Source of the DNA: an uncultured Planctomycetaceae bacterium
Lineage (GTDB): Bacteria; Planctomycetota; Planctomycetia; Planctomycetales; Planctomycetaceae
Direction of reading: 5' to 3'
Length of the DNA stretch: 64,000 nt
NCBI GenBank assembly: GCA_963813715.1
Contig: CAWFAK010000005.1
Location: forward strand, 1,088,001-1,152,000
How positions within the stretch are numbered: the first letter of the stretch is position 1; every line of letters starts with the position of its first letter. The notes below the pieces were generated by a model, which saw nothing but the letters and a program-made list of their open reading frames with translations, had not been told where the DNA came from and searched no databases. The position numbers were made by a program, and so were the translations under genes. Shown piece after piece: positions 1 through 64,000 of the stretch.

Positions 1-69
1 GACAAAAGACATCCTTGCTGGTGGTGGGGATCCTTTTTTCACACAGGGGAGAAAGAGATCCCCGCGCGC

Positions 70-204
70 GGGACAAGTTGACCCGCCGGGTCCGCCAAAA
101 GTGGTCCCGCCGGGACGGGTCCCTCACAATTGAGATAAGGGGGGTGGACCCACCGAGGAGAGTCCCACCGGTCAGCGGCTGACCGGTTAGCGGCAATCCG
201 GCCC
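70..204. repeat. ~135-bp palindrome-rich repeat module A, copy 1 (inverted copy at 31453-31588)
   Basis: Reverse complement aligns almost base-for-base with 31453-31588; internal hairpins such as GTCCCGCCGGGAC and ACCGGTCAG-CGG-CTGACCGGT. Confidence 0.9.
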
Positions 205-229
205 AACAATCGGGACGGGACACGAATTC

Positions 230-270
230 GTAGGGTGTCGACCAGGCCGCGTCGCGGCCGCAGGCACACC
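230..270 (+). repeat. GTAG-type REP-like palindrome
   Basis: Starts with GTAG, followed by GGTGT...ACACC and GGCCGC...GCGGCC stems. Confidence 0.5.
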
Positions 271-293
271 AGTTCTTCCTTCGCCCGATGAGG

Positions 294-337
294 CCCCCTC
301 ACCCCCGACCCCCTCTCCCGCCCAGGGGCGAGGGGAG
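294..337 (+). repeat. REP-like hairpin B (CCCCTCACCCC..CCCTCTCCC...GGGCGAGGGG)
   Basis: Related copies on the - strand at about 31083-31129, 31603-31629+32845-32858 (split by IS110) and 32996-33038. Confidence 0.8.
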
Positions 338-360
338 AAGAGTTGGGATGGGACGGGACA

Positions 361-1872
361 GAATGGCACTAACTCAAGCCGGAAGGAGTTGGCAGTTGGA
401 AGTTTATGTCGGGTGAGGAGCGTGACGGAATGCGTCTCTGAGGAATCCCGGCCTCCTGCGAGAATGAGGTTGCTAAACGACCCATTTCCACAGGAGGCCA
501 AGGATGGCGCCATTTATCGAGTCTGTTTTGGAGCAGGTCAAGGGGGATGTGACCGAGGCGCTTTCGCCCGAGCGGATCGAGCAGATCTGTCGCGAACTCA
601 ATCACGTGTGGCGCGACTGCACACTCAATCCGATCACCACCGTCTATGCGTTCCTGCGGCAGGTCTTGGCGGGCAACATCGCCTGTGATCACGTGCCCCA
701 TCTCCTGGATCTGGATGTCACCGGCGAGGCCTACTGCAAGGCCCGCGCACGATTGCCGCTGGAACTCTTCCAACGGCTGATGGAGGGGGTGGCGCGTGCT
801 GTTGGTGCGCAAGTGCCTAACTGCTGGCGAGGTCATCGTCTTTGGCACGTGGATGGTTCTGCCTGTTCGATGCCCGACACACCCTCGCTGCAGGAGGCCT
901 TCGGGCAATCGGGGGCTCAGCGGCCCGGCTGTGGATTTCCGGTGGCCCGTCTCCTGACACTGTTTGATGCCAGCACCGGCTTTCTCTTGCGGGTGCTGCC
1001 AGCTCCTTTGCGGTCGCATGACCTGTCGCGGGTTCAGCGCGTGCACGAGGCCTTTCAGCCGAACGACGTGGTCGTCGGCGATCGGGGATTCTGCTCCTAC
1101 GCACATCTGGCACTGCTCAATTTAGCCGGCGTTTTTGCTGTGTTTCGCATCCATCAAGCGACGATCGTCAACTTCCAAAAAAGGCGGCCTTACTCGCCGC
1201 AGAAGCGTGCGAAGAATGTCCCACGCGTGAAGGGACAACCGACGTCCCGCTGGGTCCAGTCGCTGGGCCGACACGATCAAATCGTCGAGGCGTTCAAACC
1301 GACCCAACGGCCATCGTGGATCACCCCGGAAGACTTCGCGCGGCTGCCCGAATCCCTGCTCCTACGGGAGCTGCGCTATCGCATCACTCAACGGGGGTTT
1401 CGAGTCCGCCAGGTGACCCTCGTGACGACGCTCTTGGATCAACGACGTTACCCGGCCGTCGAACTGGCCAACCTCTATCTGAATCGCTGGCAGATCGAGA
1501 CGAATCTCAGGCATCTGAAACAAACGCTCCACATGGACGTGCTGCGCACCAAGACAGTCGACGGGATTCACAAAGAGCTGGCCATGTTCGCCATCGTTTA
1601 CAATCTGGTGCGCTGCGTGATGCTGCGTTCGGCAAAACGCCAGCGCGTGCCGGTGACTCGGACCAGCTTCATCGACGCCCAACGACGACTCTGCCATGCC
1701 CCGCTCAACGCGGCCCCCAGAAATCTGATCGTTGTTCCCCACCGCCCAGGTCGTTGCGAGCCACGCGCCTCTAAGCGACGACCAAAACAATACGATCTCA
1801 TGAACAAACCACGTCGCCAACTTCAACAAGCCCTGATCCACAAACAAGTAACGCCTTAAGTTAGTGCCATTC
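361..1872 (+). mobile_element. IS4-family insertion sequence with 18-bp terminal IRs and 11-bp target-site duplication
   Basis: IRL GAATGGCACTAACTCAAG (361-378), IRR CTTAAGTTAGTGCCATTC (1855-1872); GGGACGGGACA directly repeated at 350-360 and 1873-1883. Confidence 0.95.
504..1859 (+). CDS. IS4-family DDE transposase
   Basis: 451-aa ORF with VDGS and GDRGF acidic motifs and the YREK signature YLNRWQIETNLRHLK; the stop codon lies in the IRR. Confidence 0.95.
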   Translation: MAPFIESVLEQVKGDVTEALSPERIEQICRELNHVWRDCTLNPITTVYAFLRQVLAGNIACDHVPHLLDLDVTGEAYCKARARLPLELFQRLMEGVARAVGAQVPNCWRGHRLWHVDGSACSMPDTPSLQEAFGQSGAQRPGCGFPVARLLTLFDASTGFLLRVLPAPLRSHDLSRVQRVHEAFQPNDVVVGDRGFCSYAHLALLNLAGVFAVFRIHQATIVNFQKRRPYSPQKRAKNVPRVKGQPTSRWVQSLGRHDQIVEAFKPTQRPSWITPEDFARLPESLLLRELRYRITQRGFRVRQVTLVTTLLDQRRYPAVELANLYLNRWQIETNLRHLKQTLHMDVLRTKTVDGIHKELAMFAIVYNLVRCVMLRSAKRQRVPVTRTSFIDAQRRLCHAPLNAAPRNLIVVPHRPGRCEPRASKRRPKQYDLMNKPRRQLQQALIHKQVTP

Positions 1873-2016
1873 GGGACGGGACACGTTGTTTCACCGAGAA
1901 AATCCCGGCGAAATCGCCCCCTCACCCTCGGCCACGCTCTCGCGGTGGAGAGTGGGAAACGGAATTCGGGACGGGACTGATTCAGGAGGACGGGACCCGA
2001 ACATCGGGACGGGATT
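1873..2016 (+). repeat. Repeat block C-B'-D with GGGACGGGA units (inverted copy at 31137-31283; module C again at 33116-33164)
   Basis: GGGACGGGACACGTTGTTTCACCGAGAAAATCCCGGCGAAATCGCCCC occurs three times; CGGGACGGGACTGATTCAGG...GAACATCGGGACGGGATT occurs twice. Confidence 0.9.
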
Positions 2017-2073
2017 GAATCGCGTCGGACCCGACCAGTCCCACCGCTTTGGGCGAAGGCTGGAGACTTTCTT

Positions 2074-2143
2074 ACAGGAGGGAACAGAGGCAACAGAGGT
2101 CGGAAGAATCCGAAATGTCTCCGTTAACTCTGTTACCTCCTGT
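2074..2143. repeat. Imperfect inverted repeat ACAGGAGGGAACAGAG...CTCTGTTACCTCCTGT (REP-like)
   Basis: 25-bp arms with internal AACAGAG tandem units and a 20-bp spacer. Confidence 0.7.
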
Positions 2144-2171
2144 TCAAGAATTCTGGGTGATCGTGCACCGC

Positions 2172-3153
2172 TCAATGCGCTGCGGCCGGTTTTGCGGGGC
2201 GGCGTTCGAAGATGATCACGTGTTGCCAGGGGAGGGCTTCGATCGTTTCGACGTAGGCCAGGTCGAGGTCGGGTTCGGCGGCTTCCCGTTTGACTTGGGC
2301 TTCGGTCATTTTGTGGACGAGCTTGATGGGGACGTTCGGGTCTTCCTTGCGGTACTCGACGAAGGCCACGCGGCCGCCCGGTTTGAGGGACTTGGAGATC
2401 GACCAGAGCATTTCGTACGGGTAGCGGAACTCGTGGTAGACGTCGACCATCAGGGCCAGGTCGACAGTGGCCGGCTTGAGGTTGGGCGACTTCTCGGTGC
2501 CGCGGACCGGCTTCACGTTCGTGATCTTCAGCTGCTTGCAGCGCTTGGCCAGCACGCTGAGCATTTCTTCCTGGATGTCGACGGCGAGCACGGTGCCGGT
2601 CGGTTTGACCTTGTTGGCCATCTTGAACGTGATCACGCCGCTGCCGGCGCCGATGTCGGCCACGACCATGCCGGGGGTGAGCTTGAGCAGCTCGACGAGC
2701 TGGGTGAGGTGTTCTTCGGTTTCGCGCTCGGGGCGTTCGAGCCAGTCGATGCCCTGGTAGCCCATCACGTGGGCGATCTCGCGGCCGAGGTAGAACTTGC
2801 CGATGCCGTTGTGATCGTGCTTCTCGTGAATTTCGTAGCGAGGCTTGTGGCGCGGCTTGTCGAGTTGTTTGGATTTCGACTCGGGTGCGGCCGCGTCGGG
2901 CGGAGCAGTCCCGGCCCGTCGCCGGCGAACAGCGGCTGGGTCGAGAGTAATAAGGAGAAGAAATTGATACGGAGATGGGGCCCAGCCCGAGCATCGGGTT
3001 TCGGGTGGCACTGGCGGCTTGTCCGCCAGTGTCTTTTTTGCCTCTTTTCGGATGTGCGAGCGTGACAGCAAGCAAAGACGAAGACACTGGCGGACAAGCC
3101 GCCAGTGGCACCCAGAAATGAAAGCATGCCACCCGGGAGCGAGAGACGTTCAT
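2172..3153 (-). CDS. Class I SAM-dependent methyltransferase, probably exported; 5' part frameshifted and contains a REP doublet
   Basis: VADIGAGSG motif I and VDVYHE in ORF 2172-3071; likely ATG at 3153 overlapping the upstream stop codon. Confidence 0.85.
3003..3113. repeat. REP doublet: two inverted 31-bp palindromic units
   Basis: GGGTGGCACTGGCGGCTTGTCCGCCAGTGTC (3003-3033) versus GACACTGGCGGACAAGCCGCCAGTGGCACCC (3083-3113), one mismatch. Confidence 0.85.
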
Positions 3154-3398
3154 GGCGTGGCTCCGGCGGCCTGGCCGGTTTTGGTATCGCGGGCGTGGCG
3201 TTGCATGATCGCGCCCCAGTCTTCCGGCGACAGTTTCACCGCTTCGTCGACGAGCAGGATGGGGATATCGTCGCGGATGGCGTACTTGAGCCGGCAGTCG
3301 GGATTCAGGCAGACGAGCCAATCGCCGTCCTGGAGCAGGGGCGTCAACGAGCCCGGGCAGACCAGGACGTTTTCGAGCTCTTTAAATTTGAACGGCAT
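3150..3398 (-). CDS. Trm112-like (UPF0434) protein
   Basis: LVCP...LVC...C..KYAIRDDIPILL pattern; translationally coupled to a methyltransferase. Confidence 0.85.
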   Translation of the reverse strand: MPFKFKELENVLVCPGSLTPLLQDGDWLVCLNPDCRLKYAIRDDIPILLVDEAVKLSPEDWGAIMQRHARDTKTGQAAGATP

Positions 3399-3459
3399 CG
3401 CGAAAGACTCCCATGCGGGCGAACGAGTGCGAATCGGGCTCGCACCCGAGATTTGTCAG

Positions 3460-4500
3460 CTAAAAGCCGCGGACGCGGCGAATGTCGTCGAACTTGCGGA
3501 GGTCGTAACCGAGTCCAACCTCATCCAGAATTCCGCACAGGGCGCGGACGGCCACGCCCATGCCATCGGGGCCGCTGAAGCCGCCGAACTGCCCGCCCCC
3601 TTTGAGGTGCGGCTCGGTTTCGAGGAAGAAGCCCGGCGCGCCGAGGGCCTGCATCCGCCGCTCGAGCGCGGGCAGATACAACTTCAAATCCCGCAGCACG
3701 TCCGGATAACCCGAGTCGCCGCAGTCGGCCGGCACGAAGTTTCGCAGCCGTTCCTCGTCGACGACGCCCGTCCATTCGAGCCCCGGATCGATGCGATAAT
3801 CCTTGACGTGCATCCAGCCGAGGTGGGGCCGCATCGCCTCGTACTCGCGGAAGCATTGCCGCCGGTCCTTGTTCTGGCAGGCGATGTTGCCGCCGTCATA
3901 GATCAGAACGAGAGTTCGGGTGATTGACCTTGTTCGGCCAGCGTGGCCATCAGCTCGCCGGTCGAGCCGACGAGGTTGGGCTCGATCTCCAGGCCGTAGA
4001 CGAGCCCCTCCTTCGCGCAGGCGTCGACGATGGCGCCGATCTGCTCGACCGCCTGCCCGATGTACGGCGTGCGGGTCGGCGCCCAGCGGCGGATAAAAGG
4101 AGAAGCCGCGGACCAGCTTCGTCTCCAGCTCGAGGGCCGTGCGGATCGTGGCGGCGACCTCGCCTTTGAGGTAGTCGGCAAAGGGGACGAACTTGTTGTG
4201 CGACTTGATCCGGCTCGTCGCGGAGCTTCACCTTGCCCACCCGCGACCGATGCTCGTGACGCGGATGCCGTACTCGCGATGGAGGGCTTTGAGCTTTTCG
4301 CGCTGGGCGGCGTCGAGATCGACCACGTGCCGCACGGTCCCCGAGCCGTCGACGTCGACGAACCGCGGGCTGTAGTGCGACAGGCCGACGGCCGCCAACG
4401 CGGTGAGTTGTTCGAGGGCCGTTTTGCGGTTGGCCGCCTCGTCGGCAAAGGCGCTGAGGAATACGCCGGTGCCGGACGGCGAGGAAATCGGGAGTGGCAT
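3460..4500 (-). CDS. Sugar-phosphate isomerase/epimerase (xylose-isomerase-like TIM barrel), frameshifted
   Basis: Pieces LSAFADEA, GLEIEPNL, WMHVKD and LETEPHL in several frames. Confidence 0.8.
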
Positions 4501-4672
4501 GCTGGGATGGAGTCCTTGATGGCGGATGCCATGATTGTAGCGGCAGGGCCCAAGCAACTCACCCGGCACCACTCTGCCAGCTCATCCGGTCAGGTGCCAG
4601 CCCCGCTCGTCGCGTCGTCACCCGCCGCTCAATACAATGTGAGTCATTCCACAGCACGGTTGACCCCCACCC

Positions 4673-5996
4673 ATGAACCCGGCCGTCGATCCCGCCTCTG
4701 CCGCTTCTCCGCCCGCTCGCCGACGCTCGGTCGACGTCCTGCGCGGCGGCATGGTCGGCATGGGGATGATTTTCGACGAAACGTACCGTCCGTTCTTCGA
4801 GCAGGTGCGGGCGACCGGCCTCTACGACCGGTCGTTCGGGACGATCGAAGTTCCGCTGGCGGCCGTCGCGTCGCGCACCGGCAAACGGGCGGAGGCGTAT
4901 CTTGCGTGCAGGCGGCGCGGCCACGGCCGGTGTGAAGAATTTTTCCGGCGCGCAGGCGGTCGAGTCGCTGCTAGCCGCGGGCGTCGATTTCGTCTGCGTC
5001 GCCACTCCCGACGATCGCCATTTCGAGGCCGCCCGAGCAGGCGCTCGAGGCCGGGATGCTCCGTGCTGATCGAAAAGCCGTCCGTGCTGTCGCTCGGGCA
5101 GCTCGACGAATTGCAGGCGATCGCCCGCCGCAAGCAGGTGCTGGCCAAGGTCGTTTATCACAAGCTGCTCGATCCCGATCACAAGAAGCTCCGCACGCTC
5201 GTCCACGACGGCATTCTGTCGCACGTCAACAACGGCTACTGCTCGCTCTTGGAGCCCAAGCAAATTTCCGGGTCGCAGTTTGCCGAGTGGATTCGCGGCC
5301 GCAACCCGGGGACGTATGTCGCCGTCCATTACATCAAGCTGATCGATTTCACGTTCCCGGGCCGGCTGAAGACGGTGACGGCGAGCGGCCAGCGCGGGCT
5401 GGTGGGGCCGAAGGACGGCACGACCTGGGACAGCTGCCAGCTGCGGCTCGATCTACGAATACGAGTCGGGGCGCGAGGCGGCCTTCGACATTCACACGTC
5501 GTGGGTCACGCCGGACAATTTCCCCGGCTATGTCGAGCAGGAAGTGCAGTTCCGCTTCGACAATGGCGTCTGGAACGGCCATTCGCGGAAGCGCGGCATC
5601 GAGTGCACGGTCGAAGGGAAAACGCCGCTGTCGCTCAAGACGACGATGAACAATCACTACAACGGCTCGTTCCTCGAACCGTGGGGCCAGCGCAGCCAGC
5701 GGGGCTACGGGATCGAAGTGATCGAGCGGTTCGTCCGGGAGCTGGCGTACGTCGAGTTCGGCGGCAACGCGGCCGATCGCCCGGCTCGGTTGGAAGAAAT
5801 TGGCCGGCTCAATTACAACGATTTGAGTGCCGACCGGCAGCCCGTCGCCGCCGTTCAGGCACTCGAGGCGATCCTCGAGCGGCAGGCGGCCGGCGAACCG
5901 GATTGCGTGGTGCGTGTCAACGATTCTCGGGGCGGCCTGGTGCTGTACCGACCGGGCTCTGCCGAGCCTACCGTCCTATATCGCGACTCCGTTTAG
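4673..5996 (+). CDS. Gfo/Idh/MocA-family oxidoreductase, frameshifted
   Basis: N-terminal GMVGMGMI Rossmann motif, VATPD..H and VLIEKP; C-terminal part in ORF 5544-5996. Confidence 0.85.
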
Positions 5997-6059
5997 ACCG
6001 TCGTTGGCGTGCCGGCGGCTGTCAGCCCGCCGGTTCGTCTCTTCAAGAACTCTCCATCT

Positions 6060-7466
6060 ATGAACACCGCCATCGAATTCGACGACGAAGAACTCTCCAA
6101 CGCCGCGCGGCGGACGATCGCCGCGAACGAGCCGCTCGCCCAGCGGACCTTCACGCCCAGCCAGGCCGTGTTTGCCAAGAGCGCCGGCTGCTTCCATTGG
6201 ACGCCCGAAGGTCGCCGGCTGTACGACTTCAGCTCGGGCGTGCTGGTGACCAACCTCGGTCACAATCCGACGCGGTGGCTCAAGCGGTTCTTCGACTATC
6301 TCGGCTGGGACGCTGCCAACCTGACCCAAGCGGGCGAATACGCGTCGGCCGCGCCGATGAACGCCTATAACGCCATCACGCCGATCGAGTCGGCGGCCGT
6401 CGAGCGGCTGATCAAGAGCCTGCAGTCGCGGCCGGGCGGGCGGCGGCTCAACAGCGTGATGTGGTCGGCCTCGGGCTCCGAGGCGATCCAGAAGGCGCTC
6501 TGGGCCTGCCTGCATCGCGACGAAAAACGCGACGTGATCCTGGCCACGCGATACGGCTTCCACGGCAAGAAGGGACTCGCCGGCGCCGTGACCGGGTGCG
6601 AGACCGATCACGACCGCGACCCGCGCGTCCGCTTCATCAGCTTCCCGATGGCCGAGGTCGACGACGTCTCGAAGTACGAGCACACCTTCGCCCCGAACGC
6701 CTACAGCACCGAGTTGGACATCCTCTGGAACGAGCTGGGCCCGCGGATCGGTTGCCTGATCACCGAGCCTTACCTGGGGGGCGGCGGCAGCTATCACCCG
6801 CCGGCCGCCTACCTCAACATGCTGCAGAACGTTCTGCCGGCAAGCATCACATCTTATTCATTCTCGACGAGGTGCAGGCGAACTTCGGCCGCACGGGCCC
6901 GCTGTACGCCTTCGAGCGATACGGCCTCGAGCCCGACTTCGTCTGCCTGGGCAAAGGTCTGGGGAACGGCATTCCCGTCAGTGCGGCCGTCGGACGCGGC
7001 GACGTGATGGCCTGCTTGAACTATGGCGACGCGTCGGATACGTGGAGCGCCAACCCGATCTCCTGCGCGGCCGTGCTGGCCACCTTGGACGAGTTCGAGA
7101 CGACGGACGTGCTCGAGCACGCCCAGGCCATCTCGCAGATTTTCTTCCGCGGCCTGATTCGGCTGCAGGAAACCTCGGTGATCAAAAAGGTCCGCGGCGA
7201 GGGGATGGTGTTCGGCATCGAGTGCGGGCCGGCTGGCCGGACTGACCGCGAACCAGGTGGCCAACCAGGTCGTCGAGGCGTGTTACGTCGGCAAGCCGGG
7301 GGGTGACGGCATCCATTTTCTCGGGCCGCTGGCCGGCTGCGTTTTGCGGGTCGCTCCGCCGCTGACGATCACGGCCGAAGAAGCCGAAGCGTCGCTCGAC
7401 CTGCTGTTTTCCCTGGTGTCCGAGCTCGAAGCCCGGCTGCGGGGGGCGGGGGCGGCCGTCACCTGA
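6060..7466 (+). CDS. Class III (PLP) aminotransferase, frameshifted
   Basis: SGSEAI, GFHG, ITEP, DEVQANFGRTG and CLGKGLGNG motifs across frames. Confidence 0.9.
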
Positions 7467-7645
7467 AATCGCGGGGCGGACCGCCCGCGGCACCGCGTTC
7501 CCCTCTTTGACGATATCTCTCCCAGTTTCCCATTGACCCCAACTCTGCTTTGGCACATGATTCGGCCCCCATTTCGACCCAGGACCGTATGGACCGCGCA
7601 GACAGTCTCTTACTCTCGCCTGACGGCGAGTCGGCCGCACCCCGC

Positions 7646-9132
7646 ATGAGCGACGCGACCTCCGCCAGCCCCGATCCGCACAAGCCGGATCGCTTTGAGC
7701 AGGAACGTCTCAAGAAGCTTGAGGCGATCGAGGCCCTCGGTCTCGATCCGTGGGGCCATCGTTTCGACGGGCATATCGCGATTGCCGAAGCCCGTGCGAA
7801 GGCGCCGACCGAGTCGGGTGTCACCGGTGAAGCCGTCCGCGTCGCGGGGCGGCTCATGCTCCGCAACAACAAGGGCAAGCTCAAGTTCTATCACCTGCAG
7901 GACGCCACTGGCCGCATTCAGTTGATGGTCTCCAAGGCCGACGTCTCGGAGACGCAATGGAAGCTGATCGAGAACCTCGACCTGGCGGACATCGTCGGCG
8001 TTGACGGCACGCTGCGCCTGACCAACACGGGTGAAGTCACCGTCTTCGTCCAAGAGCTGACGATTTTGGGCAAGTCGCTGGCGCAGCCGCCGGAGAAGTT
8101 CCACGGCGCCGCGCGACACCGAGATGCTGCTGCGGCAGCGCTATCTCGATCTGATCTATAGCGAGGGCGTCCTGCCGCGGATGCTCAAGCGGACCAAGAT
8201 CCTCGAATCGGTCCGCGACACGCTGCGAGCGCACAAATACCTCGAGGTCGAGACGCCCGTGCTGCAGGCGATTGCCGGCGGCGCGGCGGCCCGGCCCTTC
8301 GTCACGCACCACAACGCGCTCGATATTCCGCTTTATCTGCGGATTGCGCTCGAGCTGTATCTCAAGCGGCTGATGGTGGGCGGCATCGAGCGGGTCTTCG
8401 AGATCGGCCGCGTGTTCCGCAACGAAGGCGTCGACAGCACGCACAATCCCGAATTCACGATGCTGGAGCTGTACCAGGCCTACGGCAACTACGAGACGAT
8501 GATGGACCTGACGGAGGCCATCGTCGTCAACGCCGTGCGGGCCGTCAGCGAAACGTCGACGATTCCGTGGCGCGGCGTCACGGTCGATTTTGCCTCTCCC
8601 TGGCCGCGAAGAAAATACGCCGAGCTGTTCGAACAGTACGCCGGCTGCTCGATGCGCGACGCGGAGGCGGTCGCCGCGATCGCCCGCAAGCACGGCTTCG
8701 AGACGAACGGCGTGCATCCGGACGTGGTGATTCAAGAGGTCTTCGAGACGCTGGTCGAGCCACACCTCGAAGGGCCGGTGTTCGTCATCGATTACCCGGC
8801 CTCGCTCTGCCCGCTCACCAAGCGGAAGGCGGACGATCCGAACATTGCCGAGCGGTTCGAGCTCTACGTGCGGGGCATGGAGCTGGCCAACGCCTACACC
8901 GAACTCAACGATCCGCGGCTGCAGGAACAGCTCTTCAGCACGCAATTGGCCGGCTTGCCGCCGGAAGAGTCGATGGCCCGCATGGATCACGATTTCATTC
9001 GAGCGCTCAAGGTCGGCATGCCCGCGGCCGGCGGCATGGGCCTCGGGCATCGACCGGCTGGTGATGTTGTTGACTGACAGTTACAGCATCCGCGACGTGA
9101 TCTTTTTCCCGCTGTTGAAGCCGGAGACCTGA
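7646..9132 (+). CDS. lysS: Lysine--tRNA ligase (class II), frameshifted
   Basis: OB-fold N-terminus, [41 protein letters not shown] and IRDVIFFP. Confidence 0.97.
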
Positions 9133-9246
9133 CGTCCGAAGGAGACGCGGCGCCTCATCGAGGAGGCGCCTGGGGGCCGGCGGACCCGGTTCGGCCCCGC
9201 GACCGAGTAAAACGGATTTGACCTCGACAAGCCAAAGGACTGGCGA

Positions 9247-10952
9247 ATGTACAAGGCCTTTCTCTCCCTGCGGTATCTGCGGACCCGCTACATCGCGATG
9301 GCGTCGATCGTCAGCGTGATGTTGGGCGTGGCGACGATGATCGTCGTCAACAGCGTCATGAAGGGGTTCACCTCCGAGATGCGGGGCCGCATCCAGGGGC
9401 TCTTGTCCGACATCGTCATCGAGACCAATTCGCTCGACGGACAACGCGACGCCCAGGAGCAGTTCGAGCTGCGCTCGCAAAGTCTGCGGCGACAAAATCG
9501 CCGGCATGACGGCCACCGTCGAGGTTTGGGGCCTGGTCACGTTCAATTTTGGCGGCCAGTGGACGACGCGGCCGATCACGCTGATCGGCATTCAGCCGGA
9601 CGAAAAAGCCACCGTCGGCCCGCTGGTTCAGTATCTCGAGAGTTATCACACGGTCAAAGACGGCAAGAAAGCCATTCGGCAGCCGCTCCGCACGGATGAT
9701 GAACGGCCCGGTTGGGACCTCACCGCCGAGGCTAAGGGCTGGCGACACGAAGTGAATCAGCGGCGCAAATGGATCGAAGAGCGGCTCGACGCGCCGCGCG
9801 AGTCGCCCAGTGAGGGCGACGAGCACGGCTCCCACCTGGCCAACGTCAGCCACAGCCAACCCGCCGGACAAAAAACGCCGGCTGGCAACGGCGTCGCGCA
9901 GGCGGGTCCGCATTTTCCCGCGCCCAACACGCAGTCACCAAACACCGCGCCTTCGCCCCCCGCCGGAGCGCCAAGCCGCTGCCCAACGCACAGGCCAGCG
10001 ATGATCCGTTCAGCAAAGACGCGACTCCGGTGCCGACACCGCCGCAAAAGCCCGCCAACGACGACGAGCCGCAAGTCGCGCGCATCTATATCGGGGCGGG
10101 ATTGGTCCGCTTCCCCTACGAAGATCCGAAGACCGGCGAGCGGCGGATGATCGAAATGGTTCGTCCCGGAGAGGACGTGACGATCAGCACGGTGAGCGCG
10201 GGCCGTCCGCCCAAGCGCGAAGACTTTGCGGCCACCGTCGTCGACATCTTCAAGTGCGGGATGAGCGAATACGACTCGAACCTGGTCTTCTGCAATCTCG
10301 ACGAACTGCAGAAGGTTCGCGGCATGATTGAACCCGATCACCCCAACGATCCGCATGGTCGGAGCGTGACATCGATCCAGATCAAGCTCAAGGACTTTGC
10401 CGACGCGCCGGAGGTCATCGAGCGATTGCAGGCCGTCTTCTCGCCAGGCCTCTACACCATCAAAACCTGGGAGCAGAAGCAGGGGCCGCTGTTGGCCGCC
10501 GTCGAGATCGAGACGGGCATCTTGAACGTGCTCTTGTTCTTGATCATCGCGGTCGCCGGCTTCGGCATTCTGGCGATCTTTTACATGATTGTCGTCGAAA
10601 AGACGCGGGACATCGGCATCTTGAAGGCGCTCGGCGCCAGCTCTAGCGGCGTCCTGAGCATCTTCCTGTCGTATGGCCTGGCGCTGGGAGTCGTCGGCAG
10701 CGGCGTGGGCGTGGCGCTGGGACTGTTCTTCGTCCGCTATATCAACGAGCTCGAAGCGATACTGACTGCCGTGACGGGCCGCAAGGTCTTTGACGACAAG
10801 GTCTATTACTTCCCCGAGATTCCTACGAGTGTGCAGCCGGGAATGGTCTTTTGGGTGACGTGCGGAGCGATTGCGATTGCCGTGATGGCCAGCGTGTTGC
10901 CGGCGCGTCGCGCGGCCCGTTTGCGCCCGTGGAAGCCCTGCGCTACGAATGA
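9247..10952 (+). CDS. Lipoprotein-releasing ABC permease LolC/E-like with a long Pro-rich insertion, frameshifted
   Basis: LSLRYLR...SVMLGVATMIVVNSVMKGF, VVEKTRDIGILKALG and PARRAARL. Confidence 0.9.
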
Positions 10953-11042
10953 TGCTTGAAGGAGGGAACGCCATGACGAAGATGATTTCCCGCGTCGTGT
11001 CCGCACCGGCACTGGTGCCGGTGCGCCAACTCACCCACGAGC

Positions 11043-11762
11043 GTGCCTTGTGCCACCGGTCCGCACATCTCGGCCGTCGCCGTCGAAAAGGCGTACCGCA
11101 AGGGCCAGCATAAAGTCTCGGTTCTGCGGGGCGTGAACATCAACGTGCGGCGGGGCGAGTTCCTGTCGATCATCGGGCAGTCGGGCTCGGGCAAGAGCAC
11201 GCTCTTGCATCTGCTCGGGCTGCTCGACTGTCCGGACATCGGCGAGGTGCTGCTGGAAGGCCAGCGGATGGACGACCTGCCCGTGCGGACGCGCGACCAG
11301 CTGCGGAATCGGGTCTTCGGCTTCATCTTCCAGTTCTATCACCTGCTGCCGGAGTTGAGCCTGCTGGAAAACGTGCTCGCTCCGCTGATGATCCGCTACT
11401 CGGCGTGGGAATTCTGGAAGCGCCGCCGCGAGTTTCGCGATCGGGCCTCCGAGATCATCCACCTGGTCGGCCTGGAGCATCGCTTGAAGCACAAGCCGTC
11501 GGAACTCTCGGGCGGCGAGATGCAGCGGGCGGCCATCGCCCGGGCGCTGGTGGCCCGGCCGGAAATCCTGCTGGCCGACGAGCCGACCGGCAACCTCGAC
11601 TCGCGCACGGGCCAGGAGATCACCGAGCTGTTGGCCCGGCTCAACGAGCTGGAGCAGCTGACGATCTTGATGGTCACCCACGACGATGCCATCGCCCAGC
11701 AGGCCCATCGCATCGTCCGTCTGAAAGAGGGCCAGATCGAAGCCGTCGCCGCGGCGGCGTAG
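11043..11762 (+). CDS. lolD: LolD-like ABC ATP-binding protein
   Basis: GQSGSGKST, FIFQFYHLL, LSGGEMQR, LADEPTGNLD; follows the lolC/E-like gene. Confidence 0.88.
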   Translation: MPCATGPHISAVAVEKAYRKGQHKVSVLRGVNINVRRGEFLSIIGQSGSGKSTLLHLLGLLDCPDIGEVLLEGQRMDDLPVRTRDQLRNRVFGFIFQFYHLLPELSLLENVLAPLMIRYSAWEFWKRRREFRDRASEIIHLVGLEHRLKHKPSELSGGEMQRAAIARALVARPEILLADEPTGNLDSRTGQEITELLARLNELEQLTILMVTHDDAIAQQAHRIVRLKEGQIEAVAAAA

Positions 11763-11804
11763 GCCAGACTTCGCCGTGTTCGAGGTCGCGGTCGCGACGA
11801 CCAG

Positions 11805-12453
11805 TTATGGTGCGATGTCGCTCGGGGCGGGCGGGCCTTCGTCGTGCGAGGAGGGCTGGTCTTGCGGGGCGCTCGCGTCTCGCTTGCGAAAGACGTAAAT
11901 CTCCATCGTGGAGATGGCGTAGCTTCTCTCGGGCGTCCACACGTCGGGCAATCGCAGTTCCGTCTCTTCCGGCGCCCGAAAATAGAGCAAAGCTCCCGGC
12001 TCGGTGACCGTGTCTCGCGCCAGCCGCACCAGCGCCAGATACATCGGCTTCTCGGGCGTCAGCTCAACGGCCAGGCGATAAGGCGGATCGAAGAAGACGG
12101 CGTCGAAGGGCAGGAACGGATCGACGCCTTTCGGATGATATGACGACCGCAGCGCGTCGGTCCGCCAGCAGAGAGTGCGATCTTCGACGCCCAGCGTGGC
12201 GACGTTTTGCGCGCAATAACTCGTGCGCCCGCCGGTCGGACTCGATGAACACGACGCTCTTCGCGCCGCGACTGAGCGCCTCGAGTCCCAGCGAGCCCGT
12301 GCCGGCAAAGATGTCGGCCACTTTCCGGTCGACCAGGTCTTCGCCGATTCGCTCAAACAGTGTCTCTTTGACGCGGTCGGTGATCGGACGCGTCGTCAGG
12401 CCCGGGCTGGCCAGCAGTTTACGACGACGAAATTCTCCGGCAATGATGCGCAC
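11805..12453 (-). CDS. rsmD: 16S rRNA m2G966 methyltransferase RsmD, frameshifted
   Basis: RIIAGEFRRRKL, TRPITDRVKE, DIFAGTGSLGLEALSRGA and FFDPPY. Confidence 0.9.
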
Positions 12454-12473
12454 GGCGTCTCACTCGGCAGCGG

Positions 12474-13028
12474 TCATCCCTGCTCGCGCTGGGCCTTCAC
12501 CTTTTCCCAATGGCGGCGGATGATGTCGGCCGCTTCATCGGCCACGGAGCGGAACTGGCGCGGCGACGACTCGCGGTGCGGCGCCGGCGGCGGCACGGGC
12601 GTATCGAGCGCCGCGGGCCGCGGAATGATCGTGGTGTCACCGGGGGCCGATTCACCGCTGTCGCTGCTGCCGCTGATTCCCTCCTGCGAAAGCCACTCGG
12701 CAATCTCGTTGTCGGAGGCGCGGAGGTTGGTCGCGGGCGGCCCGGGAACCTGCAGCATGATCGGACCGATGCGAAGGATGTCGCCCGGCTTCAGCAGAGT
12801 TTCGTCTTCCATCAGGGATTCGTTGAGAAACGTCCCGTTACGGCTATCCAGATCGCGGGCGAGGATCCCCTCGGGTGTCGGCTTGAGGACGCAGTGATGG
12901 CGGCTCACTTCGCTGGAGGCGAGCCGAATCTGGCAGGTCTCGTCGCGGCCGATCAGCACCTCGCCTTCGTCGGGCAGGCGCAGCCGCTTGCCCTGATGTT
13001 TTCCCGATTGCACGATCAACTCGATCAT
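12474..13028 (-). CDS. FHA-domain protein
   Basis: IGR...VSRHHC...DLDSRNGTFLN...LKPGD FHA signature. Confidence 0.9.
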   Translation of the reverse strand: MIELIVQSGKHQGKRLRLPDEGEVLIGRDETCQIRLASSEVSRHHCVLKPTPEGILARDLDSRNGTFLNESLMEDETLLKPGDILRIGPIMLQVPGPPATNLRASDNEIAEWLSQEGISGSSDSGESAPGDTTIIPRPAALDTPVPPPAPHRESSPRQFRSVADEAADIIRRHWEKVKAQREQG

Positions 13029-13139
13029 CGTCCGGTCCCTCTCCTCTGCCTGCGATCGTCGCTCCCTGACGTGGCCCGACTCGGCGATCCTTCCTCTCGC
13101 GACGGCCGTCTGGGCCGAACAAAACCGTCTCGAAACTTC

Positions 13140-13697
13140 TCACACGCGATGCGGCACCGTCACGGGTTCACCGCACTCCGGGCAGCTCAAGGTCTTGCCC
13201 CGATGGATCGGGCTGACCTTGAATCGCTTGCCGCACCGGCAGGAGAACCGGATCCTCTTCTCGTCCTTTCCCTGGTCGTTGTGCGTCTTCTCCCAATTCC
13301 GCAGCGCAATGCCCTGAATCTGGCGAAGAAGCTCCTCGGGATCGAAGGGCTTGGTCAAATAGCCGTCGCCGCCGACGCGCTCCGCCAGCACTCGCGCCTC
13401 GGGCATGTCGACGGCCGTCAGTACGAGAACCGGAACCGTCGAGTTGGCTTGCTTGAGCCGCTGGCAAACCTCGAAGCCGCTCTCGCCCGGCAGAATCAGG
13501 TCCAAGATGACAAAGTCGGGCTTGCGCATGACGAACGTAGCTTGGGCCTGCCCGCCGTCACGAGCTACGGTGACGCGGTATTTGTGCTTTTCCAGCAGCT
13601 CCTTGAGAAATGTCGCCTCGTCCTCATCATCCTCAACGACGAGGATGAAATTGGCGATGGACGCCAACGGAGTCAGCCGGGCAACTTCGTCAATCAT
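13140..13697 (-). CDS. Response regulator receiver with C-terminal Zn-ribbon
   Basis: ILVVEDD, ILDLILP, VLTA and LTKPF; C-terminal CRCG...CPECG. Confidence 0.88.
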   Translation of the reverse strand: MIDEVARLTPLASIANFILVVEDDEDEATFLKELLEKHKYRVTVARDGGQAQATFVMRKPDFVILDLILPGESGFEVCQRLKQANSTVPVLVLTAVDMPEARVLAERVGGDGYLTKPFDPEELLRQIQGIALRNWEKTHNDQGKDEKRIRFSCRCGKRFKVSPIHRGKTLSCPECGEPVTVPHRV

Positions 13698-14029
13698 GCC
13701 GTTGACCCGTTGAAACGCCCCCCAGAACGACGCTTCGAAGTAATCGCGCACCCTTATGGATAACCAAAACTCCCTGACGACGCAAATAGTTAGAGAGCCC
13801 GCAGCCCCCGGAGATCGCTTGCTTGCGGCGACCCGACTCGGCCCGAATCAAGTCGACTCGACCACCCGCGCGAGGCGACTTCCAGCATCGTGGATCGTCG
13901 ACCACAGGGTCGCCAAATTCGTGGTCAACACGCGCCCGGAGAGCGAAATCGTACGGCGGGCGCAGCAGCGCGACGGGGGGCCGATGCAAAAAAACCTGAA
14001 AAAATAGGGGAAAAGCGTGCGCGCCTTGG

Positions 14030-14058
14030 TTGACAACCGTTTTCCGCGAGAGTTTACT
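14030..14058 (+). promoter_or_regulatory. Putative sigma70 promoter of hup
   Basis: TTGACA-17 bp-TTTACT with upstream A-tracts (13988-14014). Confidence 0.6.
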
Positions 14059-14131
14059 ACGCGAAAACTTTTGTGGAGCGCTCGCAAGGGTTCGGCGTTC
14101 CGGCGACTTTCAAGAATGGCAGGAGTGCACG

Positions 14132-14455
14132 ATGGCAACGAAGAGCGGTGCAAAGCCGATGTCGAAGAGCGAGGTTCTGAACACGCTGGCGCAGGAGAGC
14201 GGGCTCTCGCGAAAGCAGGTGGCCAGCGTGCTCGACGGCCTCTCGGGCCTGATCAGCAAGAACGTGGGTAAGAAGGGCCCCGGCGTCTTCGCAGTCCCCG
14301 GACTGATGAAGATCACCGTGCAGCACAAGCCTGCCACTAAGCCGCGCAAGGGCATCAATCCGTTTACCGGTCAGGAAATGATGTTCAAGGCCAAGCCCGC
14401 GCGGAATGTCGTCCGCATTCGCCCCCTCAAGTCCCTCAAGGACATGGTGAAGTAG
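14132..14455 (+). CDS. hup: HU-family DNA-binding protein
   Basis: MSKSEV...GLSRKQV...RKGINPFTG..M.FKAKPARNVVRIRPLKSLKDMV; AGGAG RBS. Confidence 0.93.
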   Translation: MATKSGAKPMSKSEVLNTLAQESGLSRKQVASVLDGLSGLISKNVGKKGPGVFAVPGLMKITVQHKPATKPRKGINPFTGQEMMFKAKPARNVVRIRPLKSLKDMVK

Positions 14456-14479
14456 CGGCTGGCCGATTCGAATCGGCTC

Positions 14480-14890
14480 TTGTGAAAGCGCGCATCTCTC
14501 GACGCTGGAGCTCGGCGGGTACTGTCTGCACCCGGTTCTCACTGGGGTTAGACAAACCGTTGGGTGAGACAAAACCGAGTGTCGAACTGATCATTCCAGA
14601 TTCCGTCCCGTGGCGGCTGGCGAAAGGGGGAAAGTGCCTTTCGCCGCCGGTCCGCCCGTAGGGCTGGATTCGGTCGGCAAACGGCGCCAATGGGGTGCTG
14701 TGCAACGTCCATCGGCGAGCACTCTTTCCGCGCGCAAGCGGGGCAGAGATTGTCTGTGCGCCCCCGGGTCCGGGTCCCCAAGAGGGGCGTTGGTTAGAGC
14801 CTGTCTAGGTGGCGACAATCGCTTGGTTTTCGCTCGGCAGGCAGTTGCTGCGGTTGCCTCGAGCGGTCGCTCGCCGACCAGCCCGGTTTT
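14480..14890 (+). ncRNA. Candidate large structured non-coding RNA of unknown family
   Basis: Nested multibranch stems with G-U pairs that work only on the + strand and A-rich loops; no credible ORF. Confidence 0.5.
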
Positions 14891-15017
14891 TGTCGCACAA
14901 TAAGTCGCTTTGCCCTATGGGTTTAAGGGGGAGGATTCGCCCCTCGCTCGAGCAGCATCCGCCTGCTCATGGCGACGAAAGTCATTAGCCCGCAATGCAC
15001 TTCTCATTTCCGATTGC

Positions 15018-15047
15018 TTGATTTCGCCGCGCGGCGGGGCATACAAT
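15018..15047 (+). promoter_or_regulatory. Putative sigma70 promoter of csrA
   Basis: TTGATT-18 bp-TACAAT about 150 bp upstream of the csrA ATG. Confidence 0.55.
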
Positions 15048-15196
15048 CCCGGTACCGCGAGAGAGCGCCTGAACGTTTTGGAGCCTTGGGCTCGTGGAGG
15101 GTGCTCCCGCCGGCAGGATTGGCGGTGCGCAATCGTTTATGCGAGGAAGGGTCCTCGCGGCACGACACCGGCAACACCTGGGGAGAGCTGCGTGTC

Positions 15197-15409
15197 ATGC
15201 TGGTCCTGTCGCGCAAGAAAAACGAGAGCATCGTAATCGACGAGCACATCGTCATTACGATCGTCGAGATCCGTGGTGACAAAGTCCGCCTGGGGATCGA
15301 AGCACCGAAGGAAGTCCCGGTTCACCGCGCCGAAGTTCACGCGGCGATCCACGCGGAACAGAACTCGGGGAAGCAGGATCCTCCCAAAGTGGCGAGCACG
15401 GAAGGCTAA
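15197..15409 (+). CDS. csrA: Carbon storage regulator CsrA
   Basis: MLVLSRKKNESIVI...VRLGIEAPKEVPVHRAEV. Confidence 0.97.
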   Translation: MLVLSRKKNESIVIDEHIVITIVEIRGDKVRLGIEAPKEVPVHRAEVHAAIHAEQNSGKQDPPKVASTEG

Positions 15410-15618
15410 CCACCCGGCGTCCTCGTTTGACGGAAGTGGTTCGTCCGGATCAATTAGCGGGCTAAGCATCGAGGTGCTTGGCCCGTTTTCGTTTCCGCGT
15501 CCGGTCGCCACAAAGGAATGGTCAGCGACTGTTGGCGATTCAATCCGCGAGACGTGCCCGTTTCGGTCCCCCCCTTCCTTCCACCTAACTTTGCCAGTGC
15601 CCTTTCCCTTCGAGCCGG

Positions 15619-15646
15619 TTGACAAACAGGACTCAGCCCGTAAATT
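15619..15646 (+). promoter_or_regulatory. Promoter of tRNA-Glu
   Basis: TTGACA-16 bp-TAAATT followed by a GC-rich discriminator. Confidence 0.7.
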
Positions 15647-15661
15647 GTGGGGCGGCCACAC

Positions 15662-15736
15662 GGCCCCATCGTCTAGCCCGGTCTAGGACATCGGATTTTC
15701 GATCCGATAACGGGGGTTCAAATCCCCCTGGGGTCA
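15662..15736 (+). tRNA. tRNA-Glu (anticodon TTC), CCA not encoded
   Basis: Acceptor stem GGCCCCA/TGGGGTC, anticodon arm TCGGA-TTTTCGA-TCCGA, T arm GGGGG-TTCAAAT-CCCCC. Confidence 0.95.
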
Positions 15737-15802
15737 TTTCGCCGATTCAAGTCGGCCATTACGCGCTTGCCGCACGAGGCGCCTCACGGAGGATCGGACC
15801 GT

Positions 15803-16072
15803 ATGGACACTGCCGAATGCTGGCGCACGCTTTTCGAGAATTGGCCCGAGTCGATCCCCCGCGAAGGCATGCTGGTCACCACGTTCAACGAGCACGTCCC
15901 GTTTAATGGCTTTCTGATCTCCGGCGGCATACTCTTAGTCGAGCGCGACAAGCCCGACACCTACGGATCCCGCAAAGTGATGGTGTCCTACTCCGCGATC
16001 CTGGCGGTGAAGCTCACGTCCACGATGGAGATTGGACGGTTCCAGGTGATGGGCTTTCAAGCCCCGTTCTGA
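15803..16072 (+). CDS. Hypothetical protein (89 aa)
   Basis: GGAGG RBS; globular-looking sequence MDTAECWRTLFENWP... Confidence 0.75.
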   Translation: MDTAECWRTLFENWPESIPREGMLVTTFNEHVPFNGFLISGGILLVERDKPDTYGSRKVMVSYSAILAVKLTSTMEIGRFQVMGFQAPF

Positions 16073-16122
16073 CGTCCGGCCGACAACAGTCGCCCCCGCG
16101 CACCAAGTGCCACGCCCGCCGT

Positions 16123-17059
16123 TCAGGTGATGAAGATCCAGCGGCCAAGCGTCGCCGCCGGAACAAAGAGCGCCGCGACTGCCAGCGCCAATAGCGGGTC
16201 GCCCGTTCTTGCAGCCGACCATCGTCGCGTCGAGGAGCACGATCGCCAGGAGCAGCTGCTTGACCGCCGCTTGCACATTTCGAGGCGTCGGTTCGCGAAC
16301 TGCGGAAACGAGCCGAGTATCGATCCACGCGGTCACGAGCGCCAGTGTGGCCAAGGCCGTCCAGCGACTGGCGGACGCCGCTTCTGGCATTTCGATCGCA
16401 ATGAGGGCCAATCCCGCAATCGCCGCGTGGCAAGTCGCGGCGGCCGCAGCGAGCTGGGTCCGCGAGCTCTGAGCCGCCTCCTGCCGAGCAAACCACGTGA
16501 CGCCTGCGACGTAAGTGCCCATTGCCAGGGCAACGAAGAGTTGAGGCAGGTCCCAAATGTGCGTGCCCGCGGCGCTCGCGCCCAACATGACATTGAAGAA
16601 TCGGCATGCCCCCATGGCGATCGGGCCCATCGCGATGGGGCCGAGCGACAGGTGCTTGAGGAAGCGGTCGTAAGCCAGGATCAATCCGACGAGCACGAGC
16701 GCGATCGCCACGGACGGCAGACTCACAAGTGCGGCACAGAGCGGACCCACAATCATCAGGCCGCAGCCGAGCGTGGCTGCCGCGGGGGTGGAGATGCGGC
16801 CGGAGGGGATCGGCCGTCCCGGTCGTTCGCGGGCGTCGATGTGCCGATCGAAGAGATCGTTGAGCACCATACCCGCCAGGTAGAGGCCGCTTGACGCGAG
16901 CGCCAGCAGCACGAACTGGTCGGGCGGAGCCAGCGTTTCGTGCGTCAGCAGAAACCCAAGAAAAATATCTGCGAGCGCCGTGAAAACGGCGGGGAACCGC
17001 ATCAGTTGCAAATAGGCCCGCACGCGGTCGGCTCGGCCGGCAGGTCGTTCGTTCGCCAT
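16123..17059 (-). CDS. UbiA-family prenyltransferase (EboC-like), 3' frameshift
   Basis: NDLFDRHIDARERPGRPIPSG motif, multiple TM helices, MGACRFFNVMLG. Confidence 0.9.
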
Positions 17060-17069
17060 GCGGCCGACT

Positions 17070-18053
17070 CTAGCAGGATTCGGCGGAAACGCGATCGACC
17101 CATTCCCGCAAGAGCCTCACCTGACTCGGAGTGTCGACAGGGACATCACCCATCGGCCGCTCGAAGAAACAGGCCAGCGGCGCCAGCAGCCCCGCTTGTC
17201 CCCGTCGCTGCTCGCGCTCGCACAAGCGCGACAAGTCGAGCAACGCCCGAGCGGCCCGCAGCAGATCGCGACGCGGGCCGTCTTCGGCGGGTGCCGGACT
17301 GTTCAGCAATCCGATGGCAGCGAGGTCGGTGCGCCCGTCGCGACCCATGTGCAGCGACCCGGTCTGGAGGGCCAGCTCCTTGAGCGCCGGGATGTCGGAC
17401 CCGAACGACGGCGTGAAGTTCAGATACGAACAGCCCGATTGCAGCGCCGCCGCCGCATAGAGCACGCTCGCCGGCACCGGCGAACGATCGGCATGCTCGA
17501 GCAGTTGCAACAGTTCCTGAGCGGAGAGGCCGCGGGAGCCGGGGCTCGCGATCGGCTCGCTCGAAGCGACGTTGATCACGATGACGGCGTCGAGATGGGC
17601 CGTGGTCCGGAATTCGTCCAAGTCGACGGCAATCCGCCGCAGTGCAGTGGCCGGCCGCTCGCCGCGAGTTTTCAGCGTCGCAGCGCTTGCCAGGCTTTCG
17701 GCCTGCGGTCCGGCGTTGAGTAACGTGCCCGTGCGGACGTTGCGATCCCATGCTGCGAGTGACGGACTCACCGTGGTCAGCAGGTCGTCGGTGATGGAGC
17801 GGGCGCCCTCGAACAGGTTCCGCGCCTCGACCGCGGCGCTCGTTTTGCGAATCTCGTGTCCGCCGACCACGAAGCTCGTCCAGTCCGCCAGGGCGAGCGG
17901 AGCGAATTCCGGCTGCTCGGTGACAAGTCCGTCGGTGACAAATCGGTCGGGCGCGGTTGCTCGGCTCTGCAGGCCGGCCAAGACGACGGCGAGCGCCGTG
18001 CCGACGCGACCCCAGGCTCCGATCAGCCAAATCCCAATGTTGCGGCCGCTCAC
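17070..18053 (-). CDS. Myo-inositol-1-phosphate synthase-like protein lacking the catalytic domain
   Basis: IGAWGRVG, VGGHEIR, NVASSE, NFTPS and GRDGRT, joined almost directly to C-terminal LLDLSRL...FFERPMG; GTG start overlaps the upstream TGA. Confidence 0.8.
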   Translation of the reverse strand: MSGRNIGIWLIGAWGRVGTALAVVLAGLQSRATAPDRFVTDGLVTEQPEFAPLALADWTSFVVGGHEIRKTSAAVEARNLFEGARSITDDLLTTVSPSLAAWDRNVRTGTLLNAGPQAESLASAATLKTRGERPATALRRIAVDLDEFRTTAHLDAVIVINVASSEPIASPGSRGLSAQELLQLLEHADRSPVPASVLYAAAALQSGCSYLNFTPSFGSDIPALKELALQTGSLHMGRDGRTDLAAIGLLNSPAPAEDGPRRDLLRAARALLDLSRLCEREQRRGQAGLLAPLACFFERPMGDVPVDTPSQVRLLREWVDRVSAESC

Positions 18054-19909
18054 GACTTCCCGGCTCCTTGAGCGTCGGTCGCAGTGGACTGGGTGCGCTC
18101 GCGCACCCAACGGAGCAGGGCTTCCTGGAGTTCACTGAAGGCGACGTCCGTTTCCGCCTTCAGAGCGGCCAGCGAGACGCCGGCGCAGGAAGAGCACGGG
18201 CGAAGAAATAAAACTTCACCTTAGGCTCGGTGCCCGACGGTCGGACGGCAATCGAAAACTGCCGCGAGCTGTTTGCCGAATCGAGAAACAGCAAATCGCC
18301 CCGATCCGACTGCAGCATGTCGCACACTCGTCCGCCGGGAATCGAGCGGGCTACTTGTTCGCGGTAGTCCCGCAGCGCGGTCAGACGCACTCCGGCCAAT
18401 TCCGCGGGCGGATGTTCGCGGAACTCCTTCATCAGCGAGTCGAGCCGCAATCGCCCCTGCGCCCGGCGTGCTCGAACGAACGTTGCGCCTCCGCAAAATA
18501 GCCGTGCTGCGAATATAAACGGTCGAGATCGTCCAGCAGCGTCCGGTGCTGCGACTTCAGCTCGGAGGCCAACTCCATCACGTAGAGGGCGGCAACGGCG
18601 GCGTCCTTGTCGCGGCAATAGTCGCCGGCGAGATAACCGAGCGACTCCTCCGCGCCGAAGACGAATTTGTCCGCCCCCAGCTCTTCGACGGTGCGGGCGA
18701 TGTATTTGAAACCGACGAGCAAATTGTCGACGACGCGAACGCCCGCCGCCTCGGCCACGCGCGGAACATCGGCGTCGTCACCAGCGTGGTACAGACAAAA
18801 TTGTCCGCACTCAGTTCGACCGGCAGCCCGTCGTCGCCGAAGCACATAATCCAAAAGCAGCACGCCCACTTGGTTGCCGGTGAGAGGAACGCAACGGCCG
18901 TCGCCGTCTCGCACGGCGACGCCCAGGCGATCGGCGTCGGGATCGGTTGCCAGCACGAGGTCGGCCGCACTGGCCTCCGCCTGCGCACAGGCCGGACCCA
19001 GCGCACCGGGCAGCTCGGGGTTAGGCAGCTGGTGGGGCACGTTCGGAAAGTCGCCGTCGAGCGTACGCTGCGGTTCGAAAACGTCCACGCGATTGAATCC
19101 AGCGGCGGAGAGCACCCGCGAGACCGAGCTTTCGCCGACACCATGCAGAGGCGTGAAGACGGCGTGGGCTCCGCGCGCGGTCGACAGGCTGAGGCCGGCG
19201 ACCGCGGCAACGTAGGCGCGATCGATCTCGTCACCGACGAGTACGATCGATCCCTGGGCCACGGCTGCGTCAAAATCGACCGACGGAATCTCGCCCGCCT
19301 GGGCCACGCAGTCGACGATCCCGCGGTCGTGCGGCGGCAGCACTTGCCCACCCGTCGACCAGTAGGCTTTGAACCCATTGTCGCTCGGCGGATTGTGCGA
19401 TGCGGAAATCACCACGCCGACGTCGCAGCCCAAGTGCCGGACCGCAAAGGACAGCTCCGGTGTCGCCCTCGGCTCGTCGAAGAGAAAGACCTTTAAGCCT
19501 GCCGCGGCGAGGGTCGTGGCGGTGATCTGTGCGAACTCGCGAGAGCGATGACGCGTGTCGTACGCGACAGCGGCGCGGCCTCCGTCCGTGCCCTTCAATT
19601 TGTGGAGATAGGCGGCGAGGCCAAACGCCGATTCCGCAATGGTCCGCGCGTTGATCGTGGCCGTGCCCAACGGAGCCATGCGTCCGCGACGTCCGCCCGT
19701 GCCGAACGGGATGATCTCCCAAAACAAATCATTCAACTCGGCGAACTTCTGCTGGCGGATCAGGTCCATCAGCGGGCCGCGGTAGCTCTCGAACGGCGGT
19801 CCCGTCAGCCAATGCTTGAGATTCCGCAAGGCTTCCGAAGAGAGGGCGCCGGATTCGCGGCCCCATCGACGGCCGCCAGGCAGACTGCGACGTCGGCGGG
19901 ATCGGACAT
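18050..19909 (-). CDS. Phospho-sugar mutase (PGM/PMM family), frameshifted
   Basis: FGTGGRRG, SASHNP, DPDADR, GAEESLG and RPSGTEPK motifs. Confidence 0.93.
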
Positions 19910-20095
19910 GGGCGTGGACGAGCTTGAATTCAAACGCGCAGGGCCGATGCAGCAAGGGTGCGAGGTCGCAAGAGTGCGAGGACGGAGAAGCAGGGCAAAG
20001 TGAGCGCGGGTTCGAGTTTAGCAAACTCGACGATACGCCAACGGATCGGCTCTTGAGAAAGCCTGCTGTTGGTCAGAAAAGCATGGTGGCGGAAC

Positions 20096-20131
20096 AAAAA
20101 AGACGCGCCGACTAGGGGGTCCGGCGCGTCT
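20096..20131 (-). terminator. Rho-independent terminator on the - strand
   Basis: 10-bp stem AGACGCGCCG/CGGCGCGTCT running into a U-tract on the - strand. Confidence 0.7.
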
Positions 20132-20316
20132 TCTTCAGAGGAGTCGTTTCCGTCATCCATTTCTGGACAATCAATAGTTCCTACGCCGCCCGGATGGCGA
20201 GCGCTGGGAGATTTTGGGAGTGAAAAGAGAAAATCCCATCGGTCGCATTTAACCCATTCGCCCAATACACTTACGATCTTGAACGGCCGACAGTTTTCGT
20301 CCCGGAAAGACAAGAA

Positions 20317-23262
20317 ATGCCCCGCTACGACCCGAAGCGAATTGAGTCCAAGTGGCAACGCTACTGGGACGAAAACCAGACGTTCGCCACGCCGGACGCG
20401 GCCCCAGGTCGGAAGAAGCTCTACGTACTGGACATGTTTCCCTACCCGTCGGGGGACGGACTGCACGTCGGGCATCCGGAGGGCTACACCGCCACGGACA
20501 TCGTCTGCCGCTACAACCGCATGCGGGGCAAGCACGTCCTGCACCCGATGGGCTGGGACGCGTTCGGTTTGCCCGCCGAGCAGCACGCCGTCAAAACGGG
20601 GACACACCCGCGAGAGACGACCTACAAAAACATCGAAACGTTCCGCCGCCAGCTGAAGATGCTCGGCTTCAGCTACGACTGGAAGCGCGAGTTTTCGACG
20701 ACCGATCCCGACTACTTCCGCTGGACGCAGTGGATCTTTCTGGTCCTGTTCGACACCTGGTTCGATCGCGACTCCAAGTCGGTCGGCTCAGACGGCCGCA
20801 CACGGAGGGGGCGTGGCCGCCCCATCTCAGAGTTGCCGATCCCAGCTGAAATCGAGCGTCAGGGGGCTGAAGCGGTTCGCCGCTACCAGGACAAGCAGCG
20901 GTTGGCCTATCAGCAGCTCGCGCCGGTCAACTGGTGCGCGGCGCTGGGGACGGTGCTGGCCAACGAGGAGGTCATCGACGGCAAGAGCGAGCGGGGCGGA
21001 CATCCGGTCACGCGAATCAGCATGCGGCAGTGGATGCTCAGGATCACCGAATACGCTGACCGGCTGCTCGACGGGCTCGACGATCTCGATTGGAGCGAGT
21101 CGATCAAGACCCTGCAGCGAAACTGGATTGGCCGCAGCCAGGGGGCCGAAGTCGACTTCTTTATCGGCGAGCCGGGCAGCGGTGAGCTCGAACAGGCCTC
21201 TGCCGCGTGGAAAAAGCAGCGGGCGTCGAGCGGTTTTCCCGCGGAGCCCGGCGACGACGTCTTGCGGATTTACACGACTCGGCCGGACACGCTGTTCGGT
21301 GCCACGTACATGGTGCTGGCGCCCGAGCATCCGTTTGTCGAACGGCTCGCCACGGCTGCGCAAAAGCCGGCCGTCGATCAGTATCGCAAGCAGGCCGCGG
21401 GCAAAAGCGATCTCGACCGGACCGACCTGGCGAAGGAAAAGACGGGCGTCTTCACCGGCGCCTTTGCGATCAATCCGGTCAACGCCCAGAAAATTCCGAT
21501 CTGGATTGCCGACTACGTGCTGGCCAGTTACGGCACTGGCGCGATCATGGCCGTGCCGGCTCACGACCTGCGAGACTGGGAGTTCGCGGTCCGTTTCCAA
21601 CTGCCCATCGTCCCCGTGGTGCAGCCGCCGCCCGCTTACGAGCCGACACGCGAGGAGTCGGCACTGACGGCGACGATCAACGGTCAAGCGAGAACTCCGT
21701 TCGTCGGCCTGGGCACGGCCATGAATTCGGGGACGTATAACGGCACGCCCACCGCCACGTTCAAGCCGAAGATCACGGCGGACCTGGCGGCGGCGGGAAT
21801 CGGCCGCGAGGCTGTCAACTATCGGCTGCGTGACTGGCTATTCAGCCGGCAGCACTATTGGGGCGAACCGTTTCCGATCTGGCACGAGCTCGACGCGCAG
21901 GGAAATCCGACGGGACTGTTGCGCGCCGCGTCAGATAGCGAACTGCCGATTACGTTGCCCGAAATGTCCGACTTCAAGCCGTCGGGCAGGCCGGAGCCTC
22001 CGCTGGCCAAAGCGCCGGCCGAGTGGCTCTACAAAACGGACAAGGACGGCACGCGGCTGGCCCGCGAAACCAACACCATGCCGCAATGGGCCGGCTCGTG
22101 CTGGTACTACCTGCGGTTCATCGACCCGAAGAACTCGCACAGCCTGGTCGACGTGCAAAAAGAAAAGTATTGGATGCCCGTCGACCTGTACGTCGGCGGC
22201 GCCGAACACGCCGTGCTGCACCTGCTCTACTCGCGGTTCTGGCACAAGGTGCTCTTCGATCGGGGCTACGTCAGCACGGCCGAACCGTTCCAGAAGCTGG
22301 TGAACCAGGGCATGATCCTGGGCGAGGCGGAGCTCACGCGCTTCCGAACGGCCAGCGGCAGTGACGTGCCGGTCGACGAGGTCACCGCCGGGCCGGACGG
22401 CAGCGAGGTCTGGTCGAAGACGAAAGAGCCGGTGCAGTCGATCTCGATGGTCCCGCGCGAGTGGGACCGCGAAGGGGAGGAGTACGTTCGTCGCGCCGAT
22501 GCGCCCGGAGAAGCGGTCGGCCAGCGGTTGCCGCAGCGGATGGTCGTGCAGCGGACTTACAAGATGTCGAAGTCGCGAGGCAATGTCATCAATCCGGACA
22601 CCGTGGTGGCCGACTACGGCGCCGACGCGCTGCGCCTCTACGAGATGTTCATGGGTCCGCTGGAAGCGACTAAGCCCTGGAGCATGAGCGGCGTCGAAGG
22701 GATCAGCCGATTCCTGGGTCGGGTCTGGCGGATGATTGCCGACGAGCGGGCCGACGACGTGCGTCTGTCGTCCGGCGTGCGCGACGTGCCGGCGACGCCC
22801 GAACAGCTCCGCATTTTGCATCGCACGATCAAGGCCGTCACCGACGACCTCGAAAAAATGTCGTTCAACACATCGATCAGCCGGCTGATGGAGTTCACCA
22901 ACGAGATCTCGCAGGCCGATCCGCGTCCCCGAGCGCTGCTCGAGCCGTTCGTGCTGCTCCTGAGCCCGCTCGCGCCCCATCTGGCCGAGGAACTGTGGCA
23001 AATTCTGGGACACTCGTCGACGCTGGCTTACGAACCGTGGCCGGCCTTCGACGAATCGTTGATTGCCGAAAGCGAGATCGATGTGCCGGTGCAGGTGAAC
23101 GGCAAGTTGCGGGGCAAAATCCGCGTGCCGGTCGGCGCCGACCAGTCGGCCATCGAAGCCGCGGCTCGCGCCGACACCGGCGTCGCCGGCTACCTGGCCG
23201 GCAAAATGGTCGTCAAGGTGATCTACGTCCCCGGGCGGCTGCTCAACTTCGTCGTGAAGTGA
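20317..23262 (+). CDS. leuS: Leucine--tRNA ligase
   Basis: [29 protein letters not shown] and VQVNGKLR; 981 aa. Confidence 0.98.
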
Positions 23263-23686
23263 CGGTTCGCACTGAAGTGACGGGCTAAAGGGAAGTTGGG
23301 CTGCGTCGATCGGATGGTCGGGCGACTGCCGGCTGCTGCAATCGCCCCCGGACGTAAGATTCCTCAAGAATCGACGTTGTCGAGGTGGATATGGCACGTT
23401 CTGCCGATTGGGGCTGCGGAGGACCGTCGGGACCTTGATTCCGCGCAGGTCTCCCCGGAAGAATGGCTACGAGCCGGCAGTTTGCCGGTCAGGACGAAGC
23501 GGCGTTTCCGTCCGACAGTTCGCGCCCGATGCAATTGGCAGGTCCGGCAGAGGCCGCGTGGTGTTGACCCGCAAGTCGCGGGATGGAGTCGCCGGTTGGT
23601 TTTCGGCTGAGCAAGCGCGGAATGATTCCCGATATCTGCTTGGGCCAGAAAGATACGCATGCCAGCAGCATCTGGAGAAAGCCGCA

Positions 23687-24178
23687 ATGAGCCATTCGCA
23701 CCTGGGTGTCAAACATCTCTTGGCGCAGATCGAGACTGATCGTTCCCGTCGGGCCAATCGTAAGAATCGCCCCGAGTGGCTGGACGGGCTGGTCGAAGAG
23801 GCCGCCGCCAGTTTCGAGCCGCTGACCGGCGTTGCCCGCGTCGGTTACGAGTGCTTGCCAGAGGAGGGGGGCTGGAATGTCACTGTTTATTTGGGTGCGG
23901 TCGAGATGGTTGGCGGAAAGTCCGACGGCATGACACGGCTGCCCGACTTTCGCTGCGATCTCAAGCGGTTGCTCGAGCAGTTCGCCCAGATCGATGAACT
24001 GGAATGGACCGTCTGGCCGCAGGGGCCCGGCGATGGCGGTCCGGCTCAACTGTCGGTAGTGACGGTTGGCGGGATGGTCGGCACGAGCCGCGTTTGTCTG
24101 CGGGTGCGATCTTCGGCCCCGGAGGCGCTCGGTCCGGGCTTGCGTGAGTTCCCCGACGGGCGGGTGGAATCGGTCTGA
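23687..24178 (+). CDS. Hypothetical protein
   Basis: GGAG RBS; coding-like composition. Confidence 0.7.
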   Translation: MSHSHLGVKHLLAQIETDRSRRANRKNRPEWLDGLVEEAAASFEPLTGVARVGYECLPEEGGWNVTVYLGAVEMVGGKSDGMTRLPDFRCDLKRLLEQFAQIDELEWTVWPQGPGDGGPAQLSVVTVGGMVGTSRVCLRVRSSAPEALGPGLREFPDGRVESV

Positions 24179-24747
24179 GCCAGCCCGATTTCTGAGTCGG
24201 CTCGGCTCAAACACCGCGCAGGAACAGATCGGGTGAGACGTTCGCAGTGGGCGATCTCGGTCATCCTGTCGAGTATCACGCGTTGCAGAGAAGCTGCCTC
24301 CACTCGCGTTGCCCGCGCCGTCGGCCCGTGATTCAGCGGATCATTGCTTCTCCGGCCGCTTTTGTGCCGGGCACAATCCCGTGCCGGGCTAATCCCGCCC
24401 GGCCAACTGTGCGTCATTCGGTCGGCCGCCGCCTCGGCTCCGAAAACGGCTCACGACCCAAATCAGGCACCTCGCCAGAGCCGCAGGTACGCGAAGGCTT
24501 CCGCGCAGCGGTCATTCGCGCCCCGAATGGGCCGAGCTATGCTGCACGGAAGAGACTGGCGTTCCAGTACCTGACAACGTCGACGTGATCCAAAGTACGG
24601 ATCGCCGCGTGCGACGACGACTCGAACCGATGTCCCGCAACGGCTTCGATCTGCCCCGGCCACTTTAACGTCAGCGCGACAAGCGACTGTTGATCGTAGA
24701 GGCCAATTAATTAACACCGACCGTCCGGGGTCGGATCGCGAATTCTT

Positions 24748-27030
24748 ATGAAACCGTCGTTAATTTTTTCTGCGATCGGCGCGAGCTGCGGGGCGCTCGT
24801 GCTGGCCGCCCTCTTTTGGTGGCCCCTGTTTCGTGGCGGTGGGTTCGTCGGTGGAGACGTTTACAGCTATTACCTTCCGCAGAAGGTGGTCTACGCCGAA
24901 CACTTGCGACACGCCGAGCTGCCGCTGTGGAATGACCGGGCCGGTCACGGTTACCCGATCGTGGGCGAAAGCCAAACCGGCGCCTTCTATCCGCCGAATG
25001 CGATTCTCTATCGGCTGCTCGGTGTCAATGCGGCCTACAACGCCAACCACGTGCTGCATTATCTGCTCGCGGTTTTTTTTGCTTGGATGTATGCCCGCGC
25101 GATCGGTTTGAGCGTCTGGTCGTCCGGGCTGACGGCCCTCGTCTTTGTTTATGCCTGGTTTCCGCCGCGCTGCTGTTGGGAGTGGGCCATCGTGGGCGGC
25201 GCTTGGATGCCGGCCGCCTTCTGGTGCGTCGAAGATTTCTTGCAGACGCTTCGCGGCCGCGCTCTGCTCGGGCTGACGGCCGTGATCGCGATGCAATTGC
25301 TCGCGGGGCATTTCAACCTGGCCTTTCTGACTTTGCTGGCGCTCGTCCCGTACATCGTGTTGCGCGTTGTCTTTGCACAACCAACGACGCTGGCGGTCGC
25401 GGGCCGTGCCGCGCGATGCGGATCATGCTTCCTCTCGCAGCGCTGGTTTGCGGCTTTGGCCTGGCAGCCGTCCAGCTCGGACCAACCTGGGAATTGAAAC
25501 AGGTCAGTCAGCGAGAAACGCCCGGCGCGCACCATCGCCTCGAGCAGGGCTCCATTCCGTTTTGGTATTGGTCGCAGGCGGTGCGGCCCTGGTATTGGTA
25601 TTCGGCAAAGACCGACCGCGACGCCGCACTTCGTGCGTCGGAGGCCGACCTCGGCGCTCCGACCAACCAGGTCGAGGCGCAGCTCTACTTCGGGCTCATC
25701 CCGTTGATCCTGGCGCTAGCCGAAATCGTCCCCGCATTTCGCACACGCGATCGCGTCAGTCTCATCTGGCTCGCGCTGGCTCTGGCGGCCCTGGTTTACA
25801 CGCCTGGATGGCTTCTGCCGATCACGCGTCACATTCCGGGCTTCGACTTCTTTCAGGATCCGGGACGTTACGGCTTGATCACGACGTTCGGTGTGGCGGT
25901 GCTAGCCGGCAAATCGCTCGACCGATTGCGAAACACGGGAGCGTTGTGGCTGGCTCTGGCGCTCTTGGGCGGATTTCTTGCCGCGATGTGGACGGCCCTC
26001 GCGCTCACCTCGCAGGCCGAGGATTTGACGGGAAGCGGTGATTCGGTTAGCCCGTTCGTGCTTGGACCGCTCACAGTCTCATCGGGATTTGTTTCGGGAC
26101 TGACGGTCATCGGGCTGATCACGCTCGTGCTGGCCATCCTGGCCCAATACTCCGCGCGCACGCCCGACCGGTCGCAACCGTCCTCGATTGGCACCGCGAT
26201 CTTTACGGCCTGCGCGCTCGTGGTGACGGCCCTCGACTTGTGGCTCGTGAGCCGCGTGGTCACGTACAGCGTGATGGTGGCCGATCCGCCGATCAATCAT
26301 CTTGCACAGAGCCCGGTCCGCAAGATCCTGGCAGAGCGAGGCGGCACGGCCCGAGTCTATGCTCCGTTTCCAAACTTGGGGACGGTGCTCGACGCGGCGG
26401 CCACGCCGGTCTACCTGACGTTCGGCCCAGCTGCTTACGATGACCCAAAACTCACCATGCCCAGCGGACCCGGTGCGACTCCCGCGCAGCAGGTCGATTG
26501 GATGCGGCGGGCCGGCGTCACACACATCCTCAGCTTTGAGCCGCCGGCTCGGCTCGGCTATCCGGCCCGCGTTGTCTGGAGCGGTTTCGATCCGCTGTTG
26601 AATCCGGCAATGGCGCGATTCGGCGAACCGTTTTATCTCTCCGAGCTCGCAGCCAGTCGCGGGCGAGTAGCCTGGGAGCATCCCGATGCGCATCGCACGG
26701 CAAAGATCACGAACTTCCGCTCCGACCGCGTCACCGCGCAGGCCGATTCACCGGCTGACGACCGGCTGATCCTGACCGATTTGATGTATCCGGGTTGGCA
26801 AGTGACGGTCGATGGTGCACCGGCCCAGCCGCTCACGATCGACGGCATGCTGCGGGGCGTCGACGTTCCCGCAGGTTCGCACACGGTCGTCTGGTCGTAT
26901 CATCCGCGGTCCCTTCTATTGGGGCCTGGCCGTCAGCCTGGTCACGTTCGTGTTCCTGGCGGCCGTCGCCCACGTGCGGTACTGGCACCCGCAACGGTTG
27001 GCATTTCTCGATCCGGCACGTCATCCATGA
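24748..27030 (+). CDS. YfhO-like polytopic membrane protein (GT-C-type glycosyltransferase candidate), paralog 1, frameshifted
   Basis: GGD..Y..P, LPLWN...GYP..GE.Q...FYPPN, QLLAGH and C-terminal YPGW.VTVDG...RGV. Confidence 0.82.
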
Positions 27031-29305
27031 CCGCCCGCGGATTTAAGGTCGCGGCTGCCGCGATCGGCTTCACGCTCTTGTTCTGGTGGCCGCTCGCGTG
27101 CGGCGGCGGGCTGGTGGGCGGCGATACGTATCGCTACTTCCTGCCGCAGAAAGTTGTCTACGCCGAGTTGCTCCACCGCCACGAGCTGCCCCTCTGGAAC
27201 AGTTGGGTCGGCTTTGGGTATCCGATCATCGGCGAGAGCCAAACCGGCGTCTTTTATCCTCCCAACGTTCTTCTGTATTCGCTGCTGTCGGTGAACACGG
27301 CCTACAACTTCAACTTCCTCCTGCATTACGTGCTGGCGTTTCTCTTCACCTGGATGTACGCCCGCGCGATCGGTCTCAGCGGTTGGGGAAGCGGACTCGC
27401 GGCGCTGGTCTTCACGTTCGGTTGGTTTCCTCCGCGCAGCGGCCTCGAATGGGCCATCCTGACAGGCGCCTGGCTCCCGGCAGCCCTTTGGAGCTGCGAA
27501 CGATTCCTGGTGACGCGACGCCCCCGGTTCGCCCTCCTGCTCTCGATCGTGTTGTGTTTGCAGCTCTTGGCTGGGCACTTCAATCTGGCGTTCCTCACGG
27601 TGCTGACGCTTGTCGCGTACGTGCCGCTGCGACTGTTCTTTGCCAACCGCGATTTGCCGGCGGAGACTCGCACGCGGGCGAAATCACTGGGTGGATTGTC
27701 GCTGGTCGCCGTCGGGACGGCCGGGCTGTTGGCGGCCGTCCAACTCGTGCCGACGTGGCAATTGATGCATCTGAGTCAGCGCGTCGAGCAGGGGCCCGAT
27801 CATAATCTGCGCTCCGGGGCGATTCCGGTTTGGTATTGGTCGCAGCTGGTGGAACCTTGGTATTGGTACGGGCTGGGAACCGATCGGCAGGCTGCCCTGG
27901 ATGCCGCGCGAGCCGAGCTGGGGGGACGCACGAACCCGGTCGAGCGCATCTCTTCGTCGGCTTGGTGCCGCTGCTCTTGGCACTGGCTTGGACCGCGATC
28001 GCAGTTAAGAGGCGCGATCGATTGAGCCTCGTCTGGGCCGGACTGGGGCTCGCCGCTCTCGTCTATACGACCGGTTGGCTGGTGCCGATCGGCCAACACT
28101 TACCGGGCTTCAAATACTTCTCTGCCCCCGGCCGCTATGGGCTGATCACCACACTGGCCGCCGCCGTGCTGGCAGGCAAAGGTCTCGACTGGCTGCGACA
28201 AACCGACGCGCCGGCGCTCCAAGCGGGAGTGCTGGTCGCGTTCGTCGGTGCGATGTTCACCGGGCTGATGCTGACGGGCGAGGCGCAGAGTGTGAGCCAG
28301 CTCAACGGTCGTCCCAGCCCGTTCACGCTCGGCGATCTCACGCTCAGCGATGGCCCGATCTCGGTGTTGTTGTTACTCGGCGTGCTGGCGGCTCTGGTCG
28401 CCTGGGTGGGCCGCTTTTCGGCGCGGGGCTCGACGCGGCAGCTGGCGATGACCTGCGGCCGCTGGACCTTCACGGCGTGCGCGTTCGTCGCGCCGACGCT
28501 CGAGTTCTGGCTCGTCAGCCGCGTCGTGGCGGATAGCGAGCTCGTCGAATCGCCGCCGATCCGCGCTTTGGATGCGAGCCCCGTGCGTGAGCTTCTATCG
28601 AGACAGAAGCAACCCGCGCGGGTTCTTGCGCCCGTTGCCAATTTGCCCTCGGTGCTCGGGGCCGCGGTCACGCCTCCTTACCTCACATTCGCGCCGGCCG
28701 CCTATTTCGATCCCGCCCTGGAGATGCCGCCCGCACCGGCGACCGATTCCAGTCCGGAACAGAAAGCCAAAAGCCTGCGCCAACAAATCGATTGGCTGCG
28801 ACGAGCGGGCGTGACGCACGTGCTGGCGTTCGAGCCGCTCGATGCGGCTTGGCCCGTCCGGCTCGTTTGGGAGGGAGTTGATCCCCTGTTGAACCCGGCG
28901 TGGGCTCGTCTGCAGACTCTGCTCCTATACAAACTCGAGGGAAGTCGGGGACGCGTCGCTTGGGAATCCGCCGCAGCGGGGCAAGAGGCAAGCGTCACCG
29001 ATTACCAGCCCACGCGTGTGGTCCTCGAGGCGCACTCACCGGCGGGCGGGCGACTGATTCTGACCGACTTGCACTATCCCGGCTGGACGGTGACGGTCGA
29101 CGGCGCGACCGCCGAAGCCCAGCTTGTGGACGGACAATTTCGAGGCGTCACGCTCACGGGCGGCGCGCACGAGGTAGTCTGGTCGTACTCTCCGCGCGAC
29201 GTATACTGGGGTCTGTTCGTGAGCGCCGCGGCGTGGGTTGCGTTGGCGTTTCTCGCGTTGACGCTGGCGTGGCGCTCGCGATCAACAACACCTTCAACCG
29301 GATGA
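27027..29305 (+). CDS. YfhO-like polytopic membrane protein, paralog 2, frameshifted
   Basis: Same motif series as paralog 1; ATGA overlap at 27027-27030. Confidence 0.82.
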
Positions 29306-29313
29306 ACTGAGCC

Positions 29314-30309
29314 ATGAAGGCGGCGTACATCACTCGGACGGGGCCTCCCGAAGTCATCGAGTATGGAGATCTGCCCGATCCTCGGCCCGCCCCGACGCAG
29401 GTGCTGGTGAAGGTGGGTGCGGTCGCCGTCAATCCGATCGATACGTACATTCGCAGCGGCGCGGTCGCCATGATTGCCAACTTTCCGTACATCCTGGGGT
29501 GCGATCTGGCCGGAACTGTCGCCGCTTGCGGGGCTGACGTCCGTGGCATCAAGCCGGGCGATCGGGTGTGGGGGACGAACCAGGGACTGTTCGGACGACA
29601 AGGAACATTTGCCGAATTGGCGGCAGTCGACGAACGCTGGCTCTATCCAACGCCGGCCGATCAGCCGGATACGGAGGCGGCCGCCGGCGCCCTGGTCGGT
29701 ATTACAGCTCATTTGGGGCTCTTCCAAAACGCGAGCCTCAAGCCGGGCGAAACGCTGTTCGTCAACGGCGGCACGGGCGGAGTGGGGGCCGCCGTCGTTC
29801 AGCTGGGAAAATTCGCCGGGGCGCGCGTGATCGCCACGGTTGGTTCGGCGGAGAAGAAAAAACTCTGTGAGAGCTGGGGTGTCGATCTGGCACTCGACTA
29901 TCACTCGCCCACCCTCGATGACGAGATTCGCGCCTTTGCCGGGCCGGGCGGGATCGATGTCTGGTTCGAAACGCAGCGTGAGCCGACGCTCGATCGCACC
30001 GTCTCGCTGATGGCGCCGCGCGGCCGCATCGTACTGATTGCCGGCCGGGCAGCCCGTCCCGAGTTTCCCGTCGGTCCATTTTACACCAAGGACCTGCGAC
30101 TGAACGGCTTTGCGATGTTCAATGCGTCTCCCGAAGAGCAGCGAGCCGCCGCCAAGACGATCGGCGCGCTGTGCCGCCGCGGCGGCTGGAAACCGCAGGT
30201 CGGCCGCAAATTCCCGTTAGCACAGGCGGCCGATGCGCATCGACTGCAGGAAGACAACTCGACCAACAAGCAGGGCTCGCTCAGCGGCAAGATCGTGCTC
30301 GTGCCGTAG
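29314..30309 (+). CDS. NADPH:quinone reductase (MDR/zeta-crystallin family)
   Basis: VNPIDTYIRSG, NGGTGGVG and GKIVL. Confidence 0.92.
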   Translation: MKAAYITRTGPPEVIEYGDLPDPRPAPTQVLVKVGAVAVNPIDTYIRSGAVAMIANFPYILGCDLAGTVAACGADVRGIKPGDRVWGTNQGLFGRQGTFAELAAVDERWLYPTPADQPDTEAAAGALVGITAHLGLFQNASLKPGETLFVNGGTGGVGAAVVQLGKFAGARVIATVGSAEKKKLCESWGVDLALDYHSPTLDDEIRAFAGPGGIDVWFETQREPTLDRTVSLMAPRGRIVLIAGRAARPEFPVGPFYTKDLRLNGFAMFNASPEEQRAAAKTIGALCRRGGWKPQVGRKFPLAQAADAHRLQEDNSTNKQGSLSGKIVLVP

Positions 30310-30366
30310 TTGAACTGCGGTCGCCCGCGGGAGATGAATCCGCGGTGTCGAAGTCTGCGGTCGCAG

Positions 30367-30830
30367 TCAGCTCTGTCTGCCGTTGGGCTCGATCGGTTCG
30401 ATCTGCCCCTTGAAATGAGCGAGCGCGTCGGCCGGGTTCATGTTGAACAAAGCCCGGCCGCCGGTCCCCCAACGCCCCCGCTGATAATGAAAGAGGGCCG
30501 CCGCGTCGCGAACCATGCCGACGGCTTCGAGCCCCTCCATGTCGCCCCCTTCGATCGCCTCAAACCGGATGTTGATGCCGGCAAATGCGGTCAGCATTCC
30601 GGACTTGAGATCCCGGCCGAAGGTGACCGTGTCGAGCCAATCGCAATCGACCCACCGCAGGCCGCGCGGCTTTCCGAGCATTGCGCCTGGCGCAGGAACT
30701 GCATCTCCAATTGTTCGCGCTGCAGTCGGAACGCATGAATGGCCCGCTCGTTTTGGCGTCGGCGCCAAGCGCGGAAGGGGGACGACAACCAGGTGAGACA
30801 GATCAAGACATCGGTCCTTTCGATCGGCAC
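30367..30830 (-). CDS. Hypothetical protein, frameshifted
   Basis: Coding-like pieces FRLQREQLE, GKPRGLRWVDCDW and GRALFNMNP in two frames. Confidence 0.65.
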
Positions 30831-31651
30831 TGCTGATCAGATATCACCGATCAGCGCCCCGCTGACACTGGCTCGGAGCCCTCGTCGATACTCGGGGCTC
30901 GCGCAATTCAATCCCGTCCCGGTACCAGAAGAATTCTTTCACCACCAAGACACCAAGACACCAAGACACCAAGTAAAGGCCCACTGAGCGGATCGGGATT
31001 TCTTGGTGGGTTGGTAGTAACACCGCTCCGCTCATTGTCTCGCGTCCCCGTCCGGTTGTTCAAATCAATCCCGTCCCGTCCTTTCCCCCTCGCCCGGCCG
31101 CTTCGGCTGGGAGAGGGGCGGGGTGAGGGCCCAATTAATCCCGTCCCGATGTTCGTGTCCCGTCCTCGTCCCTGAATCAGTCCCGTCCCGGAGTCCGTTC
31201 CCTATCACCCCGGCGCCGGAGAGTGGACGAGGGGAGGGGCGATTTCGCCGGGATTTTCTCGGTGAAACAACGTGTCCCGTCCCGGCGTTGGTCCAAAGTC
31301 CCGGCGGTCCAAATTCCAAAGTCAAGATTGCGAGCATCTGATCTTCGACCTTGGACATTGGACGTTGGACCTTGGACTCGAACGGGAACGTGTCCCGATC
31401 TGGGCAAAGGCACCGCTTACTGGCGTGCGCGGCTCCTTAAGACAACTTGTCCGGGCCGGATCTCCGCTCACCGGTCGGACGCTGACCGGTGGGACTCTCG
31501 TCGGTGGGTCCACCCCCCTGATATCAATTGTGAGGGACCCGTCCCGGCGGGACCACTTTAAGGCGGACCCGGCGGGACAACTTGTCCCGGCGCGCCGCGT
31601 CTTCCCCCTCGCCCAGTCCGCTGGGAGAGCGGCTGTGTTTCTTTTCAAGAG

Positions 31652-32920
<1,269 letters not shown>

Positions 32921-33649
32921 TCAACTATCTCGTGGTCAAACTCCCTATTGAAAGTAGTTGACCATGACCCTGACCACGACCCCTTCAGACTCTTTCCCCC
33001 CTCGCCCCGCCGCGGGAGAGGGGCCGGGGGTGAGGGGGTCTTCGGGTCCCATCCCCGTTTCTAAATCAGTCCCGTCCCATTCTTTCCCCCTCGCCCGGCC
33101 GTCTCGGACAGGAGAGGGGCGATTTCGCCCGGGATTTTCTCGGTGAAACAACGTGTCCCGTCCCGTTTGGCAGACCAGTCCGGACCGGGGCCCCTGTTCG
33201 CGAGAGTGTCCGGACCGGGCCCCGACCCCCATCGCCTCTCTTCTCTGATCTTGGACCACGCCTTCGGCGGATCTTCGACCTTGGACTTTAGACCTTGGAC
33301 TCGCTTGAAGGTGTCCCGACCCACCGGGCAGGTTTTGATCCAGGAGATTGGACTCGCTCACGTCGTGGTCACGCTTGCCGCCAACAGCGCGCACGCAACC
33401 GCTCGCGCAAAAAGCCGCTCTCTCCATTCAGCCATAAAATCGCCACTCGGCCAAGATCAGTTTTTCATTTTCTCGGGAAGCCCCGATGAGGAGCGTCACT
33501 CCGCTTGCCACGGTTGGTCAGCCCGTGGACATTGGGTGCCCCGCCGGATCGAAAGCCCCAGCGCGCCGACAGCTCCTTCTTAAAGGGCAATAACATATTT
33601 GATCCAGTGGACCCCGGGCGGCATGATGGCGAGCCGGAGGAACCACGCG

Positions 33650-34753
33650 ATGGGCGAAAAGCTCAAATGCGGACGCTGCGGCAACGAGCTGGATTTGACT
33701 GGGCATCCTGTCGGAGATCCGTTCGCGGCCATTGGATCTTTCCTGATCTGTGGCGGATGCAGTTTCCCGAATCCGGCCGATCATCATGCAGCCGATTTCA
33801 AGTTTGGCATCATCGCGCTGCTGGGCCGACCGTACACGAACATCAAGGTCAAGAACGACCTTTTGATCCCGGTCAAAGAAGCATTTGACCGCAACATGGA
33901 TCGGGTCGTGTCCCTCTCGCAACTGCCAAGAGCGCTAAGCCTGCACTGGCAATTTTTCAAGGAAGGTGGGCCTCCGCGCGTCGGTCATATGTCTGTAGGA
34001 GCACCACGTGAGGCACCGGAAGTGCGTCCAATCTGGACCTACATGAGACACGATCCGCAATTCAAACACGACGACGTTTACGCAAACGTTTCAAAGGGAG
34101 TGTCTATCGGCATCGAAACATTACTCGCGTCGATGATCATCGGTGCTTGGACCGCATTCGAGACTCTTGCCGGTGACATGTGGGAGGCGGCGGTCAATTG
34201 CCATTGGCAGATTTTGTCCGCGTTACAGGGCGCACCTCAGAAGTGGCAAAACTCCAATTCGTCTGATGACCGTGGCGATGAGCAAGAATCTCCAGAAGGA
34301 CGGGGCGGAAAGGCCGCCGAGAAAGGCCTCCCCCTGGGAGTCCTTCAAAATGGCCCAGGACTTTTTGATAAGCTCGGCACACTGCTAAGAAAGCAGAGGC
34401 GATACACCTTTCAAACGCTTCCGGTAATTCGCAAAGCGTACGGGCAAGCGTTTTCGCAAGAGTTTCGAACAGGTGCGCGATGCCCTGATCCATTCGTCGC
34501 TTGATCATTTAGCGGGTGTTCGAAATGCGTTGGTGCATCGCGCCGGAAAGGCGGACGGAAAATTCAAGCGGCAGCTTACCGGATGCAGTCACTTCAAAGA
34601 CATTAAAGAGAACGATCCGCTGAACCTTGATGGAGCGGTTGTGTCGAGTTTGTCGGCAACGTGCTCATCCAAGCGATCGAATTGGTTGTCGCGGTTGACA
34701 AATGGATTTGCGATCATCCACAGGATAAGCAGCGAACTGAAGAGTCCGGTTGA
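33650..34753 (+). CDS. Hypothetical protein with N-terminal Zn-ribbon and C-terminal HEPN-like RxxxxH motif, frameshifted
   Basis: GGAGG RBS; CGRC...CGGC; AWTAFE; RNALVH in the 34473 frame; more AT-rich than neighbouring genes. Confidence 0.65.
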
Positions 34754-35026
34754 ATTAGAACAGCGCTGTTCGGCTTGCATAGGCGAAGGGGCGAGCACAT
34801 TGAACCGGGCTGCTCTACGGATCAAGATCCGTTTGAGTTAACTACCCTTCCGCAACCTTTCTTGCGCCGACCGGGCGACTCTGGCTGGCCGACGAGGTGG
34901 GCTGAGGGGTGCCTTGCCCGCAGATTCTTCAACCGAGTCTTTATCGGGCACGCCATCGCCCGCAGCAAGAACGCTGCCGGCCCATGTTTTGCCCGCGACT
35001 CGTCGCTCTGGCTAAAATTCCCGCCT

Positions 35027-35962
35027 ATGCCTCTGCTTGGATCTCATCTGTCGATCGCCGGCGGTTACTACAAGGCCGTCGAAGCTGCTGCCGCACTCCA
35101 GATGGATTGCGTGCAGATCTTCACCAAGAACAACAACCAGTGGAAAGGCAAATTTCTGTCGGCCGAGGACGTCGCCCTGTTTCGCGACGCGATCGAGCGG
35201 ACCGGCATTCGGATGCCGTGCGGGCACGACAGTTATCTCATCAACCTGGCGAGCCCCACGGAATCGCTCTGGCAGCAATCGCTCGAGGCCTTCGTGATCG
35301 AGATCGAACGGGCCGATGCGCTCGGTCTGGCTGGCCTTGTCATTCATCCGGGCAGCCGCGTCGATTCGACCGAGGAGGAGGGGCTGACGCGGATCGTGCT
35401 GGCGATCAACGAGGCCTTGCGACGCACGCCGCGCGCGACCGTGCAAATCTGGCTCGAGACGACGGCCGGTCAGGGATCGTCGCTGGGTCACCAGTTCGAG
35501 CACCTACGGACGATCCTCGACGGCGTCCACGAGCGTCACCGCTTGGGCGTGTGCGTCGACAGCTGCCACGTCTTTGCCGCCGGGTATCCGCTCAGCGGGG
35601 CGGACGAGTATCAAAAAACGATGGCGCATTTTGACACGGTCGTGGGAATCGACTGGATTCGCGCCTTCCACTTGAACGACAGCAAGCGAGAGTTGGGCAG
35701 TCGCGTCGATCGGCATGAGCACATCGGCAAAGGGCATTTAGGGCGCGAAGCATTCCGCAACATCCTCAACGATCCGCGTTTTGCCGCCCTGCCGATGTAT
35801 CTGGAAACGCGCAAAGGCATCGTCGACGGGCGTTCGCTCGATGCGATGAACCTGGCCGTTTTGCGGCGGCTGATGAAGCCCGCTGCTGCGAAGCCTGCGC
35901 GGGTCAAATCGGCGCCGTCAAAATCCGGCAGCCGCAAATCCGGAAAAGGCCCTAAACTCTGA
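35027..35962 (+). CDS. nfo: Endonuclease IV
   Basis: GSHLSIAGG, HDSYLINL, LETTAGQG, DSCH, HLNDSK and DRHEHIG. Confidence 0.96.
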   Translation: MPLLGSHLSIAGGYYKAVEAAAALQMDCVQIFTKNNNQWKGKFLSAEDVALFRDAIERTGIRMPCGHDSYLINLASPTESLWQQSLEAFVIEIERADALGLAGLVIHPGSRVDSTEEEGLTRIVLAINEALRRTPRATVQIWLETTAGQGSSLGHQFEHLRTILDGVHERHRLGVCVDSCHVFAAGYPLSGADEYQKTMAHFDTVVGIDWIRAFHLNDSKRELGSRVDRHEHIGKGHLGREAFRNILNDPRFAALPMYLETRKGIVDGRSLDAMNLAVLRRLMKPAAAKPARVKSAPSKSGSRKSGKGPKL

Positions 35963-36137
35963 CATCCTTGGCAAGTCACGGGCATCCTGCCTCTCCAGAC
36001 CGCTTCGCTCATTGCAGCCATTAAAGCCCTTTCAACTGGCGAAAGCGGTTCACGCCCGATCTTCGGAACCGTCGATCACAACCCAAGCGCGGGCCCAGTA
36101 ACCGCGTCGGGCCGTCGTCACTTCGAGGAACCGGGAA

Positions 36138-38574
36138 ATGAAATTCGAATCTCGCCTGCTGATCAGCCAGCTGTGCGCGGCCGGTGCGACGGGTCTCTTG
36201 TCGGCGTCGTTCATCGCCGGATGCGCGAGCGGCGAACGTGCGGGCAAGTTTTGGAACCAGGGAGACGTCGGGTCGTCGGATGCTTATGCGGCAGCCGCGT
36301 TGGCTCGCGACCAATCCTTTGCCGCGAATCCCAATCCGACGCTTCCCGCGGCCGGCGACAAGGTCGCTCCGGCCGGCGGCACGAAGGACGGCACCGGCCA
36401 CGTCGCCATTCCCGACACGTCGGATACGCCTCCGCCTCCTTTGGTGTCCGATAGCGATCCTTCGGCAAGCGCTCCAGCCCAGCCCGTTCCAAGCACTGCT
36501 GCGACGAGCAACGTCGCCGCCGGTCGCGGCACCACCGGAGCGGCCGCAGCCGGAGTCGCCGCTGGCAGCGTCCAAGTCGCCGGGGCCGCGGCCGGCGGTC
36601 GGATCATCGCCCCGTACGTGCAGAAGCGGCAGCCGACCGGCGTCGTCGACAACAATAGTCACGATAGCGAGATCGTGAAGCCCAAACAGGTTCTCGCCAA
36701 ACAGCTCGACCCGTTTGTGGAAACCGATGCACCGCTCTACGGGGCGCTGAACTCGATGCGACCGACGGCAGCGCCGGCGAGCGCAGTGGCTGGCACCTTG
36801 CCCGCCGCGCCGACGCCGATCGTTTCACCGCCTGCTTCGCCCAACGTTGGTCCCGCTTCGGTCGCTCCCGTTGCAATGAATCAAGCTCCGGTCAGCCCGG
36901 TGCCCCTCGATCCGACGCCTGCTAGCCCGGCGCCGGTCGATCCGACGCCCGTCGATTCGATGCCGGTCAATCCGGCTTCGGTCGGGCCGGCTACGGTCAG
37001 TCCGACTCTGTCTGCGGCGTCGAACCCGGCCGCCGCTCCGACGGGACGAGTTGCGATCCCCAACGGCAATGGATTCGGCGAATCGGACGGCACGATGCCT
37101 GCGCGCGTGCCGACGAGAACCGAGACAAACCCAGGCGCTCCGCTGTCGGCGTCGACTGAGCAGCCGACCGTTCCCGCCGCTCCGCCCACCGTGGTGAGCG
37201 CTCCGCCATCCGATGCCTTCGATCCGTCGTTGCCGGCGGAACCCGTCCTGCCGCGAGCCTCGACCGGTGGCCCGACATCCAGCAATTCCGCGACCATCGC
37301 GTCGCCCCTTGCCCCCCAGCCACCGGCCTCGTTTGTACCGAATGCCACTGCCCCCTCGAAGTCGACGTACTCCACGGTGCCGTCGCGGCCGCGGATCGGA
37401 GTTCGTCTGGGTGACGAAGACCTCGACACTGAGTTGAAGGAACCGCCGCACCGGGAAGACCGTCCTGTCGTCGAGCCGGCCTCCACGGACGCTGCGCCGT
37501 CGCTCCCGACAAGTGATGCAGCAGCCGCACCGTACGAAGTTGAGTTACATCACGAAGAGTCGACTCGCCCCTGCGTCGTACCCCCGTCACCGCCAGCTCC
37601 GCACCCCACGGGCACGACCGCGCCCTCCAAGTCGATTCAAGACACGTGGGAAAGCAGAAGAAGTTCAACTCCCGCGGTTTCGCCGAGCGCCGCCGCGCCT
37701 CAGGTGTCGCCTGCCGAACCTTCGTCGGTGTCGGCGCCGCCAGTCCCCGTGACGACTGCACCCGCGTCCCACGTCTCGGTGGAAACGACCTGGGAAGGAC
37801 CCGAGGCGCGATCGCAGCAACCTGCGTCGATCCACGCATCGGCAGCACCGTCTGTGGAGATGCAGATAGTAAAGCAGGCGAGGCCGAGAGAGTCGCGAGC
37901 GGCCGCTTCACACTCGGACACGCCAGCTCAAGTCGTGTCTGCGCGTGCCGGGTCTGAGGCGGCAGCGTCGCAGGTCGCCGTGCCGAGTCACACGTCTCGC
38001 AGCAACGCCGGGGCCGAGCACGAGAATTTCGTCGACGTCGCCCTCACCCGTCGAAGCCGTCGTCGGCCACGTCGGATCCGATCCGATGGTCTACGACTCG
38101 GCGTCGATCCACGGGCGCTACACCGGAGACGAGAACGCTCCGAGCAGTGTGTCGCCGCAGAGTGATGTGGTGGCCTCGCCGCTGAAGTCGCCGCCTGCCG
38201 CGGCTCCCGCGGTCTCGGCGAAACCAATTCCGCCCGCAGCGAAAAAGTCGATCCAGCGAGCCGATCCGTCGCCCGAAGGCAAGAGCGCGTCGTTCTGGGA
38301 TGAGTCGCAGGCGGCGCCGGCCGGTAAGCACACGGTCTCGACGGCCGAATTTTCGGTCGCCGCGCCGTCGATGCCGGCCGATGGGGACGAAGTTCGACCG
38401 AGCGTCGCCAATCCGGTCGGGATCTCGGGCGGGGCGCTCCCCGGCAACGCTGCGAGCAAGCCGGGGCCGGCCGGCTCCCGAGCCGGGCTGCTGGTCGGCA
38501 TGGTGATTGGATTGGCGATGAGTGCCGTCGTCTGGCGGCGCTGGCGACACAGCGGCGTGTCCGAGGCGAACTGA
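36138..38574 (+). CDS. Pro/Ala/Ser-rich low-complexity lipoprotein with C-terminal TM anchor, frameshifted
   Basis: Lipobox FIAGC; C-terminal GLLVGMVIGLAMSAVVWRRWR in ORF 37945-38574. Confidence 0.7.
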
Positions 38575-38849
38575 CGACGGCCGCCACGAGGTTGGCTTGT
38601 GCCGGTTTTGCCGCCCGTGCCGCCGCTGAGAGTGGCCGCGCTCGAGGCGCTGACGTTACTGTCGCGCGGCCGCGACCGGCGGCCGAGAAATCCGCCCGCT
38701 CCGCCCGGCCCTCCGCCGCCCGTGCACTATATTTGTGCGAGGCCGAAACCGCCCTGTTTCTGTCATCCCCGGCCAGGCCCAGACCATGCATCGCCCGACG
38801 GGCGCCTCAAGCGCGGCCCGCGATTACACGATGCCCTTGGAGAAATGAG

Positions 38850-39194
38850 ATGAGCGATCCTTGGAGCCGCCCGACGCTGAAAGACCTGCAGGACATCCTC
38901 GAACGGATTCACAAGCCGGAGACCGATAACCGGCGGGATATCGAGCGGCTGGAGCTGGCCGTCCCGGCCGAGGTCGTCACGCGCCGCGGCAACACGATCG
39001 ACGCCATGACGCGCGAGATCAGCCGCACGGGTATCGGCATGCTGCATCGTGGCGCGGTTTCGCCAGGCGAAGTCACGGTGAAGATGGCCGGCGACTCGCG
39101 GACGTTCGAGTACCGCGTGATGATCGAGTGGTGCGCGCCGTGCGACAATGGCATGTTCATGAGCGGCGGCCGCTTCCTGCCCCGCGAGAAGTAA
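38850..39194 (+). CDS. PilZ-domain protein
   Basis: RRDIER (RxxxR) and EISRTGIG (D/NxSxxG-like) motifs. Confidence 0.8.
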   Translation: MSDPWSRPTLKDLQDILERIHKPETDNRRDIERLELAVPAEVVTRRGNTIDAMTREISRTGIGMLHRGAVSPGEVTVKMAGDSRTFEYRVMIEWCAPCDNGMFMSGGRFLPREK

Positions 39195-39287
39195 CGCTCG
39201 TCGACAAGTGACACTTGGGCGAAGGGTGGCGCTCGATCGGGTCGGCGCGATCCAGTCTGGCTCAATGCCCGCGCCGGGCTGCAAAAC

Positions 39288-40082
39288 TCACTGAGCCTTC
39301 GGCTTGAAGAGCGGGCTCTTGAAGAGTTTCAGTCGATTGGCCCAGAACTTCACGAGCACGCTCAGCGTCGCGAGGCCGTAGACGACGCTGCGGCGAAAAT
39401 TGATGCTCGACGCTTCATCGAAGTAGCGGACGGGGACGGGCACGTCCCCCAGCTTGAAGCCGAACTGCACGGCCTGCGCGAGAAACTCGCTGTCGAAGAC
39501 GAAGTCGTCGCTGTTGCGCTCGTAGGGAATCGTCTCCAGCACTTCCCGGCGGTACGCGCGAAAGCCGCTGTGGAAATCGCCCAGGTTCTGCCCCAGGGCC
39601 ATGTTTTCCATGATCGTCAGCCAGCGGTTGAAGATGTATTTGTAGGTCGGCATCCCGCCGTCGAGCGCTTCTTTGCGGGTGCGAATCCGCGAACCCAGCA
39701 CCACGTCGCAAATTCCCAGCCGTAGAATCTCGACGGCGATCGGAATCACCCGGCTGTCGTACTGATAGTCCGGGTGGATCATCACGACGAACTCGGCGCC
39801 CAGGTCGCGCGCCTGGCGATAGCAGGTCTTCTGGTTGCCGCCGTAGCCGAGGTTCTTCGTGTGCTCGATCACCGTCAGCCCCAGCTCGCGGGCCACTTTT
39901 ACGGTGTTGTCGCGGCTGCAGTCATCGACCACGACGATCTGATCGACGGCTCCGGGCGGTATGTCTTCGACGGTCCGCTTCAGCGTGCGCTCGGCGTTGT
40001 AAGCCGGCATGACGGCGATGGTGCGGCCGCTGTGCGTAATTCCCCGGTTATGAAGGTCTTCGGCCGGCATGACGGACTGCAT
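39288..40082 (-). CDS. Glycosyltransferase family 2 (DPM1-like)
   Basis: [25 protein letters not shown] and DFHSGFRAY. Confidence 0.93.
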
Positions 40083-40252
40083 CAGGCGATTTCTCTGGGA
40101 ACTACCGAGCAAAAAAGAGTGCTCGATTTTCGTCAGCCCGCAGCCACAACACAAGTGCTGTGATTGGGCTCTCCCGAGGCGAACGCCGGGACAAAGACCG
40201 ACCCCGGCGCAGGCTCCCCCACGCGTTCCGAAAAGCCCTGTTCGCCGGACGC

Positions 40253-41971
40253 TTAGCTCGCCACCGCGGCTCCGGCCATGATCACCTGATTACGGCCCGT
40301 GTCCTTTGCCTGGTAGAGGGCCGCGTCGGCCGCCGCGATCAGTTCCTCGGACGCCCGGCCATGCTCGGGAGCCAGGGCCACACCGATACTCACCGTCACG
40401 CTGATTTGGCCCTGCTGCGAATGAATGGGCAGCACCTCGACGCTCGAGCGGATCGTTTCCGCAACCCAGGCGGCATCGTTCGCCGCAATGCCGGGCAACA
40501 GGATGGCGAACTCTTCGCCGCCGAACCGGGCGGCCAGTCCCGAGGTTCGCGTCGCCAGCCGCGACACGGTTTCCTTCAGCAGCCGGGACACGCAGCGGAG
40601 CACTTCGTCGCCCACCAGATGTCCGTAGCGGTCGTTGACTCCCTTGAAGCGATCGATGTCGACCATCAGCAGGGCACACTGGCCGCCCTGCGACGAGACG
40701 TGCCGCAGTGCGGCCGAAAGCTCGTTGTCGAACGTGCGGCGGTTCGACAGGTCGGTGAGCGGATCGTGACGGGCATGCCACTCGGAAACGGCCTGATGCA
40801 GCACCTTCAGCAGCGTTTCCGAAAGATAGCGAGCGGACCAGGCCAACAGTTGCGGCCGCACGTTCTCGAACGGCTCCTTCGCCTGTCGGGTGAGGCACAG
40901 CGCTCCCGCGATCCCGTTGGGACTGATGACGGGAGCGATGATGGCCGCGCCGATCAGCGAGTTAACGCCCATTCGCGCCAACTCCGACTCGTACAGAGTT
41001 TCGGGAGCTTTCCGCGAAATGGCCGTCTCGGCCAGGATGGCCTCGAATTCGGCGTGACGGCGGACGATGCCGGCCGGCAGCGGATCGCCGCAACGGCACA
41101 GCGGCTTGTACGAGCCGCGACCGTCCGGCGTAATCAGAAACAGCACGGCCCGCTCGGCCCCGGTCATTTCGCGGAGGCGATCGACGAACGCCTCGACCAT
41201 ATCGAGCGGCGACGCGTGCTTCTGATCGGTCACCGCCCGCAGTTCCATGATTTCATTGATCGATTGCAGCTGCTGATCGCGGACTTCCAGCTCCGTCGAG
41301 CGGCGGACGATGCCCGACAGGCTGCGCATCAGCCGACGGACGAGCTCCACCTGTTCCTCCAGCGGAATGCCGGGCGGAATGAGGGACGTCGTCACAATCA
41401 CGCCGGCCAGGCTCTCAGCGTCGCCGATTCCCGCGATAAACAGGCGGTCGAACCGCTGACGGTCGGCGGGCGACAGGCTCTCGCAGAGTCGCGTTCCCGC
41501 GAGGTCGTTGCGGCGGAAGGCGGCCACTCCCTCACTGGCAACGCGTTTGAGCAGCTCGCCGTCGACAACCAAGGCAGTCCGCGATTGTTCCGAAAGACCG
41601 CGCGAGTGGCGAATCGAATTGTCAGCCAGCGCCAGCGGAACGTACGCGGCAAAACCATCGCCGCCGTCGACCAGGCGGATGATGAGTTGTTCGAGCGTGC
41701 GATCCAGATCGAGCTCGCCGGTGAACTCGCGAAGGATCTGGTTTTCGAGCGAAGTCAGCGTGCGATCGCGGCTGACGGAGCGCAGATCTTTTTGGACGTC
41801 GTCAATCTGGCGACACAGCCGGTCTTTCAGCTCGCGCGACCGGTTCGTGCTGTAGAGGTAAAACATGTACTGCAGGGCACAAATCAGCATCACCGCGACA
41901 AGGTAGCCGCCGGAGACGGCTTGGTCGCAGAACTGAAAGAGAGTGTCGAACAGTGTCGCGATCGGCAACAT
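40253..41971 (-). CDS. Membrane-anchored GAF-containing diguanylate cyclase
   Basis: [25 protein letters not shown] and RFGGEEF. Confidence 0.93.
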
Positions 41972-42190
41972 GCAAAGCTCCGGGGATCTTGCGGGAAGAT
42001 GGGCCGACAAAGAAGGCGCAGCGGAAACGCTGCCCCGTCTGTGAAGGCTAGCTTACGCCCATTCACGTGGGTCGGACCGGTCGACATTCCCCGCCGGCGA
42101 GCGACTGTTCGGCTGGCGGTCGGGCGGCCCGTGACATTCCGGTTCTGCCGCGCTTGCGGAACAATCCGAAGAGAGCGGATAATTCGCTTG

Positions 42191-42940
42191 ATGAACCCAC
42201 TGTTGCGCTCTCGTTCGGGACGAGTTGGCCGTTCCGCGACCATTTTCGCCCTGTGGCTGTTGGTCGGCCTGGCGACTGGTTCGCTCCGCGCCGGGGATCC
42301 ACCGGCCGGACCGCAGCCGGACAAGCAGCCTCCCCCAACAGCGCCGGCAGCGGCGACCAAGGCGCCGGGCGAGAAGAACGGGGCGAAGAGCGAGTGGACG
42401 TCGCTCTTCGACGCGCAGACGCTCAAAGGTTGGAAGTCGACGGAGTTTGGCGGGGAGGGAAACGTCGAGGTTAAAGACGGGGCAATCTTGCTGGGGGTCG
42501 GCAACGACCTCACCGGCGTCAATTACGAGCGGCCCGTGCCGAACAACAATTACGAAGTCTCGCTCGAGGCGAAGCGCGTCGACGGCTCGGACTTCTTCTG
42601 CGGCCTGACGTTCCCAGTCAAGAAGGATCCCTGCAGCCTGATCATCGGCGGCTGGGGCGGCGGCGTGTGCGGTCTCTCCAGCATTGACGGGCTGGATGCT
42701 TCGGAGAACTCCACGACCAAGTATCGCGACTTCGATAACGGCCGCTGGTACACGATCCGGCTCCGCGTCACCGACGCTCGGATCGAAGCCTGGATCGACA
42801 AAGTGCAAATCGTGAATCAGACCCTCGCCGGCAAGAAGATCTCGATCCGCAGCGAGGTTGATGCGTCGCGGCCGTTCGGCATCGCCTCGTATCGCACGCT
42901 GGCCGCGCTGCGGAATATTCGGCTGCGCGAATTGAAGTAG
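42191..42940 (+). CDS. DUF1080 (3-keto-disaccharide hydrolase-like) exported protein
   Basis: Signal peptide; WTSLFD..TLKGW...V.DG and terminal RNIRLREL. Confidence 0.88.
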   Translation: MNPLLRSRSGRVGRSATIFALWLLVGLATGSLRAGDPPAGPQPDKQPPPTAPAAATKAPGEKNGAKSEWTSLFDAQTLKGWKSTEFGGEGNVEVKDGAILLGVGNDLTGVNYERPVPNNNYEVSLEAKRVDGSDFFCGLTFPVKKDPCSLIIGGWGGGVCGLSSIDGLDASENSTTKYRDFDNGRWYTIRLRVTDARIEAWIDKVQIVNQTLAGKKISIRSEVDASRPFGIASYRTLAALRNIRLRELK

Positions 42941-43013
42941 TTGTTGAGCCGCGTCGTTGGCGGCCATTTCTTCGTTCATGGCGGACGAATCGGTTTGCAG
43001 TAAGGGAGTGAGC

Positions 43014-44789
43014 ATGCCTCGGACCTGGCGGTTTCTGCCTCACGATGCCGCTCTGGTCGGGCAGGTGGCTGCCGATCTGCGCGTTTCGCCTCTGATGGCC
43101 CAGGTGCTGATCGCGCGGGGACTGCAGCACGAGGCGCCGAACTTTCTCAACTCCCGTTTGTCGGCGCTGCATGAGCCGGAGCTGTTGCCCGGGCTGCCCG
43201 ACGCGGCCGATCGGATCGTTTCGGCCATCAAGGCCGGTCGCCGCATCACGATTTATGGCGACTACGACGTCGACGGCGTGACGGCCACCGCCCTGTTGTG
43301 GCACTGCATCACGCTGGCGGGCGGAAAAGTCGACTATTACATCCCGTCTCGCATGGAAGAGGGGTACGGCATCAATTGCGAGGCGCTGCGGCAGCTGCAT
43401 CAGGACGACCCGCACAGGCTGGTGGTCAGCGTCGATTGTGGCATCACCAGCGTAGCCGAGGCTTTGCTCGCCCGCGAACTGGGCCTCGAACTGATCATTA
43501 CTGATCACCATCAGGCCGGCGCTTGGCTGCCGGAAGCGTCGTGCGTCGTGCATCCGCGGCTGCCTGGGGGCAGCTATCCCTTCGGCGAGTTGTGCGGCGT
43601 GGGCGTGGCGTTCAAGCTGGCTTGGGGCATCTGCCAGCGGCTGGGGGACGGCAAGAAAGCGTCGCCCGTGATGCGTGAGTTCTTGATCGGAGCGATGGGA
43701 TTGGCGGCGATCGGCACCATTGCCGACGTCGTTTCGCTGCGCGGCGAAAATCGGCTGCTGGTGAAATTTGGCTTGAAGAGTCTCCGCGAGCGGGCCGCTC
43801 CGGGGCTCAAGTCGTTGATGAAAGTGGCGCAGCTCGACGAGTCGCTCTCGATCGAGGCTGACGACGTTGCCTTTGGACTGGCGCCCAGGATTAATGCCGC
43901 GGGCCGACTGGGGCAAGCTCGCTTGGCGGTCGAACTTTTGACGACCGACAAGGCCGACCGCGCCGCGATGCTGGCTGTGCATCTCGACGAACTGAACAAG
44001 AGCCGTCGCTCGGTCGAGCTGAAAATTTTCAAGGAAGCCCGCGAGCTGATCTCCAATCACCCCCAATGGAACGACGCGCCTGCCGTCGTGCTCGCCGGCG
44101 ACACCTGGCACCCGGGGGTGATCGGCATCGTGGCCAGCCGGGTCGTCGAGCATTTCTCGCGTCCGGCGATCCTGATCGGCTTCAACGGACAGGCGACAAC
44201 GGGCCAAGGATCGGGGCGATCGCACGGCCGCTTCGATCTGCACGCAGCCCTCTCGGCCTGCGCCGTGCATCTGATTTCGTTCGGCGGACACCAGGCGGCG
44301 GCCGGCCTCAAAATCTCCAAGGATCGCATCGACGCCTTTCGCGAAGACTTCTGCCAATACGTGGCGGCCAACTACTCGACGGGCCCGCGTGACTCCGAGC
44401 TGGAAATCGATGCTGAAGTGCGGCTGGCCGACGTCACGCCGCGGGCGCTGAAAGAACTCGAGATGTTGAGCCCGTTTGGCGAAGACAACCCGCGGCCCGT
44501 TTTCGCGACGACGCGCGTCGAGCTGGCCGAACCGCCGCGCAAAATGGGGGAGGGGGAGCGGCATTTGTCGCTGCGAGTGCGGCAGCACAACACGACGCTC
44601 CGCGCCGTTGCCTTCGCCCGGGCCGACTGGGCTGAGCCGATCGCCCAGTTGGGCCGTCCGTTCTCGATCAGTTATGCCCCTGTCATTAATCGGTTTGGTG
44701 GCCACGAGCGCGCGGAGCTGCAGCTGATCGACTGGCAGCCTGATCCGTCGGTTGCGCCGGTGGCGGCGGCCGAGACGGTCCCGTTTTAA
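43014..44789 (+). CDS. recJ: ssDNA exonuclease RecJ
   Basis: GDYDVDG, SVDCG, TDHH, PRINAAGR and GGHQAAAG. Confidence 0.97.
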   Translation: MPRTWRFLPHDAALVGQVAADLRVSPLMAQVLIARGLQHEAPNFLNSRLSALHEPELLPGLPDAADRIVSAIKAGRRITIYGDYDVDGVTATALLWHCITLAGGKVDYYIPSRMEEGYGINCEALRQLHQDDPHRLVVSVDCGITSVAEALLARELGLELIITDHHQAGAWLPEASCVVHPRLPGGSYPFGELCGVGVAFKLAWGICQRLGDGKKASPVMREFLIGAMGLAAIGTIADVVSLRGENRLLVKFGLKSLRERAAPGLKSLMKVAQLDESLSIEADDVAFGLAPRINAAGRLGQARLAVELLTTDKADRAAMLAVHLDELNKSRRSVELKIFKEARELISNHPQWNDAPAVVLAGDTWHPGVIGIVASRVVEHFSRPAILIGFNGQATTGQGSGRSHGRFDLHAALSACAVHLISFGGHQAAAGLKISKDRIDAFREDFCQYVAANYSTGPRDSELEIDAEVRLADVTPRALKELEMLSPFGEDNPRPVFATTRVELAEPPRKMGEGERHLSLRVRQHNTTLRAVAFARADWAEPIAQLGRPFSISYAPVINRFGGHERAELQLIDWQPDPSVAPVAAAETVPF

Positions 44790-44818
44790 GCAGCACCCCG
44801 GTTTCACGAGCACTCGGA

Positions 44819-45470
44819 TTGGCGAGCATCCCCGAGCTCCAGCGGCGACTGCGGGAAACGCTCGAGCGGCGTGGCATCACCGATCCGCGCGTGCTCGACG
44901 CCATTCAACAGACGCGTCGCGACTTGTTCGTTCCCGACGCGTTGCAGTACGCCGCCTACGACGACGATGCACTGCCCATCGGCGAAGGGCAAACGATCAG
45001 CCAGCCCTACATCGTCGCTCTGATGACGCAGGAGCTGCAGCTCTCGGGCACCGAAACCGTGCTGGAGATCGGCACGGGCAGCGGCTATCAGACGGCTATC
45101 CTCGCCCGCCTGGCGGCCCGCGTGGTGACGATCGAACGGATCGAGCGGCTCTCGCAGTCGGCCCGCCGCATCCTGGACGAAGTTGGGAGCCAGCAACGTC
45201 GAATACCTGGTGGGGGACGGGACGCTCGGAAATTCGGAGCGCGGGCCCTATGATCGCGTGATCGTCACCGCGAGCGCACGGGTCGTTCCCGAGCCGCTGT
45301 ACGAACAACTCAAGCCCGACGGTCGGATTGTCGCCCCGATCGGCGACGAAGAGTCGCAGCAACTGGTGGTTGTCGAAAAGACGGCCACCGGCCCCCGGCC
45401 GACCCCCTTGTGCGCCTGCCGCTTCGTCAAGTTGATTGGAAAGGCCGGATGGGCCACACCGGACGGTTGA
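44819..45470 (+). CDS. pcm: Protein-L-isoaspartate O-methyltransferase, frameshifted
   Basis: GQTISQPYIVA, LEIGTGSGYQTA, GPYDRVIVTA and RFVKLIG. Confidence 0.95.
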
Positions 45471-45625
45471 GCCGCGATATTCACAACGCAAACGACCCGG
45501 CCCTTGGCATTTGCGTTTCAAACGGAAGGTCGCGCTGCGGCGTACAAGACACGGCCCCGCCCCGCATCCCCCGATCGTTGGCTGTTGAGATGTCCTCAGG
45601 TCCGCGCGTTAGACAGGCTCGCCGC

Positions 45626-46312
45626 ATGTCGCTGGAACTAAGCAACGTCCTCAAGACCTATCGCGAGCCGGACGGCAATGTGCTGACCGTGCTCGACATC
45701 GAGCGATTTCAGATCGCCTCCGCCGAGCAGGTGGTGCTGGTCGGTTCGAGCGGCGGCGGCAAGACGTCGCTCTTGAACATCATTTCGGGCATCAGCACGC
45801 CCGACCGGGGGACGGTCACGATCGACGGGACTGAGATTACGCGCTTGCCCGAGGTTGCCCGCGACCGGTTTCGGGCCGAGCGAATCGGCTTCGTCTTTCA
45901 AACGTTTAATCTACTGCCCGCGTTCAGCGCACTCGAGAACGTGCTCTTGGGGATGAGCTTTTCCGGCAAGCGTGTCGATTCCAAGCGGGCGGCGCAGCTT
46001 TTGGAACGTGTGGGCCTGGGGCATCGCACGAGCCATCGGCCGTCGCAACTTTCCGTGGGCGAGCAGCAGCGGGTGGCCGTGGCGCGGGCACTGGCCAACC
46101 AGCCTTCGCTGTTGTTGGCCGACGAGCCGACGGCCAACGTCGACGTCAAGAACCAGGATCTGATCCTCGACCTCATTCGCGAGGCGTGTGCCGAATCGAA
46201 GGTGGCGCTGCTCATGGTGACGCACTCGCCCGACGTGGCGTCGCGGTTCCCGCGGGTCGACCGGCTGGAGAATTTCAACCGCGCTGCAGCGGGAGCGGGG
46301 GCCGCACGATGA
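45626..46312 (+). CDS. ABC ATP-binding protein (LolD/MacB-like)
   Basis: GSSGGGKT, LSVGEQQR and LADEPT. Confidence 0.92.
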   Translation: MSLELSNVLKTYREPDGNVLTVLDIERFQIASAEQVVLVGSSGGGKTSLLNIISGISTPDRGTVTIDGTEITRLPEVARDRFRAERIGFVFQTFNLLPAFSALENVLLGMSFSGKRVDSKRAAQLLERVGLGHRTSHRPSQLSVGEQQRVAVARALANQPSLLLADEPTANVDVKNQDLILDLIREACAESKVALLMVTHSPDVASRFPRVDRLENFNRAAAGAGAAR

Positions 46313-47655
46313 ACCTGTTTTCGATCGCCTGGAAGAGCATCCGTCAGCGACTGTTGTCCTCGTCGCTGACGGCCTTCAGCGTTGCCCTCGGCGTGATGCT
46401 GATGGTGAGCGTGCTGGTGATCTACGGCATCATGGACCGCATGTTCAGCCAGCAAACGATCGCCTACCAACTGATCGTGGGGCCCAAAGGGAGCGATCTG
46501 CAGCTTGTGCTCAACACGGTCTACCGCGTCAGCGCCCCGCTGCAGAACTTGCCCTATCTCTACTACGAAGAGCTCAAGAAGGATCCGCGCGTCGAATTGG
46601 CGGTTCCATTCTGTCTGGGTGACGCCACCGAAAAGGGGGGCTTCCCCATCGTCGGCACCACGGAGGAATATTTCGAGCATCCTTTCACGCCTGGCCAGGA
46701 ATTCCAAATCAAGGGCAAATCCTTCACGGATTCCTTCGACGCGATCATCGGCTCCGAAGTGGCGCGGACCAACGCCTGGGATCTGGGGACGCAGTTCCAA
46801 CTCATCCACGGCGGAGCTGAATCGCACAAGCACGAGGAAAAGTTCACCGTCGTCGCCGTCCTGGCGCCGACCGGCACTCCCAACGACAAAACCGTCTTCA
46901 TCCACTTGAACGGCTTCTATGCCATCAGCGGGCACGACGCGCCGCTCAAAGAAGCCGTCAAACGCTGGCACGAGTTCAGCGGCAAGGGGACGAGCGATTC
47001 CGAGATCAACGCGGCCGCGGCCGAATGGGCCCAGAAGTGCGGCATCCCCATCGAAGAACCTCCGCACAAGCCCGGCGAGCATCATCACCACCACAAGGCG
47101 TGCGATGTCCAGAAAGAAGTGACCGCGATCCTCGTCAACATGAAGAGCGTTGCTCTGGCGGCCATGTTCAATGGCGAGATGAAGCGCGGCTACAAGGTGC
47201 AGGCGGTCAATCCCATTATCCCCATGCAGCAGCTGATGAGCAGCATCCTCGGCAATGTGCGGACCGTTCTGATTGTCATGACCGCACTCATCATCATCGT
47301 CTCGGGTGTCGGCATCTTCGTGAGCATCTACAACTCGATGTCCGACCGCCGCAAGGAAATCGCCATCATGCGGGCCCTGGGTGCGCAGCGACGCACGGTC
47401 TTTTCGATCATCCTGGCCGAATCGATCTTGCTGTGCTTTGGCGGCGGAATCCTCGGCATCCTCTTGGGACACGGCCTGGTCTTCGCCGCGGCCCCTGTCG
47501 TTCAAGAGCAGACGGGCCTGTTGATCAACCCCTTCGCCTTCGAGGGGATTGAATTCATCCTGCTGCCCGGCCTGATCGCACTGGCCTCGCTGATCGGCAT
47601 CGTCCCCGGCTTAGCGGCCTACCGCACCGACGTGGCCCGCGCGTTGGCAGATTGA
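46309..47655 (+). CDS. ABC permease (FtsX/MacB-like) with His-rich periplasmic loop
   Basis: GPKGSDLQLVLN, HGGAESHKH, GEHHHHHK and RRKEIAIMRALGA. Confidence 0.88.
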   Translation: MNLFSIAWKSIRQRLLSSSLTAFSVALGVMLMVSVLVIYGIMDRMFSQQTIAYQLIVGPKGSDLQLVLNTVYRVSAPLQNLPYLYYEELKKDPRVELAVPFCLGDATEKGGFPIVGTTEEYFEHPFTPGQEFQIKGKSFTDSFDAIIGSEVARTNAWDLGTQFQLIHGGAESHKHEEKFTVVAVLAPTGTPNDKTVFIHLNGFYAISGHDAPLKEAVKRWHEFSGKGTSDSEINAAAAEWAQKCGIPIEEPPHKPGEHHHHHKACDVQKEVTAILVNMKSVALAAMFNGEMKRGYKVQAVNPIIPMQQLMSSILGNVRTVLIVMTALIIIVSGVGIFVSIYNSMSDRRKEIAIMRALGAQRRTVFSIILAESILLCFGGGILGILLGHGLVFAAAPVVQEQTGLLINPFAFEGIEFILLPGLIALASLIGIVPGLAAYRTDVARALAD

Positions 47656-47674
47656 AGTCGAGTTTGTACTCGCG

Positions 47675-49210
47675 CTACTGCTGCGACGTCTCCACAACCG
47701 TCAGCTCGATTCGCCCCAGCACGCGGATCAGCGGCAGGAAGCTCGTGGTCGGGGCGGGGCCGTTGTCGGCGAAGCTCGATTCGGCCAGCTTGATGTGGGC
47801 TGCTCCGATGCCCGCTTCGCCGGTGCCCAGCGTCGCATCGAGCGGCACCCAGTGGTCGCCGATCAGCGCTTCCGTCCACATGTGACCGCCGAATGACGAG
47901 AGCGGCTCGATGTAGACCAGTCCGACCGCAATCTTCGACGGAATGTTGCGGGCCCGCAGCATGGCGGCCAGGAAGACCGCGTGCTCGGTACAGTCGCCCT
48001 GCAGCGTGCGGGCGACTTCGCCGGCTGAGGCCAGGGCCGTCGAAAAGTCCTTTTTTTGCACCGCACCGTCGACGTACTTTTCCATCGCCACGGCGATTTG
48101 CGACGGCTCGACCAGGTTGCGGGCGGCCCGGTCGACGTGGATCAGGAGTTCGCGGTCGTTCGACTGCAGGAACTGCGACGGCTCTAAATACTGGCGATCG
48201 ATGCGGATGGCCCGATTGGCGGGAGCCGGCCGCACGTTGCGAACGGTGATTTCGCACTCGTCGGGCGCGGTGCGGACCACTTTCTGATTGGCATCGCTGG
48301 GGAAGAAGGGGGTCGGGTCCTCGCCTTTCATCTTGATGCGGTAGACGCCCCGCATGGTCGAGTGGGCCCGCGGAATGAATGTCGATTTGACGAGCGTGTT
48401 GACGGCAATATCGAGCCCTTCGCCGGCGATCTGTTTGAGGGCCTCCTCCGCCGTCACCGTGTAAGTGGTCAGCGTCTGGCCGAGCATTTCCGTCGTCGAG
48501 ACGATGACTTCGCCATGCTCGTCGAGGTAATCCTCGACCGGCGACTGGGGCATCAGCGATTCGACGACCGAGACGCGCAACAACTTCCGGCGATGACCGT
48601 TCAAGAGCGACACCGACTCCTGGCGGAGGGCCTTGAAGCGGACCTGTGAAACCTGCATCTGCTCGGGGACGAACGCCCGCATGTTGCGCGCGTCGCCCGG
48701 CTTGAACGGATACTCGTGCGGGTAGCGGTCGACGTACACGGGCGATTTGATCCCGCCGTCCCAAGGCAGCGTGAACTCGTGCGGCGCTCCCGCTACGGTG
48801 TTCTCGCCGACGAGGAAGTTGCCTCGCACGTGGCCGACGGTGCGCGTCGGTGCGGCCGGCGGATTTTTGACCTCATACGTGAATGACAAGAGTTCTCCGC
48901 TGGGCAGCTCCTCCGTTTCCTGCCGCGTTTGCATCTCCAGCGTCTGGCCGAACCGCTTGAGCGTGAGATGCATTTCGGTATCGGTCTTGATGATCGACTT
49001 GCCGTCAATCTGAGCGGGCCGCGTCAGCGTGTGCGAGTAACCGATGCGGGCCTTTCCCAGATAGGTCACCTGCCACGTATCACTGGTGCCGGCGGGCGGC
49101 TCGGCTTGTTTGGCTTCCGGGCGACGCGACTTCCGCGGTGGATCGGCCTGCGCGACGGCTCCCAATACCAGCATCCATGCGATGCCCAGCGAGATCAGCC
49201 TCGTCCTCAT
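47675..49210 (-). CDS. Exported transglutaminase-like domain protein
   Basis: Signal peptide; Cys-His-Asp triad GDCTEHA / HMW / LDAT. Confidence 0.88.
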   Translation of the reverse strand: MRTRLISLGIAWMLVLGAVAQADPPRKSRRPEAKQAEPPAGTSDTWQVTYLGKARIGYSHTLTRPAQIDGKSIIKTDTEMHLTLKRFGQTLEMQTRQETEELPSGELLSFTYEVKNPPAAPTRTVGHVRGNFLVGENTVAGAPHEFTLPWDGGIKSPVYVDRYPHEYPFKPGDARNMRAFVPEQMQVSQVRFKALRQESVSLLNGHRRKLLRVSVVESLMPQSPVEDYLDEHGEVIVSTTEMLGQTLTTYTVTAEEALKQIAGEGLDIAVNTLVKSTFIPRAHSTMRGVYRIKMKGEDPTPFFPSDANQKVVRTAPDECEITVRNVRPAPANRAIRIDRQYLEPSQFLQSNDRELLIHVDRAARNLVEPSQIAVAMEKYVDGAVQKKDFSTALASAGEVARTLQGDCTEHAVFLAAMLRARNIPSKIAVGLVYIEPLSSFGGHMWTEALIGDHWVPLDATLGTGEAGIGAAHIKLAESSFADNGPAPTTSFLPLIRVLGRIELTVVETSQQ

Positions 49211-49240
49211 CTATTGTTCCTTCAAACGTTGGACTTGCGA

Positions 49241-50326
49241 CTAACCTTCCACGCAGTCCCACGACAGCGGTTCGCCGCGGCGGATCGTGCGGGCCGCCCG
49301 CTTGCCCAGAAGCCGCGGCAATTCTTTCGGTGGCAGGCCGTGTCCCGGCCGGATTGAACGGACGTTTTGTTCGGTGAACGGCTCGCCGGCCGCGATGTCG
49401 GCCACCGCGAACAGCGAGCGGCGGAAGACGCGGCTCTTTTCTTCGGCCGGGCTTAGCCCGTAATGGACGGTGCCGATTGCCGCCTCGGCCGCGCGAACGG
49501 CTCGCACCATCTCGGCGAACTCGGCCGGCTCGAGCGAAAAGGCGCTGTCGGGTCCGGGCGTTTCTCGCGAGAGGACAAAATGTTTCTCAATGAGACATGC
49601 TCCCAGCGCGACGGCCGCGACGGGGCAGGCGATGCCCAGCGTATGGTCCGAGAGGCCGACGGGGCACTGGAACGTCGAGGCCAGATGGCCGATCGTCCGC
49701 AGATTGGCTTCCTCGGCGGGCGCCGGGTAGGAGCTGGTGCACTTCAGCAGGGCGAGTTCGCGACAGCCCGCCTCCTGCAGTGCGGCGACCGCTTCCGTGA
49801 TTTCCTCGAGCGTCGCCATCCCCGTCGAGAGGATCACCGGCCGCCGCGTGGCCGCCACTTTCCGTAACAAGGCATGGTCGACCAGCTCGAAGGAGGCAAT
49901 CTTGTGCGCGGGCGGGTTGAGCGTTTCGAGAAAATCGACGGCCGACACGTCGAACGGCGTGGAAAAACAGCCCATCCCCAGCCGTCGGGCCTCTGCAAAC
50001 AGGTCGGCGTGCCACTCCCAGGGCGTGGCGGCCTCTTGGTAAAGGTCATAGAGTGTGCGGCCATCCCACAGCGTGCCGCCGGCAATGCGAAACTCGGGCC
50101 GATCGCAGCGGATGGTGAGCGTGTCGGCGGTGTACGTCTGCAACTTGACGGCGTCGGCGCCGGCTTCGTGTGCCGCCCACACAAGCTGCAGCGCGACCTC
50201 GCGTTTGCCGGCGTGATTTGCCGACAACTCGGCAACCAGATAGGCCGGATGACCGGGGCCGACTTGCCGCTGGCCCAGGTGCAAAACTGGCGACAAGCCT
50301 GAGTTGGAAGGTTGATCGATCATCAA
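49241..50326 (-). CDS. pseI: Pseudaminic acid synthase
   Basis: AELSANH, KLQTYTADT, KIASFE, GLSDHT, IEKHF and C-terminal SAF domain RPGHGL. Confidence 0.93.
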   Translation of the reverse strand: MMIDQPSNSGLSPVLHLGQRQVGPGHPAYLVAELSANHAGKREVALQLVWAAHEAGADAVKLQTYTADTLTIRCDRPEFRIAGGTLWDGRTLYDLYQEAATPWEWHADLFAEARRLGMGCFSTPFDVSAVDFLETLNPPAHKIASFELVDHALLRKVAATRRPVILSTGMATLEEITEAVAALQEAGCRELALLKCTSSYPAPAEEANLRTIGHLASTFQCPVGLSDHTLGIACPVAAVALGACLIEKHFVLSRETPGPDSAFSLEPAEFAEMVRAVRAAEAAIGTVHYGLSPAEEKSRVFRRSLFAVADIAAGEPFTEQNVRSIRPGHGLPPKELPRLLGKRAARTIRRGEPLSWDCVEG

Positions 50327-50368
50327 TCCCAGTTGTACTGGGCCAGCCGCGGCCTGACGAGGTCGCTT

Positions 50369-50967
50369 TCAAGCTTGTCCCTGCGACCTGCGCCACTCGG
50401 CCCCGGCTTTCTCGAGGTCCGCAACGGGCGTGTCCCAACCCTTCGTCAGCAGATGGGCGACTTTCTCGCGATCGGCAACGCGGTGAAACGACCCCGGTCC
50501 CGCCTGTTTGGCCGCACCGCAGCTGCCTGTGCGGATGCGGCTCCAATGCTCGGCAAACAGTCCGGCGATCTCGGCCTGCAGCCGCGCGTAAGTCGAGCGG
50601 AGGGTCTCGGCGGCTTCGAATTCGACCAACTTTTGCGCGATGACATCGCCCGTGTCGATGCCTGCGTCCAGGTAGTGGATCGACACTCCCTTCGGCGTGT
50701 TCTCGATGAAGCTCCACAAATTCGGATCGGCGCCGCGGTTCCAGGGCAGATAAGAGATGTGCAGATTGACGGCCCGCTGTGGAAAGCGATTGAGCACGTC
50801 CGGTCGAAGGATGTGACGGAAGCCGTGCGAGACCAGAAAGTCGGCCTGCGTTGCGATCCAGGAACGCCTCGTCGAGCGGGTCCGCTCGTCTGCACGACAT
50901 GGCTCTCGGCCGATTTCAGAAAATCGAGCACGGCAGAATCAACTGGGCCTAGGAACAGTACCTTCAT
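50369..50967 (-). CDS. Sugar N-formyltransferase (PseJ-like), frameshifted
   Basis: NLHISYLPWNRGADPNLWS and HYLDAGIDTGD formyltransferase motifs. Confidence 0.85.
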
Positions 50968-52026
50968 CTGCCGCCGCTCGTTTCGCGCAGGGCCGCCACG
51001 ACCCTGGCCGCCCCTTGGCCATCAACAAGTTGCCGGCATTTTGCCGCACACTGCGCCCGCAATGCTGCGTCCGAAACCATCCGCTCGAATGCGGAGGGCA
51101 GATCGGCCGTGCGACTCGAGGGAAATTCATCGAATGCGCACCGCGGCCCCCAGATGATCGAGCGCCGTCGCGATCGGCCGCTGATTCTCGGCCGCCACGA
51201 CTAACAGCATGGGCACTCCCAGGTATCCTAATTCATACACGGAGCTGCCCGCCGCCGTGATTGCCAGGTCGCAGTCTGCCATGATTTGAGGAACGTTGTC
51301 GGTCGCGACGTGCAGGACCATGCGATTCATCGTCGAGGCGAGCTCCTGCATCGCGGCGACGTGAGGATTGGCCGGGCCGATGAGAACATGAATTTCGCAG
51401 TCCGCCGGAATGCATGGCCACAAAACAGTCAGAAACTGGCTCGTCAGATTCTGCGAATCGGCTCCGCCCAGGGTCAGCAGGATCCGGGACACAGTTTCGC
51501 TTGTTGCAAGCCGCCTGGGAGTTCGCAGAAACTCACGCCGCAGCATTGCGTATTCACAGCCCAGCAGCAGCCGAGAATTGTGGGTTCGCTTTCCGTACAA
51601 GACGGCTGCCGCGCCGGCGTTTTGATTGAGGATCGCGTCGGCGTGATAGTTCTCGTGCCGGCCGTCGTCGTCGATGAACAACAGCCGCCACTTCACGTCG
51701 CGAAGTGCCAGTTGGTAGTTGGGTCCGAACGCATAACCGTCGAGGACTAACCATTTCGGGGCGATCGATTCGGCAAGGCGCCGTGTCTCTTCGAGATCGC
51801 GGTCGGTTCCGGGAGCCGCGTCGATTGTGGAGACGCTGCAGCCCTCAGTTTCCAGCCCCTGTGAAAGGAAGGGCGGCAGTTCTGTGCAAACAAACGCGAC
51901 CTTCCCTCCCGCGTCCTGCCAGGCCTGCGCGAGCGCCAGGCAGCGCATCACGTGTCCAGTGCCGATTGCCGAGTTGGCGTCGGCTCGGATCAGGAGCGTG
52001 CCGGGATTAGCCGAGGGAGTATTCAG
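50964..52026 (-). CDS. pseG: UDP-2,4-diacylamido-2,4,6-trideoxy-L-altropyranose hydrolase, 3' frameshift
   Basis: IRADA...IGTGHVMRCLALA, TLGGAD, AAGSSVYE and AENQ. Confidence 0.9.
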
Positions 52027-52102
52027 GGCGATTCCTGCGGACTCTCGAGCGCTGCCAAGCACCCTCGGGCTCACGCCCGAGGCTCGCCGGTCGGTTTCTG
52101 GA

Positions 52103-55104
<3,002 letters not shown>

Positions 55105-55120
55105 TGCGAGAACCGCCTTT

Positions 55121-56149
55121 TCAAATGACGTCGGCGAAGGAGTCTTCGACGTGCCGGAAGTAATAGAGTCCCGCCAGGCAGAGCGCCCCATTGACGAGGA
55201 AGGAGATCATCACGCGGCCGGCAGCGATGGGAGTCGAGAGCGTGGCCGCCCGGAAGAATTCAATCGGCACGGTCATCGGATTGAGCCGCGCAAGCCATTC
55301 GCCCCGCGTCACGCGCTGCGAATTCGAGGAACCATGCCCTTCAGTCGGCGAGCTTTGCTGGTCTGAGTGCTCATCGCTGCTTGCGGCGGCTGCGGACGTG
55401 GACTCGGCTGCCGGCGATTGTTGGTTCAGGTAAATCACCGGCGTGGCCAGCAGCCAAATCCACAGCAAGAACGGTGACCGCGTGACGGAAGTCGCGATAG
55501 GAGACCGTGAGGGCAGCGATCAGCGTGCCGATGCCAACTGCGGCCAGCGTCAACAACACGGCGGCCAGCGGCAGGAGCACCATCTCGGCGCCGGGCAGAA
55601 TTCCGTACCACAGCATGAGTGCCAAGAGCACGACGAATGAGACTCCGAGATCGACCAGCGCGGCGGCCACCGACGCGAAGGGGATGGCCAGCCGCGGGAA
55701 GTAGACCTTGGTGACGAGCCCCTCGGAGCCGATCACGCTATTGGCGGCCGTGCTGACGGCGGTCTGAAAAAAGAACCAGGGGACCAACCCCGAAAGCACG
55801 AACACGGAATTTGGAAATTGGCCGTCGCTTGCCGGCGCGTAAGCATAGACAAACGCGACCATCGTCAGCACGGGCTGAATGATGGCCCACAGCACGCCCA
55901 ACACCGTCTGCTTGTAGCGCACCCGAATGTTGCGGAGCGTGAGCTGCCCGATCAGGTCGCGACACTTCCACAGTTCGCCTAGGTTGAGGGTGGGCCAACC
56001 GCTTTTGGGCGTGATGTGAATCTCCGGCAGCGGCGGCCCATCGGACGGCGAGTCGGGCAGGTCATGGGCAGGCGGGCCGGCAACGCCGACCGGAAAGGTC
56101 GCCGTTGCTGAAGACTCGGATGGGCGCGCGTGCGCGTCTGTTCTGGCAT
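55121..56149 (-). CDS. ABC-2 polysaccharide export permease (Wzm-like), frameshifted, start uncertain
   Basis: RYKQTVLGVLWAIIQP, LVTKVYFPR, YRDFRH and FRHVEDSFADVI. Confidence 0.87.
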
Positions 56150-56522
56150 CAAACCACCTTCGCCGCCGTCCGCGCGGACGTGCGCCGGCCTGGGAATCGG
56201 CCCGCACAATGGGCCAGCTTCGATTCTAGCAGGCCCTGGAAACCGCAAACAACGCGGTGTTTGGCTGGATCGTTGCCGGCTCAGGCTGCGGCTCCGACAG
56301 CCTTGCCAGCAGAATAACGGTCGAGTTTTGAGCCGCAGGGATGCTTCGTGCGCGGCTCTTTCGCGCTGAGCTTTCGCACGATCTGCGAATCGGCGCGAGC
56401 AACAGGCGCCGCGGTGCTTGCGGGCTTTGCAGGGAGTTTTTTGGTTGAAGCGACTTCTCCGGTCGTGTCGATATTGACGACGGTCTCCTGTGCCGCGCTA
56501 GGAGTCCGCAAGGATTGCGACT

Positions 56523-57986
56523 TTGAAGTGGTCCGTGCTACCGGCTGTTTTCGCCGCCCTGCTCGCGCCGGGCTGCGCGATCATTCAGATCGGGGTCACC
56601 AATCCGATCCCCGGTTTGTCGACCGTGGCTGTTGCGCCGTTTCTGAACCTGAGCGCGGAACGGGCCACCGACGGTCGCCGATTTGCCCTCGCGTACGCCA
56701 CCGAGTTGCAAAAGGTCCCGGGCTTCGAGGTCGTGCCCGTCGGCGTGACCGAGACAGCGATGGTCGACGCCAAGATCGATCTCAACGACGTCGACGACGT
56801 GCTGAAACTGGCCAAAGTGCTGCGGGTTGATGCCGTCGTCGTCGGCGCGATCACCGATTATTCGCCCTACTATCCGCCCCGCATCGGTCTGCAGGTGAAC
56901 TGGTATTCGCCGCGCCCGTGGGCCTTCTATCCGGGAATCCAAACCGAGCCGCAAACACGCCAGCAGCTGAACGACTGGGATAAGCAACAGCTGGACGATT
57001 ATCACGAAAACCAGCGACGTGTGCTCAACTCCTGCGCTCCGGAAACGCCGTTCTGGCAGCGTATGTACAACTGCTTCAAGACGTGGCCGGGAGTCCGCAA
57101 CCTGTACGGAGAGCCGTCACTGGCGCTCAACAGTCCGTTCAGCAGCCCGCTGGGTTACGACCCACGGCTGGTCTGGCGGGCCCAATCGCCATTGTACGAT
57201 TCGCCTTATGGGGCCGCGGAAGCGATGTCCCCCGACGGCACGCCGGCCGGTCCGCTGACCAAAGTCGCCCATTACCAGGAAGCGAACGCCACGCAGGAAA
57301 TTGTGCCGTCGGGGCTGAGCAGCTCGACTCCGCCAATGCCGTTACAGAACTCCGATCAGAAGCTGGTGCCGGTGCCGCGCGGCGGCGCGGATGGACAGGA
57401 CGACGATCCCGATGGGGACGACCCCGACCGGCCCGACGCCAAGCAGAAGTCGCAGCACACGGTTCCACCGCTTCCGGCGCCCGCTCATTCTCCCCGAGCT
57501 CTGCCTGAGCCCCGCGGACTGGGGGCGTTCGGCGATGGGGCAGGGGGCCTGCTGGGCGAACCCTTCGCACCCGAATCATCGTTCACGCCGCCGGTGCCTG
57601 GGATTTTGGGGTCCTCCGCGGATCCACTGCCGATGGACAACGGTCCGCCAAAATTGGCGATCAAGAACCCATGCCTGGCTCCGCTGCCCCCGCAACCGAA
57701 CCCGTTTAACGCGGCCCAGCCGATTCAGCCCTGGCAGCTCGATCCTCATCAGCCGTTGATGTCGTACACGCGAATCTTCGATGGGGCGGATGGCGAGCTG
57801 GTGGCGGCCCTGCGCGACTATGTCGAGTTGAACGGCGACCTCAGGAGCGGCGGTTGGGAGGAATACCTGCACCGCAGCGAGGATTACATCCGTTTCTGCT
57901 CGTATCGCATGATCCTGGAGATGCTGTCGCTGCACGGCGGGGAAGGAAAGCATCGCCTGGTTTTGAAGTTCCGAAAATACAAATAG
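56523..57986 (+). CDS. Hypothetical lipoprotein
   Basis: Lipobox LAPGC; VAVAPFLNLS...VVVGAITDY N-terminal domain; Pro-rich middle. Confidence 0.75.
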   Translation: MKWSVLPAVFAALLAPGCAIIQIGVTNPIPGLSTVAVAPFLNLSAERATDGRRFALAYATELQKVPGFEVVPVGVTETAMVDAKIDLNDVDDVLKLAKVLRVDAVVVGAITDYSPYYPPRIGLQVNWYSPRPWAFYPGIQTEPQTRQQLNDWDKQQLDDYHENQRRVLNSCAPETPFWQRMYNCFKTWPGVRNLYGEPSLALNSPFSSPLGYDPRLVWRAQSPLYDSPYGAAEAMSPDGTPAGPLTKVAHYQEANATQEIVPSGLSSSTPPMPLQNSDQKLVPVPRGGADGQDDDPDGDDPDRPDAKQKSQHTVPPLPAPAHSPRALPEPRGLGAFGDGAGGLLGEPFAPESSFTPPVPGILGSSADPLPMDNGPPKLAIKNPCLAPLPPQPNPFNAAQPIQPWQLDPHQPLMSYTRIFDGADGELVAALRDYVELNGDLRSGGWEEYLHRSEDYIRFCSYRMILEMLSLHGGEGKHRLVLKFRKYK

Positions 57987-58202
57987 CCGGCGCCGCCCGA
58001 CGGCCGATATCAGAGGAGGCAATTCCCGTGCGCGCGTATCGTACCTCCCCCTGTGCCGACTCAGGCCGAGTTCGGAGCTTGGGGTGCCGCCCGGGAACGC
58101 CCGGCAACGCCAGCCAGTCGACGTCATCCGATTCGTCGGACGAGCGGCGAGTGCCGGACTGTTCCAGGTCAATCGGGGAGGCTGACCTCTGTGGAACGCG
58201 GG

Positions 58203-58424
58203 ATGAACGTGCTGGCGCTCGTCAAGGGGAGCGAGCGCTACGTCTTCTTGTACGACGACGAAAGCCATCGCGCGTTGCTGCAGACGATGGGCCGCTTTGC
58301 GGCGGACGCCGACCTGAGCTTCACCTGGTATGACGCCGCGGTGCTCAGCCAGAAGGTCCGCCGCCTCCGCGATGAGCAACGCACCCAGGCGGCGACGCCG
58401 CAACGGTTTCCCGACCTGACGTAA
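58203..58424 (+). CDS. Small hypothetical protein
   Basis: NVLALVKG.ERYVFLYDD...FTWYDAAVLSQKVR, coding-like. Confidence 0.7.
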   Translation: MNVLALVKGSERYVFLYDDESHRALLQTMGRFAADADLSFTWYDAAVLSQKVRRLRDEQRTQAATPQRFPDLT

Positions 58425-58531
58425 GCCGTGCGCGGGCGTCCAGTCGGTCGCCACGACCTCGCGAGCCCGCCTGACGTTTGCCCGCCTCGGCAGTGCGCCG
58501 CCGCAGCGAATCGGTCGCGCAAGAGTGAGCG

Positions 58532-59587
<1,056 letters not shown>

Positions 59588-59890
59588 CGGCCCCCGGCAG
59601 GCTCTCAGAAGCTGCAGAGGGCCAACCCCGTCGCGAGCCGAGTAGCCCAGGGCCGCTGAGCGAAGACCGACAGCAAGCTGTCGGCTTGGGAAAGTGTGCG
59701 ACTCAAGCGACTGAGCCGGACGCCCAATCTGCCACCGCTGACGCCACGAGATCGTACGCGCCCGAAGCAACGGGTTGCGCGTCACGTGCCAGTCTGCAGT
59801 CAACTTCCCCCGGCGACTACCCGCGGCGAACGACCTCGTTCGCCCAGCGGGCCCAACCGCCCCCGGGTGCAGGGGCCACGCCCCTGCCTG

Positions 59891-61787
59891 CTAGTCTTTG
59901 TAGAACTTGGTGAGTTCGGTGTACGTGAGCGGTTCTTTGATCGAGTCGGCCGTGAGGCGGACGCCGAAGCGGTGGTTGCCTTCGGCTCGGGCTCGGACGT
60001 GGACGCGGTAGATCGCCGCTTTGCCCGGCTCGAGCAGCGGCAGCGGCCGGAACGTCAACTGGTCCTTGGACTGGGCGACGGTTGTCGCGCCTTCGGTGCG
60101 GACCAGCTCGAGCACGGCCGGCAGATCGCAGGCGACACAGACGTTTTCGGCCGCCTTCGAGCCGTCGTTGCGGACATGGATTTCAAATCCCGTCTCGACA
60201 CCGACTTCCACCGGATCGCTTTGTTTGAGGATTTCGACGGCCAGCGAGGCCACGCCGTCGACGACCGTGTCCAATTTCAGCTCGCAGCGAGCCCCCTGCT
60301 CGGAGACGGCCGCCACAGCGTGTTGGCAGTGCCCGATCTGCGTGCTGGCCAGCTCGAGCTTGACCGGCGTCGATTTTCCGACGTCGAGGTGATCGAGGTG
60401 CCAGGTGACCGTCCGGGACAGCTCGTCAAATTCGCCACCCTGGTCGGCCCGCACGAAGCGGAATCCTTCCGGCACGACATGCGTGACGCGGATGTTGTTG
60501 AGCGGAGCGCCGCCGTCGTTGGTGACGGTCGACACGTAGTGGGCCTTGCGTCCGACGTAGCGGAAAGTCGGCCCGTCGACCGCGACTTTGAGACTCGGCG
60601 CGATGACATGAATGTGAGCAGCGAACTCGCGGTGCAGATCGTTTTCGGCCGAGGCGTGTACGGTGATTTCCTGCTCGCCACCCACGACGGCGATCAACGG
60701 CAGCCGCACGACGCGGGATTCGCCCGGATTGAGCGAGCCAACCTGCACGATCAGCTGTTCGCCTCGGGCGGCCTCTAGACCCTTGGTGAGGCGGGCTTCG
60801 ATCGCCACGTGGTGGGCGACTCCCGTGCCGGGGTTATTGACGGTGATCGTCTGGGTGGCCGGATCGCCAACCATCAATTCTTTCGGCCCGCGGACGGCGA
60901 TCGCCAGCAGCGGCTCTTCGACAGTGAAGGTGTTGGAGGCGGCCGAGCTGAACCGCACGGAGGCCGTCGTCGCCAGTTCGCCGCGGCGGCTGGGGACCAG
61001 CTTGATGTGAATCACCCGTTCTTCGGCACCGCCCAGCGAGGCGAACGACCAGGTGACATGGTCCTGGTTGTCGGCCGGCATCGGGTCGGCGTGTGTCAGG
61101 CGGACGGTCGGCGGGAAAAAGGCGTCGACCATGAGGTCGCGAGCCGGCGTATTGCCGGTGTTTTTCACGACCAGGTCGCACTGGCATTCCAATCCGACGA
61201 CGATCGGCGATTTCTTGACCCATTGCAGGCAGATCGTCGGTGCGTGCGAGGCGTCGAGTCCACCGACCGCACCCGAGGCGACCCCCGCGGACGACGCGCC
61301 GTGAGCTGACGAAGCGGCGGGCAGCGTCGGCTCGGTCCCCCAGTCGGACGACTTGGACGGGTTGGCGTGTGCGCTGCTCGGTTCGTCAAACGGAGAAGCG
61401 CTGGCGGCCGGGTGATGGCTCGCCGCCTGAGCGGCCTGAGCGGCATGCGTTGTCGCGGCGGCGGACGGTTGGGCAGCCGCTGGTTTTCGCGTGGCCCCTT
61501 GAACGGAGAACGATGAGTGGTTCGGCGACCGCCGGCGTCGCGGTCGGGGCCGGAACTGGTTCGCTGGCGAAGGGATCGAACGCCGGCGACTTGGGAGCCG
61601 TGCTGATCGGATCCGTCAGGCTCACGCCGGGCGACCGCGTGGCCGGCGGCGCAGTTGGCGCGGCTGTCGGCTCGGCGGGAGGCAAATTCGGTGGCGGTGT
61701 GAACGCGTCTCCCTCGACGGCGACGGCCAGACTGCCGGCCGAGGCGGCCAAGATACATGATGCGACTATTTTCGAGACGTTTCGCAT
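59891..61787 (-). CDS. Exported DUF11-repeat protein (OmcB-like), frameshifted
   Basis: Signal peptide, Pro-rich linker, repeated V.N.G...A..V Ig-like units; AAGGAG RBS. Confidence 0.8.
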
Positions 61788-62003
61788 CCCACAACTCCTT
61801 CGCGGACGAACCAATCGCACTGACCGAGTGCCATCGTTTCCACAAAATGGCTTGTCAATCTGTATCGGCCGTAGGGGTCGTAGGACATGAGCGGAGCAAA
61901 AATCGCGAAGCGCTGCGAGAGGCTTTGGGTTCTCGCTGCAGACGAAGCCGCAAAAAACGCACGCGCGCCAACGTTGTGCGCGCAAAGCAAATGCCGACCC
62001 TCC

Positions 62004-62792
62004 TCAGCGCGAGGGACGCTGCGCGAGTTCCGCTCGGGCGGCGGCGATTGTTTGCATCGTGCCTTTCCGCAGCAGCACGAAGTCAGCCCCCACGAGGAGC
62101 CATTGCACGCCGCGGTGAGCCCAGTCGGCCAACTCACTTGGTTCGGCGCTGCTGCCCAGGCCGACGAACTTGTTGGCCGCGCGAGCGCGCTTAATGACGA
62201 CATCAATCGCCTTTTGCACGTCAGGGTGGTCGTAGCGGCCGATGTGGCCCATCGAGCCGGCGAGATCGTTCGGACCGATCACGATGCCCGACAGCCCGTC
62301 GGTCGCCAGAATCGCGTCGAGATTTTTGACGGCGTCAGCGTGCTCGATCTGCACGTTGACCATGATCGATTCGTCGGCCGCCTGACAGAAGGCGGGGCCG
62401 GTGTCGCGACCGTATCGGCTCGCACGGCGCGGCCCGAAGCCGCGGATGCCCTTGGGGGGATAGCGGCACGCGGCGACGGCGAGGGCTGCCTCCTCGGCCG
62501 TCCGAATCAACGGCACGATCATCGCCGGGGCGCCATTGTCGAGCACCGGCTTGATCAGCACCGGGTCGTTCCAGGCGACGCGGACCAGCGGAAAGGCCGA
62601 CGTTCCTTTGACCGCCATCAGGTGCGATTGAATCGTCTCGAGCGTCAGCGGACCGTGCTCGGCGTCGATCCAGACAAAGTCGAGCTCGCCGGCCAACAGC
62701 TCGGTGATCGCCGGGTCGTTGAACGTGATGGCTGTGCCGAAGCAGACTTCGCCGCGCAGCATTTTTTCGCGAAAGGGATCGAGGGTGAGCAT
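62004..62792 (-). CDS. HpcH/HpaI aldolase family protein
   Basis: WIDAEHG, YPPKGIRGFG, QIEH and IGPNDL. Confidence 0.92.
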   Translation of the reverse strand: MLTLDPFREKMLRGEVCFGTAITFNDPAITELLAGELDFVWIDAEHGPLTLETIQSHLMAVKGTSAFPLVRVAWNDPVLIKPVLDNGAPAMIVPLIRTAEEAALAVAACRYPPKGIRGFGPRRASRYGRDTGPAFCQAADESIMVNVQIEHADAVKNLDAILATDGLSGIVIGPNDLAGSMGHIGRYDHPDVQKAIDVVIKRARAANKFVGLGSSAEPSELADWAHRGVQWLLVGADFVLLRKGTMQTIAAARAELAQRPSR

Positions 62793-62953
62793 GAGGGCTC
62801 CGGCAGTTTGACGGGCGGGGTGGTCCGGTGATTTCGCGCGTCGGTTGTCGACGGCTCTGGTCCTCTTTATTGTCCAGCCATCGGTCGAATTCAATCGAGG
62901 CGCCAGTTTCAATCGAGGCCCCAGTGCTCGTCGCCCAATGGAGCGAGGCCCGC

Positions 62954-63576
62954 GTGGACATTCGCGAGTTACGGCCATCGGAATTTGTCGCGGCGGCCCG
63001 GCTGCTGACCCCGCGATGCACGAGAATCCGATCGACGTCGCCGTCTTCGGCCCGGACCCGGATCGCCGCCAGCGCGTGCTGTTTCCTTTCTTTCGCCGCG
63101 AGCTGACGGGGCTTGCCGGGCGGGGCCTGTTGATCGGCGCCTTCGACGCGTCCGTCATGCAAGGCGTCTGTTGCATGGCCCGACCGGGCCGCTGTCAGCC
63201 GACGTTCGGCGAAAAAGTGCGAATGATCGGCACACTGACGGCCAGCGGCGCGCTCGACGCGATGCCACGGCTGGCGGGCTTTGTGGGCGAGTGGGCACGC
63301 CATGATCCGAAACAGCCACATTGGCACGTGGGTCCCGTCGGCGTCGATCCGCAGTCGCAGGGTCGGGGCGTCGGCAGCGCGCTCATCGCCGACTTTTGTC
63401 GCCGCATGGATGACGCCGGCGACTTCGCCTATCTGGAGACGGACAAGCGCGAGAACGTGCCGTTCTACGAGAAGCACGGCTTCAAAGTCGTGCACGACGG
63501 ACCTGTGCTCGGCCTGCAGAACTGGTACATGTCGCGGCAAGCGCGGCGGGGCAAGACCGCATCGCCTCCCGAATGA
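62954..63576 (+). CDS. GNAT N-acetyltransferase, 5' frameshift
   Basis: VGVDPQSQGRGVGSALI, AYLET and FYEKHGF. Confidence 0.9.
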
Positions 63577-63608
63577 TTGCAAGGTGGGAATCGATCGCTC
63601 TCGCGTGT

Positions 63609-64000
63609 TCAGACGGCGGCCGCCTTGCGTGTCTTGCCGAACACTGCTTTGTTGAGCGCGGGCATCAGCTCGTTCTGGTACAGCTCGAGGCTGCGGAGCC
63701 AGGCGTCCTTGTCGTCCCAGTCGTAGCTCATCGTGACGAGCGAACCGATGGGGCCCGTCTCCTCGATCAGCGCCAGCAGCCGGCCCAGCACGTGATCGAC
63801 GTCCCCCGCCAGAATCTGCTCCGACATCAAATAGTCGAGCTGGCAGTCGGCGTCGCTCATGTTGGGGTCGCGCTTGTAGATGCGGCGGCCCAGGCCTTTG
63901 TCGAACAGGCGGCCGATGTACTGGTAGTTCTTGCCGAGTGAATTCGTGCGGGCTCGCTCTTGGGCCTCGCGGGTGGTGTCGGCCAGGAAGATCGAGCGGG
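63609..64000 (-). CDS. Luciferase-like (LLM) flavin-dependent monooxygenase, 3' part only
   Basis: RSIFLADT..EA..., AGDVDHV...SLELYQNELMPAL C-terminus; the ORF runs off the window. Confidence 0.65.
   Translation of the reverse strand, partial: RSIFLADTTREAQERARTNSLGKNYQYIGRLFDKGLGRRIYKRDPNMSDADCQLDYLMSEQILAGDVDHVLGRLLALIEETGPIGSLVTMSYDWDDKDAWLRSLELYQNELMPALNKAVFGKTRKAAAV

Follow-up and report, generated by a model that had tools for sequence, protein, structure and literature searches.

The spacer between hup and csrA in a soil planctomycete reads best as a variable 3′ untranslated region with two stable hairpins

Introduction

Is there a new structured RNA in the long gap that follows hup, the HU gene, in a soil planctomycete? 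The window analysed here, a stretch of 64,000 nt, comes from an uncultured soil member of the Planctomycetaceae whose genome spans 7.49 Mb over 18 contigs. In it, hup, encoding an HU-family DNA-binding protein (14132-14455, + strand; 107 aa including the stop; PF00216, E 6.6e-17), is followed on the same strand by csrA (15197-15409; 70 aa including the stop; PF02599, E 4.9e-25), and 741 nt lie between them. A sequence-only reading had singled out 14480-14890 as a candidate large multi-domain structured noncoding RNA, a chain of multibranch domains read from the + strand and possibly co-transcribed with hup. All 11 helix pairs named in its support do occur in the DNA at their positions.

Such a place may also be occupied by something more ordinary. 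The review PMC7821165 describes a widespread pattern in bacterial 3′ untranslated regions (3′UTRs): between congeners, conservation ends at the stop codon, and what follows differs in sequence and length. One of its examples is the HU gene of B. subtilis, hbs, whose functional 3′UTR is not conserved in close relatives and, according to Braun et al. (2017, as cited there), confers protection from RNase Y through a 14-nt pairing with the 5′UTR.

Results

Content of the gap

The gap lacks a credible ORF, as had been proposed. None of its six ORFs (59-97 aa) matches Pfam at E<=1, and the indels that separate it from the sister species (G002) and from RNA contigs are mostly of 1-2 nt and mostly not multiples of three, so a coding reading was rejected. 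The flagged stretch (14480-14890) also belongs to no known family, again as proposed. With Rfam 15 at gathering thresholds, the sole match in the whole window is a tRNA (15662-15736). When 14350-15300 was scanned permissively, the top match (E 0.23) fell in the csrA leader; within 14480-14890 only P36 came up, on the - strand, and its 13.9 bits compare with a gathering score of 36. Among the families described in Rfam (RNase P, tmRNA, SRP, 6S, riboswitches, sRNAs) the stretch found no place. A literature search, far from exhaustive, returned no description of an RNA at the hup-csrA gap. In the 7.49-Mb genome, blastn with a word size of 9 found no second copy of 14456-14975 (next-best E 0.13), and a separate search of the own genome gave one match. 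Being single-copy, the stretch is no repeat or mobile element (REP, MITE), and that reading was rejected as well.

The G+C content of the flagged stretch is 0.633 (0.639 in the window), and its + strand is rich in G and T (G 142, C 118, T 87, A 64). Directly past the hup stop, at 14461-14478 on the + strand, lies a small 7-bp hairpin followed by a weakly U-rich run. This is a possible weak terminator; the fold of 14456-14500 is not above chance (z 0.05), and RNA contigs pass through it.

Transcription

Parts of 14100-15450 (1351 nt, including hup and csrA) are contained in 19 RNA runs from 16 studies of soil and rhizosphere metatranscriptomes. The four runs that were examined, from four studies, all have contigs that bridge the hup stop at 14455. 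The X1 contigs cover <=13900-14591 (record 1) and 14583-14941 (record 2), those of X2 cover 14139-14851 (record 8) and 14852-15600 (record 9), and single contigs were found in X3 (record 12, 14122-14716) and X7 (record 20, 14426-14631). Because contigs from RNA libraries run from hup into the flagged stretch, the stretch is transcribed together with hup, contiguously and as the sequence-only reading had supposed, within what such contigs can say: they give neither ends, strand, single molecules nor reliable levels, and DNA carry-over in the libraries is uncontrolled. Contig depth, a weak measure, is no higher over the region than over hup when the two are compared within a contig or between adjoining ones (6.6 then 3.4 in X1). 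The promoter scan found no sigma-70-like site on the + strand of 14456-15017 and no promoter-like site on the - strand.

Contigs stop at 14716 in X3 and at 14631 in X7, and X1 has a gap at 14942-14974; these positions differ, and no transcript end is read from them, as contigs do not reveal ends. The A-run at 14551-14553 is one A longer in all four RNA runs and in G002 than in the window, which may reflect either a strain difference at 14553 or a homopolymer error in the window's assembly.

Folding of the stretch and of its parts

Folding energies were compared with those of dinucleotide shuffles. On the + strand the flagged stretch has a minimum free energy (MFE) of -186.3 kcal/mol, against -177.4 +/- 5.9 in shuffles (z -1.51; 7 of 100 shuffles as good), so that on the very comparison of folding energies proposed for it the stretch as a whole does no better than shuffled sequence. 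This value is ordinary. In 17 other 411-nt windows, taken on both strands (34 values), z averages -0.21 (sd 1.15, minimum -3.1), and 12% of values lie at or below -1.5. The + strand shuffles also fold well because the stretch is G- and T-rich on that strand. On the - strand the MFE is -171.8 against a shuffle mean of -151.7 (z -3.51; none of 100 shuffles as good), and 14456-14970 reaches z -3.82. Since -3.51 is below the background minimum, the DNA has an excess of Watson-Crick self-complementarity.

The stretch was then divided into pieces whose boundaries follow the helices of the earlier proposal, and the z-scores of the pieces are flattered (biased downward) for that reason. Hairpin 1 (14497-14587, + strand), the former domain 1, is long, unbranched and irregular, with 33 pairs in the MFE structure. 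It folds at -40.2 kcal/mol (z -3.76; 0 of 200 shuffles as good) and at -30.7 on the - strand (z -2.16). The best fold that keeps the proposed branched helices reaches -31.7 kcal/mol and shares only the basal stem with the unbranched one, which does not bear out a multibranch domain here. Hairpin 2 (14593-14670, + strand), the former domain 2, has an outer 5-bp stem and a perfect 9-bp stem extending to about 13 bp, and folds at -37.8 kcal/mol (z -2.20; 2 of 200 shuffles as good). Two of the helices proposed within it, GGGC 14661-14664 and CTGGA 14664-14668, share base 14664. One GGA lies in its loop (14629).

Neither hairpin is directly followed by the U-tract of an intrinsic terminator. The only terminator-like sites within the flagged stretch are at 14805-14826 and 14811-14823, and a scan of 1.9 kb gave five such sites where 2.3 were expected.

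The remainder, 14671-14895 on the + strand, includes small hairpins, 'domain 3' and a T-run (14886-14890), evolves fast and shows no sign of constraint. Its + strand folds are those of ordinary sequence: -28.6 kcal/mol for 14671-14745 (z +0.15; 103 of 200 shuffles as good), -30.2 for domain 3 at 14746-14822 (z -1.04; 30 of 200) and -22.9 for 14823-14895 (z +0.69; 152 of 200). On the - strand domain 3 has z -2.19. As modelled here, the structure is that of two consecutive long hairpins followed by unremarkable sequence, and not of a chain of multibranch domains.

Comparison with the sister species

Over 20 kb our genome (G000) and G002 are 93.8% identical. The segment 14456-14968 is 89.3% identical, at the low end of noncoding-like segments as delimited by crude gene calls, and noncoding-like DNA nearby, delimited in the same crude way, ranges from 89 to 95% (with a 98.2% block upstream of hup). 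Hairpin 1, at 92.3%, is no better conserved than such nearby DNA, which counts against a role in cis. Hairpin 2 is 98.7% identical; its one difference in 78 nt, an indel, compares with about 6 expected at the local noncoding rate. Identity is lowest in the remainder (70.7% for 14671-14745, 83.1% for domain 3, 86.3% for the tail). It is 97.4% in the A/T-richer block that follows (14896-14970, + strand), which is partly alignable in five congeners, and 98.7% over 14972-15196.

Several of the helices proposed for the remainder do not survive this comparison. G002 lacks 27 nt (14726-14752), and with them the CCGC/GCGG hairpin and the greater part of the 5′ arm in the closing stem of domain 3, whose 3′ arm is mutated at 14818 and shortened at 14820-14822; the T-run at 14886-14890 is interrupted too. 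Environmental RNA variants carry an added C after 14734, 14750 and 14760 and lack base 14754. The domain 3 stem is broken in these variants because the 5′-side indels come with no listed change in the 3′ arm (14814-14820).

Across the stretch, no pair has changed on both sides between G000 and G002, a comparison of low power with only two sequences. Five substitutions keep an MFE pair, and five substitutions or shifted bases break one. At two positions A is replaced by G opposite U (14585 in X2; 14721 in X2 and G002), which keeps a G-U pair on the + strand only; these two changes may lend weak support to an RNA on the + strand, and to nothing beyond that.

Upstream of the gap, the ORF that holds hup (14030-14455) is 99.8% identical in nucleotides between the two species, its 14118-14317 bin is 100% identical, and the preceding 13752-14029 is 98.2% identical. 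Judged from these sequences, 13752-14455 appears to be under unusually strong constraint, synonymous sites included.

Conservation in the genus and beyond

We searched 41 genomes by BLAST: our own, 11 congeners and 29 of other genera. The full spacer was found in one of the 11 congeners only, G002, at 92% identity. Five congeners (G006, G010, G009, G003, G007) match only at 14974-15200 (74-78%), four (G005, G011, G004, G008) match only over the final 35-61 nt upstream of csrA, and no match was found in G001 (65% complete) or in any of the 29 genomes of other genera. Nine of the ten matching congeners have hup and csrA together at a single locus; G010 is the tenth, with a contig that begins inside the spacer. 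Across the genus the spacer measures 471-741 nt, and the HU protein is 85-100% identical. In a MAFFT alignment similarity collapses directly past the hup stop (TAG) and resumes at 14974, and the flagged sequence cannot be aligned in the eight other congeners.

Covariance models of hairpin 1 (R1) and hairpin 2 (R2) lead to the same picture. Among the 12 genus genomes, strong matches occur only in G000 and G002, and with filters off, G002 alone matches among ten genus loci. R2 also has three weak matches elsewhere in the G000, G011 and G002 genomes (E 0.001-0.009, 25-28 bits), with the look of generic hairpins. Weak R2 matches of this strength (on G000 contig 17, in G011 and in G067; 25-28 bits) were considered as paralogues of hairpin 2 and rejected: they are G+C hairpins of a generic kind, in which many pairs do not match. 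In 60 other genera of the family R1 has no match and R2 one at chance level (E 0.009). Neither model matches at E<=0.1 in 80 metagenome loci of HU relatives, four of which encode an HU 85-98% identical. At 51 of these 80 loci more than 900 nt were available downstream of hup, and hup is followed by csrA on the same strand in seven (gaps 229-638 nt); this gene order is confined to close relatives and a few others.

A remnant of hairpin 1 was considered in G007, where two short words match the two arms of the hairpin 1 basal stem and lie about 25 nt apart instead of about 75. It was rejected as too weak, given an R1 score of only 7.5 bits (E 6.7) and a fold of the segment at z +0.51.

A large multi-domain RNA of the kind proposed is therefore not supported: only G002 shares the sequence, no pair shows double-sided change, and neither domain 3 nor the CCGC/GCGG hairpin survives intact in G002 or in the environmental RNA variants. 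Other relatives that have the locus keep neither its sequence nor its structure, contrary to what a conserved noncoding RNA would lead one to expect. Related hup 3′ regions had been suggested as the place to look for conservation, and there the hairpin models match two of the 12 genus genomes. In two of the three respects named beforehand as speaking against the proposal, the outcome was the adverse one, namely no conservation or covariation and, for the whole stretch on the + strand, folding no better than in shuffles.

Hairpins behind hup in other congeners

In most congeners the variable part behind hup folds on the + strand at z -0.4 to -2.0, the exception being G008 (-3.8). When 90-nt windows were slid along ten genus sequences, a strong hairpin appeared within about 130 nt past hup in five, representing three of about six lineages, and the sequences of these hairpins are unrelated. 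The window z-scores are -3.3 and -2.8 in G000/G002, -7.0 in G008, and -5.0 and -3.4 in G004/G005. In the other five (G009, G006, G003, G007, G011) no hairpin in the first 130 nt rises above chance. That strong hairpins recur behind hup without any relation in sequence suggests that a hairpin is selected for and its sequence is not, and the lack of one in half of the sequences means that a hairpin is not universally needed.

The hairpin of G008 (L011 2060-2185, - strand) is long and imperfect, occupies nt 40-125 past the hup stop and folds at -63.0 kcal/mol (z -6.84, matched by 0 of 200 shuffles). It is unrelated to the hairpins of the window and is preceded by a 9-bp hairpin. G004 and G005 have in common an 8-9-bp G+C hairpin at the equivalent place past hup.

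The csrA promoter and leader

The part of the gap that is conserved across the genus is 14971-15196. It opens with a palindrome (14971-14986, strand not assigned), whose core, 14974-14983, does not vary among the 10 aligned genus sequences and is where BLAST similarity to congeners begins. Lying about 30 nt upstream of the -35 box, the palindrome is, from its sequence, a candidate operator or small hairpin. The promoter scan places a sigma-70-like csrA promoter at 15018-15047 on the + strand (TTGATT, 18 nt, TACAAT), with hexamers largely conserved across the genus. It is followed by a conserved csrA 5′ leader of about 145 nt (15054-15196, + strand), 74-78% identical in five more distant congeners.

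For the conserved part of the gap, RNAalifold with 11 sequences predicts 31 pairs, six with double-sided changes, and four of the sequences showing such changes form one clade. A predicted invariant helix joins 15170-15176 to the region of the csrA start codon. GGA is not enriched in the leader (5 against 4.0 expected), and autoregulation by CsrA through GGA sites of the leader is only an idea.

The csrA RNA contigs of X3 and X7, from two studies, both start at 15076, and that of X1 starts upstream, at 14975. Just ahead of 15076 the X7 contig has a 24-letter loose end, which we take to be the end of an Illumina adapter. The common start hints that many fragments begin at 15076. This position is 29 nt downstream of the -10 box and may for that reason be a processing site rather than a transcription start. 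Beyond csrA are a terminator-like 14-bp hairpin with a T-rich tail (15456-15487) and, 3′ of it, a promoter-like TTGACA-16-TAAATT (15619-15646) followed by tRNA-Glu (anticodon ttc) at 15662-15736.

Discussion

The flagged stretch is best read as an ordinary variable 3′ untranslated region and not as a new large structured RNA, with a neutral spacer as the main rival. With a coding sequence that is conserved, similarity that ends at the stop, and variation in length and sequence beyond it, the locus follows the pattern described in the review PMC7821165, and we therefore read 14456-14970 as the 3′UTR of the hup mRNA or the intercistronic spacer between hup and csrA. That it is this, with two hairpins acting in cis, is a proposition we regard as evenly balanced between right and wrong. 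In this scenario, 14456-14970 would be transcribed from the + strand with hup as its 3′UTR and would partly run on as the hup-csrA spacer. The hairpins at 14497-14587 and 14593-14670 could serve as cis barriers to 3′-to-5′ exonucleases, as termination or pause structures poor in U-tracts, or as both, and would set the stability of the hup mRNA and limit read-through into csrA, which would be served by its own conserved promoter. The remainder, 14671-14895, would be unconstrained spacer; 14456-14970 as a whole turns over fast by indels and is specific to this species and its sister G002.

Transcription contiguous with hup, the excess stability of the two hairpins and the lack of conservation are observations; the role of the hairpins as a stabiliser or terminator in cis is what we infer from them. 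It is consistent with such a role that only the two hup-proximal hairpins exceed shuffles, and it counts against it that no canonical intrinsic terminator lies past either. As in the long species-specific 3′UTRs of Menendez-Gil et al. (2020), as summarised in PMC7821165, the coding sequence is conserved and similarity is lost at about the stop, the region exceeds 100 nt, congeners differ in its sequence and length, and close relatives differ by local indels. Two features of this class are found here, a transcript shared with the coding sequence (in four of four runs, within the limits of contigs) and loss of conservation at the stop. Unlike the examples in that review, the present one comes from an uncultured planctomycete and has a downstream gene on the same strand with its own promoter.

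The hbs 3′UTR of B. subtilis, as PMC7821165 describes it, is likewise attached to an HU-family mRNA and not conserved in close relatives, though homology between the two regions is not to be expected. Unlike hbs, the ten genus sequences show no excess complementarity between the 5′UTR and the 3′ region. In a duplexfold comparison of 84 nt around the hup start with the variable 3′ part, no pairing of the hbs type stood out (z +0.73 in our genome, -0.40 to +1.30 in the genus), although this crude test could miss a short interaction of 14 nt. Intrinsic terminators and 3′ stabiliser stem-loops offer another comparison, as G+C-rich hairpins soon past a highly conserved and presumably highly expressed gene, which reappear in this position in several lineages although their sequences are unrelated. 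The hairpins here differ from canonical terminators in having no U-tract, in their much longer and more irregular stems, and in RNA contigs that continue past them.

The main rival is that the region is a neutral transcribed spacer, whose hairpins are by-products of a G+C-rich, G/U-rich sequence and of turnover by indels. We consider this a real but somewhat doubtful possibility. A spacer of this kind would account for a + strand z of the whole stretch that 12% of the 34 background values equal or surpass, for an identity to G002 at the low end of noncoding-like segments (89.3% over 14456-14968), and for the 27-nt deletion and many 1-3-nt indels without double-sided pair changes. It would also fit a sequence that is unalignable in eight other congeners and the modest folding (z -0.4 to -2.0) of the variable part in most of them. 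It fits less well with hairpin 1 beating 200 of 200 shuffles and hairpin 2 beating 198 of 200, with a - strand z (-3.51) below the background minimum of -3.1, with one difference where about six are expected in the 78 nt of hairpin 2, and with the very strong unrelated hairpins that recur behind hup in other lineages. No test made here separates a cis role of the hairpins from a neutral spacer.

A young, species-specific sRNA acting in trans, derived from the 3′UTR or independent of it (hairpins 1 and 2, about 175 nt) and binding, for instance, HU or another protein, is unlikely. In its favour, the stretch is transcribed and present in many soil metatranscriptomes, its two + strand hairpins are stable and their loops rich in A, and sRNAs derived from 3′UTRs are an established class, as tabulated in PMC7821165. 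Such an RNA is hard to reconcile with a contig depth that does not rise above that of hup (6.6 then 3.4 in X1, a weak measure), with the lack of a promoter-like site ahead of it and of an Rfam match, and with its absence from nine of the 11 other genus genomes, in eight of which the locus includes hup and encodes an HU 85-99% identical. The last point argues against HU as the partner, since a partner that conserved would be expected to keep its RNA; for an HU-bound nucleoid RNA only the position beside hup speaks. We give a similarly low probability to the idea that hairpins 1 and 2 (14497-14670) form a recently born, species-specific module of the hup transcript, either a stable RNA derived from the 3′UTR or an HU-binding autoregulatory platform. 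If that were true, G008 and G004/G005, with their unrelated strong hairpins past hup, would have arrived at this function independently.

A functional RNA or a DNA-level element on the - strand is very improbable. The earlier claim that the RNA is read from the + strand stands in part: hairpin 1 folds better on the + strand, and the whole-stretch z is better on the - strand (-3.51 against -1.51, with -3.82 for 14456-14970), as is that of domain 3 (-2.19 against -1.04). The better - strand z arises because C/A-rich shuffles fold poorly (mean -151.7 against -177.4), the absolute MFE is weaker there (-171.8 against -186.3), and the - strand has no promoter-like site. As a DNA element, the stretch would be a single-copy one, with no other match below E 0.1 in the 7.49-Mb genome. 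A CsrA-titrating decoy like CsrB or RsmZ, for which only the neighbourhood of csrA and the GGA in the loop of hairpin 2 (14629) speak, is scarcely credible and was rejected, because GGA is depleted in the stretch (3 in 411 nt against 6.9 +/- 2.0 in shuffles, 497 of 500 of which have at least as many), A(N)GGA is missing (0 against 2.2 expected), and there is neither an Rfam match nor co-conservation with csrA in the genus.

From the perspective of RNA discovery, the negative result is useful. In a spacer of 63% G+C that is rich in G and U, helices that look like a convincing chain are mostly what one would get by chance, and there is no case for pursuing the candidate 'large planctomycete ncRNA' further. 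For the regulation of the Csr system in Planctomycetota, the csrA promoter and leader are the better target. What remains of value in the stretch is an example, from a little-studied phylum, of a conserved and probably highly expressed nucleoid-protein gene with a long, fast-changing 3′UTR that differs between species. The strong unrelated hairpins behind hup in three lineages hint at selection on structure there, and proof that the hairpins control HU levels or insulate csrA would make them a small addition to the biology of 3′UTRs.
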